The notes beneath the pieces were generated by a model. It was not told the DNA's origin and searched no databases. It saw only the letters and a list, made by a program, of their open reading frames with translations. 38,946 nucleotides of DNA from Escherichia coli (GTDB taxonomy: Bacteria; Pseudomonadota; Gammaproteobacteria; Enterobacterales; Enterobacteriaceae). Below are positions 1-38,946 of this stretch, one piece after another. The stretch lies in assembly GCF_003334255.1 (NCBI RefSeq), contig NZ_QOWU01000055.1. One strand, given 5' to 3'. Numbering within the stretch: position 1 is the first letter of the stretch; each line of letters starts with the position of its first letter. The position numbers and the translations under genes were made by a program.

Positions 1-62
1 AATCGGTGGAGCTGCATGACAAAGTCATCGGGCATTATCTGAACATAAAACACTATCAATAA
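1..62 (+). CDS. insB: IS1 transposase InsB, C-terminal fragment (5' end outside window)
   Basis: Frame starting at base 3 translates SVELHDKVIGHYLNIKHYQ with TAA stop at 60-62, matching the InsB C-terminus as remembered. Confidence 0.7.
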   Translation, partial: SVELHDKVIGHYLNIKHYQ

Positions 63-77
63 GTTGGAGTCATTACC
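1..77 (+). mobile_element. IS1 right-terminal segment (partial; element continues upstream of window start)
   Basis: Bases 1-77 match the 3' end of IS1 as I remember it: InsB C-terminal codons followed by the terminal inverted repeat ending AAGTTGGAGTCATTACC at position 77. Recognised from memory, no alignment run. Confidence 0.8.
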
Positions 78-271
78 TCTTCCTCCATCTTTTTTATTCT
101 TCGCGTTAATGCAGGTTGCGTAATATTGAGTAATTTAGCGGCATTGTTAAACGAACTGGACTCTGCCAGTATGACAAATGCCTTCATACTTGATAATTCA
201 TGCTTCATTATTACTCCGGAAAATGGAAGCGACGATTTTGGGTGGCTGGCCGTTAAAAATTTTAACTGCAT
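56..271 (-). pseudogene. ybhD: LysR-family transcriptional regulator truncated by IS1 (ybhD-like); only the N-terminal HTH remains
   Basis: Minus-strand ORF encodes a typical LysR HTH (MKHELSSMKAFVILAESSSFNNAAKLLNITQPALTRRIKKMEEE; likely start at 206-208). It crosses the IS1 end at 77, adds six IS-encoded codons (VMTPTY) and hits two consecutive stops (56-58, 53-55). The effector-binding domain is absent from the window. Confidence 0.7.
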
Positions 272-391
272 TTAGCCAACTTAAATTAATGAAAAAATGT
301 TATTAATCGTTGAGCTAAAGTCATTAGAGATGCTTTGCCCTTAATGTAACCATATCGCAATAAGTTATGTTTTTAAATTGAGGGCATTATT

Positions 392-1444
392 ATGAAAAAA
401 ATACCCTGCGTGATGATGCGAGGTGGAACCTCGAGGGGCGCGTTCCTGTTAGCGGAACATTTACCCGAAGATCAAACGCAGCGCGATAAAATATTGATGG
501 CAATTATGGGTTCCGGTAACGATCTGGAAATTGACGGTATTGGCGGCGGTAATCCACTGACCAGTAAAGTCGCCATTATTAGCCGTTCCAGCGATCCGCG
601 TGCTGATGTCGATTATCTGTTTGCGCAGGTAATCGTTCATGAGCAACGTGTCGATACCACGCCTAACTGCGGCAATATGCTGTCTGGTGTTGGGGCATTC
701 GCCATTGAAAATGGTTTGATTGCAGCGACTTCGCCAGTTACTCGCGTACGTATCCGCAACGTCAATACGGGTACGTTCATCGAAGCTGATGTGCAAACGC
801 CAAATGGTGTTGTCGAGTACGAGGGTAGCGCCAGAATTGACGGCGTACCGGGTACTGCCGCACCGGTTGCGCTCACTTTCCTGAATGCCGCTGGAACCAA
901 AACCGGAAAAGTTTTCCCGACTGATAATCAGATTGATTATTTTGACGATGTCCCGGTGACCTGTATCGATATGGCGATGCCAGTCGTCATTATTCCGGCT
1001 GAATATCTGGGAAAAACAGGTTATGAATTACCGGCGGAACTGGATGCCGACAAAGCATTATTAGCCCGCATTGAATCTATCCGTCTACAAGCGGGTAAAG
1101 CAATGGGCTTAGGTGATGTCAGTAATATGGTTATCCCTAAACCTGTGCTTATTTCTCCAGCGCAGAAAGGCGGGGCAATTAATGTGCGTTATTTTATGCC
1201 GCATTCTTGCCATCGCGCGCTGGCGATAACCGGTGCTATTGCTATTTCCAGTAGTTGTGCATTGGAAGGCACCGTCACCCGACAAATCGTCCCTTCTGTA
1301 GGATACGGCAATATCAATATTGAACACCCCAGTGGTGCGCTCGACGTTCATTTAAGTAATGAAGGTCAGGATGCCACGACGTTACGCGCATCTGTTATTC
1401 GGACGACCAGAAAAATATTTTCCGGTGAAGTTTATCTTCCCTGA
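392..1444 (+). CDS. ybhH: PrpF/methylaconitate-isomerase-family protein (putative isomerase)
   Basis: 350-aa ORF starting MKKIPCVMMRGGTSRGAFL; PrpF-like family resemblance; position divergent from the LysR gene. Confidence 0.85.
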   Translation: MKKIPCVMMRGGTSRGAFLLAEHLPEDQTQRDKILMAIMGSGNDLEIDGIGGGNPLTSKVAIISRSSDPRADVDYLFAQVIVHEQRVDTTPNCGNMLSGVGAFAIENGLIAATSPVTRVRIRNVNTGTFIEADVQTPNGVVEYEGSARIDGVPGTAAPVALTFLNAAGTKTGKVFPTDNQIDYFDDVPVTCIDMAMPVVIIPAEYLGKTGYELPAELDADKALLARIESIRLQAGKAMGLGDVSNMVIPKPVLISPAQKGGAINVRYFMPHSCHRALAITGAIAISSSCALEGTVTRQIVPSVGYGNINIEHPSGALDVHLSNEGQDATTLRASVIRTTRKIFSGEVYLP

Positions 1445-1483
1445 AAAAATTCGTTGTCAGGATAAGGACAATCAATAAAGGAC

Positions 1484-1504
1484 TTCTGTATGAGTCATAC
1501 AGAA
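1484..1504. promoter_or_regulatory. 21-bp perfect palindrome TTCTGTATGA-G-TCATACAGAA in the ybhH-ybhI spacer (operator or intercistronic RNA hairpin candidate)
   Basis: Checked base by base: positions 1484-1493 are the reverse complement of 1495-1504, centred on G1494. Lies 16 bp upstream of the ybhI ATG. Confidence 0.5.
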
Positions 1505-1519
1505 AGAACAGGATTTTAA

Positions 1520-2953
1520 ATGAATAAGAAATCGTTATGGAAGCTAATTCTGATATTAGCGATCCCATGTATTATTGGTTTTATGCCAGCTCCGGCAGGA
1601 TTAAGCGAACTGGCGTGGGTGCTTTTTGGTATTTACCTGGCGGCCATTGTGGGGCTGGTTATCAAGCCTTTCCCGGAACCTGTCGTACTGTTAATTGCCG
1701 TTGCTGCCTCAATGGTGGTGGTCGGTAACTTATCCGACGGTGCGTTTAAAACCACCGCCGTATTAAGCGGTTACTCTTCAGGTACCACCTGGCTGGTGTT
1801 CTCGGCGTTTACCTTAAGCGCCGCATTTGTGACCACCGGTTTAGGTAAACGTATTGCCTATCTGCTGATTGGTAAAATCGGTAACACCACGCTGGGTCTG
1901 GGTTACGTTACGGTATTCCTCGATCTGGTACTGGCTCCGGCAACACCGTCTAACACCGCGCGTGCGGGCGGCATTGTGTTACCGATCATCAACAGCGTGG
2001 CGGTGGCTTTGGGGTCCGAACCGGAAAAAAGTCCGCGTCGTGTCGGACATTACCTGATGATGTCCATTTACATGGTCACCAAAACCACCAGCTATATGTT
2101 CTTTACCGCAATGGCGGGGAACATTCTGGCGCTGAAAATGATCAACGACATTCTGCACCTGCAAATTAGCTGGGGTGGATGGGCGCTGGCAGCCGGATTG
2201 CCGGGCATCATTATGCTGCTGGTCACCCCGCTGGTGATTTACACCATGTATCCACCAGAAATTAAGAAGGTGGATAACAAAACCATCGCTAAAGCGGGCC
2301 TTGCCGAACTAGGACCGATGAAAATCCGCGAAAAAATGCTGCTCGGTGTCTTTGTGCTGGCGCTGCTGGGCTGGATTTTCAGTAAGTCTCTGGGGGTTGA
2401 TGAATCCACCGTGGCAATCGTTGTTATGGCAACCATGCTGCTGCTGGGTATCGTTACCTGGGAAGACGTGGTTAAAAATAAAGGCGGCTGGAATACCTTA
2501 ATCTGGTACGGCGGTATTATCGGCTTAAGCTCCTTATTATCGAAAGTTAAATTCTTCGAATGGTTAGCTGAAGTCTTTAAAAATAACCTGGCATTTGATG
2601 GTCACGGTAACGTTGCTTTCTTCGTTATTATTTTCCTCAGCATTATCGTGCGTTATTTCTTCGCTTCCGGTAGTGCCTATATCGTTGCTATGTTACCGGT
2701 ATTTGCCATGCTGGCGAACGTCTCCGGCGCACCGTTAATGTTAACCGCGCTGGCACTGTTGTTCTCCAACTCCTATGGCGGCATGGTTACTCACTATGGC
2801 GGCGCGGCAGGTCCGGTCATCTTTGGCGTGGGTTATAACGATATTAAATCCTGGTGGTTGGTCGGTGCGGTACTGACGATATTAACCTTCCTGGTGCATA
2901 TCACCCTCGGCGTGTGGTGGTGGAATATGCTGATCGGCTGGAACATGCTGTAA
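1520..2953 (+). CDS. ybhI: DASS-family (divalent anion:Na+ symporter-like) membrane transporter, putative di/tricarboxylate permease
   Basis: 477-aa highly hydrophobic ORF with multiple predicted TM segments; family assignment from sequence recognition and synteny. Confidence 0.85.
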   Translation: MNKKSLWKLILILAIPCIIGFMPAPAGLSELAWVLFGIYLAAIVGLVIKPFPEPVVLLIAVAASMVVVGNLSDGAFKTTAVLSGYSSGTTWLVFSAFTLSAAFVTTGLGKRIAYLLIGKIGNTTLGLGYVTVFLDLVLAPATPSNTARAGGIVLPIINSVAVALGSEPEKSPRRVGHYLMMSIYMVTKTTSYMFFTAMAGNILALKMINDILHLQISWGGWALAAGLPGIIMLLVTPLVIYTMYPPEIKKVDNKTIAKAGLAELGPMKIREKMLLGVFVLALLGWIFSKSLGVDESTVAIVVMATMLLLGIVTWEDVVKNKGGWNTLIWYGGIIGLSSLLSKVKFFEWLAEVFKNNLAFDGHGNVAFFVIIFLSIIVRYFFASGSAYIVAMLPVFAMLANVSGAPLMLTALALLFSNSYGGMVTHYGGAAGPVIFGVGYNDIKSWWLVGAVLTILTFLVHITLGVWWWNMLIGWNML

Positions 2954-2956
2954 ATA

Positions 2957-3083
2957 TTCTCGTCATACTTCAAGTTGCATGTGCTGCGTCTGCGTTCGCT
3001 CACCCCAGTCACTTACTTATGTAAGCTCCTGGGGATTCACTCGCTTGTCGCCTTCCTGCAACTCGAATTATTTAGAGTATATC
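2957..3083. repeat. ERIC/IRU intergenic repeat element
   Basis: Contains exact matches to both classical ERIC primer sequences: CGCTCACCCCAGTCACTTACTT (2997-3018, reverse complement of ERIC2) and ATGTAAGCTCCTGGGGATTCAC (3019-3040, ERIC1R). Outer boundaries are approximate. Confidence 0.85.
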
Positions 3084-3096
3084 CATTTATTATCTT

Positions 3097-3120
3097 TCTG
3101 CGCACTTCACGGTGCGCAGA
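3097..3120 (+). promoter_or_regulatory. Stem-loop (9-bp stem TCTGCGCAC/GTGCGCAGA, 6-nt loop) immediately upstream of the ybhJ RBS
   Basis: Inverted repeat read directly; sits between the ERIC element and the GGAG Shine-Dalgarno (3126-3129) of ybhJ. No T-run follows, so not a classical terminator. Confidence 0.4.
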
Positions 3121-3135
3121 TATCTGGAGCATTTG

Positions 3136-5397
3136 ATGATCAAGTTATCTGAAAAAGGCGTGTTTCTCGCCAGTAATAACGAAATAATTGCCGAAGAACA
3201 TTTCACCGGCGAAATTAAAAAAGAAGAAGCCAAAAAAGGCACTATTGCCTGGTCTATTCTCTCTTCGCATAATACGTCCGGAAATATGGATAAACTTAAA
3301 ATTAAGTTTGATTCATTAGCCTCTCACGATATTACCTTTGTTGGTATTGTACAGACCGCTAAAGCGTCCGGTATGGAACGTTTCCCGCTGCCGTATGTGC
3401 TGACCAACTGCCATAACTCACTCTGCGCCGTCGGCGGCACTATTAACGGTGATGACCATGTTTTTGGTTTATCGGCGGCCCAGCGTTATGGCGGTATTTT
3501 TGTGCCTCCGCATATTGCGGTCATCCATCAATATATGCGTGAGATGATGGCAGGCGGCGGCAAAATGATCCTCGGGTCAGACAGCCACACCCGTTACGGT
3601 GCATTAGGGACAATGGCAGTCGGTGAGGGCGGCGGTGAGTTGGTAAAACAGCTGCTTAATGACACCTGGGATATCGACTATCCGGGCGTGGTTGCGGTGC
3701 ATCTGACCGGAAAACCTGCGCCGTATGTGGGGCCACAGGATGTGGCGCTGGCTATCATTGGCGCGGTGTTCAAAAACGGTTACGTCAAAAACAAAGTCAT
3801 GGAGTTCGTTGGACCGGGCGTTAGCGCGCTCTCTACCGATTTCCGTAACAGCGTTGACGTGATGACCACTGAAACGACCTGTTTAAGTTCTGTCTGGCAA
3901 ACCGATGAAGAAGTCCATAACTGGCTGGCGCTGCACGGTCGCGGCCAGGATTACTGCCAGCTTAACCCTCAACCGATGGCGTACTACGATGGCTGCATCA
4001 GCGTTGATTTAAGCGCCATCAAACCAATGATTGCGCTGCCGTTCCACCCGAGCAACGTGTATGAAATCGACACACTGAACCAGAACCTGACCGACATTCT
4101 GCGTGAGATTGAAATTGAGTCCGAACGCGTGGCGCACGGTAAAGCCAAACTCTCGCTGCTGGATAAAGTGGAAAATGGTCGCCTGAAAGTGCAGCAGGGG
4201 ATTATCGCGGGCTGTTCTGGCGGTAACTACGAAAACGTCATCGCGGCGGCGAATGCACTGCGCGGTCAATCCTGTGGCAATGACACCTTCTCGCTGGCAG
4301 TTTACCCGTCATCACAGCCGGTGTTTATGGATCTCGCCAAAAAAGGTGTGGTAGCAGATTTGATTGGCGCAGGCGCAATCATCAGAACCGCGTTCTGCGG
4401 CCCATGCTTTGGCGCGGGCGATACGCCAATCAACAACGGTTTGAGTATTCGCCACACCACGCGTAACTTCCCGAACCGCGAAGGCTCTAAGCCAGCTAAT
4501 GGGCAGATGTCAGCGGTGGCGTTGATGGACGCTCGTTCTATCGCTGCGACTGCGGCAAACGGTGGCTATTTAACCTCTGCCAGCGAACTTGATTGCTGGG
4601 ACAACGTGCCGGAGTACGCCTTCGATGTAACGCCGTATAAAAACCGTGTTTATCAGGGCTTTGTGAAAGGGGCAACTCAGCAACCGCTGATTTACGGGCC
4701 GAACATTAAAGACTGGCCGGAATTGGGTGCGCTGACTGACAATATCGTCCTGAAAGTGTGCTCGAAGATCCTCGACGAAGTGACCACCACCGACGAACTG
4801 ATTCCTTCCGGTGAAACCTCTTCTTATCGTTCAAATCCGATTGGTCTGGCGGAGTTTACCCTGTCTCGCCGCGATCCCGGTTATGTTAGCAGAAGTAAAG
4901 CGACTGCTGAGCTGGAAAATCAGCGTCTGGCGGGGAATGTCAGCGAGCTGACAGAGGTGTTTGCGCGCATTAAGCAGATTGCTGGTCAGGAGCATATTGA
5001 TCCGCTGCAAACTGAAATTGGCAGCATGGTCTATGCGGTGAAACCAGGCGATGGTTCTGCGCGTGAACAGGCGGCGAGCTGCCAGCGTGTGATTGGCGGT
5101 CTGGCGAATATTGCCGAGGAGTACGCGACTAAACGCTATCGTTCTAACGTCATCAACTGGGGGATGTTACCGCTGCAAATGGCGGAAGTACCAACCTTTG
5201 AAGTGGGGGATTACATTTACATCCCTGGCATTAAAGCGGCGCTGGATAATCCGGGTACGACGTTTAAAGGTTATGTGATCCATGAAGATGCGCCGGTAAC
5301 GGAAATTACGCTCTATATGGAAAGTCTGACTGCTGAAGAGCGCGAGATTATCAAGGCGGGTAGTTTGATTAACTTCAATAAAAACCGTCAGATGTAA
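3136..5397 (+). CDS. ybhJ: Aconitase-family protein (putative hydratase/dehydratase)
   Basis: ORF track frame 3112..5397; ATG at 3136 preferred (GGAG 6 nt upstream) giving 753 aa. Aconitase-family resemblance across the whole length. Confidence 0.85.
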
Positions 5398-5409
5398 AAA
5401 GCGCCATGT

Positions 5410-5617
<208 letters not shown>

Positions 5618-5630
5618 TAGTTAATTGCTC

Positions 5631-6914
5631 TTACTTCTTCGCCTCTGCAACCACTTTACTACCCACGCCGCGGTTATTGTATTCCCACATGCGGTTGTAG
5701 TTAGTGTCATTCAGATTGCGCTGTATTTCGTCGTTATCATCTACGCTGCCGGTATTACCCGCAAACGGACGATTAGAGATCACCGCATCGGCCCACGGTT
5801 TAGCCGTGTTAAAACCTTCGTTGATGGCGCTATCACGGATCACCACCTGACCGTTGGTATTGGCATCAACATCCAGCGAGCGGCCCAGTTGCGCCACACC
5901 ATCACCGAAAGCATTGAAACGGCTGTTTACGGCGAGGAAACCGTAGTAAATGTTGGACAGCGTAGCCGGTGCAAACACATACGCTTCTTGCTGAGTACGT
6001 GAGTTCACCACGCGGAATTCGGTGTTATCGAACACCACTGCGCCGCGACCAGAAACGATATCCACATCCCCTTCAATGTAGCTGTTGGTCACCAGCGTAC
6101 GCGGCTGACGATTCGTTTCCAGACGGTTCTGCACACCGCTGTTGGTGACAAAGAAGGTGTTCTGACGACCGAGAATGTTAACGTTGTTAATCTGTACCTG
6201 GTCACCATCAGTACGCAGTGCCACCGCCGGATGGTTACCTGCATCTACGCTATCGCCCAGCGTGTTTTCGATGGTCAGATTTTGCAGTTGCAGGCCATTG
6301 TTTTGTGACCAGAAGACCGCAGAGCAGAGAACACCGATACTGTCGCTGCGTTTGCTCTGGCAGCTATCGTACATATACCACGCTGGTTTACCTGGCATAT
6401 ATTTGCCGCGCGGGTTGACGTCGTGACGCCAGTCGGCAGGGCTCATGCCACCATCAAGGGAAAGCCCAATCTTCACATCAATCGGTTTTTCACCTGTACC
6501 GTACAGAGTAATTCCACCCGGAGCGGCAGGGACATATACCGTTCCCTGATACTCACCAGGCATCACGGCAATATACTGGCGCTTGTTGGTACGCTTGATA
6601 ATTGCCGCATCTACCGCCGCCTGAATCGTGGTATGCGTTACACCTTGAGTGCCCGCCGGGCCGACAACAAAGTCAGGTTGCGCAGGCAGGGTAATCGGGG
6701 AAGGATTCCACGCTGCAGCACCTGGTGTCAGGGATGCAAAATAGTGTTGAGCATCGAAATTCTGCGCTTCTTTTGCCGACAGAATCGGGCGAGAAGAGGT
6801 ACCAGGCGCGGTTTGATCAGAAGGACGTTGATCGGGCGGGGTTGAGCTACAGGCGGTCAGCGTCACGCCAAAAGCCAATGCCAGCGCCAGACGGGAAACT
6901 GAAAATGTGTTCAC
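5631..6914 (-). CDS. ybhC: Outer-membrane lipoprotein, pectinesterase-like fold (putative esterase/thioesterase)
   Basis: 427-aa ORF with GTG start; N-terminus MNTFSVSRLALALAFGVTLTAC has a signal peptide plus lipobox (LTAC). Confidence 0.85.
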   Translation of the reverse strand: MNTFSVSRLALALAFGVTLTACSSTPPDQRPSDQTAPGTSSRPILSAKEAQNFDAQHYFASLTPGAAAWNPSPITLPAQPDFVVGPAGTQGVTHTTIQAAVDAAIIKRTNKRQYIAVMPGEYQGTVYVPAAPGGITLYGTGEKPIDVKIGLSLDGGMSPADWRHDVNPRGKYMPGKPAWYMYDSCQSKRSDSIGVLCSAVFWSQNNGLQLQNLTIENTLGDSVDAGNHPAVALRTDGDQVQINNVNILGRQNTFFVTNSGVQNRLETNRQPRTLVTNSYIEGDVDIVSGRGAVVFDNTEFRVVNSRTQQEAYVFAPATLSNIYYGFLAVNSRFNAFGDGVAQLGRSLDVDANTNGQVVIRDSAINEGFNTAKPWADAVISNRPFAGNTGSVDDNDEIQRNLNDTNYNRMWEYNNRGVGSKVVAEAKK

Positions 6915-7034
6915 AGGTTGCTCCGGGCTATGAAATAGAAAAATGAATCCGTTGAAGCCTGCTTTTTTATACTAACTTGAGCGAAACGGGAAGGTAAAAA
7001 GACAAAAAGTTGTTTTTAATACCTTTAAGTGATA

Positions 7035-7057
7035 CCAGATGGCATTGCGCCATCTGG
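7035..7057 (-). terminator. Hairpin (CCAGATGGC/GCCATCTGG) just downstream of the ybhB stop; possible terminator
   Basis: 9-bp inverted repeat with 5-nt loop, 9 bp beyond the ybhB stop on the minus strand. The downstream U-tract is weak, so confidence is low. Confidence 0.3.
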
Positions 7058-7065
7058 CAGAGTGA

Positions 7066-7542
7066 TTAACTAAACATCGCAGTAATCGAGGCGCTTGCCA
7101 GAGAGTGGAAATGAACGTTAAACCCGACCATCGCGCCGCTGGCACCTTCATCGACATCAATACGTTCTATATCCAGCGCGTGAACGGTAAAAATGTAGCG
7201 ATGAGTTTCGCCTTTCGGCGGTGCTGCGCCATCGTACCCGGTTTTACCAAAGTCGGTACGCGTCTGCAAAACGCCGTCTGGCATTGCTACCAGACCAGAG
7301 CCAAACCCTTGCGGTAATACGCGGGTATCAGCGGGTAAGTTAACAACTACCCAGTGCCACCAGCCGGAGCCGGTTGGCGCATCCGGGTCGTAGCAGGTGA
7401 CAACAAAACTTTTCGTTCCCGCAGGAACATCATCCCACGCCAGATGCGGTGAAATATTATCGCCATCGTAACCCATGCCGTTAAAGACATGACGATGCGG
7501 CAATTTATCGCCATCGCGCAGATCGTTACTGATGAGTTTCAT
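7066..7542 (-). CDS. ybhB: PEBP/Raf-kinase-inhibitor-like family protein
   Basis: 158-aa ORF; 58 bp downstream of bioA on the same strand, RBS AGGAGG upstream. Confidence 0.85.
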   Translation of the reverse strand: MKLISNDLRDGDKLPHRHVFNGMGYDGDNISPHLAWDDVPAGTKSFVVTCYDPDAPTGSGWWHWVVVNLPADTRVLPQGFGSGLVAMPDGVLQTRTDFGKTGYDGAAPPKGETHRYIFTVHALDIERIDVDEGASGAMVGFNVHFHSLASASITAMFS

Positions 7543-7600
7543 GAACCCTCCTTTCTTGTTTGCAGAAAGTGTAGCCAGAAACCCTCACGCGGACTTCTCG

Positions 7601-8890
7601 TTATTGGCAAAAAAATGTTTCATCCTGTACCGCGCGGTTAACCGCTGCGGTCAGACGCTGCAACTGTTGCGGGAGAATAATATAGGGCGGCATCAGGTAA
7701 ATCAGTTTGCCAAAAGGCCGGATCCAGACACCCTGTTCGACAAAGAATTTTTGCAGCGCCGCCATATTCACCGGATGAGTGGTTTCGACCACGCCAATGG
7801 CCCCCAGTACGCGCACATCGGCAACCATTTCGGCATCACGGGCGGGGGCAAGTTGCTCGCGCAGCTGTACTTCAATATCCGCCACCTGTTGCTGCCAGTC
7901 GCCAGATTCGAGAATCGCCAGGCTGGCGTTTGCTGCCGCGCAGGCCAGCGGATTGCCCATAAAAGTTGGCCCATGCATAAAGCAACCGGCTTCACCGTTA
8001 CTGATGGTTTCTGCAACCTCGCGCGTGGTGAGTGTGGCGGAAAGGGTCATTGTGCCGCCGGTTAAGGCTTTACCGAGGCACAAAATGTCCGGCGCGATTT
8101 CTGCATGTTCACAGGCAAACAGTTTCCCGGTACGACCAAATCCAGTGGCGATCTCGTCGGCAATCAGCAAGATACCTTCGCGATCGCATATTTTGCGGAT
8201 TCGTTTTAACCATTCCGGATGGTACATGCGCATCCCGCCTGCGCCCTGGACAATCGGCTCAATGATCACCGCCGCGATTTCATGACGATGCGCCGCCATC
8301 AGGCGGGCAAAGCCCACCATATCGCGCTCATCCCATTCGCCATCCATGCGGCTTTGCGGGGCGGGAGCAAACAGGTTTTCTGGCAGGTAGCCTTTCCACA
8401 GACTGTGCATTGAGTTATCCGGATCGCACACCGACATCGCGCCAAAGGTATCGCCATGATAACCATTGCGGAAGGTCAGAAAACGCTGGCGCGCTTCGCC
8501 TTTGGCTTGCCAGTACTGCAACGCCATTTTCATCGCCACTTCCACCGCTACGGAACCGGAGTCCGCGAGAAAAACGCACTCCAGCGGTTGCGGCGTCATC
8601 GCCACCAGTTTGCGGCACAGCTCAATGGCTGGCGCATGGGTGATACCGCCAAACATCACATGCGACATGGCATCAATTTGCGACTTCATCGCCGCATTAA
8701 GCTGCGGGTGATTGTAGCCGTGGATCGCCGCCCACCAGGACGACATACCGTCAACCAGGCGTCTGCCGTCAGACAAAATCAGCTCGCAACCTTCGGCGCT
8801 CACCACCGGATAAACCGGCAGAGGGGAGGTCATGGATGTGTATGGGTGCCAGATATGGCGTTGGTCAAAGGCAAGATCGTCCGTTGTCAT
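7601..8890 (-). CDS. bioA: Adenosylmethionine-8-amino-7-oxononanoate aminotransferase (DAPA aminotransferase)
   Basis: ORF track frame 7601..9001; start at ATG giving [17 protein letters not shown] (429 aa); class-III aminotransferase; divergent from bioB across the bio operator. Confidence 0.93.
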
Positions 8891-8894
8891 AATC

Positions 8895-8934
8895 GACTTG
8901 TAAACCAAATTGAAAAGATTTAGGTTTACAAGTC
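8895..8934. promoter_or_regulatory. bioO: bio operator (BirA-biotinyl-AMP binding site) within the divergent bioA/bioBFCD promoters
   Basis: Imperfect palindrome TTGTAAACCAAATTGAAAAGATTTAGGTTTACAAG at 8898-8932, matching the known bio operator, between divergent bioA and bioB starts. Confidence 0.85.
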
Positions 8935-8976
8935 TACACCGAATTAACAACAAAAAACACGTTTTGGAGAAGCCCC

Positions 8977-10017
8977 ATGGCTCACCGCCCACGCTGGACA
9001 TTGTCGCAAGTCACAGAATTATTTGAAAAACCGTTGCTGGATCTGCTGTTTGAAGCGCAGCAGGTGCATCGCCAGCATTTCGATCCTCGTCAGGTGCAGG
9101 TCAGCACGTTGCTGTCGATTAAGACCGGAGCTTGTCCGGAAGATTGCAAATACTGCCCGCAAAGCTCGCGCTACAAAACCGGGCTGGAAGCCGAGCGGTT
9201 GATGGAAGTTGAACAGGTGCTGGAGTCGGCGCGCAAAGCGAAAGCGGCAGGATCGACGCGCTTCTGTATGGGCGCGGCGTGGAAGAATCCCCACGAACGC
9301 GATATGCCGTACCTGGAACAAATGGTGCAGGGGGTAAAAGCGATGGGGCTGGAGGCGTGTATGACGCTGGGCACGTTGAGTGAATCTCAGGCGCAGCGCC
9401 TCGCGAACGCCGGGCTGGATTACTACAACCACAACCTGGACACCTCGCCGGAGTTTTACGGCAATATCATCACCACACGCACTTATCAGGAACGCCTCGA
9501 TACGCTGGAAAAAGTGCGCGATGCCGGGATCAAAGTCTGTTCTGGCGGCATTGTGGGCTTAGGCGAAACGGTAAAAGATCGCGCCGGATTATTGCTGCAA
9601 CTGGCAAACCTGCCGACGCCGCCGGAAAGCGTGCCAATCAACATGCTGGTGAAGGTGAAAGGCACGCCGCTTGCCGATAACGATGATGTCGATGCCTTTG
9701 ATTTTATTCGCACCATTGCGGTCGCGCGGATCATGATGCCAACCTCTTACGTGCGCCTTTCTGCCGGACGCGAGCAGATGAACGAACAGACTCAGGCGAT
9801 GTGCTTTATGGCAGGCGCAAACTCGATTTTCTACGGTTGCAAACTGCTGACCACGCCGAATCCGGAAGAAGATAAAGACCTGCAACTGTTCCGCAAACTG
9901 GGGCTAAATCCGCAGCAAACTGCCGTGCTGGCAGGGGATAACGAACAACAGCAACGTCTTGAACAGGCGCTGATGACCCCGGACACCGACGAATATTACA
10001 ACGCGGCAGCATTATGA
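8977..10017 (+). CDS. bioB: Biotin synthase (radical SAM)
   Basis: 346-aa ORF with CxxxCxxC radical-SAM motif (CPEDCKYC). Confidence 0.95.
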
Positions 10018-11168
10018 GCTGGCAGGAGAAAATCAACGCGGCGCTCGATGCGCGGCGTGCTGCCGATGCCCTGCGTCGCCGTTATCCGGTGGCGCAAGGA
10101 GCCGGACGCTGGCTGGTGGCGGATGATCGCCAGTATCTGAACTTTTCCAGTAACGATTATTTAGGTTTAAGCCATCATCCGCAAATTATCCGTGCCTGGC
10201 AGCAGGGGGCGGAGCAATTTGGCATCGGTAGCGGCGGCTCCGGTCACGTCAGCGGTTATAGCGTGGTGCATCAGGCACTGGAAGAAGAGCTGGCCGAGTG
10301 GCTTGGCTATTTGCGGGCACTGCTGTTTATCTCTGGTTTCGCCGCTAATCAGGCAGTTATTGCCGCGATGATGGCGAAAGAGGACCGTATTGCTGCCGAC
10401 CGGCTTAGCCATGCCTCATTGCTGGAAGCTGCCAGTTTAAGCCCGTCGCAGCTTCGCCGTTTTGCTCATAACGATGTCACTCATTTGGCGCGATTGCTTG
10501 CTTCCCCCTGTCCGGGGCAGCAAATGGTGGTGACAGAAGGCGTGTTCAGCATGGACGGCGATAGTGCGCCACTGGCGGAAATCCAGCAGGTAACGCAACA
10601 GCACAATGGCTGGTTGATGGTCGATGATGCCCACGGCACGGGCGTTATCGGGGAGCAGGGGCGCGGCAGCTGCTGGCTGCAAAAAGTAAAACCAGAATTG
10701 CTGGTAGTGACTTTTGGCAAAGGATTTGGCGTCAGCGGGGCAGCGGTGCTTTGCTCCAGTACGGTGGCGGATTATCTGCTGCAATTCGCCCGCCACCTTA
10801 TCTACAGCACCAGTATGCCGCCCGCTCAGGCGCAGGCATTACGTGCGTCGCTGGCGGTCATTCGCAGTGATGAGGGTGATGCACGGCGCGAAAAACTGGC
10901 GGCACTCATTACGCGTTTTCGTGCCGGAGTACAGGATTTGCCGTTTACGCTTGCTGATTCATGCAGCGCCATCCAGCCATTGATTGTCGGTGATAACAGC
11001 CGTGCGTTACAACTGGCAGAAAAACTGCGCCAGCAAGGCTGCTGGGTCACGGCGATTCGCCCGCCAACCGTACCCGCTGGTACTGCGCGACTGCGCTTAA
11101 CGCTAACCGCTGCGCATGAAATGCAGGATATCGACCGTCTGCTGGAGGTGCTGCATGGCAACGGTTAA
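10014..11168 (+). CDS. bioF: 8-amino-7-oxononanoate synthase
   Basis: 384-aa PLP-dependent acyltransferase-like ORF; 4-bp overlap with bioB stop. Confidence 0.95.
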
Positions 11169-11910
11169 TAAACAAGCCATTGCAGCGGCATTTGGTCGGG
11201 CAGCCGCACACTATGAGCAACATGCAGATCTACAGCGCCAGAGTGCTGACGCCTTACTGGCAATGCTTCCACAGCGTAAATACACCCACGTACTGGACGC
11301 GGGTTGTGGACCTGGCTGGATGAGCCGCCACTGGCGGGAACGTCACGCGCAGGTGACGGCCTTAGATCTCTCGCCGCCAATGCTTGTTCAGGCACGCCAG
11401 AAGGATGCCGCAGACCATTATCTGGCGGGAGATATCGAATCCCTGCCGTTAGCGACTGCGACGTTCGATCTTGCATGGAGCAATCTCGCAGTGCAGTGGT
11501 GCGGTAATTTATCCACGGCACTCCGCGAGCTGTATCGGGTGGTGCGCCCCAAAGGCGTGGTCGCGTTTACCACGCTGGTGCAGGGATCGTTACCCGAACT
11601 GCATCAGGCGTGGCAGGCGGTGGACGAGCGTCCGCATGCTAATCGCTTTTTACCGCCAGATGAAATCGAACAGTCGCTGAACGGCGTGCATTATCAACAT
11701 CATATTCAGCCCATCACGCTGTGGTTTGATGATGCGCTCAGTGCCATGCGTTCGCTGAAAGGCATCGGTGCCACGCATCTTCATGAAGGGCGCGACCCGC
11801 GAATATTAACGCGTTCGCAGTTGCAGCGATTGCAACTGGCCTGGCCGCAACAGCAGGGGCGATATCCTCTGACGTATCATCTTTTTTTGGGAGTGATTGC
11901 TCGTGAGTAA
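11155..11910 (+). CDS. bioC: Malonyl-ACP O-methyltransferase
   Basis: ORF track frame 11116..11910; start at ATG 11155 ([13 protein letters not shown], 251 aa); SAM-methyltransferase motif DAGCGPG; overlaps bioF end. Confidence 0.93.
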
Positions 11911-12580
11911 ACGTTATTTTGTCACCGGAACGGATACCGAAGTGGGGAAAACTGTCGCCAGTTGTGCACTTTTACAAGCCGCAAAGGCAGCAGGCTACCG
12001 GACGGCAGGTTATAAACCGGTCGCCTCTGGCAGCGAAAAGACCCCGGAAGGTTTACGCAATAGCGACGCGCTGGCGTTACAGCGCAACAGCAGCCTGCAG
12101 CTGGATTACGCAACAGTAAATCCTTACACCTTCGCAGAACCCACTTCGCCGCACATCATCAGCGCGCAAGAGGGCAGACCGATAGAATCATTGGTAATGA
12201 GCGCCGGATTACGCGCGCTTGAACAACAGGCTGACTGGGTGTTAGTGGAAGGTGCTGGCGGCTGGTTTACGCCGCTTTCTGACACTTTCACTTTTGCAGA
12301 TTGGGTAACACAGGAACAACTGCCGGTGATACTGGTAGTTGGTGTGAAACTCGGCTGTATTAATCACGCGATGTTGACTGCACAGGTAATACAACACGCC
12401 GGACTGACTCTGGCGGGTTGGGTGGCGAACGATGTTACGCCTCCGGGAAAACGTCACGCTGAATATATGACCACGCTCACCCGCATGATTCCCGCGCCGC
12501 TGCTGGGAGAGATCCCCTGGCTTGCAGAAAATCCAGAAAATGCGGCAACCGGAAAGTACATAAACCTTGCCTTGTTGTAG
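11903..12580 (+). CDS. bioD: Dethiobiotin synthetase
   Basis: GTG start at 11903 giving [17 protein letters not shown] (P-loop), 225 aa; overlaps bioC stop by 8 bp. Confidence 0.93.
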
Positions 12581-12593
12581 CCATTCTGTATTT

Positions 12594-12641
12594 GGTTAAA
12601 TTGCGAGCGAGATCGCGTCTTCGATTGACTGCAATTTAACC
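12594..12641 (+). terminator. Large stem-loop (11-bp stem GGTTAAATTGC/GCAATTTAACC, 26-nt loop) after bioD; candidate bio operon terminator
   Basis: Perfect 11-bp inverted repeat read directly, 14 bp after the bioD stop, followed by an A/T-rich tract. Confidence 0.4.
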
Positions 12642-12739
12642 AATTAAATTCTAAAATAATCACGAAAAAAATTTTACTTCCGCCTCATGCGGCGAATGTG
12701 GGAATTGCCCAGGCGGCGGGGGATAGGGGCTGGAGACAG

Positions 12740-12762
12740 TTATCCACTATTCCTGTGGATAA
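12740..12762. promoter_or_regulatory. Pair of inverted DnaA boxes (TTATCCACT, then TTATCCACA on the opposite strand) upstream of uvrB
   Basis: TTATCCACT at 12740-12748 (8/9 match to the DnaA-box consensus TTATNCACA) and TGTGGATAA at 12754-12762 (perfect consensus on the minus strand), 5-bp spacer. Confidence 0.6.
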
Positions 12763-13064
12763 CCATGTGTATTAGAGTTAGAAAACACGAGGCAAGCGAG
12801 AGAATACGCGGCTTGCACGCGAATTGGCGTTAAAGACGGCTCAAAGAAATATCTTTTATTTTTTAACTGGTTAGATAAATGCAATGGCAGTCACTGAACA
12901 GGCATCTCTTGCCATAAAACTGTCATCACTCATCTTGACAAATGTTAAAAAAGCCGTTGCTTTGGGGATAACCCGGTAAGGCCGGAGTTTTATCTCGCCA
13001 CAGAGTAAATTTTGCTCATGATTGACAGCGGAGTTTACGCTGTATCAGAAATATTATGGTGATG

Positions 13065-13084
13065 AACTGTTTTTTTATCCAGTA
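13065..13084. promoter_or_regulatory. LexA (SOS) box of uvrB overlapping a perfect TATAAT -10 hexamer
   Basis: AACTGTTTTTTTATCCAGTA with CTG-N10-CAG spacing (13067-13082); TATAAT at 13083-13088; 70 bp upstream of the uvrB start. Confidence 0.85.
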
Positions 13085-13158
13085 TAATTTGTTGGCATAA
13101 TTAAGTACGACGAGTAAAATTACATACCTGCCCGCCCAACTCCTTCAGGTAGCGACTC

Positions 13159-15180
<2,022 letters not shown>

Positions 15181-15217
15181 CAGGATAGCGAAGAAGACTG
15201 ATGACAAACGGAAAACA

Positions 15218-15315
15218 GCCTGATGCGCTACGCTTATCAGGCCTACATTTTCTCCGCAATATATTGAATTTGCGCGGTTTGTAGGCCGGATAAGGCGTTC
15301 ACGCCGCATCCGGCA
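15218..15315. repeat. BIME (two inverted REP elements) downstream of uvrB
   Basis: GCCTGATGCGCTACGCTTATCAGGCCTAC (15218-15246) and GTAGGCCGGATAAGGCGTTCACGCCGCATCCGGCA (15281-15315) with a conserved linker. Confidence 0.85.
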
Positions 15316-15371
15316 TAAACAACGCGCACTTTGTCTTCAATAGGAAGCCGGAATTTTCCTTCGGATTTCCG

Positions 15372-16340
<969 letters not shown>

Positions 16341-16477
16341 TTAACCTGCCAATATTGAGGATACAAACTATTTTCTTCTACCTCTAAAGGACGATGCACG
16401 CTATGCCTCCCTGATGATGTATATCAAAGTAAAACCGCCATTTTCCCTTATTCTGTAGCGAAATAGCACGATCATGA

Positions 16478-16501
16478 CGCTATATACATGATTACATAGC
16501 G
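16478..16501. promoter_or_regulatory. ModE-type operator palindrome upstream of moaA
   Basis: CGCTATATA-CATGAT-TACATAGCG inverted repeat, resembling the known molybdate-regulator operator architecture. Confidence 0.55.
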
Positions 16502-16529
16502 AAAGTGTGGATGGTAAAAATCTCATTTA

Positions 16530-16676
16530 CACGCTAGTATCGGCATAACCACTAAACACTCTAGCCTCTGCACCTGGGTCAACTGATACGGTGCTTTGGC
16601 CGTGACAATGCTCGTAAAGATTGCCACCAGGGCGAAGGAAGAAATGACTTCGCCTCCCGTATCTGGAAAGGTGTAC
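16530..16676 (+). ncRNA. Moco riboswitch (cis-regulatory RNA) in the moaA 5' leader
   Basis: Leader ends with GAAGGAAGAAATGACTTCGCCTCCCG just before the moaA start, as expected for the molybdenum-cofactor RNA motif. The 5' boundary is approximate and no structure was computed. Confidence 0.55.
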
Positions 16677-17666
16677 ATGGCTTCACAACTGACTGATGCA
16701 TTTGCGCGTAAGTTTTACTACTTGCGCCTGTCGATTACCGATGTGTGTAACTTTCGTTGCACCTACTGCCTGCCGGATGGCTACAAACCGAGCGGCGTCA
16801 CCAATAAAGGCTTTCTTACCGTCGATGAAATTCGCCGGGTTACGCGCGCCTTCGCCAGTCTGGGCACCGAAAAAGTGCGCCTGACAGGAGGAGAGCCGTC
16901 TTTACGCCGCGACTTTACCGATATCATCGCCGCTGTGCGGGAAAACGACGCTATCCGCCAGATTGCGGTCACAACCAATGGTTACCGTCTGGAACGCGAT
17001 GTGGCGAGCTGGCGCGATGCGGGACTTACTGGCATTAACGTCAGTGTCGACAGTCTGGACGCCCGCCAGTTTCACGCTATTACCGGGCAGGATAAATTCA
17101 ACCAGGTCATGGCAGGGATTGATGCTGCATTTGAGGCCGGTTTTGAGAAGGTCAAAGTCAATACCGTGCTGATGCGTGATGTTAATCATCACCAGCTCGA
17201 CACCTTTCTGAACTGGATCCAGCATCGCCCTATCCAGCTGCGTTTCATCGAACTGATGGAAACGGGCGAGGGCAGCGAGCTCTTCCGTAAGCATCACATC
17301 TCTGGTCAGGTTCTGCGTGACGAGCTACTGCGTCGCGGCTGGATCCACCAATTACGTCAACGCAGCGACGGTCCCGCGCAAGTCTTTTGCCATCCAGATT
17401 ACGCCGGAGAGATTGGCCTTATCATGCCGTATGAAAAAGACTTCTGCGCCACTTGCAACCGCCTGCGCGTTTCCTCCATTGGTAAACTCCATCTCTGCCT
17501 GTTTGGTGAAGGCGGCGTTAACCTGCGCGATCTGCTGGAAGACGATACCCAGCAACAGGCGCTGGAAGCGCGTATTTCAGCGGCGCTGCGGGAGAAGAAA
17601 CAGACCCATTTCCTGCATCAAAACAACACCGGTATTACGCAAAACTTATCGTACATTGGCGGCTAA
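16677..17666 (+). CDS. moaA: GTP 3',8-cyclase (molybdenum cofactor biosynthesis protein A, radical SAM)
   Basis: ORF track frame 16596..17666; ATG at 16677 ([31 protein letters not shown]) giving 329 aa. Confidence 0.95.
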
Positions 17667-17687
17667 AACGTCAAAAGGAGAGATCAG

Positions 17688-18200
17688 ATGAGTCAGGTAA
17701 GCACTGAATTTATCCCGACCCGTATTGCTATTCTTACGGTTTCTAATCGTCGCGGTGAAGAAGACGATACCTCCGGTCACTATCTGCGCGATTCGGCGCA
17801 AGAAGCGGGCCATCACGTTGTCGATAAAGCCATTGTGAAAGAAAACCGCTACGCTATTCGCGCTCAGGTATCTGCGTGGATCGCCAGCGACGATGTACAA
17901 GTGGTATTGATTACGGGTGGTACTGGCCTGACGGAAGGTGATCAGGCTCCCGAAGCATTGCTGCCGTTGTTCGACCGTGAAGTTGAAGGTTTTGGTGAAG
18001 TGTTCCGGATGTTGTCGTTTGAAGAGATTGGCACTTCCACGTTGCAATCTCGTGCGGTAGCGGGCGTCGCCAACAAAACGCTGATTTTCGCCATGCCGGG
18101 TTCGACCAAAGCGTGCCGTACCGCATGGGAAAATATCATCGCGCCGCAGCTGGATGCCCGTACGCGTCCGTGTAATTTCCATCCACATTTGAAGAAATAA
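17688..18200 (+). CDS. moaB: Molybdenum cofactor biosynthesis protein B
   Basis: 170-aa MoaB/MogA-fold ORF in the moa operon. Confidence 0.93.
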
Positions 18201-18202
18201 GT

Positions 18203-18688
18203 ATGTCGCAACTGACCCATATCAACGCCGCTGGCGAAGCGCACATGGTGGATGTCTCCGCCAAAGCGGAAACCGTGCGTGAAGCGCGGGCGGAAGCCTT
18301 TGTCACCATGCGCAGCGAGACGCTGGCGATGATTATTGATGGTCGCCACCACAAAGGCGACGTATTTGCCACTGCGCGTATTGCCGGTATTCAGGCGGCA
18401 AAACGCACCTGGGATCTGATCCCGCTCTGTCATCCGCTGATGCTCAGCAAAGTTGAAGTCAATTTACAGGCCGAGCCGGAGCACAATCGGGTGCGTATAG
18501 AAACCTTATGCCGCCTGACCGGGAAAACCGGTGTCGAAATGGAAGCATTAACCGCGGCCTCCGTGGCGGCGCTGACCATTTATGACATGTGCAAAGCGGT
18601 GCAAAAAGATATGGTGATTGGTCCGGTACGTTTGCTGGCGAAGAGCGGCGGCAAGTCGGGTGACTTTAAGGTGGAAGCGGATGATTAA
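18203..18688 (+). CDS. moaC: Cyclic pyranopterin monophosphate synthase accessory protein
   Basis: 161-aa ORF; operon position. Confidence 0.93.
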
Positions 18689-18926
18689 AGTTCTTTTTTT
18701 CGCCCAGGTGCGCGAGTTGGTGGGAACAGATGCAACCGAAGTGGCTGCGGATTTCCCAACTGTTGAAGCGTTACGCCAGCACATGGCTGCGCAGAGCGAT
18801 AGCTGGGCGCTGGCGCTGGAAGATGGCAAATTACTGGCTGCCGTCAACCAGACGCTGGTGAGTTTTGACCATCCGCTGACTGACGGCGACGAAGTAGCTT
18901 TCTTCCCGCCGGTAACCGGAGGTTAA
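18681..18926 (+). CDS. moaD: Molybdopterin synthase sulfur-carrier subunit
   Basis: ORF track frame 18618..18926; ATG at 18681 ([12 protein letters not shown]) giving 81 aa ending in GG; overlaps moaC stop by 8 bp. Confidence 0.9.
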
Positions 18927-18927
18927 G

Positions 18928-19380
18928 ATGGCAGAAACCAAAATTGTTGTTGGTCCGCAGCCGTTCAGCGTAGGAGAAGAGTACCCGTGGCTGGCGGAGC
19001 GTGACGAAGACGGTGCGGTAGTCACCTTTACTGGTAAGGTGCGCAACCATAACCTGGGCGACAGCGTCAACGCATTAACCCTCGAACACTATCCGGGGAT
19101 GACTGAAAAAGCACTGGCAGAAATTGTTGATGAAGCGCGTAACCGCTGGCCGCTGGGGCGCGTCACTGTGATTCACCGCATCGGGGAATTATGGCCGGGC
19201 GATGAAATCGTTTTTGTCGGTGTCACCAGTGCGCATCGCAGCAGTGCGTTTGAAGCCGGGCAGTTTATTATGGATTATCTCAAAACCCGCGCACCGTTCT
19301 GGAAGCGCGAAGCCACGCCGGAAGGCGACCGCTGGGTTGAAGCTCGGGAGAGCGATCAGCAGGCGGCAAAACGCTGGTAG
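18928..19380 (+). CDS. moaE: Molybdopterin synthase catalytic subunit
   Basis: 150-aa ORF starting 2 bp after moaD. Confidence 0.93.
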   Translation: MAETKIVVGPQPFSVGEEYPWLAERDEDGAVVTFTGKVRNHNLGDSVNALTLEHYPGMTEKALAEIVDEARNRWPLGRVTVIHRIGELWPGDEIVFVGVTSAHRSSAFEAGQFIMDYLKTRAPFWKREATPEGDRWVEARESDQQAAKRW

Positions 19381-19390
19381 TTTTTTGTTA

Positions 19391-19418
19391 GCCGGATAAG
19401 GCACCGCTGCGTCCGGCA
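19391..19418. repeat. REP-like palindrome after moaE (likely operon 3' stem-loop)
   Basis: GCCGGATAAGGCACCGCTGCGTCCGGCA, preceded by a T6 tract directly after the moaE stop. Confidence 0.5.
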
Positions 19419-19516
19419 ATTTCACCGCTCAGTACATACGTTTACGCTGCGTCGATGCACAGCCTCATCATTTTGCAGTATCCTTAAGATATTCCTTATA
19501 TCTTCAGGAGATCGTC

Positions 19517-20221
19517 ATGGACAGATTCCCACGTTCTGATTCAATCGTACAACCCCGGGCTGGCTTGCAAACTTATATGGCTCAAGTCTATGGCTGGATG
19601 ACCGTTGGCTTGTTGCTGACCGCATTTGTTGCCTGGTATGCGGCTAATTCCGCGGCCGTGATGGAGCTGTTGTTCACTAACCGTGTCTTTTTAATCGGTC
19701 TGATCATCGCGCAATTAGCATTGGTTATTGTGTTATCAGCGATGATTCAAAAGCTGAGCGCAGGTGTAACGACGATGCTCTTTATGCTTTATTCGGCGCT
19801 GACGGGTCTTACGCTTTCCAGTATATTCATTGTCTATACCGCTGCTTCTATCGCCAGTACTTTCGTCGTTACTGCCGGGATGTTCGGCGCAATGAGCCTG
19901 TACGGTTACACCACGAAGCGCGATTTAAGTGGCTTTGGCAATATGCTGTTTATGGCGTTAATCGGCATTGTGCTGGCATCGCTGGTCAACTTCTGGTTGA
20001 AAAGCGAAGCATTGATGTGGGCAGTTACCTACATCGGCGTGATTGTCTTTGTCGGATTGACGGCGTATGACACGCAGAAACTGAAAAATATGGGTGAGCA
20101 GATTGATACCCGCGACACGTCGAACCTGCGCAAATATTCCATTCTTGGCGCGTTAACCTTGTATCTGGACTTCATCAACCTGTTCCTGATGTTGTTGCGG
20201 ATCTTCGGCAACCGCCGTTAA
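19517..20221 (+). CDS. ybhL: BAX-inhibitor-1 (TMBIM) family inner membrane protein
   Basis: 234-aa multi-TM ORF; family resemblance. Confidence 0.85.
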   Translation: MDRFPRSDSIVQPRAGLQTYMAQVYGWMTVGLLLTAFVAWYAANSAAVMELLFTNRVFLIGLIIAQLALVIVLSAMIQKLSAGVTTMLFMLYSALTGLTLSSIFIVYTAASIASTFVVTAGMFGAMSLYGYTTKRDLSGFGNMLFMALIGIVLASLVNFWLKSEALMWAVTYIGVIVFVGLTAYDTQKLKNMGEQIDTRDTSNLRKYSILGALTLYLDFINLFLMLLRIFGNRR

Positions 20222-20239
20222 TTCTTTTTCACCATCACT

Positions 20240-20267
20240 ATCCCGGCCATGTGTCGGGATTTTTTTC
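20240..20267 (+). terminator. Rho-independent terminator of ybhL
   Basis: Stem ATCCCG/CGGGAT with 9-nt loop followed by a T-run (20260-20266), 19 bp after the ybhL stop. Confidence 0.7.
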
Positions 20268-20425
20268 TTACTAAAAACGACACTTAACAAGTACCAGGTA
20301 TAAAATATGCCTTATGGACGAGCGGAAGCGTTTTCTGTATCCATAAATGCAAAAGTATTTTGTATGCGTGGTTTTAAATTTATTGATGGTGAATATTAAT
20401 ATTTTTTCTAAGGATAACTAAAAGA

Positions 20426-21139
20426 ATGGAATCATACTCGCAAAACAGCAATAAATTAGATTTTCAGCACGAGGCCAGGATATTAAACGGTATATGGCTC
20501 ATTACCGCTTTAGGTTTGGTGGCAACCGCAGGACTAGCCTGGGGAGCTAAGTATCTCGAAATTACGGCAACCAAATATGATTCACCACCAATGTATGTCG
20601 CCATAGGGTTATTATTACTTTGTATGTATGGCTTAAGTAAGGATATCAACAAGATAAATGCCGCCATCGCGGGCGTAATATATCTGTTTTTACTCTCTTT
20701 GGTGGCGATTGTCGTTGCAAGTTTAGTTCCTGTATATGCCATTATCATCGTGTTCAGCACTGCGGGCGCGATGTTTTTAATCAGTATGCTGGCCGGTTTA
20801 TTATTTAATGTTGATCCTGGTTCTCACCGTTTTATCATTATGATGACGTTGACAGGGTTGGCCCTGGTAATCATCGTGAATGCGGCATTAATGAGTGAAC
20901 GGCCCATTTGGGTAATAAGTTGCTTAATGATTGTGTTATGGTCAGGCATTATCTCGCATGGACGAAATAAGCTCCTTGAATTGGCGGGGAAATGCCATAG
21001 TGAAGAGTTGTGGAGTCCGGTTCGTTGCGCTTTTACAGGTGCATTAACACTCTATTACTATTTTATCGGCTTCTTTGGGATACTTGCCGCGATAGCTATA
21101 ACGCTTGTCTGGCAAAGGCATACGCGTTTTTTTCATTAG
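20426..21139 (+). CDS. ybhM: Inner membrane protein, BI-1/YccA-like paralogue of YbhL
   Basis: 237-aa multi-TM ORF; visibly AT-rich with many TTA/ATA/AAT codons compared with its neighbours. Confidence 0.8.
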   Translation: MESYSQNSNKLDFQHEARILNGIWLITALGLVATAGLAWGAKYLEITATKYDSPPMYVAIGLLLLCMYGLSKDINKINAAIAGVIYLFLLSLVAIVVASLVPVYAIIIVFSTAGAMFLISMLAGLLFNVDPGSHRFIIMMTLTGLALVIIVNAALMSERPIWVISCLMIVLWSGIISHGRNKLLELAGKCHSEELWSPVRCAFTGALTLYYYFIGFFGILAAIAITLVWQRHTRFFH

Positions 21140-21174
21140 CCGTAAATGCACATACTAAAGAACTTAACTAAACT

Positions 21175-22131
21175 TCACATCGCCGCTTCATTTTTCGCCC
21201 GTAGCTTCTTCGCCTGGCTTTCCAGCAACAGGTAACAGATCAGCGCCAGCAGCAGTGGGATAAAGTAATACAGCACACGGTAAGCGAGTAGGGCGGCGAT
21301 AATTGTACCTTTGGAGGTATGCTCCCCAGCCAGTAGTGCGATAAACACCGCTTCCAGCACACCGATCCCCGCCGGAATATGCACGATGACGCCAGCAATA
21401 CTACTAACCAGTAACACGCCCAGTACAAAGAAATAGTTCACGCTTTGACCAAGTAACAGCCAGATAATCGCCCCCATTACCATCCAGTTAACGCTGGAAA
21501 TCAGCATCTGAGCGAGGGCGAATTTCCATGAAGGCAGCACCAGCTTTTGCCCTTTGATGGTCATATGGCGGTGCTTCGCGAAAGCGCAAAACCACAAATA
21601 AACCGCGATAATCATCAGTAAGCCAATGCCGAGAATACGCAGCGTAGTTTGATCGACATACCAGTGATCCGGCAACTCCACCACGCCTGCGGTAAAGATA
21701 ATCCCTGCCAGTAAAATGTAGCCCAGCCAGTTGGTGGTAATACTGAGCGAGAAAATCCGCGTAATAGTGCTACCGGGCAACCCCAGACGAGAGTACAAAC
21801 GATAGCGCATACCAATGCCGCCGACCCAGGTACTGAGCGTCAGGTTGAAGGCGTAGCAGATAAACGACACCAGCATCACCTGGCGCTTCGCCAGTTTGTG
21901 ACCGCAGTAAAAGCGGGCGAGCAGGTCATAGCAGCCGTAAATCAGATAGCTGACGACCACCAGCCCGACCGCACTAAGCAGCGCAACGCGATTGTAGTCG
22001 CGGATGACCTTCCAGACCTCTTCCCAGTCCACTTTTTTGGCGTAGACCACCAGCAACACAATCACCGCGATAAAAAACAGCCAGGTGAGGATCTTCTTTG
22101 CTAAGCGCCAGCGCGGGTGTGATTTACTCAT
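21175..22131 (-). CDS. ybhN: Inner membrane protein, MprF-flippase-like (UPF0104/LPG-synthase TM) family
   Basis: 318-aa multi-TM ORF; start overlaps the clsB stop (TGATG). Confidence 0.8.
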   Translation of the reverse strand: MSKSHPRWRLAKKILTWLFFIAVIVLLVVYAKKVDWEEVWKVIRDYNRVALLSAVGLVVVSYLIYGCYDLLARFYCGHKLAKRQVMLVSFICYAFNLTLSTWVGGIGMRYRLYSRLGLPGSTITRIFSLSITTNWLGYILLAGIIFTAGVVELPDHWYVDQTTLRILGIGLLMIIAVYLWFCAFAKHRHMTIKGQKLVLPSWKFALAQMLISSVNWMVMGAIIWLLLGQSVNYFFVLGVLLVSSIAGVIVHIPAGIGVLEAVFIALLAGEHTSKGTIIAALLAYRVLYYFIPLLLALICYLLLESQAKKLRAKNEAAM

Positions 22132-23372
22132 CAGGGTTTTACCCCCGTGTTTTCAGTTTCTACCCGATCCTGCGTTTCCATTGTCGGTTGTGCGGGCGGA
22201 TCAACCTGCGCCAGACGTGGCGTGTGTGCCGGAAGCCAGCCAACCAGCGCCGGGAAGTGGCGTAAAAAGTGGAACGCCAGTACGCTTTTGGTCAGGTTCC
22301 ACCAGGTGCGTTTGGGCAGCATGGTTTCATCCACCTGCTGACAATCTGCGGCAATAATGCCGTTCAGATTATCGCGCAGCGTCTGGTTAAAATGACGATC
22401 GTGGATGATGACATTTGCTTCGAGATTCAGTGACAAACTGAGCGGATCGAGATTACTGGACCCTACTGTCGCCCAGTGATCGTCCATCAATGCCACTTTG
22501 CCGTGGAGCGGGCGGCGGCGGTACTCAAAAACCTGAACGCCGCCTTTAACCAGATAGTTATACAGCAAGCGCGCACCGACTCTGACAATCGGCATATCCG
22601 GTTCGCCCTGAATGATCAGTTTGATCCGCACCCCGCGCCGTGCCGCTTTACGCAAGGCGTGTAAAAATCGATAGCCGGGGAAGAAGTAGGCGTTGGCGAT
22701 AATCACTTCCCGCCGCGCCTGAGTGAGCATTTTCAAATAATGGCGTTCAATATCATCGCGATGTTCTTCGTTATCGCGCCAGACCAGCAATACCTGCGCT
22801 TCTCCCGGCTGGCGGTTCTCTTCCGCTTTGTGATGACGTCGCCACCAGCGTCGTGCCGCGCTCTGTCCAGGCAGGTTTTCCAGCTCAAACTGGAGAATAT
22901 CTTCGACAATCGGCCCTTCAAGGCGTACCGCGTAATCCTGTTTAGCCTCTGGACCGTAGCTGGACATATGCTCGGCGGAGTAATTCAGCCCGCCAATAAA
23001 GGCTATACGCGCGTCGATCACCACAATTTTGCGATGCATCCGGCGAAACACATTGGTGCGCATACCAAAAAGGCGAGGGCGGGGATCGTAGTAGCGGAAC
23101 ACTACGCCAGCTGCCGTCAGTTCATTGACAAACTCATCGCTGAGATCCGGCGAACCGTAGCCATCCAGCAAGACTTCCGCTTTAACCCCGCGTTGCGCTG
23201 CTGCCAGTAGTGCCGCATGCAGTTGTTTGCCGACGTCATCCTCAAACCAGATAAACGTTTCAAGAATGATGCGTTCTTGTGCCTCGCCAATCGCCTTAAA
23301 CACCGCGGGATAATATTGCTCGCCGTTTTCCAGCAACTGGATCTTATTGCCTTCGCGCCAGCTACATTTCAT
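22131..23372 (-). CDS. clsB: Cardiolipin synthase B (phospholipase-D superfamily, two HKD motifs)
   Basis: 413-aa ORF with HRKIVVID and [12 protein letters not shown] motifs. Confidence 0.9.
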
Positions 23373-24130
23373 AAATGAATCTCCGCACTTAAAGGGGCAT
23401 GATCAGAAAGGTGTCGCCATGTCCGCAGCGGCAACGCGGTTGGCGCGCTGGCGCTGGCATTTTTGACGTAGATCCTGTCCAGTCGTAGTAGAGGAAATTG
23501 CACCGGAAACGTGCGCGCCGGGCGTCCGTGGGCGCGGGTAAAAATCTCATCCAGTCCGGCCTGCACTTTTAACGGATGATTAGCTTTTTGCCGCCAGTCA
23601 TTGAAATCACCCGCCACCAATACCGGTTCGCCGTCCGGTAGCTCATTCACCCATTCGGCGAGCATCGCAAGCTGCGCCTGACGGTGCGCCTCACGCAGGC
23701 CCAGATGTACGCACATCACATGAATCGCTTTTCCGGTCATCGGCGGCACAATGCGGCAGTAGAGCACGCCGCGCTTTTCCGCACCATCGACCGAAACATC
23801 GCGATTCTCATAATGTTCAATGGGATAACGCGACAGTACGGCGTTGCCGTGATGCCCTTCCGGGTATACGGCATTGCGACCGTAGGCAAAATCGCTCCAC
23901 ATAGTGTCGGCGAGAAACTCGTAGTGCGAGGTATCGGGCCAGTTTTCCACATGCAGCGGATGAACTTCGTGCGCGCCCATCACTTCCTGCAGGCAAACAA
24001 TATCGGCGCTGACGGTACGCACGGCGTCGCGAAGTTCCGGCAAAATGAAGCGTCGGTTAAACGCGGTAAAGCCTTTGTGAATATTGATGGTGAGCACCTT
24101 GAACGAAAATTGTTGTGTTTGATCGGGCAT
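23369..24130 (-). CDS. ybhP: Endonuclease/exonuclease/phosphatase (EEP) family protein
   Basis: 253-aa ORF; 4-bp ATGA overlap with the clsB start; first gene of the ybhP-clsB-ybhN operon. Confidence 0.85.
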
Positions 24131-24196
24131 AATTTTCCTGTCTTTGCCTCTTATCTCATTGAAATAGTGTAGTCGGCGTCACAAAAAGGTGCGGTC

Positions 24197-24214
24197 TTAC
24201 GGAATTTTCCGTAA
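24197..24214. promoter_or_regulatory. Inverted repeat TTACGGAA-tt-TTCCGTAA in the ybhP/ybhQ divergent promoter region (operator candidate)
   Basis: Perfect 8-bp arms with 2-bp spacer read directly; lies between the ybhP start (24130) and ybhQ start (24263). Confidence 0.4.
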
Positions 24215-24262
24215 AGTTCGGTACTCTGAGTAAGTAGAGATAAATTCTTCAGGAGAGAAGCC

Positions 24263-24673
24263 ATGAAGTGGCAACAACGTGTTCGTGTCGCAACGGGTCT
24301 AAGTTGCTGGCAGATTATGTTGCATTTACTGGTAGTGGCGCTGCTGGTGGTGGGCTGGATGAGTAAGACTCTGGTTCACGTCGGCGTGGGATTATGCGCA
24401 CTGTATTGTGTCACGGTAGTGATGATGCTGGTGTTTCAGCGCCACCCCGAGCAACGCTGGCGTGAGGTGGCAGACGTGCTGGAAGAGCTGACCACGACCT
24501 GGTATTTTGGCGCAGCGCTGATTGTGCTGTGGCTGTTGTCCCGCGTTCTGGAAAACAACTTTTTGCTGGCAATTGCAGGGCTGGCAATCCTTGCCGGCCC
24601 GGCGGTAGTGTCTTTGCTGGCGAAAGATAAGAAGTTACATCACCTTACGTCTAAACATCGCGTACGCCGCTGA
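24263..24673 (+). CDS. ybhQ: Small inner membrane protein
   Basis: 136-aa ORF with predicted TM helices; its 3' end overlaps the convergent ybhR by 39 bp. Confidence 0.8.
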
Positions 24674-25741
24674 CCCTGTCGTGGCCGTTATCACCAGTAG
24701 CGGCCACAAACTATTCCACACAATATCCAGACTCGCATCCTTCAAATAAATCTGCTTGGTAATGTCCGTAAAGTGGCGAATAGGGTTAATCCACGTCAGG
24801 TTTTGCAGCCATACCGGCATGTTTTCCACCGGAGAAACGTAACCGGAAAGGAGAATGGCGGGCATCATAAAGACAAACACGCCGATAAACGCCTGCTGTT
24901 GTGTTGAACAGAGTGATGAAATCAACAGACCGAATCCCACCAGCGATAAACCATAAATCACCATCGTAAAGTAGAACAGCGCCAGCGATCCGGCGAAGGG
25001 GATTTGATACGCCCAGATACCAATCGCCAGCACAATGGTGGCCTGGAAGGTGGCGACAATTAACGCCGGTACGGCTTTGCCGATGAAGATCTGCCAGGTG
25101 GTGAGCGGCGAAACCAGTAGCTGATCGAGCGTACCTTGTTCACGTTCGCGGGCGACGGAAAGTGAAGTGACGATCATTACGCCGATAGTGGTGATCATGG
25201 CGATCAGTGACGGCACCACAAACCATTTGTAGTCGAGATTCGGGTTATACCAGTTGCGTACCACCAGCTCGCTGTTGTTAGGTTTCGGTTTTCCTTCCAG
25301 CAGCTCCTGCTGATAATTTTTGACGATCTGTTGCAGGTAGTTGGCGGCAATTTGCGCACTGTTGGAGTTACGCCCGTCGAGGATCAACTGCAAAGGCGCG
25401 GTCTGGAAGGTATCCAGTTTGCGCGAGAAGTCAGCCGGGAAACGCACCAGTAGTAACGCCTTTTGTGTGTCGATGGTTGGGCGGATCTCCTGTGGGCTTT
25501 TCAGCAGCAGCACATGAGTAAAGGCGCTGGCGCGGGCAAAACGTTGGGTCAGCTCCACCGAATGCTCGCCGTTATCTTCATCGTAGATGGCGATGGTGGC
25601 GTTAGTCACTTCCAGCGTGGCGGCGAACGGGAACAGGATCACCTGAATTAGCACGGGTAAAATCAGAATCGCGCGGGTTTGCGGTTCGCGCAGCAACGAC
25701 TGCAACTCTTTGCGGATTAACGTCCATAAGCGATGAAACAT
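24635..25741 (-). CDS. ybhR: ABC-2 type transporter permease
   Basis: 368-aa multi-TM ORF, last gene of the cecR-ybhGFSR cluster. Confidence 0.88.
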
Positions 25742-25751
25742 GCTCTTCTCC

Positions 25752-26877
25752 CTAATCCAGCCGACGTTTGGTTTTCAGCCACGTCAGGCCGATAAACATC
25801 ACCGCCGAAGCGATCAAAAACAGCACGTTTACCACCAGCACCACTGGAATATTCCCGGCGAGGAACAGGCTTTGCAGGGTGCTGACGAAATAACGAGCGG
25901 GAATAATGTACGTCACCGCGCGGATCACCGCGGGCATACTGTCGATCTGAAAAATAAAGCCGGAAAGCATAATCGACGGCAGAAAAGCGGCGTTCAGGGC
26001 GACCTGAGCGGCATTGAACTGGTTGCGGGTAATCGTGGAAATCAGCAGCCCCATCCCCAGGGTACTGAGTAAAAACAGGCTGGAGATAAAAAACAGAATC
26101 AGCAGCGACCCGCGATACGGCACGCCGAGAATAAACACTGACACCAGCATACACAGCAACATCGCCAGCATCCCGAGAAAGTAATAAGGGATCAGCTTAC
26201 ACAGCAGCAGTTCCGTGCGGGTAATCTCCGTAGAGAGCAGAGCCTCCATGGTGCCGCGTTCCCATTCTCGCGCCACCACCAGCGAGGTGAGAATCGCGCC
26301 GATGACCGTCATGATAATGGTCACCGCACCGGGGATAATGAAGTGCTGGCTAATCGCCGCCGGGTTAAACCAGTAGCGGGTTTGTACATCAATAAGCGGT
26401 TCAAAAGTCTGCCCGTTGTCCTCCGCTCGCTGCATTTGCCAGATCTGCCAGATCCCTTCGACATACCCCTGTACAAAGTTAGCGGTATTCGGCTCACTGC
26501 CGTCGGTGATCACCTGAATCGGTGCGGTGGCGTTGGCGCGCTCCATCTGTTCCGCAAAATCCACCGGAATAACCACCAGACCGCGAATTTTCCCCGCCTG
26601 CATTTTGGCGATCAGTTCCTGACGGTTATCGCTGATGGTGGCGTCGATGTAGGGCGAACCGGTCATGGTGTGGGTGAAATCCAGCGCCGCTTCGCTACGC
26701 TGTTCCAGTAAAATCCCGACCCGCAGCTTGCTGGAGTCGAGGTTAATGCCGTAACCAAAAATAAACAGCAGTAGCAGCGGGATCACTACCGCAATCAGCC
26801 AGCTACTCGGATCGCGAACGATCTGCCGCGTCTCTTTAACGCACAGCGCCCGTACGCGACGCCAGGACAGGATCGGG

Positions 26878-26885
<8 letters not shown>
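25752..26885 (-). CDS. ybhS: ABC-2 type transporter permease
   Basis: 377-aa multi-TM paralogue of YbhR. Confidence 0.88.
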
Positions 26886-30276
<3,391 letters not shown>

Positions 30277-30289
30277 CGCACAGTCCATT

Positions 30290-30311
30290 CTTAATCAAAT
30301 GATTGATTAAG
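30290..30311. promoter_or_regulatory. Candidate TetR-type operator: CTTAATCAA-atga-TTGATTAAG inverted repeat just upstream of cecR
   Basis: Perfect 9-bp arms with 4-bp spacer, 14 bp upstream of the cecR start codon in the cecR/rhlE divergent region. Confidence 0.5.
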
Positions 30312-30504
30312 ATTATGACTCCATAGGGGAGTTGTCCAGTATGGCTAAGAATTTTAGCAACGCCAGTCACAGGGATAATTTATGCGCTGCGTCACAAAAA
30401 CTGCTACACTCCGCTCCCTCATGACATTGTGGTTTTTGTCATTTTCCTTTTCAGTATCTCCCTGAAAACTACACCGGTAACGGTCGGGGCGGTTCGGAGT
30501 AGTT

Positions 30505-31869
30505 ATGTCTTTCGATTCTTTGGGTTTAAGCCCTGATATCCTGCGCGCCGTTGCCGAGCAGGGTTACCGTGAACCCACCCCTATTCAGCAGCAGGCGATC
30601 CCTGCGGTGCTGGAAGGCCGCGACCTGATGGCTAGCGCCCAGACCGGCACCGGCAAAACAGCGGGCTTTACGCTGCCGCTGTTGCAACACCTGATCACTC
30701 GCCAGCCGCACGCCAAAGGGCGTCGTCCGGTACGTGCGCTCATTCTTACCCCGACCCGTGAACTGGCGGCGCAGATTGGCGAAAACGTCCGTGATTACAG
30801 CAAATACCTGAACATTCGTTCGCTGGTGGTGTTTGGTGGTGTGAGTATTAACCTGCAGATGATGAAACTGCGTGGCGGCGTTGATGTGCTGGTGGCAACC
30901 CCGGGACGTTTGCTGGACCTGGAACATCAGAATGCAGTGAAGCTGGATCAGGTTGAAATCCTCGTCCTCGATGAAGCTGACCGCATGCTCGACATGGGCT
31001 TTATCCACGATATCCGTCGCGTGTTAACAAAACTACCTGCGAAGCGCCAGAACCTGTTATTCTCCGCGACCTTCTCTGACGATATTAAAGCCCTGGCGGA
31101 AAAACTGTTGCACAACCCGCTGGAAATCGAAGTGGCACGCCGCAATACCGCGTCTGATCAGGTGACCCAGCACGTTCACTTTGTCGATAAGAAACGCAAA
31201 CGCGAATTGCTGTCGCACATGATTGGGAAAGGGAACTGGCAGCAGGTGCTGGTGTTTACCCGTACCAAACACGGCGCTAACCATCTGGCTGAACAGCTCA
31301 ATAAAGATGGCATCCGTAGTGCGGCGATCCACGGCAATAAATCGCAAGGTGCGCGTACTCGTGCGCTGGCTGATTTTAAATCGGGCGATATTCGTGTACT
31401 GGTGGCAACTGACATCGCTGCGCGCGGCCTGGATATTGAAGAGCTGCCGCACGTCGTCAACTATGAACTGCCAAACGTACCTGAAGATTATGTCCACCGT
31501 ATCGGGCGTACCGGTCGTGCGGCTGCTACCGGTGAAGCGTTGTCGCTGGTGTGTGTTGATGAACACAAACTGCTGCGTGATATCGAAAAACTGCTGAAAA
31601 AAGAGATCCCGCGCATTGCGATTCCGGGCTATGAGCCGGACCCGTCAATCAAAGCCGAACCGATCCAGAACGGTCGCCAGCAACGTGGCGGCGGCGGTCG
31701 TGGGCAAGGTGGTGGTCGCGGTCAACAGCAACCACGCCGTGGGGAAGGTGGCGCAAAATCTGCAAGCGCGAAACCTGCAGAAAAACCGTCTCGCCGCCTC
31801 GGCGATGCCAAACCGGCAGGCGAACAACAACGTCGCCGCCGTCCGCGTAAACCTGCCGCTGCGCAGTAA
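30505..31869 (+). CDS. rhlE: ATP-dependent DEAD-box RNA helicase
   Basis: 454-aa ORF with Q-motif, Walker A (AQTGTGKT), DEAD box (LVLDEADRM) and an Arg/Gly-rich C-terminal tail. Confidence 0.95.
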
Positions 31870-31875
31870 TCTTTT

Positions 31876-31896
31876 ATGCCGGGCTATGCCCGGCAT
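31876..31896 (+). other. Stem-loop (ATGCCGGGC/GCCCGGCAT, 3-nt loop) directly after the rhlE stop
   Basis: Perfect 9-bp inverted repeat; no T-run follows, so probably a 3' stabilising hairpin rather than a classical intrinsic terminator. Confidence 0.45.
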
Positions 31897-31921
31897 CAGG
31901 CTGATGAACAAACGCAAAACT

Positions 31922-32020
<99 letters not shown>

Positions 32021-32100
32021 TTTCACAACAAGCACTTGTCAGCAATTTGAGAACACGGGAAAAAATTTATCTGTTTTACCGCCCATAAGCCACCGAGACG

Positions 32101-32583
32101 TTACTTCTCTATAGCCAATTGTTCGCGCAACTCCATTAAAAGGTAGCCCAGTCGATTCTTGCCCTTACCATGACCACCGTCTCCCCAGTAAGCATCGTTT
32201 TCCGTATGCTCAACCAGTTTTGCGGGCGCGGTTGCCAGCAAGAGCGCACGCAGTTCTGCATGCTGTTCGAATTTAGCGCGAAGTGCTTTTCGCATCACCT
32301 GTTCTTTGACCGACTCCCAGTTTTTACGCAGAGGCTTAGAACGATCGCGCCCCATGCGTGCGGCGACCATAGGGGAAGAAACCCGACGGATCTCTTCGCG
32401 GTATTTTTCATCAAGGAATTTTTGTGCCTGAAAATAGTGTTCTGAGGTGGGCCAGGTTTTCCCGTCAACCTTGATGGGCCAGGCGGCAAAGTTAGAAAAA
32501 TCACCGTAGTCATCGCTGGTGCTGTAGAAATTTATGATGGTGTCTTGCATGACGTGTTGGATCCTTTGTGCTCGAACGGGCAT
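32101..32583 (-). CDS. ybiA: NADAR/DUF1768-family N-glycosidase (riboflavin-intermediate hydrolase)
   Basis: 160-aa ORF; divergent from dinG. Confidence 0.85.
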   Translation of the reverse strand: MPVRAQRIQHVMQDTIINFYSTSDDYGDFSNFAAWPIKVDGKTWPTSEHYFQAQKFLDEKYREEIRRVSSPMVAARMGRDRSKPLRKNWESVKEQVMRKALRAKFEQHAELRALLLATAPAKLVEHTENDAYWGDGGHGKGKNRLGYLLMELREQLAIEK

Positions 32584-32668
32584 TAAACCGCATTATGTTG
32601 GTGGTTATTGCGAGCCGCTTTCCAGAAACAGAAAAACCATTACCCCTGAAAACCGAAAAATGCCACAA

Positions 32669-32688
32669 TATTGGCTGTTTATACAGTA
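32669..32688. promoter_or_regulatory. Non-canonical LexA box of dinG (TTG-N10-CAG)
   Basis: TATTGGCTGTTTATACAGTA, 15 bp upstream of the dinG ATG; the left half-site is TTG rather than CTG. Confidence 0.7.
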
Positions 32689-32702
32689 TTTCAGGTTTTC
32701 TC

Positions 32703-34853
32703 ATGGCATTAACCGCCGCGCTTAAAGCGCAAATTGCCGCCTGGTATAAGGCGCTTCAGGAACAGATCCCCGACTTTATTCCCCGTGCGCCGCAGCGGCA
32801 GATGATTGCGGACGTCGCCAAAACGCTGGCCGGAGAAGAAGGGCGACATCTGGCGATTGAAGCCCCCACCGGCGTTGGGAAAACGCTCTCTTATTTGATT
32901 CCCGGCATCGCCATTGCCCGCGAAGAGCAAAAAACGCTGGTGGTGAGTACCGCCAACGTGGCATTGCAGGATCAGATTTACAGCAAAGATTTACCGCTGC
33001 TGAAAAAGATCATTCCCGATCTTAAATTCACTGCCGCTTTTGGGCGTGGGCGCTACGTTTGTCCGCGTAATCTGACGGCGCTCGCCAGTACTGAACCCAC
33101 GCAACAGGATCTGCTGGCGTTTCTTGACGACGAACTGACGCCGAACAATCAGGAAGAGCAAAAACGTTGTGCGAAGCTGAAGGGCGATCTCGATACTTAT
33201 AAATGGGATGGTCTGCGCGATCATACTGATATCGCTATAGATGACGATCTCTGGCGTCGTTTAAGTACCGACAAAGCCAGCTGCCTCAACCGCAATTGTT
33301 ACTACTATCGTGAATGCCCGTTTTTTGTCGCTCGTCGGGAGATTCAGGAAGCGGAAGTGGTGGTGGCAAACCATGCGCTGGTGATGGCGGCGATGGAAAG
33401 CGAAGCGGTATTGCCTGACCCGAAAAATTTACTGCTGGTGCTGGACGAAGGCCATCACCTGCCGGATGTGGCGCGGGATGCGCTTGAGATGAGCGCCGAA
33501 ATCACCGCGCCGTGGTATCGGCTACAGCTGGACTTGTTCACGAAACTGGTCGCTACCTGCATGGAGCAGTTTCGCCCGAAGACCATCCCACCGCTGGCGA
33601 TCCCTGAACGTTTGAATGCGCATTGTGAAGAGTTGTATGAGCTTATCGCCTCGTTAAACAACATTCTCAATCTCTACATGCCTGCCGGGCAGGAGGCAGA
33701 GCACCGTTTTGCGATGGGCGAACTGCCAGATGAAGTGCTGGAGATCTGCCAGCGGCTGGCAAAACTCACCGAGATGCTGCGTGGCCTGGCGGAGTTATTT
33801 CTTAACGATTTAAGTGAGAAAACCGGCAGCCATGACATTGTACGTCTGCATCGGTTGATTTTGCAGATGAACCGCGCGTTGGGGATGTTCGAGGCGCAAA
33901 GCAAACTCTGGCGGCTGGCTTCGCTGGCGCAATCTTCCGGTGCACCGGTGACCAAATGGGCGACGCGGGAAGAGCGCGAAGGGCAGCTACACCTCTGGTT
34001 TCACTGCGTGGGAATACGTGTCAGCGATCAGCTGGAAAGGCTGCTGTGGCGCAGTATTCCGCACATTATTGTCACCTCCGCAACCTTGCGTTCGCTGAAC
34101 AGTTTTTCGCGTTTGCAGGAGATGAGTGGTCTGAAAGAGAAAGCGGGCGACCGTTTTGTGGCGCTGGATTCCCCCTTTAACCACTGCGAACAGGGCAAAA
34201 TTGTTATTCCCCGGATGCGCGTTGAGCCTTCCATCGACAACGAAGAGCAGCATATTGCCGAAATGGCGGCCTTTTTCCGTAAGCAGGTGGAGAGCAAAAA
34301 ACATCTCGGTATGTTGGTACTGTTTGCCAGCGGACGGGCGATGCAGCGCTTTCTCGACTATGTGACGGATTTACGTCTGATGTTGCTGGTTCAGGGCGAT
34401 CAGCCGCGTTACCGTTTAGTTGAACTGCACCGCAAACGCGTCGCCAACGGTGAGCGCAGCGTGCTGGTGGGCTTACAGTCATTTGCCGAAGGGCTTGATT
34501 TGAAAGGTGATCTGCTCAGCCAGGTGCATATCCACAAAATCGCTTTTCCGCCCATCGACAGCCCGGTGGTGATCACCGAAGGGGAATGGCTGAAAAGCCT
34601 CAACCGCTATCCGTTTGAGGTGCAAAGCCTGCCGAGCGCCTCGTTTAACCTGATTCAGCAGGTTGGGCGACTGATTCGAAGCCACGGTTGCTGGGGCGAA
34701 GTGGTTATCTACGACAAACGCTTGCTGACCAAAAATTATGGCAAGCGACTACTGGATGCATTACCGGTATTTCCGATAGAGCAACCGGAAGTCCCTGAAG
34801 GTATAGTTAAAAAGAAAGAAAAAACGAAATCCCCACGCCGTCGGCGGCGTTAA
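32703..34853 (+). CDS. dinG: ATP-dependent DNA helicase DinG (Fe-S, XPD-like)
   Basis: ORF track frame 32568..34853; start MALTAALKAQIAAWYKAL giving 716 aa; Walker A (APTGVGKT) and DEGH box. Confidence 0.95.
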   Translation: MALTAALKAQIAAWYKALQEQIPDFIPRAPQRQMIADVAKTLAGEEGRHLAIEAPTGVGKTLSYLIPGIAIAREEQKTLVVSTANVALQDQIYSKDLPLLKKIIPDLKFTAAFGRGRYVCPRNLTALASTEPTQQDLLAFLDDELTPNNQEEQKRCAKLKGDLDTYKWDGLRDHTDIAIDDDLWRRLSTDKASCLNRNCYYYRECPFFVARREIQEAEVVVANHALVMAAMESEAVLPDPKNLLLVLDEGHHLPDVARDALEMSAEITAPWYRLQLDLFTKLVATCMEQFRPKTIPPLAIPERLNAHCEELYELIASLNNILNLYMPAGQEAEHRFAMGELPDEVLEICQRLAKLTEMLRGLAELFLNDLSEKTGSHDIVRLHRLILQMNRALGMFEAQSKLWRLASLAQSSGAPVTKWATREEREGQLHLWFHCVGIRVSDQLERLLWRSIPHIIVTSATLRSLNSFSRLQEMSGLKEKAGDRFVALDSPFNHCEQGKIVIPRMRVEPSIDNEEQHIAEMAAFFRKQVESKKHLGMLVLFASGRAMQRFLDYVTDLRLMLLVQGDQPRYRLVELHRKRVANGERSVLVGLQSFAEGLDLKGDLLSQVHIHKIAFPPIDSPVVITEGEWLKSLNRYPFEVQSLPSASFNLIQQVGRLIRSHGCWGEVVIYDKRLLTKNYGKRLLDALPVFPIEQPEVPEGIVKKKEKTKSPRRRRR

Positions 34854-34880
34854 TGATGTGAGTCAGGTAAGGAGTCGTAA

Positions 34881-35843
<963 letters not shown>

Positions 35844-35849
35844 TTCTTT

Positions 35850-35926
<77 letters not shown>

Positions 35927-35971
35927 ACGCCCGGCGTGCAGCATAAAAATACAACAAACACATAACATAAA

Positions 35972-37067
<1,096 letters not shown>

Positions 37068-37069
<2 letters not shown>

Positions 37070-37097
37070 AAAAAAGCCCGTCCAGTGGCGGACGGGC
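37068..37097. terminator. Bidirectional terminator between convergent hcxB and ybiJ
   Basis: A8 tract, then stem GCCCGTCC/GGACGGGC with 6-nt loop; on the minus strand this reads as hairpin plus U8. Confidence 0.75.
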
Positions 37098-37165
37098 AAA
37101 CAAGGGTAACATAGGATCAATGAGGGTTAGAGCATATGCGTCTGTCGGCAAACAGACAGGGAAAT

Positions 37166-37294
37166 ACTTGTGCTGGACGTAGCGTAAACGCCTGATCCGT
37201 CCAACGGTTCGGATTTTGTAGGCCTGATAAGACGCGGTAGCGTCGCATCAGGCATCTGTTGCCGGATGCGGCGTAAACGCCTTATCCGTCCTAC
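37166..37294. repeat. REP/BIME cluster downstream of ybiJ
   Basis: GTAGGCCTGATAAGACGCGGTAGCGTCGCATCAGGC (37218-37253) and GCCGGATGCGGCGTAAACGCCTTATCCGTCCTAC (37261-37294), plus a partial REP-like segment upstream. Confidence 0.8.
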
Positions 37295-37297
37295 GAA

Positions 37298-37558
37298 TTA
37301 CTTATAAATTACCGCAGTACCGCTTAATTTATTGTTGTTGGTGGCGGAAGTGATGCTGTATCCACTGGCACCGGCTGCCGCGGCTTTCTCAGCCAGTTTC
37401 GCTTCCAGGGCATCGAGGGTGGATGCGCCATCGGCAGAAACCACGCCGATTTTATTCATGTTCTGTGCCTGGGATGCCGTTACCGGTTCCGCCGCGAACA
37501 CGCCAAATGACAGAGTTGAAAGAGCCATAGCAGCAACAACAGTATTGATAGTTTTCAT
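37298..37558 (-). CDS. ybiJ: Small secreted DUF1471 (YhcN/BhsA-like) stress protein
   Basis: 86-aa ORF with N-terminal signal peptide (MKTINTVVAAMALSTLSFGVFA). Confidence 0.85.
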   Translation of the reverse strand: MKTINTVVAAMALSTLSFGVFAAEPVTASQAQNMNKIGVVSADGASTLDALEAKLAEKAAAAGASGYSITSATNNNKLSGTAVIYK

Positions 37559-37605
37559 AATTAATCTCTCGCAGGTGATTTTTGTATAAGTGACGTTGTT
37601 TCGTC

Positions 37606-37630
37606 GATGTGATGAGTATCACGTTTTTTT
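37606..37630 (+). terminator. Orphan plus-strand terminator-like hairpin plus T7 between ybiJ and ybiI
   Basis: Short stem (GTGAT/ATCAC, extendable with wobble pairs) followed by TTTTTTT at 37624-37630, oriented opposite to both flanking genes. Confidence 0.3.
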
Positions 37631-37822
37631 ACGAGAGATAAAATCGAAGAGAATTGACCGCCTTGTTCAAATAAATTGATTGATATCTAACCTACTGATA
37701 AACCATTTATTTGTTGTACTTATGAACTTGTTTTATACCGCGTGGCAGTCACAGCAGCGTTAAAGGCACGGAATGACACGCAAAATACAAATTATACTCG
37801 CTATGCATCTCGCCAGTTGTAG

Positions 37823-38089
37823 TTAACGTAACTGGCTGTCTTTCGAACCTCTGCGATTATATCCTGTATAAGCTGGTTTTTGTAAATCTTTCTCCTGCTG
37901 ACAATGAATACATAAGCGCACGCCAGGAATGGCTTCCCGACGGGCCTGCGGGATGGGGGCACCGCACTCTTCACATTCATCCAGGCTTTCGCCGCGCGGA
38001 ATTTCACCCCGAGCGCGGGCAATCGCATCTTCAATTGTACTGTTGATCTGTTCGTTGACGGCGTCATCGTTAGCCCAACCGGATGCCAT
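37823..38089 (-). CDS. ybiI: DksA/TraR-family C4-type zinc-finger protein
   Basis: 88-aa ORF with CxxC...CxxC (CEECGAPIPQARREAIPGVRLCIHCQ). Confidence 0.85.
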   Translation of the reverse strand: MASGWANDDAVNEQINSTIEDAIARARGEIPRGESLDECEECGAPIPQARREAIPGVRLCIHCQQEKDLQKPAYTGYNRRGSKDSQLR

Positions 38090-38162
38090 ATCGACCTCCC
38101 CATATCAATACTTGTACAGTTAAGTGTAGCTAATCCAGGGACGAACTCGGGCAGTTCAAGCA

Positions 38163-38840
38163 TCAGATCTCCGACCATTCCCGCAGCAGATTATGATAAA
38201 GATTAAGCAGCGACAGGATCTCTTCACTTTCGCCGTAGCGGCTTTTCAGCGACTGAATATTGTTGTCCAGTTCAAACAGCATGGCGCGCTTTTTATCATC
38301 GCGGATCATCGACTGGATCCACATAAATGATGCCACTCGTACGCCGCGGGTTACGGGTGTCACGCAATGCAGGCTGCTGGAGGGATACAACACGAGATCG
38401 CCTGCCGGGAGTTTTACCCGATGTTGTCCGAAGGTGTCATTAACGACCAGTTCGCCGCCGTCGTAGCTTTGTGGATCGCTTAAAAACAGCGTGGCAGAAA
38501 GGTCAGTACGCATCCAGCCGTTTTGTGGATGGCTGCGTACTGCGCCATCCACATGGAAACCATAGGTTTCATTGTTCTGATAGCGATTAAACAGCGGCGT
38601 GGAAAGGGTACGCGGCAAGGCCGCGGCAAAGAATAAAGCATGTTGGTTAACCGCGTTCAGCACCTCATTTTGCAGGGCGGCGTATAACGTGCTGCGGGTG
38701 TCGACCTGTTGATTGTTCTTAACTTGCGCACCTTGTGCGCCGGTGGTGACGCGTCCATCCACCCATTCGGCTTGTTCCAGTTGTTCGCGAAAACGAGCGA
38801 CGTCCTGTGGCGATAACACGCCGGGAATGTGGTACATCAT
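38163..38840 (-). CDS. ybiX: PKHD-type Fe(II)/2-oxoglutarate-dependent hydroxylase
   Basis: ORF track frame 38163..38873; start [17 protein letters not shown] giving 225 aa. Confidence 0.85.
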
Positions 38841-38883
38841 ACAATTTCTCCAAAAAGTGGGGCCTGCGCCCATAAGCGCTAAC

Positions 38884-38946
38884 TTAAGGGTTGAACCATC
38901 TGAAGAATGCGACGCCTCGGTGCCTCGTTAAGACGATGCCTCGCGT
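38884..38946 (-). CDS. 3' end of an upstream minus-strand gene (by synteny possibly the catecholate siderophore receptor fiu); partial
   Basis: Open minus-strand frame entering from the window edge and stopping at 38884-38886, 43 bp upstream of ybiX. Too short to identify from sequence; the assignment rests on synteny only. Confidence 0.25.

Follow-up and report, generated by a model that had tools for sequence, protein, structure and literature searches.

The ybhP-clsB-ybhN operon of Escherichia coli: gene layout, comparative conservation and a proposed lipid module

Three consecutive genes, ybhP, clsB and ybhN, lie in that order on the minus strand of a 38,946-nucleotide stretch of Escherichia coli DNA (the window; contig NZ_QOWU01000055.1), with zero intergenic space. 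The open reading frame listing and the raw sequence place ybhP at 23369..24130 (minus strand; 253 aa, ATG to TGA), clsB at 22131..23372 (minus strand; 413 aa) and ybhN, also named pplT, at 21175..22131 (minus strand; 318 aa). The ybhP stop and clsB start codons share ATGA at 23369..23372 (minus-strand read GGAGATTCATTT-ATGA), and the clsB stop and ybhN start codons form TGATG at 22129..22133 around the common base 22131 (minus-strand read GGGGGTAAAACCC-TGATG). The preliminary description had given the span as 21175-24130 and reported both overlaps; the span is exact and both overlaps are present. The RefSeq annotation agrees on all three genes and their boundaries. Megablast matches the region in 5424 of 5426 complete genomes, with 100% identity to E. 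coli chromosomes. The locus is thus the already described core-genome operon, and it does not differ from the published E. coli and Salmonella ybhP-clsB(ybhO)-ybhN operon in position, genes, boundaries or order (PMC9241728; bioRxiv 10.1101/2022.03.11.483950; PMC10100675). It goes by the name 'clsB operon' in print, where YbhN has become PplT. Across 21175-24130, Rfam returned no RNA family, and a consensus scan found six terminator-like sites inside genes against 4.3±2.3 expected, which is chance level. No hairpin terminator is evident in the 35 bp convergent gap between ybhN and ybhM. In strain F829, an IS1 near the operon sits in ybhM, outside the three genes.

Gene overlap by itself does not set this locus apart. 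Overlaps of 4 nt and 1 nt are ordinary in bacterial operons, and within the same annotated region moaC/moaD, ybhG(hlyD)/ybhF and ybhF/ybhS overlap too, so we rejected the overlaps per se as an unusual feature. What exceeds chance is how well they are conserved in related loci.

ClsB is a phospholipase D (PLD)-superfamily cardiolipin synthase B, or phosphatidyl transferase (WP_000650337.1 in RefSeq). As for its two neighbours below, the identity given in the preliminary description holds: ClsB scores 751.2 bits against the NCBIfam equivalog NF008427 (cut-off 281), with residues 1-408 aligned to positions 1-408 of the 409-position profile. It has two PLDc_2 domains, and an HxKxxxxD pattern search on the translation located both HKD motifs: H113-R-K-I-V-V-I-D120 at 23013..23036 (minus strand), within a PLDc PF00614 match at residues 109-132, and H290-G-K-V-A-L-M-D297 at 22482..22505 (minus strand). 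Changing this second histidine in Salmonella ClsB (H290A) gives a catalytically inert allele (PMC9241728). Unlike ClsA, ClsB lacks N-terminal transmembrane helices; no 19-residue window reaches a Kyte-Doolittle mean of 1.6, in keeping with its published description as free of a transmembrane domain (PMC12846801). A hydrophobic-moment scan did not pick out the aromatic-rich C-terminal segment (about residues 354-379) as an amphipathic helix, and a PDB sequence search with ClsB returned no matches.

ClsB is a characterised, promiscuous enzyme with published products. The enzyme moves a phosphatidyl group from phosphatidylglycerol (PG) or phosphatidylethanolamine (PE) to an alcohol acceptor, yielding cardiolipin, PG from PE plus glycerol, phosphatidyl-alcohols, and phosphatidyl- and diphosphatidyl-trehalose (PMC9241728, PMC8027125, PMC6446866). 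ClsB makes trehalose phospholipids in Salmonella and certain E. coli strains; these lipids are abolished in ΔclsB mutants whose cardiolipin is barely altered (PMC6446866). In a Salmonella clsB mutant that retained chromosomal ybhP, pBAD-borne clsB alone restored trehalose lipids (PMC6446866); over-expressed ClsB therefore needs no stoichiometric partner. A cloned ybhP-clsB-ybhN operon restores or overproduces cardiolipin in ΔclsABC Salmonella (PMC9241728).

YbhP is a cytoplasmic, metal-dependent phosphoesterase of the endonuclease/exonuclease/phosphatase (EEP) family. Residues 14-244 match Pfam PF03372 over essentially its full length (positions 2-225 of 225; 3e-23), and the protein has no hydrophobic segment. 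A single-sequence AlphaFold model was discarded (pLDDT 55) in favour of one built from a 111-sequence alignment, which has the four-layer alpha/beta-sandwich EEP fold. Each of N16, E49, D175, N177, D178, D218, D243 and H244 is either invariant or conserved to at least 90% among the 111 homologues, whose identity runs down to 35%. We take the catalytic and metal-binding roles of this N, E, D, N, D, D-H set to be those established for the EEP family. Such conservation points to selection for catalysis rather than merely for a chaperone-like role. The YbhP fold is as near to TDP2, ExoIII and CNOT6L as to sphingomyelinases, and the protein lies no nearer to neutral sphingomyelinases/SMase C and inositol polyphosphate 5-phosphatases than to TDP2, nocturnin, CNOT6L and ExoIII. 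Its top structural matches are uncharacterised structural-genomics EEP proteins (4ruw, 3g6s, 3l1w, 3mpr), every close neighbour in the AlphaFold database is uncharacterised, and a PDB sequence search gave marginal matches only, with E 0.006 to ExoIII. One study lists YbhP as a 'Predicted DNase' (PMC2907692); among the papers surveyed that name ybhP, none assigns it a function or a substrate.

YbhN is a polytopic inner-membrane protein that corresponds to a stand-alone first transmembrane domain of MprF (TM1-8, the 'flippase' domain). It matches Pfam PF03706 (4.6e-15) and has about eight hydrophobic segments. It is not an MprF, because it scores 164 bits against NCBIfam bifunc_MprF (NF033480; cut-off 600), covers only positions 3-301 of the 841-position profile and ends at residue 318. 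A phmmer search aligned it to residues 40-342 of Pseudomonas aeruginosa MprF (PaMprF, 9goe) and 46-320 of RtMprF (6lvf). Residue mapping through this alignment equates E260, Y284, R285, Y288 and P292 of YbhN with E295, Y318, R319, Y322 and P326 of PaMprF, and E260 lies in the motif H251-IPAGIGVLEAV-262 (21346..21381, minus strand). In PaMprF, E295 and R319 form a conserved salt bridge (PMC11980842). YbhN keeps the E-R salt-bridge pair of the MprF domain (E260/R285), along with its TM8 proline and tyrosines. MprF itself scrambles lipids passively and promiscuously, with in vitro translocation shown for full-length PaMprF only (PMC11980842). For YbhN, we found no demonstration of lipid translocation in the papers surveyed.

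The operon's expression is best explained by a stress-responsive promoter located between ybhP and ybhQ. There, a CTACACT sequence at 24166..24172 (minus strand), 35 nt 5' of the ybhP ATG, is kept in 10 of the 11 Enterobacterales upstream regions that were aligned; we take it to match the sigma-S -10 consensus. This candidate -10 element fits the RpoS dependence in print (PMC2907692). A plain sigma-70 promoter scan of the intergenic region gave no promoter. The divergent spacer also holds a perfect inverted repeat, TTACGGAA-AA-TTCCGTAA (24197..24214), which recurs unchanged or with no more than one substitution in 10 of 11 Enterobacterales upstream regions and is a candidate operator for some regulator. 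We do not claim this palindrome as an RcsB box, because it matches only the core RGA-N4-TCY; an exact match to the strict consensus TNRGAN4TCYNA (PMC7913699) is absent from the whole window. Putative translation signals precede the first two genes. A Shine-Dalgarno-like AGGA lies at 24136..24139 (minus strand), 5 nt 5' of the ybhP ATG, where Enterobacteriaceae keep GGAG or GGA, and a Shine-Dalgarno-like GGAG at 23381..23384 (minus strand), 8 nt 5' of the clsB ATG, falls within the final codons of ybhP. Its GAG is kept in related loci ('GAGATxCAxxTATGA').

Published expression data tie the operon to stress, with unequal responses among its genes. It depends on or responds to RpoS, ppGpp, stationary phase and envelope stress: the operon genes are ppGpp-regulated and co-induced (PMC10100675), and clsB rises about 9-fold in late stationary phase (PMC12846801). 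On LolCDE inhibition, induction falls along the operon from 17.6x for ybhP through 12.3x for clsB to 4.4x for ybhN (RNA-seq; PMC5105897), and RpoS dependence is 251x for ybhP against 7x for ybhO/clsB (PMC2907692). The preliminary description had read obligate co-expression from the overlaps, an overstatement in view of these gradients and because overlaps do not imply it.

Comparison across bacteria extends the synteny well beyond E. coli. The first 120 YbhP homologues from a word index came without exception from Enterobacterales and carried no information on deep synteny, so we turned to an exhaustive representative search. Among 80 YbhP-homologue loci from Gamma- and Betaproteobacteria (54-89% identity), 60 carry YbhP, ClsB and YbhN in this order on one strand, and contig ends cut two further triads. 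Bearers include Enterobacterales, Pseudomonas, Variovorax, Acidovorax, Ramlibacter, Mitsuaria, Polaromonas, Billgrantia, Cellvibrio and Luteimonas. The remaining 18 loci hold a YbhP paralogue with neither Cls nor YbhN nearby. With start codons assigned heuristically, an NTGA overlap joins YbhP to ClsB in about 34 of 62 pair-keeping loci across Enterobacterales, Pseudomonadales and Burkholderiales, and the ClsB/YbhN junction overlaps by 1 or 4 nt in about 29 of 60 and by more in about nine others.

More distant relatives retain the pairing of EEP and PLD proteins in part. At 36-41% identity, the EEP gene adjoins a two-HKD PLD gene in four of about seven informative contexts; around some distant homologues, the nearest 5 kb contain no Cls. 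Natural EEP-PLD fusion proteins occur in at least five clusters (P0220, P0271, P0272, P0274, P0284), at 25-42% identity to the query fusion P0220. One EEP relative is fused to NUDIX instead (P0276), and a NUDIX gene adjoins the P0284 fusion. In two distant loci (L086, L002), a DedA/VTT membrane protein adjoins the EEP/PLD genes in YbhN's place, and the triad of Verticiella (L079) has a VTT-like ORF upstream of it. Synteny, fusions and DedA neighbours together argue for functional coupling of the three proteins, and favour no particular mechanism. The suggestion that they form one lipid pathway therefore gains comparative support from conserved synteny and the fusions, which does not carry over to its mechanism.

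Known systems share parts of this logic. MprF (9goe, 6lvf, 7f47) resembles YbhN in TM1-8 and the conserved E/R/Y/Y/P residues, and likewise couples a lipid-head-group-modifying enzyme to this transmembrane domain. It differs in having TMD2 (TM9-14) and an aminoacyl-PG synthase domain, both absent from YbhN; its modifying enzyme is a tRNA-dependent transferase, whereas ClsB is a separate PLD-type protein. E. coli does not make aminoacyl-PG (bioRxiv 10.1101/2022.03.11.483950). The ymdB-clsC pair also places a stationary-phase, TM-less Cls paralogue directly 3' of a soluble hydrolase gene (PMC8027125), but YmdB is a macrodomain protein rather than an EEP, no translocator-like third gene follows, and ClsC uses PE plus PG. 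DedA/VTT scramblases, whose fold family differs from that of YbhN, are neighbours in only the two or three anecdotal loci above and are absent from the E. coli operon. DedA and MprF transport domains appear interchangeable (PMC11980842).

We propose that YbhP, ClsB and YbhN would act as a single module at the cytoplasmic face of the inner membrane. ClsB would perform an energy-neutral, reversible head-group exchange, recruited to the membrane by YbhN. Working as a scramblase, as MprF does in P. aeruginosa, YbhN would then let the product equilibrate into the periplasmic leaflet, and this equilibration would also draw the ClsB reaction forward. The conserved 4-nt overlap presumably keeps YbhP and ClsB synthesis at a constant ratio. 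YbhP would hydrolyse a phosphoester that belongs to this head-group exchange, the likeliest target being a phosphate carried by either the acceptor or the phosphatidyl-X product. Its hydrolysis would render the exchange irreversible, much as the Pgp phosphatases act downstream of PgsA; YbhP might instead trim off-pathway products. The YbhP step is the weakest part of this mechanism. Taken as a whole, the module is our best explanation, one on which our confidence is evenly divided. Its make-and-flip core has already been published and is still a proposal: ClsB plus a YbhN flippase was put forward in 2022 (bioRxiv 10.1101/2022.03.11.483950) and again in 2025 (PMC11980842).

The translocation step competes with a role for YbhN mainly as an anchor or scaffold, holding helix-less ClsB and perhaps YbhP near their lipid substrates and the Pgp phosphatases and not moving ClsB products at all. 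ClsB and YbhP both lack a hydrophobic segment, and in two-hybrid assays YbhN contacts ClsB as well as PgpA/B/C (bioRxiv 10.1101/2022.03.11.483950). Nor is the MprF parallel complete. YbhN has TMD1 only, whereas the scrambling groove proposed for PaMprF lies between TMD1 and TMD2, with TMD2 as its second wall (PMC11980842), so YbhN may not be a scramblase on its own; mutations in conserved TMD1 residues leave PaMprF transport unreduced, and the authors give these residues a structural role (PMC11980842). Deleting pplT in E. coli CFT073 leaves the TLC lipid pattern unchanged, with only a mild growth defect (bioRxiv 10.1101/2022.03.11.483950). Against this, the MprF literature assigns flippase function to the N-terminal domain, other TM-less Cls enzymes such as ClsC function without such a partner, and the family that replaces YbhN in two distant loci, DedA/VTT, is itself of scramblase type, which fits transport better than scaffolding. 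We consider the scaffold role possible but doubtful.

YbhP raises the question of whether it belongs to the pathway at all. The operon could be a stationary-phase back-up cardiolipin synthase in which YbhP and YbhN, whether accessory proteins or unrelated passengers, have no say in product identity or location, and YbhP is a nucleic-acid or nucleotide phosphodiesterase, in line with older annotation. The plasmid-borne operon's effect on cardiolipin in ΔclsABC Salmonella and the stationary-phase rise of clsB (PMC12846801, PMC8027125) agree with this, as do the proximity of the YbhP fold to TDP2, ExoIII and CNOT6L, the DNase listing, the paralogues without Cls and the NUDIX associations. It is nonetheless improbable: loss of clsB abolishes trehalose phospholipids while hardly touching cardiolipin, and a passenger would not readily account for a triad whose 4-nt overlap is conserved across bacterial orders or for the EEP-PLD fusions. 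YbhP might instead boost ClsB level or stability and act on no pathway metabolite, paralleling ymdB, since ymdB-carrying clones give more ClsC by an unknown mechanism (PMC8027125). The shared order, with a soluble hydrolase gene directly 5' of a cls gene in tight overlap, and the physical proximity seen in the fusions suit such a role. The complete and conserved EEP catalytic set makes it very unlikely.

A broader form of the module is speculative, and we rate it as unlikely. YbhP-type EEP proteins could be dedicated catalytic partners of TM-less ClsB-type PLD transferases and, with an interchangeable scramblase (MprF-TMD1/YbhN or DedA), constitute an unrecognised three-component pathway. A stress-specific phosphatidyl-X lipid, such as phosphatidyl-trehaloses, would be made, committed by phosphoester hydrolysis and exposed on the outer leaflet. 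If this were true, YbhP and YbhN would be the 'as-yet-unknown additional requirements' for strain-dependent diPT production (Reinink et al., PMC6446866).

The window adds no new biology to an operon whose regulation and governing hypothesis are in print. The finding is already known, because the operon, the ClsB products, the YbhN (PplT) flippase hypothesis and the two-hybrid contact have all been published. Our additions are comparative only: the breadth of the synteny, the fusions, the DedA neighbours in distant loci and the conserved upstream elements. One practical point follows from the gene layout. Because the genes overlap, a deletion-insertion allele of clsB probably has a polar effect on ybhN or uncouples it, and this should be weighed when interpreting published ΔclsB phenotypes.

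Which way the ClsB active site faces and why there are three cardiolipin synthases are questions that the field itself acknowledges (PMC8027125). ClsB-dependent trehalose phospholipids from typhoidal Salmonella and some E. coli strains are Mincle agonists. If YbhP and YbhN set which lipid ClsB makes or in which leaflet it resides, this would explain strain-specific production of immunostimulatory lipids. Stand-alone MprF-type translocator domains form a family that spans Bacteria and Archaea, and one of them would then have a physiological substrate for the first time.

The ybhP-clsB-ybhN operon is an already known feature, and the region that carries it is core-genome E. coli DNA. The ORF listing and the raw sequence place three genes back to back on the minus strand at 21175-24130: ybhP (24130..23369, 253 aa), clsB (23372..22131, 413 aa) and ybhN (22131..21175, 318 aa). 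On the coding strand, ybhP and clsB share a 4-nt overlap at 23372..23369 (GGAGATTCATTT-ATGA) and clsB and ybhN a 1-nt overlap (GGGGGTAAAACCC-TGATG, motif at 22133..22129). The extent and both overlap motifs claimed in the preliminary description are exact, but the "obligate co-expression" it read from them does not follow from gene overlaps. By megablast, E. coli chromosomes match the 3.6-kb region at 100% identity, and 5424 of 5426 complete genomes match it, at 95-100% identity in every case. RefSeq annotates the identical three genes, flanked by convergent ybhM and divergent ybhQ.

The surrounding window holds several further features. ybhL and ybhM, adjacent paralogues of the Bax-inhibitor-1/YccA family, lie upstream at 19517-21139. 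ybhM converges on ybhN across a 35-bp gap (21140-21174) with no apparent intrinsic terminator or recognisable hairpin, and is interrupted by IS1 in strain F829. On the other side, the 3' ends of the convergent genes ybhQ (plus strand, ending at 24673) and ybhR (minus strand, ending at 24635) share 39 nt (24635-24673). Rfam matches include the Moco riboswitch upstream of moaA and two copies each of naRNA4 (CssrE) and ES036 (CssrF), sRNA families derived from repeats (in the order reported, 16545-16689; 5492-5562; 37221-37291; 15239-15280; 31943-31985).

The same three-gene order recurs across many lineages. We searched a single genome from each GTDB species using a YbhP profile and kept the best 80 loci (54-89% identity). 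YbhP, ClsB and YbhN genes follow one another in this order on a single strand at 60 of the 80, and contig ends cut 2 more. These 60 include Enterobacterales, many Pseudomonas, the Burkholderiales Variovorax, Acidovorax, Ramlibacter, Mitsuaria, Polaromonas and Xenophilus, and also Billgrantia, Cellvibrio and Luteimonas. With start codons chosen heuristically, a 4-nt NTGA overlap, preceded by a conserved GAG, joins the YbhP and ClsB genes at about 34 of 62 loci, and a 1- or 4-nt overlap joins ClsB and YbhN at about 29 of 60. At the remaining 18 of 80 YbhP-homologue loci, neither Cls nor YbhN lies within 6 kb. Of these, about a dozen are second copies in triad-bearing Pseudomonas genomes, or their likely orthologues.

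Individual loci depart from the common arrangement. The second Pseudomonas paralogue of YbhP (about 59% identity) occurs, for example, at loci L053, L058, L059, L061-L064, L066, L068 and L070; at L059 (4096-8165) its neighbours are a glycosyltransferase-like gene, a PIG-L/BshB1-like deacetylase and an autotransporter barrel. YbhN directly follows YbhP in a Xanthomonadaceae MAG (L071 5995-7789), with no ClsB between them or within 6 kb. A Cellvibrio MAG carries one YbhP gene followed by a tandemly duplicated ClsB-YbhN pair (L057 6747-11296), and a Ramlibacter MAG two tandem copies of YbhN (L055 8105-9987).

Association with PLD-type enzymes extends to distant EEP homologues and to gene fusions. 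Among EEP homologues of 36-41% identity on low-GC metagenome contigs, 4 of about 7 informative contexts include a two-HKD PLD neighbour, in varying arrangements: an apparent Inositol_P→PLD→EEP operon at L083 (2947-5753; L084 is arranged alike), VTT/DedA→EEP and a PLD gene in convergent orientation at L086, EEP→PLD at L088, and a fused EEP-PLD protein at L002. The L083 arrangement, headed by an inositol-monophosphatase-family gene, is a hint that the acceptor may be a polyol or a sugar phosphate. In metagenomes, at least five protein clusters (P0220, P0271, P0272, P0274 and P0284) carry EEP and PLD domains in one polypeptide, in the order of the E. coli genes; examples are P0220 at L002 (3180-5126), P0271 at L094 (5001-6938) and P0284 at L095 (5001-6419). 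The fusion clusters share 25-42% identity with P0220, the query fusion. These fusions are not artefactual. One 413-aa EEP relative (P0276) carries a fused NUDIX domain, and the P0284 fusion has a NUDIX gene directly upstream (L095 4561-4917); this may hint that part of this EEP clade acts on a nucleotide-linked substrate.

Some loci pair these enzymes with a different membrane protein. YbhN is absent at L086 and L002, and the membrane-protein neighbour is a DedA/VTT-domain protein (L086 4411-5004; L002 5136-7268, minus strand). In Verticiella, a VTT-like ORF (L079 5380-5820) lies upstream of a full triad. These two or three loci are suggestive of an interchangeable scramblase module in which DedA/VTT proteins may be non-orthologous replacements for a YbhN-type translocator.

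The E. coli ClsB protein scores 751 bits against the NCBIfam ClsB equivalog model (cut-off 281), contains two PLDc_2 domains with two HxKxxxxD motifs (H113-D120 and H290-D297), and has no hydrophobic helix. The plasmid-cloned ybhP-clsB-ybhN genes ("clsB operon") restore and over-produce cardiolipin in ΔclsABC Salmonella, and H290A inactivates ClsB (PMC9241728). The enzyme is described as promiscuous, making cardiolipin from two PG, PG from PE and glycerol, phosphatidyl-alcohols and, in Salmonella and some E. coli strains, 6-phosphatidyl- and 6,6'-diphosphatidyl-trehalose; clsB is essential for the trehalose lipids and dispensable for cardiolipin (PMC8027125; PMC6446866).

YbhN is a stand-alone copy of the MprF 'flippase' domain. 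It matches Pfam LPG_synthase_TM and, by phmmer (E ~3e-22), residues 40-342 of P. aeruginosa MprF (PaMprF) and 46-320 of R. tropici MprF, a region corresponding to the first transmembrane domain (TM1-8). E260, R285, Y284, Y288 and P292 of YbhN align with E295, R319, Y318, Y322 and P326 of PaMprF, so YbhN retains the salt bridge, the tyrosines and the TM8 proline to which the PaMprF study drew attention. YbhN is not itself an MprF: MprF has a second transmembrane domain (TMD2) and a synthase domain, whereas YbhN lacks both and scores 164 bits on the NCBIfam MprF model, far under the 600 cut-off. A 2022 preprint renamed YbhN PplT, noted that in Enterobacteriaceae it shares an operon with ybhP and clsB, found two-hybrid contacts with ClsB and PgpA/B/C, and proposed that it translocates phospholipids (bioRxiv 10.1101/2022.03.11.483950). 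A 2025 PaMprF paper repeats the translocation idea and reports full-length MprF to be a passive, promiscuous scramblase (PMC11980842).

YbhP is very probably an active enzyme, as its sequence retains the canonical catalytic set. It gives a full-length match to Pfam Exo_endo_phos (3e-23), and its AlphaFold model, built from a 111-homologue alignment, is very confident (pLDDT 96.9, pTM 0.93). N16, E49, D175, N177, D178, D218, D243 and H244 are invariant or at least 90% conserved among the 111 homologues, down to about 35% identity. The fold search did not reveal a substrate class: the top matches were structural-genomics EEPs without characterisation (4ruw, 3g6s, 3l1w, 3mpr), followed at nearly equal scores by TDP2, human neutral sphingomyelinase 2, nocturnin, CNOT6L, PDE12, SMase C and ExoIII. 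No AFDB neighbour of YbhP is a named protein, and none of the papers covered here that mention 'ybhP' assigns it a function.

Across Enterobacteriaceae, the 132-bp intergenic region between ybhP and ybhQ shows high conservation. It contains a putative AGGA ribosome-binding site, a candidate -10-like element, CTACACT (24166..24172, 35 nt upstream of the ybhP ATG), and a perfect 8-bp inverted repeat, TTACGGAA-AA-TTCCGTAA (24197..24214); the latter two are kept across Enterobacteriaceae genera. CTACACT would fit a sigma-S-type -10 element and agrees with the published RpoS dependence. That dependence is 251-fold for ybhP and 7-fold for ybhO, the clsB gene (PMC2907692). The operon is also linked to ppGpp (PMC10100675), and clsB rises about 9-fold in late stationary phase (PMC12846801). 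LolCDE inhibition strongly induces ybhP (17.6/33x), clsB (12.3/24.5x) and ybhN (4.4/9.1x) together with Rcs and sigma-S regulon genes (PMC5105897). The inverted repeat shares only the core of the RcsB box; the strict consensus (PMC7913699) has no exact match within the window. In Salmonella, a sigma-E ChIP peak lies between ybhP and ybhQ (cited literature).

This stress-induced operon has three products: ClsB, a phosphatidyl transferase of the PLD type without TM helices; YbhP, a cytoplasmic EEP hydrolase with an intact catalytic set; and YbhN, a free-standing MprF-TMD1 protein that binds ClsB. In the mechanism we propose, ClsB would exchange head groups reversibly at the cytoplasmic leaflet, and YbhN would recruit ClsB and equilibrate its products to the periplasmic leaflet. 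YbhP, which would be produced in step with ClsB and is elsewhere fused to a ClsB-type enzyme, might hydrolyse an acceptor or product phosphoester and so give the pathway direction. That last step is speculative; product turnover by YbhP would fit equally well, as would stabilisation of ClsB, by analogy with ymdB-clsC (PMC8027125). Several observations count against this proposed mechanism. pBAD-clsB alone restores trehalose lipids (PMC6446866); pplT deletion leaves the TLC lipid pattern unchanged, with a mild fitness defect (bioRxiv 10.1101/2022.03.11.483950); TMD2, missing from YbhN, forms half of the PaMprF groove (PMC11980842); and solitary YbhP paralogues occur in the 80-locus scan.

The idea of an operon that makes and flips a lipid is partly supported. 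It is a reasonable hypothesis, already in print; obligate co-expression is not implied by the overlaps, and the statement that substrate and flanking-gene roles are unresolved holds only for YbhP and the transport step, and is out of date for ClsB. The remaining interest lies in the wholly uncharacterised YbhP family and its tight and ancient linkage to ClsB-type enzymes, a linkage that makes the true ClsB product and its location directly testable.

What the first reader, a model, noticed from the sequence alone, without database searches (positions are those of the whole stretch)
24197..24214. Perfect-arm inverted repeat in the ybhP/ybhQ divergent promoter region
TTACGGAA-tt-TTCCGTAA (8-bp arms) sits midway between the divergent starts of the ybhP-clsB-ybhN operon and ybhQ. 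It is a good candidate operator for an unidentified dimeric regulator co-controlling both transcription units.
Basis: seen in the sequence. Interest (0 to 1): 0.4.

Follow-up and report, generated by a model that had tools for sequence, protein, structure and literature searches.

The report
Conserved palindrome over ybhQ sigma-E promoter
The 18-bp palindrome between E. coli ybhP and ybhQ is real and conserved across the Enterobacteriaceae sampled, but its centre is best read as the -35 element of an envelope-stress (sigma-E) promoter for ybhQ, and a separate dimeric regulator remains possible but unshown.

Summary
TTACGGAA-tt-TTCCGTAA is at 24197-24214 as described, in the 132-bp ybhP/ybhQ spacer of E. 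coli. A palindrome of this size is not rare by itself: the window has 12 such loci, against about 8 raw hits in shuffles. What matters is conservation. In 81 orthologous spacers (25 genus-level groups) every repeat position is at least 87% conserved.

The invariant centre, GGAATTTTC (24201-24209), matches the published sigma-E -35 motif GGAACTTTT. It lies exactly 17 nt upstream of a TCTGA-type -10 in all 81 sequences.

Published data agree. ybhQ rises 5-fold on rpoE overexpression. A Salmonella sigma-E ChIP-seq peak maps from just upstream of the repeat to the ybhQ start codon.

Genera that lack ybhP-clsB-ybhN next to ybhQ (all four Kluyvera species, for example) keep the repeat. It therefore serves ybhQ and need not co-control both units.

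The outer arms (TTAC / CGTAA) are also conserved, and the sigma-E model does not explain that. A dimeric factor that occludes the -35, perhaps RcsB-like, stays open at about 25-30%. I found no second copy, no cognate protein and no published binding.

Verdict: a real, functional promoter-region element, a new member of a known kind and of modest interest.

The parts
24197..24214 (.). The inverted repeat TTACGGAA-tt-TTCCGTAA. It spans -40 to -57 relative to the mapped ybhP start and about -22 to -39 relative to the predicted sigma-E start of ybhQ.
   Evidence: Conservation of each position is 0.87-1.00 across 25 genus-level groups. The repeat is perfect in 40/81 orthologues, and every variant is a one-sided change.
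24201..24209 (+). Sigma-E-type -35 element GGAATTTTC (published motif GGAACTTTT; 7 of 9 match, or 6 of 7 for GGAACTT).
   Evidence: The motif is from PMC1312014. GGAATTT is present in 74/81 orthologues. These nine positions are 0.92-1.00 conserved. The gapped pattern matches.
24225..24229 (+). Sigma-E-type -10 element TCTGA (published core TCAAA), preceded by the conserved GTAC (24221-24224).
   Evidence: It lies 17 nt from the -35 in 81/81 orthologues. Variants are TCTGA 57, TCTCA 12, TCTTC 8 and 4 others. T, C and T are 1.00 conserved.
24233..24236 (+). Predicted sigma-E transcription start for ybhQ, a purine 25-28 nt downstream of the -35. It has not been mapped.
   Evidence: Inferred from the spacing rules in PMC1312014. 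No experimental start at this position was available to me.
24178..24188 (.). Invariant 11-mer GTCACAAAAAG. Its A-tract lies at about -52 to -48 of the predicted sigma-E start, where an UP element would sit. The invariance of GTCAC is unexplained.
   Evidence: 0.93-1.00 conserved. It is retained in Kluyvera without ybhP. PMC1312014 reports A/T-rich UP-type conservation at -48/-49.
24244..24244 (+). Experimentally mapped ybhQ transcription start (K-12 coordinate 823834), assigned to sigma-70/sigma-S.
   Evidence: Supplement of PMC3923258. Coordinates were converted using ybhP 822959-823720 = window 23369-24130.
24263..24673 (+). ybhQ coding sequence (inner-membrane protein, Pfam PF11076).
24164..24173 (-). 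The -10 region of the ybhP-clsB-ybhN promoter (minus strand CTACACTAT, a sigma-S-type CTACACT).
   Evidence: Sequence. Positions 24167-24173 are 0.88-1.00 conserved. The promoter sequence printed with the mapped start is. ybhPO is 251-fold RpoS-dependent.
24157..24157 (-). Experimentally mapped ybhP transcription start (K-12 coordinate 823747).
   Evidence: Supplements of PMC3415461 and PMC3923258.
23369..24130 (-). ybhP coding sequence, the first gene of ybhP-clsB-ybhN.

Best explanation
The repeat is part of two back-to-back core promoters. Its centre is the -35 element of a sigma-E (RpoE, envelope-stress) promoter that drives ybhQ.

The promoter reads GGAATTTTC (24201-24209), then 17 nt, then TCTGA (24225-24229), with a predicted start near 24233-24236 and an A-tract in the UP-element position (24183-24187).

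The same DNA is -40 to -57 of the sigma-S-dependent ybhP-clsB-ybhN promoter, whose start is 24157. The two polymerases' upstream contacts therefore overlap, which explains why almost the whole spacer is conserved.

Shown here: the sequence match, the invariant spacing, the conservation, and retention without ybhP.

Taken from the literature: sigma-E-dependent expression in E. coli and sigma-E occupancy in Salmonella.

Inferred: that the E. coli -35 is used by sigma-E polymerase, the exact start, and that the palindromic outer arms are either incidental or a second, overlapping signal.
For: 1. Motif. The published sigma-E -35 is GGAACTTTT and the -10 is (T/C)GGTCAAAA. Spacers run 15-19 nt, the start is a purine 25-28 nt from the -35, and there are A/T-rich UP peaks (PMC1312014). 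The window has GGAATTTTC-N-TCTGA with 17 nt between the GGAATTT and TCTGA cores. The gapped pattern GGAAYTT-N15-19-TCNRA occurs twice in 38.9 kb, against 0.35 expected.

2. Comparative. In 81 orthologous spacers the -35/-10 distance is 17 nt in 81/81, GGAATTT is present in 74/81 and TCTGA in 57/81. The nine -35 positions are the most invariant stretch of the repeat.

3. Expression. ybhQ is induced 5.0-fold by rpoE overexpression, and was also reported by Kabir et al. (PMC2731931). A ybhQ start site responds to sigma-E induction with the kinetics of activated promoters (PMC7075262).

4. Occupancy. The Salmonella 14028S sigma-E ChIP-seq peak at 880214-880293 is listed for ybhP/ybhQ and contains the MEME sigma-E motif. 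A primer annotated 'base 880226' ends immediately next to the repeat. That places the peak from about 13 nt upstream of the repeat to the ybhQ ATG.

5. Synteny. Kluyvera georgiana has ybhL-ybhM-ybhQ with no ybhPON, yet keeps GTCACAAAAAG, the repeat and GTACTCTGA.
Against: 1. In E. coli ChIP-chip the ybhQ start is assigned sigma-70/sigma-S binding only, although sigma-E binding was detected at degP.

2. The mapped E. coli start (24244) is 14 nt past TCTGA, too far for this promoter. The sigma-E start is therefore unmapped.

3. Rhodius et al. did not list ybhQ (no 'Rh' mark). The RpoE genomic-SELEX paper mentions ybhP only in the sigma-28 table. EcoCyc did not class the promoter as sigma-E.

4. 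The spacer is 17 nt rather than the preferred 16. The -10 matches TCAAA at 3 of 5 positions and lacks the upstream GG. Position 24205 is T in 99% of groups rather than the consensus C.

5. Sigma-E contacts do not explain conservation of TTAC (24197-24200), CGTAAA (24210-24215), GTAC (24221-24224) or GTCAC (24178-24182).
Confidence: 0.65

Rival explanations
1. The whole 18-bp dyad is the operator of a dimeric transcription factor, identity unknown. It binds over the -35 of the ybhQ promoter(s) and at -48.5 of ybhP, repressing ybhQ and/or activating ybhP. This can coexist with the sigma-E promoter.
For: Both arms are conserved with a near mirror-image profile: 0.87/0.87, 0.87/1.00, 0.89/0.95, 0.95/0.95, 0.98/0.96, 1.00/1.00, 1.00/1.00, 0.92/1.00. 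The left edge of the conserved block coincides with the edge of the repeat, since 24195-24196 are variable. The outer-arm positions are not explained by the sigma-E model. Given a sigma-E -35, completing an 8+8 palindrome by chance has a probability of about 1/4096 (my arithmetic).
Against: No cognate protein is known and no paper contains the sequence. There is no second copy with 3 or fewer mismatches in 0.5 Mb of related loci. Conservation peaks at the central TT and falls outward, which is the -35 pattern rather than that of a typical operator with a free spacer. All 41 variant orthologues break the symmetry on one side only. Conservation continues asymmetrically to A24215.
Confidence: 0.27
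2. The repeat is an RcsB box, or a site for another NarL/FixJ-type regulator. It sits just upstream of the -35 of the sigma-S ybhP promoter and activates ybhP-clsB-ybhN during Rcs envelope stress.
For: The core GGA-ATTT-TCC fits the published RcsB recognition (G/A)GA-N4-TC(T/C) (PMC7913699). On LolCDE inhibition ybhP rises 17.6/33.1-fold, clsB 12.3/24.5-fold and ybhN 4.4/9.1-fold, listed among classical Rcs genes such as ymgD/G, mliC, ivy, yjbEFG, rcsA and wzc (PMC5105897). The 14-bp core spans -42 to -55 of the ybhP start, near where I recall RcsB boxes lying (from memory, not checked).
Against: The full box TN(G/A)GAN4TC(T/C)NA is not met: the outer positions are A...T instead of T...A. The core pattern is non-specific, with 17 matches in the window against 21 expected. 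In EMSA a GGA in the second half-site diminished binding. Induction by the LolCDE inhibitor can be explained by RpoS alone, because ybhPO is 251-fold RpoS-dependent. The repeat is retained where ybhP is absent. ybhP and ybhQ are not named in the RcsB regulon paper's main text.
Confidence: 0.1
3. The right arm belongs to a CpxR-type tandem direct repeat, GTAAA-N5-GTACT (24211-24225; consensus GTAAA-N5-GTAAA recalled from memory). It lies in the spacer of the sigma-E promoter and lets CpxR-P repress ybhQ. On this reading the palindrome is incidental.
For: It matches 8 of 10 consensus positions. GTA...GTA is 0.92-1.00 conserved, and the five bases between include the least conserved position of the block (24218, 0.27). 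It would explain A24215 and GTAC, which neither sigma-E nor the palindrome explains.
Against: The match was noticed after mentally trying many consensus sites, so a partial match was likely by chance. ybhQ appears only in the sigma-E table of the five-pathway envelope-stress study, not among Cpx targets. It does not explain the left arm.
Confidence: 0.07
4. The repeat acts as an RNA or DNA hairpin (terminator, attenuator or processing site), or it is a chance palindrome with no function.
For: A 46-nt RNA containing the repeat folds to -13.6 kcal/mol, z = -2.4. In unrelated metagenomic organisms the same 18-mer sometimes forms the tip of terminator-like hairpins.
Against: The repeat lies upstream of both mapped starts (24157 minus strand, 24244 plus strand) and of the predicted sigma-E start, so it is not transcribed. 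There is no terminator-like site and no T-run. There is no Rfam match. No compensatory changes occur. Conservation over 25 genus-level groups excludes 'no function'.
Confidence: 0.03

Closest known systems
Sigma-E (RpoE, group IV/ECF) promoters of E. coli and Salmonella, as defined by Rhodius et al. 2006 (PMC1312014); rpoE, degP and rpoH P3 are the classic examples
   Same: A GGAAYTT-type -35 followed by a T-run. The spacer is within the allowed 15-19 nt. The -10 is of the TC..A type. Purines are available 25-28 nt from the -35. There is an A-tract near -50. The gene encodes an envelope (inner-membrane) protein induced by rpoE overexpression, and Salmonella sigma-E ChIP-seq shows occupancy.
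   Different: The spacer is 17 nt rather than 16. T replaces the consensus C in the -35. The -10 is TCTGA without the upstream GG. The start is not mapped. The promoter is absent from the Rhodius regulon list and from EcoCyc's sigma-E promoters. The -35 is embedded in a perfect, conserved 18-bp dyad, which is not a described feature of sigma-E promoters.
RcsB box TN(G/A)GAN4TC(T/C)NA (Huesa et al. 2021, PMC7913699)
   Same: A pseudo-palindrome with GGA and TCC separated by 4 bp, lying upstream of the -35 of a stress promoter (ybhP) that responds strongly to an Rcs-activating drug.
   Different: The outer T and A are swapped to A and T. The core alone is no more frequent than chance. There are no binding data. 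The repeat persists without ybhP.
NarL/NarP '7-2-7' sites (TACYYMT-nn-AKRRGTA; consensus from memory)
   Same: The same geometry: two inverted heptamers, TACGGAA and TTCCGTA, separated by 2 bp, beginning with TAC and ending with GTA.
   Different: The YY positions are GG, so only 4 of 7 match per heptamer. There is no link between these genes and nitrate or nitrite control.
CpxR box GTAAA-N5-GTAAA (consensus from memory)
   Same: GTAAA-N5-GTACT at 24211-24225, with conservation concentrated on the two half-sites. CpxR is known to act at envelope-stress promoters.
   Different: It is a direct repeat, not an inverted one. It covers only the right arm. ybhQ is not reported as a Cpx target in the study I read.

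Membership tests
Sigma-E-dependent promoter | -35 element GGAACTT(TT) | tested here: met
   GGAATTTTC at 24201-24209 matches 6 of 7 (7 of 9 for the long form). GGAATTT is present in 74/81 orthologues.
Sigma-E-dependent promoter | -35 to -10 spacer of 15-19 nt (16 preferred) | tested here: met
   The spacer is 17 nt in the window and in 81/81 orthologues. This is within range but not the preferred length.
Sigma-E-dependent promoter | -10 element (T/C)GGTCAAAA, core TCAAA | tested here: inconclusive
   TCTGA matches TCAAA at 3 of 5 positions and the upstream GG is absent (it reads AC). The TC is invariant, but the last two positions vary among genera: TCTGA 57, TCTCA 12, TCTTC 8.
Sigma-E-dependent promoter | A sigma-E-dependent transcription start (purine) 25-28 nt downstream of the -35 | not testable with these tools
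   Purines exist at 24233, 24234 and 24236. The only mapped start available is 24244, assigned to sigma-70/sigma-S. A ybhQ start responsive to sigma-E induction is reported without a coordinate.
Sigma-E-dependent promoter | Expression rises when sigma-E is induced | not testable with these tools
   Literature only: 5.0-fold on rpoE overexpression, also reported by Kabir et al.. Start-site initiation frequency rises within 5 min.
Sigma-E-dependent promoter | Sigma-E holoenzyme occupies the DNA | not testable with these tools
   Literature is mixed. Salmonella ChIP-seq has a peak at 880214-880293 with a sigma-E motif. E. coli ChIP-chip lists sigma-70 and sigma-S only, and the site is not in the RpoE SELEX main-text tables.
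Operator of a dimeric transcription factor (generic) | Dyad symmetry with both half-sites conserved | tested here: met
   Perfect 8+8 arms. The conservation profile is mirror-like, 0.87-1.00. However, 41/81 orthologues carry one-sided changes.
Operator of a dimeric transcription factor (generic) | Related sites at other promoters (a regulon), or a cognate regulator gene nearby | tested here: inconclusive
   There is no other copy with 3 or fewer mismatches in 504 kb of window plus loci. The nearest regulator gene, cecR, has a different palindrome at 30289-30312. The exact-match metagenome scan found only ybhQ spacers among enteric-like contexts. A mismatch-tolerant scan of a whole E. coli genome could not be run.
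Operator of a dimeric transcription factor (generic) | Specific protein binding | not testable with these tools
   No paper in the library contains the 18-mer or its core.
RcsB box | TN(G/A)GAN4TC(T/C)NA | tested here: not met
   ACGGAATTTTCCGT meets the core RGA-N4-TCY but has A at position 1 and T at position 14. The core pattern is at chance frequency.
NarL/NarP 7-2-7 site | Heptamers TACYYMT in inverted 7-2-7 arrangement | tested here: not met
   The geometry is met, but the heptamer TACGGAA has GG at the YY positions (consensus from memory).
Intrinsic terminator / structured RNA | A GC-rich stem followed by a T-run inside a transcript; or a match to an RNA family | tested here: not met
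   No terminator-like site, no Rfam match at E <= 1, and the repeat lies upstream of the mapped starts.

The most novel reading that the evidence does not exclude
The dyad is the operator of a regulator not yet assigned to this locus, for instance RcsB or another LuxR/FixJ-type dimer. It would sit on the sigma-E -35 of ybhQ and at -48.5 of the sigma-S ybhP-clsB-ybhN promoter. One protein would then switch the spacer between a sigma-E output (ybhQ) and an Rcs/sigma-S output (cardiolipin synthase B).
Probability: 0.22. Interest if true: 0.5.

Novelty: new member of a known kind. Interest (0 to 1): 0.3.

Why it matters
ybhQ has been seen repeatedly in sigma-E overexpression data but has no assigned sigma-E promoter in E. 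coli. This analysis gives a specific, testable promoter: the -35 at 24201-24209, the -10 at 24225-29 and a start near 24235. It also links that promoter to a Salmonella ChIP-seq peak.

The ybhP-clsB-ybhN operon, which encodes stationary-phase cardiolipin synthase, has no known transcription factor. The conserved dyad and the invariant GTCACAAAAAG are the obvious places to look for one.

If the outer arms prove to bind a protein, the locus would be a compact example of cross-talk between envelope-stress regulons. If not, it is an ordinary promoter that happens to be palindromic.

Tried and rejected
- **Consensus scan.** The sigma-70 promoter and intrinsic-terminator scan of 24050-24350 found nothing.
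- **Rfam.** An E-value search of 23900-24500 gave no match.
- **Literature by sequence.** No paper contains the 18-mer or its core.
- **Literature by b-number.** A search for b0790/b0791/b0789 returned only reference-anchor noise and was a wasted search.
- **More distant YbhQ homologues.** I used the representative search plus encoding contigs. These come from reduced or divergent genomes. They lack ybhPON and lack the repeat. L082 has a different dyad, GGAAAC-c-GTTTCC, at the equivalent place. L089 keeps GTCACAAAAAC and a TTAACGGGAATT half but has no right arm. They are too diverged to decide between the models.
- **Exact-motif scan of metagenome contigs**. 29 hits are ybhQ spacers and the rest are unrelated taxa, so it says little about an E. 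coli regulon.
- **CRP.** TGTAG-N6-TCACA at 24168-24183 matches 8 of 10, but it overlaps the ybhP -10 and the left half is lost in Kluyvera. Not pursued.
- **Other consensus sites tried from memory.** MarA/SoxS, IclR/AllR, EvgA, DeoR, TyrR, sigma-28 (TAAAGTT) and the GadE box gave no convincing fit.
- **A second, divergent sigma-E promoter** using GGAAAAT on the minus strand was rejected, because no TC..A lies 15-19 nt downstream.
- **Supplements.** Those of the RcsB regulon paper and of the tagRNA-seq paper are not held.

Full report
**Observation.** The window reads ...ggtgcggtcTTACGGAAttTTCCGTAAagttcggtactctgag... The repeat occupies 24197-24214, with 8-nt arms that are 100% complementary and a 2-nt spacer. 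It lies in the 132-bp spacer between ybhP (23369-24130, minus strand, first gene of ybhP-clsB-ybhN) and ybhQ (24263-24673, plus strand). The 901 bp around it is present at 95% identity or more in 5424 of 5426 complete E. coli genomes and is annotated accordingly.

A perfect 8+8 palindrome is not rare in itself. The window has 22 raw hits (12 loci), against 8.2 +/- 3.3 raw hits in dinucleotide shuffles.

**Conservation.** I aligned YbhQ homologues and used the alignment to fetch 80 loci, one per species, from GTDB representative genomes. They cover Escherichia, Citrobacter, Salmonella, Leclercia, Kosakonia, Kluyvera, Phytobacter, Atlantibacter, Raoultella, Buttiauxella, Cedecea, Mangrovibacter, Siccibacter and others. 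I treated them as 25 genus-level groups.

The upstream 110 nt aligns almost without gaps. Genus-weighted conservation shows these blocks:
- AAATAGTGTAGT (24162-24173).
- An invariant GTCACAAAAAG (24178-24188).
- The repeat plus one A (24197-24215).
- GTACTCT(G)A (24221-24229).
- The ribosome-binding region.

Positions such as 24174-24177, 24189, 24195-24196, 24218 and 24230-24235 are free to vary (0.16-0.73), so neutral positions have had time to change.

Within the repeat, conservation is 0.87, 0.87, 0.89, 0.95, 0.98, 1.00, 1.00, 0.92 for the left arm, 0.99 and 1.00 for the centre, and 1.00, 1.00, 1.00, 0.96, 0.95, 0.95, 1.00, 0.87 for the right arm. The repeat is therefore a functional sequence.

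It is perfect in 40 of 81 sequences. All 41 variants carry changes that break the symmetry on one side, and none restores it.

**What the centre is.** Rhodius et al. define the sigma-E promoter as follows (PMC1312014):
- -35 GGAACTTTT and -10 (T/C)GGTCAAAA.
- 15-19 nt between GGAACTT and TCAAA, with 16 preferred.
- A purine start 25-28 nt from the -35.
- A/T-rich UP peaks near -48/-49 and -57/-58.

The window has GGAATTTTC (24201-24209). Seventeen nt separate the GGAATTT core (24201-24207) from TCTGA (24225-24229). Purines lie at 24233-24236, and an A-tract (24183-24187) would fall at about -52 to -48.

The gapped pattern GGAAYTT-N15-19-TCNRA occurs twice in the window, against 0.35 expected. 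Across the 81 orthologues the distance between the two blocks is 17 nt without exception. GGAATTT is present in 74 and TCTGA in 57, with TCTCA in 12 and TCTTC in 8. The nine positions that correspond to the published -35 motif are the most invariant part of the repeat.

**Published experiments.**
- ybhQ is induced 5.0-fold by rpoE overexpression and was also found by Kabir et al. It is not marked as found by Rhodius et al. (PMC2731931).
- A ybhQ start ('ybhQ2') increases its initiation frequency within 5 min of sigma-E induction. The authors note that the databases do not class it as a sigma-E promoter (PMC7075262).
- In Salmonella 14028S, sigma-E ChIP-seq during macrophage infection gave a 79-bp peak at 880214-880293, assigned to ybhP/ybhQ. 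It is one of the 20 peaks in which MEME found the sigma-E motif (PMC4577112).
[quoted passage not shown] The peak therefore runs from about 13 nt upstream of the repeat to about the ybhQ ATG.

Against this:
- E. coli ChIP-chip lists only sigma-70 and sigma-S binding at the ybhQ start 823834 (window 24244), although it detects sigma-E at degP (PMC3923258).
- That mapped start is too far from TCTGA to come from this promoter.
- The RpoE SELEX paper mentions ybhP only in its sigma-28 table.

**The ybhP side.** ybhP starts at 823747 (window 24157), and the promoter printed with it is AAATTCCGTAAGACCGCACCTTTTTGTGACGCCGACTACACTATTTCAATG (PMC3415461). It has a sigma-S-type CTACACT. ybhPO is 251-fold RpoS-dependent in EDL933, and database-derived annotation lists only ppGpp as a regulator.

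The repeat is at -40 to -57 of this start. The two divergent starts (24157 and about 24235) are roughly 79 bp apart. Each polymerase's upstream contact region therefore overlaps the other's -35 region, which by itself predicts dense conservation of the spacer.

**Which gene does the repeat serve?** A tblastn check shows that eight loci have no ybhP next to ybhQ: E. albertii, Yokenella, four Kluyvera species (two distinct spacer sequences), Cedecea davisae and one more that was cut by a contig end. In Kluyvera georgiana the order is ybhL-ybhM-ybhQ, all on one strand.

There the ybhP -10 block is gone. GTCACAAAAAG, TTACGGAATTTTCCGTA(C/G) and GTACTCTGA remain, while the intervening variable positions differ between Kluyvera species. 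The repeat is therefore maintained for ybhQ, and co-control of ybhP is not needed to explain it.

**What remains unexplained.** Sigma-E region 4 contacts do not account for TTAC (24197-24200), CGTAAA (24210-24215), GTAC (24221-24224) or GTCAC (24178-24182). T at 24205 is fixed at 0.99 even though C is the consensus. The mirror-like decay of conservation in the two arms suits a dimeric protein. I tested several candidates.

- **RcsB.** The published box is TN(G/A)GAN4TC(T/C)NA, read mainly through (G/A)GA (PMC7913699). The core GGA-ATTT-TCC fits, but the outer T/A are swapped. The core pattern is at chance frequency, with 17 matches against 21 expected. GGA in the second half weakened binding in EMSA. 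ybhP, clsB and ybhN are among the genes most induced by a LolCDE inhibitor, next to Rcs genes. RpoS-dependent genes rise in the same experiment, so this does not discriminate.
- **NarL-type 7-2-7.** The geometry is met but the heptamer sequence is not.
- **CpxR-type direct repeat.** GTAAA-N5-GTACT fits 8 of 10 and would explain A24215 and GTAC. It was found post hoc, and ybhQ is not among the Cpx targets in the study I read.

**Searches for further copies.**
- There is no other copy with 3 or fewer mismatches in 504 kb of window plus loci.
- An exact-match scan of metagenome contigs stopped at 120 rows. 29 are ybhQ spacers and the rest come from unrelated organisms of 27-70% G+C, some as tips of terminator hairpins.
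- More distant YbhQ genes lack the repeat.

**RNA-level readings.** The repeat is upstream of both mapped starts. There is no terminator-like site and no Rfam match. The RNA hairpin (-13.6 kcal/mol) has no transcript to live in.

**Conclusion.** The best-supported reading (about 0.65) is that the repeat's centre is the -35 element of a conserved sigma-E promoter for ybhQ. It is packed back-to-back with the sigma-S promoter of ybhP-clsB-ybhN.

That a dimeric factor also recognises the full dyad is possible (about 0.25-0.3, not exclusive) but rests only on unexplained conservation of the outer arms.

Relative to what is known, this is a new, unannotated member of a known kind of element, and it is of modest interest.

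Noticed in passing
window 24178-24188: GTCACAAAAAG is invariant (0.93-1.00) in all 25 genus-level groups and is kept in Kluyvera without ybhP. The A-tract fits an UP-element position for the predicted sigma-E promoter, but the invariance of GTCAC is unexplained. Together with 24168-24172 it forms a CRP-like TGTAG-N6-TCACA (8 of 10).
   Followed up: partly
window 30289-30312: A perfect 10+ nt-arm palindrome, TCTTAATCAA-atga-TTGATTAAGA, lies about 13 bp upstream of the cecR (ybiH) start in the cecR/rhlE spacer. It is a likely operator of the TetR-type regulator CecR.
   Followed up: no
window 12739-12763: The inverted pair GTTATCCAC-tattcct-GTGGATAAC consists of two DnaA-box-like 9-mers in opposite orientation. 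It lies about 400 bp upstream of uvrB, between bioD and uvrB.
   Followed up: no
window 32415-32445: This is the only other match in the window to the loose sigma-E pattern (GGAATTT-N19-TCTGA, plus strand). It lies inside ybiA on the antisense strand, about 260 bp upstream of dinG. It is probably chance, since 0.35 matches are expected per window.
   Followed up: no
window 1484-1504: The palindrome TTCTGTATGAGTCATACAGAA resembles a LexA box (CTGT-N8-ACAG) but has 9 nt between CTGT and ACAG. I did not examine its gene context.
   Followed up: no
L029 2395-2430 and L047 (Kluyvera): Where ybhPON is absent, the junction carries GTGAC-N6-GTCAC. The loop differs between species (ACCAAC versus AACAGC) while the arms are kept. 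This is a small conserved dyad formed partly from the GTCACAAAAAG block.
   Followed up: no
window 24635-24673: The 3' ends of ybhQ (plus strand) and ybhR (minus strand) overlap by 39 bp. This convergent overlap is mentioned in a paper on excludons (PMC12288877, listed).
   Followed up: no
L082 1-67: A distant YbhQ gene from a metagenome has a different perfect dyad, GGAAAC-c-GTTTCC, at the position equivalent to the E. coli repeat. Its GGAA and TTCC are 5 nt apart instead of 2.
   Followed up: partly
L113 3399 and L126 1102 (metagenome contigs, 62% G+C): The identical 18-mer TTACGGAATTTTCCGTAA occurs in an A/T-rich spacer of an unrelated high-G+C organism, followed in both contigs by AAGTAACAAGATGTT. 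It may be an operator there.
   Followed up: no
PMC9241728 primer (Salmonella 14028S base 880226): The published clsB-operon complementation plasmid starts exactly at the base next to the repeat. It therefore carries the ybhP core promoter without the repeat. Comparing it with a longer clone would be a ready-made test of whether the repeat matters for ybhP.
   Followed up: no

Follow-up and report, generated by a model that had tools for sequence, protein, structure and literature searches.

A conserved 39-bp tail-to-tail coding overlap between ybhQ and ybhR, with probable Rho-dependent ends for both transcripts inside the partner gene

The excludon concept is said to stem from Listeria, through Wurtzel 2012 and Sesto 2013, and conserved convergent overlapping gene pairs in prokaryotes were reportedly treated by Rogozin et al. 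2002. In Escherichia coli, 75 of 663 overlapping gene pairs are convergent, and published surveys hold that convergent overlaps arise via stop-codon shifts, that this orientation tolerates real, longer overlaps, and that many such overlaps are kept among close relatives only (Huvet and Stumpf 2014, PMC4161906; Palleja et al. 2008, PMC2478687). One convergent pair, ybhQ-ybhR, is among the 165 convergent excludons that ExcludonFinder (Sanmartin et al. 2025, PMC12288877) detected in 50% or more of 58 MG1655 RNA-seq samples. Like the convergent excludons of that study, ybhQ and ybhR are opposite-strand neighbors with overlapping 3' transcripts and termination signals inside the partner's transcription unit; unlike them, the overlap reaches beyond the untranslated regions (UTRs) and includes the coding sequences. 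Descriptively, the pair qualifies as an excludon by its overlapping transcripts, whereas a functional excludon is defined by mutually exclusive expression and RNase III processing. Compared with typical convergent pairs, ybhQ-ybhR also stands apart in having an overlap of the same length in at least 18 named genera, the loss of which is traceable to the insertion of a repeat element.

Two further systems bear on this locus. In the tail-to-tail pair mscL-arfA of Enterobacteriaceae, mscL mRNA rose more than two-fold once arfA was deleted and fell back upon complementation (PMC10070815). There, as at ybhQ-ybhR, one mRNA can pair through its 3' part with the 3' coding sequence (CDS) of the other; however, it is the 3' UTR of mscL that is complementary to the arfA CDS, while at ybhQ-ybhR CDS faces CDS. 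The second system concerns how transcripts end. By the rule that Dar and Sorek put forward in 2018, the 3' end of a Rho-dependent transcript falls just past a stable stem-loop with no U tract, and a rut site follows directly (PMC6061677). The ybhQ transcript resembles this type in its sharp 3' end past a stem-loop, the absence of a U tract, the C-rich sequence downstream and the bicyclomycin-sensitive read-through. It differs in that the stem-loop and the candidate rut site lie inside the CDS of a convergent gene, where they apparently constrain synonymous sites.

We analyzed ybhQ-ybhR in a 38,946-nucleotide stretch of E. coli DNA (contig NZ_QOWU01000055.1; hereafter, the window). The two genes form an ancient tail-to-tail overlap, and we consider it likely that Rho ends both transcripts inside the partner gene and that the ybhQ mRNA would then be trimmed back to a stem-loop. 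An earlier note on this DNA, made from the letters and a list of open reading frames (ORFs), had reported a 39-bp convergent coding overlap, and here the ORF list and RefSeq agree (Table 1). RefSeq places ybhP (-), ybhQ (+), ybhR, ybhS and ybhF (all three -) in this order, and ybhQ and ybhR are opposite-strand CDSs with common 3'-terminal nucleotides (i.e., a convergent overlapping protein-coding pair). The RefSeq/PGAP annotation of MG1655 holds an identical CDS pair and overlap (locus L001: 3164-3574 +, 3536-4642 -). The window resembles E. coli K-12, with 100% identity to MG1655 over positions 24100-25800, and of 5426 complete E. coli genomes, 5424 contain the ybhQ-ybhR region.

Table 1. Positions of genes, signals and transcript ends at the ybhQ-ybhR junction (window coordinates, with MG1655 coordinates in brackets where transcript ends were taken from published tables).
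Feature	Position	Strand	Remarks
sigma-E-type promoter motif GGAATTT-N17-TCTGA	24201..24229	+	34 nt upstream of ybhQ ATG
ybhQ CDS	24263..24673	+	136 aa, inner-membrane protein, Pfam YbhQ PF11076; ORF list and RefSeq
Rho termination peak, ybhR operon transcript	24562 (MG1655 824929)	-	antisense to ybhQ
ybhR CDS	24635..25741	-	368 aa, ABC-2 type permease of the YbhFSR exporter; ORF list and RefSeq
dual-coding overlap, codons in register	24635..24673	both strands	39 bp
ybhR stop TAA	24635..24637	-	complement of ybhQ Leu125 codon TTA
ybhQ stop TGA	24671..24673	+	complement of ybhR Ser357 codon TCA
conserved stem-loop (GUGGCCGUUAU-CACCA-GUAGCGGCCAC)	24681..24707	+	8 nt past ybhQ stop, in ybhR codons 345-354
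C-rich, G-poor tract, candidate rut site	24690..24764	+	just past hairpin
steady-state 3' end of ybhQ mRNA	24713 (MG1655 825080)	+	Term-seq, Adams et al. 2021
Rho termination peak, ybhQ read-through	24815 (MG1655 825182)	+	antisense to ybhR

The overlap takes 13 codons from each gene, stops counted. Since 39 is a multiple of three, the codons of ybhQ and ybhR are in register, with position 1 opposite position 3 and position 2 opposite position 2. The ybhQ frame enters the 3' end of ybhR for 13 codons and ends where the TCA of Ser357 is read as TGA. Stops in the opposite, in-register frame are created solely by the ybhR codons TTA, CTA and TCA, which account for 16 of its 368 codons and give a chance of ~0.59 that 12 codons stay open. 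The existence of a 39-bp overlap is thus by itself statistically unremarkable.

To follow the overlap across species, we fetched 80 species-level loci encoding a YbhQ relative and located the ybhQ and ybhR stops in each. The overlap was exactly 39 bp in 63 of the 75 loci with both genes intact, in at least 18 named genera of Enterobacteriaceae (Escherichia, Salmonella, Citrobacter, Leclercia, Enterobacter, Kluyvera, Yokenella, Superficieibacter, Huaxiibacter, Pluralibacter, Trabulsiella, Atlantibacter, Siccibacter, Mangrovibacter, Buttiauxella, Cedecea, some Kosakonia and some Phytobacter). Both genes are genuine conserved ORFs whose stop positions have been kept. Conservation of the 39-bp overlap is well above chance level, and the event that first formed it is older than all sampled taxa. 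Among the 63 overlap loci, 61 had TCA as codon 357 of ybhR, while L067 and L079 carried CTA (Leu), which gives TAG on the other strand and retains the ybhQ stop. In Kosakonia cowanii (L052), Ser357 was replaced by Thr (ACC), the opposite-strand stop was gone, and ybhQ ran three codons longer, extending the overlap to 48 bp. These three loci demonstrate directly that the ybhQ stop is hosted by a sense codon of ybhR. The stop shifts observed were this 48-bp case and the new ybhQ stops within ERIC-like insertions described below.

We then asked which of the two proteins constrains the other. YbhR was 368 aa long (367 in two loci), and its C-terminus (..AAY.MFRR(K/N)..) was kept in every intact locus, overlapping or not. 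Over the last 12 residues, mean identity to E. coli was 83% for YbhR versus 61% for YbhQ. A ybhR codon alignment over the 63 overlap loci, in which the gene-wide mean synonymous entropy was 1.24 (four- and six-fold degenerate codons) and 3% of codons were at or below 0.35, divided the overlap in two. In the proximal 18 bp, which adjoin the ybhR stop, the third positions of ybhR varied freely (entropy 1.41), and the YbhQ residues that face them (125-130) varied along with them. In the distal 21 bp (ybhR codons 357-363, YbhQ K131 to stop), third-position entropy fell to 0.29 versus 1.02 in the remaining gene, with a permutation p of about 0.01 that is optimistic because the sequences are phylogenetically related. 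This restriction was relaxed in the lineages that lack the overlap: codon F363 was TTC in 7/11 non-overlap loci versus 4/63 overlap loci, and codon A359 differed from GCG in 4/11 versus 3/63. Judged from these alignments, the YbhR C-terminus is the more constrained partner and dictates most of the YbhQ tail. Constraint from ybhQ itself appears limited to its last seven codons (K-H-x-V/I-R-R/H-stop), or else stems from an RNA feature there. The frozen synonymous sites in ybhR codons 358-363 could likewise reflect an RNA-level constraint instead of selection on the YbhQ tail.

In 11 of the 75 intact loci, ybhQ and ybhR were separated by a spacer of 2 to 206 bp. These were three loci from Raoultella, three from Kosakonia, two from Phytobacter, two from 'Enterobacter sp.' and one from a record titled Citrobacter freundii. 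Eight of them encoded a YbhQ of 142-145 aa with tails that are unrelated to that of E. coli but mutually homologous (..P.KAFGL.Q.G..AANP..HR). Both Phytobacter loci encoded a shorter YbhQ (132-133 aa), and the eleventh locus (L075) a YbhQ of 145 aa with a tail that differs from the motif at several positions. The novel tail starts exactly where the E. coli sequence meets the ybhR stop. In two of the Raoultella loci (L069 and L072), the tail-coding sequence is present again in the spacer, and after it comes the central inverted repeat of ERIC; identity to the ERIC core, which we assembled from the ERIC1R and ERIC2 primer sequences as confirmed in the literature, was 34/42 bases in L069 and 33/40 in L072, placing both among ERIC (IRU) elements. 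The remaining non-overlap loci held diverged partial ERIC copies only. The simplest reading of these sequences is that the overlap is ancestral and that an ERIC-type repeat would have inserted beside the ybhR stop, so that the ybhQ frame now ends inside the repeat. Since both genes remain intact in the lineages with ERIC-like insertions, neither the overlap nor the 12 residues that originally ended YbhQ can be indispensable.

Published transcript maps reveal where the two RNAs end. We converted MG1655 coordinates with an offset of 800367, which was derived from the printed 61-mers (50 nt upstream, the 3' end and 10 nt downstream); this layout was checked on the thrL row, and the offset on the ybhQ start via an internal 3' end 60 nt into the ORF. 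The dominant Term-seq end of ybhQ bears the class 'primary ybhQ, antisense ybhR'; the LB 0.4 sheet records 4708 reads for it, and the sheet of another growth condition 3033 (Adams et al. 2021, PMC7815308, supplementary file 1). It represents a steady-state 3' end, which could be a processing site, and lies 40 nt beyond the ybhQ stop, 6 nt beyond the stem and 79 nt into the ybhR CDS. The earlier note had argued that the two convergent transcripts must overlap, and this is borne out both by the Term-seq end, which falls past the coding overlap rather than before it, and by the listing of the pair by ExcludonFinder.

Read-through on both strands responded to the Rho inhibitor bicyclomycin. For ybhQ read-through (825182, +), reads were 73/20 untreated versus 110/119 with bicyclomycin (Rho score 3.95, p 5e-7), and for the ybhR operon transcript (824929, -) they were 99/23 versus 105/94 (Rho score 3.85, p 2e-7; PMC7815308, supplementary file 2). 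We recomputed both scores from the four DirectRNA-seq read counts; as they derive from 800-nt windows and low reads (20-120), the termination positions in Table 1 are coarse. The two genes leave no DNA between them and both lack an intrinsic terminator, and to this extent the earlier statement that the junction leaves no room for independent terminators stands. It does not hold for termination as such: each transcript has its own Rho-dependent zone inside the partner ORF, and ybhQ in addition has a hairpin-defined 3' end within ybhR.

These data support a model in which both transcripts cross the overlap and Rho probably ends each of them inside the partner gene. The ybhQ mRNA would then most likely be trimmed by an exonuclease back to the stem-loop, which would give rise to its sharp 3' end. 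The C-rich tract may act as the rut site, as its composition suggests: its C/G ratio of 3.33 is the maximum across the ybhR antisense strand (median 0.83). The tract ranked near the top in most species, non-overlap lineages included, and this ranking is confounded by conservation of the YbhR protein. We thus dropped conservation of the tract as a sign of a selected rut site, since it persists without the overlap and is confounded by the protein. With read-through that rises upon Rho inhibition and a precise 3' end past a stem-loop that lacks a U tract, ybhQ shows two of the features that Dar and Sorek describe, and we classify its 3' end as apparently Rho-dependent with a putative protective stem-loop.

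The stem-loop is the sole inverted repeat within 24550-24800. A 66-nt segment that contains its 11-bp stem (24660-24725) folded with -21.5 kcal/mol on the + strand (z -3.1) versus a z of +0.3 on the - strand. Over 72 distinct sequences, 90% of pair cells were paired, two pairs had changed on both sides, and one-sided changes mostly retained G-U pairs on the + strand. The resulting strand preference is weak (the complete 8-pair core can form on the + strand in 57 of the 72 sequences and on the - strand in 45), so the hairpin is assigned to the ybhQ transcript because of the Term-seq end and not because of covariation. The GC-core codons P347, A352 and A353 of ybhR were nearly invariant (permutation p 3e-5, again optimistic for related sequences). 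Conservation of the hairpin could partially reflect amino-acid and codon constraints on YbhR. An Rfam search of 23900-25900 with E-values up to 1 returned no match. We also considered a hairpin downstream of ybhR at 24560-24626 (+; -36 kcal/mol, z -3.5) and rejected it as not conserved, with third-position entropy of ybhQ at 1.2-1.9 in this interval, a range somewhat inflated by indels in a few species.

Expression of ybhQ appears to be tied to envelope stress. The sigma-E-type promoter motif upstream of ybhQ is the single match in the window, where 0.03 would be expected by chance, and occurs at the same position in 53/81 loci. Sigma-E induces ybhQ 5-fold in E. coli (PMC2731931), and ChIP in Salmonella placed a sigma-E peak between ybhP and ybhQ (PMC4577112). 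Because sigma-E induces ybhQ, antisense input into ybhR would depend on envelope stress. The leading alternative is a functional excludon, in which overlap, hairpin and rut site would all have been selected, and sigma-E-induced ybhQ would lower expression of the cecR-ybhGFSR efflux operon, and the reverse. The proposed route is polymerase collision or RNase III cleavage of a duplex of at least 79 nt. This alternative can draw on the documented transcript overlap and the place of the pair in the E. coli excludome, on a conserved promoter motif that together with sigma-E induction would make the antisense input conditional, on the deep conservation of the overlap, on ybhR codons 334-363 as the stretch of lowest synonymous variation within the gene, and on mscL-arfA as an E. 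coli precedent for regulation via a convergent 3' overlap. However, dual-coding constraint suffices to keep an overlap, once formed, at exactly 39 bp, and several lineages with ERIC-like insertions lost the overlap and kept both genes. Moreover, the duplex is limited to the last codons of the operon's last gene, and read-through is already cut by Rho to about a quarter. On balance, we regard a functional excludon as unlikely. Slightly more doubtful still is its specific sigma-E-controlled form, in which ybhQ antisense RNA (at least 79 and up to ~180 nt) would lower YbhR and pump output, and the hairpin and rut-like tract (ybhR codons 327-354) would have been selected to set its reach. If sigma-E-induced ybhQ did lower YbhFSR, envelope stress would be linked to drug-efflux capacity, which would be of moderate interest to the antisense and efflux fields. 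We favor the reading that the overlap is probably in the main a tolerated, frozen arrangement and not a regulatory device.

The hairpin might instead act as an intrinsic terminator in both directions, shared by the two convergent genes. Its 8-bp core stem is nearly perfectly Watson-Crick paired and could form on both strands, and it is placed at the junction of the two genes. Yet such a terminator is defined by a GC-rich hairpin with an A tract before it and a U tract after it, and no U tract follows the hairpin on the + strand (CACAAACUAUUCC; sequence past the stem AAACUAUUCC) or on the - strand (ACGACAGGGUCAGC). A consensus terminator scan did not call this hairpin and found no intrinsic terminator at the junction, only weak hairpins inside ybhQ. 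On the - strand, the hairpin lies upstream of the ybhR stop, so termination there would truncate ybhR; furthermore, read-through is sensitive to bicyclomycin on both strands. We consider a bidirectional terminator highly improbable.

Finally, the idea that one stop is wrong or that ybhQ is no real gene, such that there would be no coding overlap, recalls published surveys in which many long annotated overlaps proved to be misannotations via 3' or 5' extension (PMC4161906; PMC2478687), but it is largely refuted and deserves hardly any credence here, as both stops are read straight from the sequence, YbhQ matches its Pfam family end to end (1-132 of 132, E 2.6e-73) and has about 800 homologs that are almost all 136 aa long, the YbhR length and C-terminus are conserved in all intact loci, ybhR is frozen at the synonymous sites that face ybhQ codons 131-136, as a translated tail would predict, and the mapped 3' end of ybhQ mRNA lies beyond the annotated stop.

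The overlap itself, the overlap of the transcripts, the ybhQ 3' end and Rho dependence were already known from annotation and published tables. Our additions are incremental and concern how deeply and exactly the overlap is conserved, the driver-passenger relation of the two C-termini, the stop hosted by Ser357, the ERIC-linked loss of the overlap and the apparent constraint of the hairpin on ybhR synonymous sites. Together, these data show ybhQ-ybhR to be a real but ordinary pair and a worked example of how a convergent overlap stays in place. In this example, one gene's stop sits within a sense codon of the partner, 3' end signals appear to be written into the partner's synonymous sites, and insertion of a repeat element can dissolve the overlap and leave both genes unharmed.

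Comparison of ybhQ and ybhR loci from related Enterobacteriaceae revealed that the junction between the two genes can be occupied by ERIC-like repeats. These elements were found as a tandem pair of copies in the Raoultella loci L069 and L072, and were also present at the junction in loci L025, L027, L028, L036, L062, L074 and L075. In the lineages that carry them, the left part of the repeat encodes the C-terminal tail of YbhQ (~20 residues), which terminates within the repeat core (AAT CCC CAG AAG CAC AGA TAG). In Phytobacter diazotrophicus (L030) and P. ursingii (L031), the spacer between ybhQ and ybhR is just 18 bp and YbhQ is shorter, at 132-133 aa, with a tail whose start (..PSKSFKV) resembles the ERIC-derived tail. 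From these sequences, the junction in both species looks like the product of two steps, first an insertion and then a deletion. The 39-bp overlap is retained in P. massiliensis (L055). Four loci were excluded from the overlap counts: L005 (E. albertii), where ybhQ is truncated at codon 15, and L020 (Leclercia NCTC13032), L034 (Kluyvera) and L045 (C. amalonaticus), where ybhR is frameshifted or truncated. These broken genes could be pseudogenes or assembly errors.

Just 5′ of the overlap, a strong fold within ybhQ was predicted for the plus strand (−36 kcal/mol, z −3.5), against z −0.5 on the minus strand of the same stretch, making it strand-specific. Third positions of ybhQ are free to vary among species across this stretch, so the structure appears not to be conserved. 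Underlying it is a repeated coding sequence of ybhQ (an 11-residue stretch). Two Salmonella enterica YbhQ variants (P0036 and P0045; 138 and 140 aa) carry an LA or LALA insertion within LLALAGLA, a repetitive segment. These insertions suggest that slippage occurred in the same repeated coding sequence that gives rise to the predicted structure. Within the overlap itself, the palindrome GCGTACGC encodes R-V-R in YbhQ and A-Y-A in YbhR, and may be a chance occurrence.

Features in and around ybhQ and ybhR (window positions unless a locus handle is given)
Feature	Position	Strand	Remark
clsB/ybhP overlap	23369-23372	same strand	4 bp
Sigma-E-type promoter motif GGAATTT-N17-TCTGA	24201-24229	+	34 nt 5′ of ybhQ ATG
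Internal 3′ end	24323	+	60 nt into ybhQ ORF
Predicted structure	24560-24626	+	within ybhQ
Perfect 8-bp palindrome GCGTACGC	24660-24667		frozen distal half of ybhQ-ybhR overlap
ybhF/ybhS overlap	26878-26885	same strand	8 bp, by RefSeq ybhF coordinates
ERIC-like repeats	L069 2936-3118; L072 2939-3144		ybhQ-ybhR junction, Raoultella

The adjacent operons contain two ordinary same-strand overlaps, clsB/ybhP and ybhF/ybhS; in the mechanical ORF list, ybhF begins 15 bp further upstream than in RefSeq.

A published Term-seq table (PMC7815308) places a 3′ end inside ybhQ at MG1655 824690 (2172 reads, Rho score 0.6, class 'internal'), which could represent premature termination or a processing site. 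Upstream of the gene, the sigma-E-type motif is the single match across the 39-kb window (0.03 expected), and its position is conserved upstream of ybhQ in 53 of 81 related loci, consistent with papers that assign ybhQ to the sigma-E regulon.

Follow-up and report, generated by a model that had tools for sequence, protein, structure and literature searches.

An arginine/glycine-rich, basic C-terminal tail on Escherichia coli RhlE: predicted disorder, lineage-linked length alleles, and a probable role in RNA binding

The DEAD-box helicase gene rhlE lies in the window, by which we mean the whole 38,946-nucleotide stretch of DNA analyzed here. The window is K-12-like chromosome, with 14 single-nucleotide polymorphisms relative to DH1 over 38,794 bases, and it has foreign ends: positions 1-77 are the end of an IS1 element that interrupts ybhD, and the 75 bases at 38872-38946, which lie between ybiX and fiu, belong to the end of an IS186/IS421-family element. 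The window thus resembles a short-read contig broken off at repeats. Rfam places a molybdenum cofactor riboswitch at 16545-16689, upstream of moaA, and two naRNA4 matches at 5492-5562 and 37221-37291. The rhlE gene is flanked by cecR on one side and ybiA/dinG on the other, as in K-12, and the coordinates of its features are collected in Table 1. Just 3' of the stop codon there is a perfect 9-bp hairpin (31876-31896), with no T-run after it. Next to it is a REP/BIME-like repeat (31898-32040), 86% identical to 15195-15335, within which Rfam places an ES036 match on the minus strand (31943-31985); a second ES036 match lies at 15239-15280.

Table 1. Features of rhlE and of its C-terminal tail (positions in the window)
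Feature	Coordinates	Strand	Evidence
rhlE coding sequence, 454 aa + stop	30505..31869	+	ORF; rhlE annotation in E. coli genomes; full-length NCBIfam RhlE equivalog
Helicase core: Pfam DEAD (aa 25-196) + Helicase_C (aa 232-339)	30577..31521	+	Pfam; solved homologues; AlphaFold2
Basic tail, predicted disordered, aa 390-454 (65 codons)	31672..31866	+	Composition; entropy; pLDDT; no Pfam/PDB match
Tri-RG motif, aa 394-406, inside RG/Q block aa 390-411	31684..31722	+	Regular-expression test
Indel hotspot: GGC GGC GGC GGT (31687-31698) + GGT GGT GGT (31708-31716)	31687..31716	+	E. coli allele alignments
Two AKPA...RR modules	31768..31851	+	Direct repeat D2; module counts; example tails
Terminal Arg cluster RRRRPRKP, aa 443-450	31831..31854	+	Conservation in Enterobacteriaceae

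The identity of the gene is clear from several lines of evidence. Its product scores 976.6 bits against NF007882, the NCBIfam RhlE equivalog profile (cutoff, 743), with residues 1-454 aligned to positions 1-456 of the 456 in the profile, and rhlE is annotated in 5,424 of 5,426 complete E. coli genomes. Pfam recognizes both halves of the helicase core (PF00270, E = 6.6e-49; PF00271, E = 4e-30) and no domain after residue 339, while solved homologues align as far as about residue 375. The window copy carries one change in the core, P117L, caused by a C-to-T substitution at 30854 (codon 30853-30855) in the early part of a helix (residues 115-123) of the AlphaFold2 model. Position 117 is proline in all 120 enterobacterial homologues and leucine in none of 257 wider homologues. 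A 61-nt probe spanning the site matched 1,704 genomes, all of which lack the T, and the best full-gene matches among 5,424 genomes are 99.9% identical. Either a private mutation or a sequencing error could explain this substitution.

The first-pass annotation had described the end of RhlE as an Arg/Gly-rich, highly basic, low-complexity tail, and this description was borne out: the coordinates were exact (residue 390 begins at 31672, and 65 codons are followed by the stop codon at 31867-31869), and the quoted protein sequence was correct. Relative to the core, the tail is enriched in arginine (20% vs 8%), glycine (23% vs 6.7%), and glutamine (14% vs 4.9%), and it is nearly devoid of hydrophobic residues (1.5%, a single residue, vs 32%). 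It has no aromatic residues, a net charge of +14, and a pI of 12.0. The 30-residue Shannon entropy of RhlE reaches its minimum of 2.13 bits at residues 387-416, against 3.58 +/- 0.15 (minimum, 3.20) in the core and a minimum of 2.75 in the other 35 intact proteins of the window (10,075 windows of 30 residues). The tail is thus the lowest-complexity segment among the 36 intact proteins, and no other 65-residue stretch in the window has as high a net positive charge. An AlphaFold2 model built from an 81-sequence alignment has a mean pLDDT of 86.6 and high confidence to about residue 390; beyond that point, block means of pLDDT are just 44-52, and the model lacks secondary structure. When the tail by itself was searched against solved structures, nothing matched at an E value of 10 or below. 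Together, the absence of a predicted fold and the scarcity of hydrophobic residues predict that the tail is intrinsically disordered. The adjoining DNA helicase gene dinG (32703-34853) likewise encodes a protein with a short basic C-terminal tail, KKKEKTKSPRRRRR.

The tail had also been likened to eukaryotic RGG tails, and here the resemblance is partial. We applied the RGG/RG motif definitions of Thandapani, as quoted in PMC9957100, by regular expression. The tri-RG definition, RG(X0-4)RG(X0-4)RG, is matched at residues 394-406, whereas the di-RGG and tri-RGG definitions (RGG repeats 0-4 residues apart) are matched nowhere in the RhlE protein. A tri-RG motif arose by chance in 0.7% of whole-protein shuffles and in 8% of tail-only shuffles; the motif therefore largely follows from tail composition. 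The features shared with eukaryotic RGG/RG domains such as those of FUS and DDX4 (the latter classed as tri-RG) are RG repeats separated by glycines and a disordered region beside an RNA-handling domain. The likeness to such domains therefore holds for a tail that is tri-RG, basic, of low complexity, and predicted to be disordered, but not for an RGG box or for aromatic content: the RhlE tail has a single RGG triplet and no aromatic residues, and its RG part is just 13-22 residues long. Methylation of arginines by PRMT enzymes is a eukaryotic feature.

At the DNA level, the tail is GC rich, as first described (66.7%, vs 55.1% in the rest of the gene). At codon positions 1, 2, and 3, GC content is 0.88/0.71/0.42 for the tail and 0.67/0.38/0.60 for the core; because the excess sits in positions 1 and 2, with position 3 below that of the core, GC richness results from the abundance of Gly, Arg, Ala, and Pro codons. 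The claim that this DNA is repetitive was upheld only weakly. A repeat search found three 24-nt units with 71% identity, but Tandem Repeats Finder detected no tandem array in the RG part of the tail, and no codon run is longer than GGC x3 or GGT x3. Two open reading frames that overlap the tail, 31616-31927 on the plus strand and 31645-31917 on the minus strand, were rejected as genes, since variable sites follow the third codon position of rhlE. A terminator-like site on the minus strand (31805-31791) was within chance expectation, with 4 such sites found and 2.7 expected.

A comparison of strains, which had been proposed along with the idea that the tail might vary in length by slippage, showed that tail length is not invariant in E. 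coli. We used evenly spaced samples of 30 and 60 records for allele frequencies, because short queries also pick up partial matches, which distort identity-band counts. The 454-aa K-12 form, our reference, makes up about 70% of sampled records. A 453-aa form with one Gly codon fewer in the first of the two Gly-codon runs accounts for about 23%, its sampled rows having 93.8-95.7% identity. A 455-aa form with an extra Gly codon in the second run accounts for 5-7%, and all of its sampled rows are O157 (O157:H7). The fourth form, of 448 aa, arose through an 18-nt deletion (31696-31713) between two GGTCG direct repeats, and its junction has an uninterrupted full-length match in a single genome, that of strain OkiPb01695, among the matches listed. 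Every tail indel observed among E. coli genomes preserves the frame and falls at the two Gly-codon runs. In the sampled rows, the length alleles follow gene divergence and lineage; for this reason, the sequences suggest that the indels are old and fixed rather than products of rapid slippage. Hence, the predicted length variation exists, with four lengths at Gly-codon runs, but it is small, in frame, and linked to lineage, with no sign of rapid slippage. The extreme version of that idea, a contingency locus in which slippage frequently switches between forms of RhlE, would account for indels within Gly-codon runs or between short direct repeats. It is hardly credible for runs of just three units outside any detectable tandem array, for indels that all keep the frame and track lineage (with every sampled 455-aa row being O157), and for a 448-aa allele seen in one genome.

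Sequence variation tells a similar story of a tail that is free to change within limits. Across eight E. coli alleles, amino acid variation affects 2 of 389 codons in the core and 6 of 65 codons in the tail, along with 7 indel columns, so that amino acid change per codon is about 18 times higher in the tail. Variable sites in the tail are distributed 4/4/24 over the three codon positions, and the tail is therefore translated and constrained, albeit much less tightly than the core. The high rate of amino acid change, the presence of indels, and the lack of family-wide conservation of the tail sequence could all be taken to mean that the tail is functionally neutral filler, made and kept by replication slippage. 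We consider this very improbable: third codon positions dominate the variation, the RG block and the terminal motif are conserved, an extension is kept in all representatives examined, and homologous helicases need their tails to function (PMC11260450).

The conserved parts become visible across the Enterobacteriaceae. Comparison of 120 enterobacterial homologues divides the tail into three: an RG/Q block, a middle part that varies, and an end segment with RRRRPRKP. Identity to the window sequence is 82% in the RG/Q block, which ranges from 17 to 49 residues in length, 38% in the middle, and 73% at residues 442-454. The tails include KP-containing modules of the AKPAG...RR kind (pattern KP[ASTGP][GESD] or KP[PRS]R), of which related genera have 0 to 4 per tail. 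RRRRPRKP itself is present in 87 of the 120 enterobacterial homologues and in none of 150 wider representatives. Two homologues (P0019 and P0055) have long, aberrant tails, with an apparent frameshift or read-through into the downstream repeat; that of P0055 resembles the alternative-frame ORF 31616-31927 (+) of the window. In the wider RhlE-like family, all 139 alignable cluster representatives have a C-terminal extension of at least 20 aa, 97% of these extensions are net basic, and 44% contain three or more RG dipeptides, but the family shares no conserved tail sequence. RhlE tails have been described as clade specific and fast evolving (PMC8266600).

The nearest known counterparts of this tail are those of Pseudomonas aeruginosa RhlE1 and RhlE2. 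Without its tail, either protein binds RNA less tightly and loses all or most of its unwinding activity, but its ATPase activity is unaffected (PMC11260450); for RhlE1, the Kd for RNA rises from 2.2 to 84 nM, and unwinding is abolished with unchanged ATPase activity (PMC11260450). Both full-length proteins form droplets with RNA that are dissolved by 1 M NaCl, and the isolated tails of RhlE1 and RhlE2 are enough for droplet formation (PMC11260450). The extensions of these proteins resemble that of E. coli RhlE in that they belong to the same helicase family, follow the RecA2 domain, and are basic and disordered, and the RhlE1 tail is short, as is the E. coli tail. Their sequences differ, however: the RhlE1 tail is Lys rich and the RhlE2 tail is long and Gly/Glu rich, whereas the E. 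coli tail is rich in Arg, Gly, and Gln and has a terminal Arg cluster. No homology links the E. coli tail to those of P. aeruginosa, as the RhlE1 model covers only residues 1-382 and scores under its cutoff. For E. coli RhlE itself, we found no experimental test of a tail deletion in the literature searched. Secondary citations report that the protein has a disordered region, phase-separates in vitro, and forms foci in vivo. Other proteins that are reported, along with RhlE, to form foci or condensates have extensions of a different size and sequence (PMC1616957).

We propose that the tail is a disordered, polycationic, auxiliary RNA-binding extension of the DEAD-box core, a reading to which we assign a probability of about 0.75. 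It builds on the observed composition, the disorder predicted for the tail, the purifying selection seen in the rhlE reading frame, and the basic tails found throughout the family; by analogy with the homologues and the published work, the E. coli tail most likely binds RNA, stimulates unwinding, and contributes to condensate formation. In the proposed mechanism, electrostatic contacts of the Arg/Gly block and the terminal Arg cluster with the RNA backbone would be independent of both sequence and ATP. The tail would thereby hold the helicase core on its substrate, raising RNA affinity and making unwinding productive, and its multivalency would allow the formation of condensates that depend on RNA and are sensitive to salt. 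The E. coli enzyme does, however, unwind blunt duplexes (PMC1616957), so it may depend less on such a tether.

The conserved terminal motif could instead indicate that the main task of the tail is docking to RNase E, poly(A) polymerase, the ribosome, or some other protein partner, with RRRRPRKP serving as a short linear motif. The better conservation of this segment than of the middle of the tail and its restriction to the Enterobacteriaceae are in keeping with docking, as are the binding of E. coli RhlE to RNase E and poly(A) polymerase in vitro (PMC1616957) and the requirement of the RhlE2 tail for the interaction of RhlE2 with RNase E (PMC8266600). The contact between RhlE2 and RNase E is RNA dependent, however (PMC8266600), so a basic tail could act through RNA alone; moreover, no partner site has been mapped to the E. 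coli RhlE tail, and there is no simpler RNA-binding element than an Arg cluster. We therefore regard docking as an unlikely main function; a docking role of the terminal Arg motif is nevertheless possible and would be compatible with RNA tethering. A bolder combination, in which RRRRPRKP is a short linear motif dedicated to a specific partner and the lineage-fixed Gly-run alleles (448, 453, 454, and 455 aa) tune RNA-dependent condensation differently among E. coli phylogroups, strikes us as quite doubtful.

With auxiliary RNA binding as the preferred reading, the RhlE tail is a real but ordinary feature, since such tails have already been described for RhlE helicases. RhlE tails are an established case of disordered regions that evolve fast and determine how tightly bacterial helicases bind RNA, how they unwind it, and how they condense. 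To this, our analysis adds a catalogue of tail-length alleles in E. coli, the three-part architecture of the tail in Enterobacteriaceae, and a conserved terminal Arg motif. With the natural length alleles and the Arg motif, variants are already at hand for testing the E. coli tail directly.

Follow-up and report, generated by a model that had tools for sequence, protein, structure and literature searches.

LexA binding to the dinG operator of Escherichia coli, the induction of dinG by DNA damage, its early response at low dose, and its co-transcription with ybiB have all been demonstrated by published experiment. PMC8265657 quotes the operator as an experimentally characterized SOS box with TTG in place of CTG (Lewis & Mount 1992), and it treats the site as asymmetric and bound by LexA over 20 bp. 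The same 20-mer is also quoted verbatim in PMC3009722, and PMC6590174 counts dinG among the LexA-regulated genes with a known SOS box. Culyba et al. 2018 (PMC5999292) determined LexA off-rates (koff) and Kd on 28 operators native to E. coli, and they also moved the dinG operator into the recA promoter. According to that paper, LexA acts as a dimer with each monomer on one half-site, the CTG/CAG trimers are virtually invariant, and changes in these trimers severely weaken LexA binding. The same paper classifies dinG as an “early” promoter whose peak time is not shifted by the UV dose and whose ED50 is low, with maximal activity reached below 10 J/m2. The induction of E. coli dinG by ciprofloxacin is modest, with a log2 fold change of ~1-1.7 (~2- to 3-fold; PMC11002266). 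In Salmonella, dinG has a single box 14 nt from the start codon, with a heterology index of 10.08, and nalidixic acid induces the gene 10.6-fold. Finally, one transcriptome study argues that operator strength sets the amplitude of induction and not its timing.

We compared this published operator with the corresponding site in a stretch of 38,946 nucleotides (hereafter, the window). The window is E. coli chromosomal DNA: positions 32400-33000 are 100% identical to many complete E. coli genomes, in which they are annotated as ybiA and dinG. By direct reading, the plus strand at 32669-32688 is TATTGGCTGTTTATACAGTA, i.e., TA-TTG-N10-CAG-TA. This 20-mer is identical in sequence, gene, and position to the published dinG SOS box (PMC8265657, PMC3009722), and nothing in the window's copy differs from it. 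Against the LexA consensus TACTG(TA)5CAGTA (PMC6590174), 15/20 positions agree, with mismatches at positions 3, 6, 7, 9, and 11. The left trimer, TTG (32671-32673), departs from the canonical CTG-N10-CAG pattern and the right trimer, CAG, is intact; in the left half-site, positions 1, 2, 4, 5, 8, and 10 still agree with the consensus. The end of the box (32688) and the dinG ATG (32703) are separated by 14 nt. As such, the dinG box is a non-canonical (asymmetric) LexA operator, as the literature already states, and we identify 32669-32688 with high confidence as the asymmetric operator of the E. coli dinG-ybiB operon that was described in 1992. The coordinates of this and the neighboring features are collected in Table 1.

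Table 1. Features of the dinG-ybiB region, in window coordinates, and the species loci without ybiB
Feature	Position	Strand	Remarks
ybiA CDS	32101-32583	minus	Between rhlE and the dinG promoter
Putative extended -10, TGcCACAAT	32661..32669	+	Proposed from conservation; ends on box position 1
LexA operator (SOS box) of dinG	32669..32688	+	TATTGGCTGTTTATACAGTA; sequence, matrix score, literature, conservation
Left, non-consensus half-site	32669..32678	+	TATTGGCTGT; position 3 (32671) is T, consensus C
Right half-site	32679..32688	+	TTATACAGTA; last nine bases, TATACAGTA, are exact consensus
Predicted TSS	32676..32677	+	From standard -10 spacing, ~7 nt past the hexamer; inside the left half-site
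Shine-Dalgarno-like CAGG	32692..32695	+	Short 5' leader; columns 91-99% conserved (n=81); putative function
dinG CDS	32703..34853	+	716 aa, ATP-dependent DNA helicase DinG; RefSeq of identical K-12 DNA
ybiB CDS	34881..35843	+	320 aa, TrpD2-family DNA-binding protein; RefSeq; 27 nt past the dinG stop
Loci without ybiB within 2 kb			L007, L008, L015, L039, L043, L048, L049, L051, L053, L055, L056, L062, L064, L065, L071, L077, L078

Two other readings of the same DNA were rejected. Reading the site in another register, as the internal CTG-N6-CAG (32675-32686), gives a spacing that is wrong for LexA, and a sigma-54 reading of TGGC... fails, by inspection, on the GG/GC spacing. In addition, Rfam places no RNA family over the dinG operator site.

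Since the bare trimer spacing proved uninformative (CTG-N10-CAG occurs 11 times in the window, with 8.2 occurrences expected), we built a weight matrix of the full site. Its training set was 15 E. coli LexA boxes from the literature (Table 4, PMC3009722), with dinG and uvrB excluded, and the matrix was symmetrized. With this matrix, the dinG box scores 14.9 bits, the second-highest score in the window behind the uvrB box at 13065-13084 (23.7 bits), which reads AACTGTTTTTTTATCCAGTA, exactly as published for uvrB. In dinucleotide-preserving shuffles, scores of 14.9 bits or more are expected 0.05 times per 39-kb window, i.e., the dinG box agrees with the LexA matrix well above chance. Its score nonetheless lies near the bottom of the accepted E. 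coli boxes, where only polB is lower (14.0 bits) and the remaining listed sites fall between 17 and 29 bits. Exchanging T for C at position 3 in silico raises the score of the dinG box from 14.9 to 20.8 bits. The matrix scan of the ybiA-dinG intergenic region reveals no second LexA-like box, the runner-up 20-mer reaching only -4.7 bits. Altogether, the sequence features given in the preliminary description are confirmed: TTG-N10-CAG is present at 32669-32688, no other SOS-box-like element lies upstream of dinG, and the uvrB box does lie at 13065-13084.

The matrix gives two lower-ranking matches elsewhere in the window; shuffled windows are expected to contain about one score of 10 bits or more each. 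The third-highest score (13.2 bits) belongs to TACTGGATGCATTACCGGTA at 34750-34769, a CTG-N10-CGG site inside the 3' end of dinG and 111 nt upstream of the ybiB ATG. We considered it as a separate operator of ybiB and rejected it, as 0.18 such scores are expected per shuffled window and the third codon positions vary freely among the 81 sequences described below; we judge it to be a chance match. The fourth-highest score (11.6 bits) is that of AACCAGATAGTTATACAGCA at 22548-22567, where the right half-site is good and the left carries CCA instead of CTG.

Within E. coli, the operator region hardly varies. The 60-mer at 32650-32709 is the same, base for base, in 5,403 of 5,422 complete genomes, and variants with C, G, or A at box position 3 gave no full-length exact match among 5,410 E. 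coli genomes, so that T at 32671 is fixed in the species. For a broader comparison, a scan with the DinG protein, taking one genome per species, supplied 80 Enterobacteriaceae loci from ~20 genera, which together with the window give an upstream alignment of 81 sequences. All DinG proteins listed by the protein search were 87-100% identical to the query, and the sample is confined to the Enterobacteriaceae.

The box is present in 80/80 of these species, always 13-16 nt 5' of the ATG, and 17 of its 20 columns reach at least 98% conservation over the 81 sequences. Variation is almost absent from columns 32661-32688, and the DNA 5' of ~32660 cannot be aligned between genera. In contrast to the box, the third codon (synonymous) positions of dinG are near saturation across the sample. 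Conservation is highest at 32678-32687 (at least 99% of the 81 sequences, with 32681 varying in one), and the last base of the box, 32688, is A in 70 sequences and G in 11. At box position 3 (32671), 76 sequences have G, four have T (all Escherichia), one has A (E. whittamii), and none has C. The dinG operators of Citrobacter, Klebsiella, Enterobacter, Kluyvera, Raoultella, Kosakonia, and other Enterobacteriaceae are nearly identical to that of E. coli and lie at the same position, with the form TA-N-TGGCTGTTTATACAGTA; the difference is in the defective trimer, which is GTG in the other Enterobacteriaceae and TTG in Escherichia. As judged from the aligned sequences, TTG is the form that a family-wide GTG-N10-CAG operator takes in Escherichia, and the asymmetry is older than the divergence of the sampled genera.

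The invariant block extends beyond the box on its 5' side. There, TG (32661-32662) is invariant, 32663 is the only variable column, and CACAAT (32664-32669) is conserved in at least 95% of the 81 sequences. This arrangement, TG and one base followed by a hexamer whose second base is A and whose sixth is T, is that of an extended -10 element, and TGnCACAAT looks like the extended -10 sigma-70 promoter of dinG. The box would then adjoin this putative promoter on one side and stand 14 nt from the dinG ATG on the other. If the -10 assignment is right, LexA would cover promoter positions -7 to ~+12. No -35 element is conserved across genera in the 81-sequence upstream alignment, and a simple -35/-10 consensus scan of 32400-32800 returned no promoter; a terminator scan of the same interval was also empty. 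In Citrobacter, TTGCGA stands 17 bp upstream of CACAAT.

A separate observation concerns the DNA immediately 5' of this element in other genera. In Citrobacter amalonaticus (L005, 1880-1960), a hairpin with a T-run, GCCCGGCC-GAAA-GGTCGGGC-TTTTCTTTTT, stands directly against the dinG promoter, and the T-run of this rhlE terminator-like hairpin runs into TTGCGA. The hairpin and T-run found 5' of dinG in genera without ybiA are apparently the terminator of rhlE.

Combining these observations with the published properties of LexA, we propose that the repressor dimer sits on the 20-bp site with one monomer on the perfect half, TATACAGTA, and the other on the defective half, where the C of CTG is replaced by T. 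The site would start at the last base of the putative -10 hexamer and span the predicted transcription start site (TSS), and because of this overlap, bound LexA would block RNA polymerase. Since one half-site is poor, LexA would leave fast and repression would be incomplete; the fast exit of LexA would, in turn, result in basal expression, full derepression early and at low dose, and a modest induction ratio. The second gene, ybiB, is expressed from the dinG transcript. In this scheme, the positions of the promoter and the TSS, and hence the steric mechanism of repression, are predictions from the aligned sequences. The 1992 paper on the dinG operator reportedly included tests of half-site mutants.

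The functional part of the preliminary description, which had predicted weaker LexA binding, leaky or early induction, and co-transcription of ybiB with dinG, is supported by published data. PMC5999292 supports the first two predictions through the effect of the trimers and through the early, low-ED50 behavior of the promoter. The third is borne out by tiling arrays, which detect a single UV-induced transcript, “ybiB, dinG”, with the dinG box upstream (PMC3009722), and by PMC10123104, in which ybiB is part of the LexA-regulated dinG operon. Weak binding at the dinG box is thus supported by secondary statements and by the measured behavior of the promoter. This interpretation is correct, but it restates knowledge from 1992-2018 about a site that is already known in detail.

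What the alignment brings into view is that position 3 is never C. One explanation, which would complement the main one given above, is that promoter and operator overlap and constrain each other. With CACAAT as the putative -12 to -7, box position 3 corresponds to promoter position -5, two bases past the hexamer. According to PMC10911233, which reviews Haugen 2006, region 1.2 of sigma-70 contacts the non-template strand at -5, and at five promoters the half-life of the open complex is 10- to 50-fold longer with -5G than with -5C. If C is the worst base for this contact, then a consensus operator would, hypothetically, weaken the promoter: C at this position would strengthen the operator and cripple a promoter that relies on an extended -10 without a conserved -35. 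The weak half-site would accordingly be a by-product of the overlap rather than a setting selected for leakiness.

This explanation is consistent with the conserved TG-n-CACAAT directly 5' of the box, in which only “n” varies and which is accompanied by no conserved -35, and with the bases seen at 32671 (G in 76/81, T or A in Escherichia, C in neither this sample nor any of the E. coli genomes searched, n=5,410). However, the -10 assignment and the TSS on which it depends are themselves predicted, and the base in E. coli is T, not G, the optimum. Only two substitutions are visible, G to T and then T to A, both within Escherichia, so that the lack of C carries little statistical weight. Furthermore, a recent model cited in PMC10911233 questions whether there is a single optimal discriminator, and selected weakness and an overlap constraint are not mutually exclusive. 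Overall, we consider the overlap constraint possible, though short of probable. We are similarly tentative about the wider proposal that the defective trimer, D-T-G in 81/81 Enterobacteriaceae sequences, is an ancient, family-wide feature that may be maintained by the -5 overlap; such a trade-off would make dinG-ybiB a leaky, low-threshold SOS operon.

A second alternative is that the conserved block is mainly core promoter and leader and that LexA makes true contact with the right half-site only; the left half would be kept for reasons of RNA polymerase or start-site function, with the LexA dimer anchored on one half-site. Its appeal is that the left half (TGGCTG) is as invariant as the right despite being far from the consensus, and that it falls where the discriminator and start region are predicted, the right half being perfect consensus. 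Against this, LexA binds the asymmetric operator as a 20-bp site according to PMC8265657, its dimer engages one half-site per monomer according to PMC5999292, and six positions of the left half keep the consensus base. We therefore regard this alternative as improbable and retain the asymmetric 20-bp operator as the preferred reading. The last alternative, that the box is a chance resemblance without regulatory role and dinG is controlled from elsewhere, could appeal to the strict CTG-N10-CAG rule being broken and to the little information that bare trimer spacing carries, but it is a negligible prospect, already effectively refuted by the invariance of the box over ~20 genera and by LexA binding shown experimentally in the literature, along with a full 20-mer score expected only 0.05 times per window at the sole intergenic candidate.

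The RefSeq gene order in the identical DNA of K-12 is ybiA (minus strand, start at 32583), dinG, ybiB, and then hcxB. The dinG gene of the window is 100% identical to that of many E. coli genomes, and Pfam helicase domains are recorded for its homologues. A terminator and promoter consensus scan of 34600-36100 detected nothing in or around the 27-nt gap between dinG and ybiB. Among the 80 species, ybiB lies directly 3' of dinG in 62, and it was not found within 2 kb 3' of dinG in ~17 (listed in Table 1), mostly from the Enterobacter cloacae complex with some Citrobacter. All of these ~17 retain the box, which implies that some lineages can do without the second operon gene.

On the 5' side, the region containing ybiA (31908-32603) behaves, in the genomes compared, like an accessory insert of ~700 bp that separates rhlE from the dinG promoter. 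In line with this behavior, ybiA was not found within 2 kb 5' of dinG in 78/80 species loci; E. whittamii (L001) and an E. coli-labeled species representative (L002) lack it, and coverage of 32400-33000 reaches at least 80% in only 3,424 of 5,422 E. coli genomes. The table of Kim 2012 gives orthologues of rhlE, dinG, and ybiB in Klebsiella pneumoniae and none of ybiA. A 2024 paper (PMC11125620) places ybiA inside the LexA-controlled operon, whereas we find the gene on the opposite strand to dinG and not conserved with the operator. The gap between the ends of rhlE and ybiA also contains, at 31943-31985 on the minus strand, a match to the Rfam small RNA ES036 (CssrF) of 43.3 bits (gathering score 37.6).

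A different observation relates to the annotated start of DinG. An open reading frame of 761 aa (32568-34853) opens with a GTG at 32568 and reads across the promoter and the operator into dinG, and a protein cluster of this N-terminally extended form (P0002, 761 aa) has 11,659 member sequences. The long form looks like a start-codon miscall, with RefSeq and conservation both favoring the ATG at 32703.

With respect to its wider meaning, the dinG operator is a textbook case of an SOS box that departs from the canonical pattern, and its recovery here matters little beyond confirmation; weak, fast-exchanging LexA binding at dinG has already been used to explain the early, low-dose SOS response. 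For models of operator tuning, the additions are that TTG is the Escherichia form of a family-wide GTG, that the position is never C in the sequences compared, and that it may have a role at -5. If confirmed, the latter would provide a concrete case of promoter architecture capping the operator strength that can evolve.

Compared with the well-described boxes of uvrB, recA, and sulA, the dinG box follows the same general plan: all are 20-bp imperfect palindromes with an AT-rich spacer, and in all of them a LexA dimer represses a DNA-damage gene. The canonical boxes overlie a promoter, as the dinG box would with its putative -10 element. The difference lies in the trimers, since canonical boxes such as those of uvrB, recA, and sulA keep both CTG and CAG, whereas the dinG box has TTG on one side. 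A difference in behavior is described as well: in PMC5999292, the sulA and umuD promoters are late and have a high threshold, whereas the dinG promoter is early and has a low threshold.

Follow-up and report, generated by a model that had tools for sequence, protein, structure and literature searches.

YbiI of Escherichia coli, a TraR-like zinc-finger protein and candidate sigma-S-controlled factor of the RNA polymerase secondary channel

Introduction

The described proteins with which YbiI of Escherichia coli is best compared are TraR of the F plasmid and DksA. A list of 200 TraR homologues was reportedly compiled by Gopalkrishnan et al. in 2017 (PNAS). In the complex of TraR with RNA polymerase (RNAP), the N-terminal helix (residues 2–27) reaches the active site, the globular domain (residues 28–57) lies on the β' rim helices, and the C-terminal helix (residues 58–73) rests on the β lobe Si1 (PMC6970531). 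The binding of TraR to RNAP needs P43 and P45, R48 is directed to the rim helices, and E46, R49 and K50 are directed to β' Si3 (PMC9239242, PMC6970531). The DxxDxA tip is required in both TraR and lambda Orf73, and activity is lost in the D3N and D6N variants (PMC9239242). Other phage TraR homologues were likewise found to bind RNAP and to reprogram transcription (PMC9239242).

Earlier work has already covered the ybiI gene and its family, the structure of the protein, the dependence on sigma-S and the response of expression to iron. YbiI was identified by a BLAST search with TraR (Blankschien et al., 2009; PMC2613031). When highly expressed, it rescued the amino-acid auxotrophy caused by deletion of dksA, whereas a relA spoT strain was not rescued; these data were not shown in that paper, and the authors judged a role of YbiI in iron metabolism to be likelier (PMC2613031). 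This multicopy rescue was the only functional report on YbiI found in the literature searched. YbiI is among the few uncharacterized E. coli proteins with the fold of a secondary-channel factor. In the present work, ybiI was analysed within a stretch of 38,946 nucleotides (hereafter the window), together with its protein family, its genomic context and its published expression data.

Results

Identity of the gene and fold of the protein

The coding sequence of ybiI lies on the minus strand at 37823..38089 and comprises 88 codons and a TAA stop; it is supported by the ORF list, the NF008243 match, the E. coli annotation and the dN/dS values. The start codon in the ORF list is the ATG at 38089. 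A Shine–Dalgarno element, GGGGAGG, is located 5 nt before this ATG (38095..38101, minus strand), and an AGGAGG-like element is conserved in the ybiI orthologues. The dN/dS values against enterobacterial orthologues were 0.04–0.12. These values indicate strong purifying selection and a real, constrained gene rather than a chance ORF. The 1747-nt stretch of ybiJ, ybiI and ybiX was covered over at least 80% of its length in 5419 of the 5426 complete E. coli genomes, and the matching genomes annotate it as these three genes. The ybiI gene is a known E. coli core gene, and the window is part of the E. coli chromosome. No Rfam match was obtained within or adjoining ybiI.

The cysteines of YbiI follow the pattern C39-x2-C42-x17-C60-x2-C63 and delimit the C4 zinc ribbon CEECGAPIPQARREAIPGVRLCIHC (codons 39–63, 37901..37975, minus strand). 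The ribbon was assigned with the Pfam model zf-dksA_traR (PF01258), which matched residues 39–67 with an E value of 5.1e-12, and the four zinc cysteines were conserved at 0.99–1.00 in 111 family sequences. The YbiI equivalog model of NCBIfam (NF008243) scored 160.5 bits against a cut-off of 96 and covered residues 1–88 of 88. The TraR subfamily model TIGR02419 was missed marginally (59.5 bits, cut-off 59.7), and the TraR equivalog NF010268 reached 45.4 against a cut-off of 108. The DksA models TIGR02420, NF008045 and NF033459 gave 20.1, 16.4 and 20.5 bits against cut-offs of 115.5, 289 and 105, respectively.

The sequence of YbiI is identical to the chain of PDB entry 2KGO, an NMR solution structure deposited as "uncharacterized protein ybiI". 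After this entry, the closest solved sequences were those of TraR in complexes with RNAP (5W1S, E = 5.5e-10; 6N57, E = 1.6e-9), and DksA was far weaker in the same search (E = 0.05). An AlphaFold2 model, which was built with 31 family representatives and had a mean pLDDT of 74, contained a helix at residues 7–28, the zinc ribbon and a second helix at residues 61–70, followed by a tail (residues 71–88) that was unstructured and of low confidence. In Foldseek, the model was superposed on RNAP-bound TraR (6N57_M) with a target TM score of 0.71 and an rmsd of 2.9 Å over 70 columns, and on 5W1S_M with an rmsd of 2.5 Å over 65 columns. YbiI is thus a C4 zinc-finger protein of the DksA/TraR family, similar to TraR in size and, in the model, in topology. 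The description in the earlier note, an 88-aa C4 zinc-finger protein of this family, is borne out by the ORF, PF01258, NF008243, the superposition on TraR and the rim-binding residues described below.

Docking surface and N-terminal tip

The equivalents of the TraR globular residues are numbered two positions further along in YbiI. Codons 45–51 (37937..37957, minus strand) encode PIPQARR, which corresponds to P43-I44-P45-E46-A47-R48-R49 of TraR, the part that contacts the β' rim helices and Si3. I46, P47, R50 and R51 were conserved at 1.00, 0.98, 1.00 and 0.95, respectively, in the 111 sequences, and therefore the docking surface of the TraR type is kept in YbiI. In the same set, P45 reached only 0.52, the position of Q48 was occupied by E in 0.68, and E52 was variable. 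[quoted passage not shown] I54 and Q64 of YbiI were aligned with R129 and K139 of DksA, which belong to ppGpp site 2.

A search of residues 1–20 of YbiI for DxxDxA gave no match. When positions were counted back from the first cysteine, D3, D6 and A8 of TraR corresponded to W5, D8 and A10 of YbiI, which gives WxxDxA, and these three residues were conserved at 0.95, 0.88 and 0.95 in the 111 sequences. MAFFT placed D8 and A10 under D74 and A76 of DksA. The register of the N-terminal helix of TraR differs between the HMMER/MAFFT alignment and the count by cysteine spacing; the first Asp of DxxDxA is missing from YbiI in either register. The conserved tip ASGWANDDAVNEQIN (codons 2–16, 38042..38086, minus strand), defined by conservation in the 111 sequences, sits where TraR has DxxDxA and carries Trp in place of the first Asp. 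The family consensus of the tip was MAxGWAxDGAVQEQID, in which A2, G4, Q14 and I15 reached 0.99, 1.00, 0.98 and 0.97, respectively.

C-terminal tail and distribution of the family

The protein ends in an invariant tail, YNRRGSKDSQLR (codons 77–88, 37826..37861, minus strand). Almost every position of the tail was conserved at 0.95–1.00 in the 111 sequences, a figure that is partly circular because the 80 genome loci among the sources were retrieved by a pattern derived from the tail. The tail was also present in 31 of 31 full-length representatives from an unbiased phmmer search; in 29 of these it was the consensus or differed by one substitution, and P0266 and P0182 deviated more. The MAxGW tip and the tail were the best-conserved parts of YbiI, above the region of the TraR-like C-terminal helix. 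A counterpart of the tail was sought in TraR and DksA and was found in neither. Many representatives of 50% clusters seem to be devoid of the tip or the tail; a separate subfamily was considered for them and rejected, as most of them look like frameshifted, truncated or chimeric predictions.

The tail pattern was matched in at least 591 species genomes, and the matches listed included Enterobacteriaceae, Pseudomonas, Stutzerimonas, Halomonadaceae and Xanthomonadales. YbiI matched 875 phage records, and at least 80% of its length was covered in 558 of them. The full-length phage homologues were 41–57% identical to YbiI overall; they carried the MAxG[WF] tip, and their tail matched YNRRGSKDSQLR fully or almost fully. 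Carriers among the T4-like Straboviridae were the Klebsiella phages Matisse and JD18, Aeromonas phage 65.2, Acinetobacter phage AM101 and Enterobacter phage PG7; other carriers were an Erwinia jumbo phage, Pseudomonas phage VSW-3 (Autographiviridae) and Proteus phage P59. The occurrence of the YbiI type in hundreds of virulent phages fits a factor that is aimed at a conserved host machine, and a conserved host target is the easiest explanation for its sharing between cells and lytic phages. The literature searched contained nothing specific on phage DksA-like proteins with this tail, and neither the presence of the YbiI clade in hundreds of virulent phages nor the invariant tail together with the W-for-D tip as a signature of the clade was found described there. 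Among plasmids, almost all matches to YbiI were ordinary TraR, and the few "plasmid" records of high identity were megabase-sized and chromosome-like.

Arrangement of the ybiI locus and the upstream insertion

Both ybiI and ybiX are carried on the minus strand. The stop codon of ybiX occupies 38163–38165, which leaves a spacer of exactly 73 nt (38090..38162, minus strand) before the ATG of ybiI, in agreement with the distance given in the earlier note. No terminator-like site was detected on the coding strand of this spacer, and no intrinsic terminator was found on the coding strand after ybiX or after ybiI; the hairpin that spans the stop codon of ybiI (37812–37836) is not followed by a T-run on the minus strand.

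The ybiX gene encodes a PKHD-type Fe(II)/2-oxoglutarate hydroxylase of 225 aa (38163..38840, minus strand), which matched NCBIfam NF003972 with 519.8 bits. A 236-aa ORF for ybiX that starts at 38873 was set aside as an artefact of an insertion-sequence junction. Because NF003972 aligns over residues 1–225, ybiX begins at the ATG at 38840. Upstream of ybiX, the window matches K-12 as far as GGGGCCTGCGCC and then reads CATAAGCGCTAACTTAAGGGTTG. By alignment with K-12 and strain PF9285, the last 76 nt of the window (about 38871–38946, no strand assigned, boundary placed to ±1 nt) are the end of an IS186/IS421 element of the IS4 family that runs off the window edge. Strain PF9285 is identical over this stretch, and there CATAAGCGCTAACTTAAGGGTTG is the end of a 1.3-kb element that is annotated with an IS4-like IS421-family transposase and is flanked by duplicated GGCCTGCGCC, with an intact fiu beyond it. 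In the window, this target-site duplication lies at 38861..38870 (no strand assigned). In L001, which contains the whole element and an annotated IS421-family transposase, the element is bordered by this sequence on either side. The duplicated sequence is part of a GC-rich hairpin of the native fiu–ybiX spacer, which measures 41 nt in K-12 from the end of fiu to ybiX. The transposase gene is oriented in the same direction as ybiX and ybiI. The junction was found in only 58 of the 5426 complete E. coli genomes. Hence, an IS186/IS421 element has been inserted in the 41-nt fiu–ybiX spacer, and fiu is outside the window. The window edge is formed by the end of the insertion sequence and not by the siderophore-receptor gene that had been presumed there.

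Promoter of ybiI and origin of the iron response

A candidate extended −10 element of the sigma-S type, GCTACACTTAA, lies in the ybiX–ybiI spacer (38120..38130, minus strand); the assignment as −10 is based on the sequence. The extended −10 consensus of sigma-S promoters is KCTAYRCTTAA, to which GCTACACTTAA conforms. Escherichia, Citrobacter and Pseudocitrobacter all retain CTAYAMTTA elements, regardless of whether ybiX precedes ybiI. Published experiments point to the same region. A sigma-S promoter upstream of ybiI was located by ChIP-seq, gel-shift and KMnO4 data, the dependence of ybiI on rpoS was demonstrated by qRT-PCR, and the open complex was formed preferentially by the sigma-S holoenzyme (PMC4447067). 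Moreover, a genomic SELEX peak of the sigma-S holoenzyme falls in the ybiX–ybiI spacer (PMC5493296). An iron response has also been reported: the Fur-1 iModulon contains ybiI, fiu and ybiX (PMC10164565), ybiI is induced in serum (PMC4145685), and ybiI has been described as part of the fiu operon, fiu–ybiX–ybiI (PMC12004943). With these reports and the dksA rescue in print, the statement in the earlier note that the regulatory and iron link was untested no longer holds. The nitric-oxide-induced "YbiI" of strain CFT073 (c0940) is located among phage genes; it is probably a prophage paralogue and was set aside.

The iron neighbourhood was evaluated over 80 species loci. Both ybiX and fiu were directly upstream of ybiI in six of them, namely those of E. 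coli, three Citrobacter and two Pseudocitrobacter, and one Pseudomonas locus had a ybiX-like gene 4.8 kb from ybiI. E. albertii, Enterobacter, Lelliottia, C. youngae ATCC 29220 and C. werkmanii had ybiI and ybiJ without ybiX or fiu. In E. albertii, C. youngae ATCC 29220 and C. werkmanii, a remnant of some 30 nt from the end of the ybiX coding sequence (3' side) suggests that fiu and ybiX were deleted there. The context of ybiI varied with the lineage (ybiJ, ybiB and rlmF in Enterobacteriaceae; an oxaloacetate-decarboxylase-like gene and urease in Pseudomonas), and clustering of all flanking ORFs of the 80 loci yielded no neighbour family in more than 22 of them.

The window holds three Fur-like sites that match the consensus at 14 of 19 positions. 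One of them, a Fur-box-like 19-mer at 38189..38207 (no strand assigned), is inside the 3' end of ybiX, about 60–80 nt upstream of the candidate −10, and constitutes a weak lead. In the 80 loci, the top scores upstream of ybiI exceeded the background at most marginally, and no Fur-like site was found in the ybiI promoter core. The membership of ybiI in the Fur regulon through a Fur box of its own was rejected, given that the best site of the window reached 14/19 and lay in the coding sequence of ybiX. Because linkage was limited to 6 of 80 loci, no flanking family was shared and no clear excess of Fur boxes was present, the iron neighbourhood is a recent, local arrangement specific to the Escherichia/Citrobacter lineage and not a trait of the family. 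The view of an iron-regulated neighbourhood in the earlier note thus stands for E. coli, where ybiI is co-expressed with fiu; as a family trait it fails on the 6 of 80 loci, the lack of a clear Fur-box enrichment and the phage carriers, and in the window itself the insertion sequence parts ybiX and ybiI from fiu and its Fur-controlled promoter. The lineage specificity of the linkage to ybiX and fiu was not found described in the literature searched.

As no terminator separates ybiX and ybiI, read-through from the fiu promoter is the simplest account of the iron response. Most of the ybiI transcript would start at the gene's own sigma-S-type promoter in the spacer and would be produced in stationary phase or general stress; in E. 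coli and a few relatives further expression may be added by read-through from the Fur-repressed fiu–ybiX unit. The iron connection would then be a positional, lineage-specific overlay, with the co-expression in Fur-1 best explained by read-through. In the strain of the window, the insertion sequence between the fiu promoter and ybiX–ybiI probably weakens this Fur-dependent read-through, although its transposase gene has the same orientation as ybiX and ybiI.

Discussion

A role of YbiI as a sigma-S-controlled, TraR-like factor of the RNAP secondary channel is the best explanation of the evidence as a whole, and we regard it as rather probable. We infer that YbiI binds RNAP physically and that the WxxDxA tip and the tail may contribute to its action. 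In favour of this role are the family and structural matches, the conserved equivalents of the rim- and Si3-binding residues of TraR, the Asp and Ala of the tip at the TraR spacing, the reported dksA rescue, the sigma-S promoter and the phage carriers. Counter to it stand the incomplete DxxDxA and its ambiguous register, the poor conservation of the region equivalent to the Si1-contacting helix beside an unrelated invariant tail, the narrow miss of TIGR02419, and a rescue that took high expression and did not reach the ppGpp0 strain. YbiI would bind RNAP directly rather than DNA, with its single N-terminal helix pointing to the active site, and it may alter the kinetics of transcription initiation or occupy the channel in competition with DksA and the Gre factors. 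If YbiI binds RNAP in this manner, an input from sigma-S, which in E. coli is also iron-responsive, would be added to the competition for the channel among DksA, Gre and Rnk. A more specific and tentative reading, possible though somewhat doubtful, is that the YbiI clade is a distinct class of secondary-channel factors defined by a MAxG[WF]xxD tip and YNRRGSKDSQLR, in which the tail makes a new and highly conserved contact with RNAP. Such a class would serve Gammaproteobacteria under sigma-S control as well as many virulent phages of the T4-like, jumbo and T7-like kinds. Within this reading, the basic residues of the tail may restore ppGpp dependence to a protein of the size of TraR, which would fit the reported rescue of the dksA deletion but not of the ppGpp0 strain. 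If a distinct class is indeed present, its outcome would be unlike that of TraR or DksA.

Three other accounts were weighed against the secondary-channel role. The true target may lie outside the channel, with the ribosome or a nucleic acid as examples, and be bound through the basic tail, such that the effect on dksA at high copy number was a side effect of the shared fold. The tail and MAxGW are the most conserved parts and are kept across cells and phages, DxxDxA is not intact, and some C4 proteins of the DksA/TraR family do not act like DksA (PMC9239242); weak Foldseek matches to ribosomal zinc-ribbon proteins were also obtained, at chance level. This account is nevertheless unlikely in view of the invariant residues for docking on the rim helices, the good whole-chain superposition on RNAP-bound TraR, the reported complementation of dksA (PMC2613031) and the confinement of the family, among the matches listed, to Gammaproteobacteria and their phages, the lineage whose RNAP has the Si1 and Si3 insertions. 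YbiI may instead enter the channel as a passive occupant, a stationary-phase competitor that excludes DksA, GreA and GreB in the way of Rnk, which provides a precedent for such competition (PMC9239242). The D3N and D6N variants of lambda Orf73 and TraR had reduced activity and were not abolished in binding, homologues without D3 or A8 are weaker (PMC9239242), and YbiI has W5 at the position of D3. The rescue of the dksA auxotrophy, however, implies some positive DksA-like activity (PMC2613031), and the highly conserved tip suggests a specific role, so passive occupancy is judged quite unlikely.

The remaining account places YbiI in iron or catechol-siderophore physiology, where it would either be devoted to the control of iron genes or act together with YbiX, as its partner or as a substrate with a hydroxylated residue in the tail. 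It draws on the short distance of 73 nt from ybiX to ybiI, which share a strand and are separated by no terminator-like site, on the Fur-1 iModulon shared with fiu and ybiX (PMC10164565), the serum induction (PMC4145685) and the cited fiu–ybiX–ybiI operon (PMC12004943), and on an invariant basic tail that is free of an assigned role. Against this, ybiX and fiu adjoin ybiI in only 6 of the 80 loci, with one more at 4.8 kb, and ybiI is kept without ybiX or fiu in E. albertii, Enterobacter, Lelliottia, Pseudomonas, Halomonadaceae and Xanthomonadales. Furthermore, no neighbour family is common to more than 22 of the 80 loci, the Fur-like sites are marginal with none in the ybiI promoter core, and T4-like, jumbo and T7-like phages have the same protein with the same tail. 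A partnership with YbiX as a family trait was rejected on the adjacency in 6 of 80 loci, and the iron account as a whole is improbable. The iron link would thus stem from local gene order and not from the function of the family. Under the preferred reading, YbiI as a secondary-channel factor, the tail, which the family has in common with hundreds of lytic phages, indicates a contact with the host that is itself conserved and that is undescribed for TraR or DksA.

The comparison with known systems can be drawn as follows. The DksA-like zinc-finger proteins of lytic phages (phrog_54), such as Matisse gp27, PG7 gp107 and P59 gp134, share the YbiI-type tip and YNRRGSKDSQLR; they differ in that their genes are sited among early, nucleotide-metabolism genes and in that the conserved Asp is one position off the cellular consensus. 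DksA (151 aa; 1TJL, 5VSW, 7KHI) has the zinc-finger family PF01258 in common with YbiI, and its R125 is aligned with R50 of YbiI, whereas YbiI has a single helix and lacks both the two-helix coiled coil and the N-terminal region of DksA. TraR of the F plasmid (73 aa; 5W1S, 6N57) and lambda Orf73 are closer, with an identity of about 40% to YbiI. YbiI and TraR are built of the same three parts, namely one N-terminal helix, a globular domain with a C4 zinc site and a short helix at the C-terminus. In both, the tip Asp is equally far from the first Cys and the I-P-x-A-R-R surface is conserved, and overexpressed YbiI rescues a dksA deletion (PMC2613031, data not shown there). In contrast to the DxxDxA tip of TraR, the tip of YbiI is WxxDxA after an invariant MAxG, the region of the C-terminal helix is not conserved, and an extra invariant tail of 12 residues is present. 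YbiI also falls just under the TIGR02419 cut-off, and a ppGpp0 strain is rescued by TraR but not by YbiI. Finally, traR is a gene of a transfer operon, whereas ybiI belongs to the chromosomal core genes and has a sigma-S promoter.

Insertion Between fiu and ybiX and the Start of ybiX

The 41-nt spacer between fiu and ybiX was interrupted by an IS186/IS421 (IS4-family) element with a target duplication, GGCCTGCGCC; the insertion occupied 38861–38946 of the window and 5670–7020 of L001, an E. coli locus containing the whole element. The transposase gene had the same orientation as fiu, ybiX and ybiI, and the junction was found in 58 of the 5426 complete E. coli genomes. The element had entered a GC-rich hairpin that precedes a run of T residues (coding strand: GGGGCGCAGGCCCC ACTTTTT) and, together with it, looks like a weak terminator between fiu and ybiX. 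The mechanically called ybiX ORF (236 aa) was too long by the stretch 38841–38873, its upstream ATG being supplied by the IS end; the true start of ybiX is the ATG at 38840, giving 225 aa.

Within the 3′ end of ybiX, the 19-mer GATTATGATAAAGATTAAG (38189–38207) resembled a Fur box, with 14 of 19 positions matching. Three sites in the 38.9-kb window reached this score, including this one, and the 19-mer is probably explained by coding constraint.

Gene Neighborhood of ybiI

Both fiu and ybiX were absent in E. albertii, C. werkmanii and C. youngae ATCC 29220 (L003, L008 and L011), and approximately 30 nt similar to the 3′ end of ybiX were retained in all three, about 100 nt upstream of ybiI and just 5′ of its promoter. 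The presence of this remnant in loci devoid of both genes suggests that fiu–ybiX was lost through independent deletions. On the downstream side, ybiJ (37298–37558, minus strand; DUF1471/YhcN family, NF007611) was located 264 nt from ybiI. The ybiI–ybiJ adjacency occurred in about 24 of the 80 species loci carrying ybiI, all of them from Enterobacteriaceae, and was more common than the adjacency of ybiX and ybiI. A 9-bp inverted repeat (GCCAGTTAC...AACTGGC, 37812–37836) spanned the ybiI stop codon; it was ruled out as a canonical ybiI terminator because its T-rich tail was found only on the plus (antisense) strand.

Coordinates transferred from K-12 predict a small RNA on the minus strand, zbiJ, and a 19-aa protein encoded on the plus strand, ybiE, at about 37068–37195, between hcxB (ybiC) and ybiJ. 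One of the Rfam naRNA4/ES036 matches also fell between hcxB and ybiJ; these matches were REP/BIME-type intergenic repeats (37221–37291, 15239–15280 and 31943–31985 on the minus strand; 5492–5562 on the plus strand). The molybdenum cofactor riboswitch at 16545–16689 (plus strand; Rfam RF01055, 103.6 bits) is an already known element and overlapped the beginning of what is presumably moaA (ORF at 16596).

Phage Loci With YbiI-Like Genes

In Proteus phage P59 (L085, 1144–3624), the YbiI-like gene was found near genes for a MazG-like pyrophosphatase, a ribose-phosphate pyrophosphokinase and a nicotinamide phosphoribosyltransferase, and in Klebsiella phage Matisse (L086, 1501–3258) it was adjoined by DNA primase and NTP pyrophosphohydrolase genes. 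The repeated occurrence of nucleotide/alarmone metabolism neighbors in phages may have a bearing on a stringent-response-like role.
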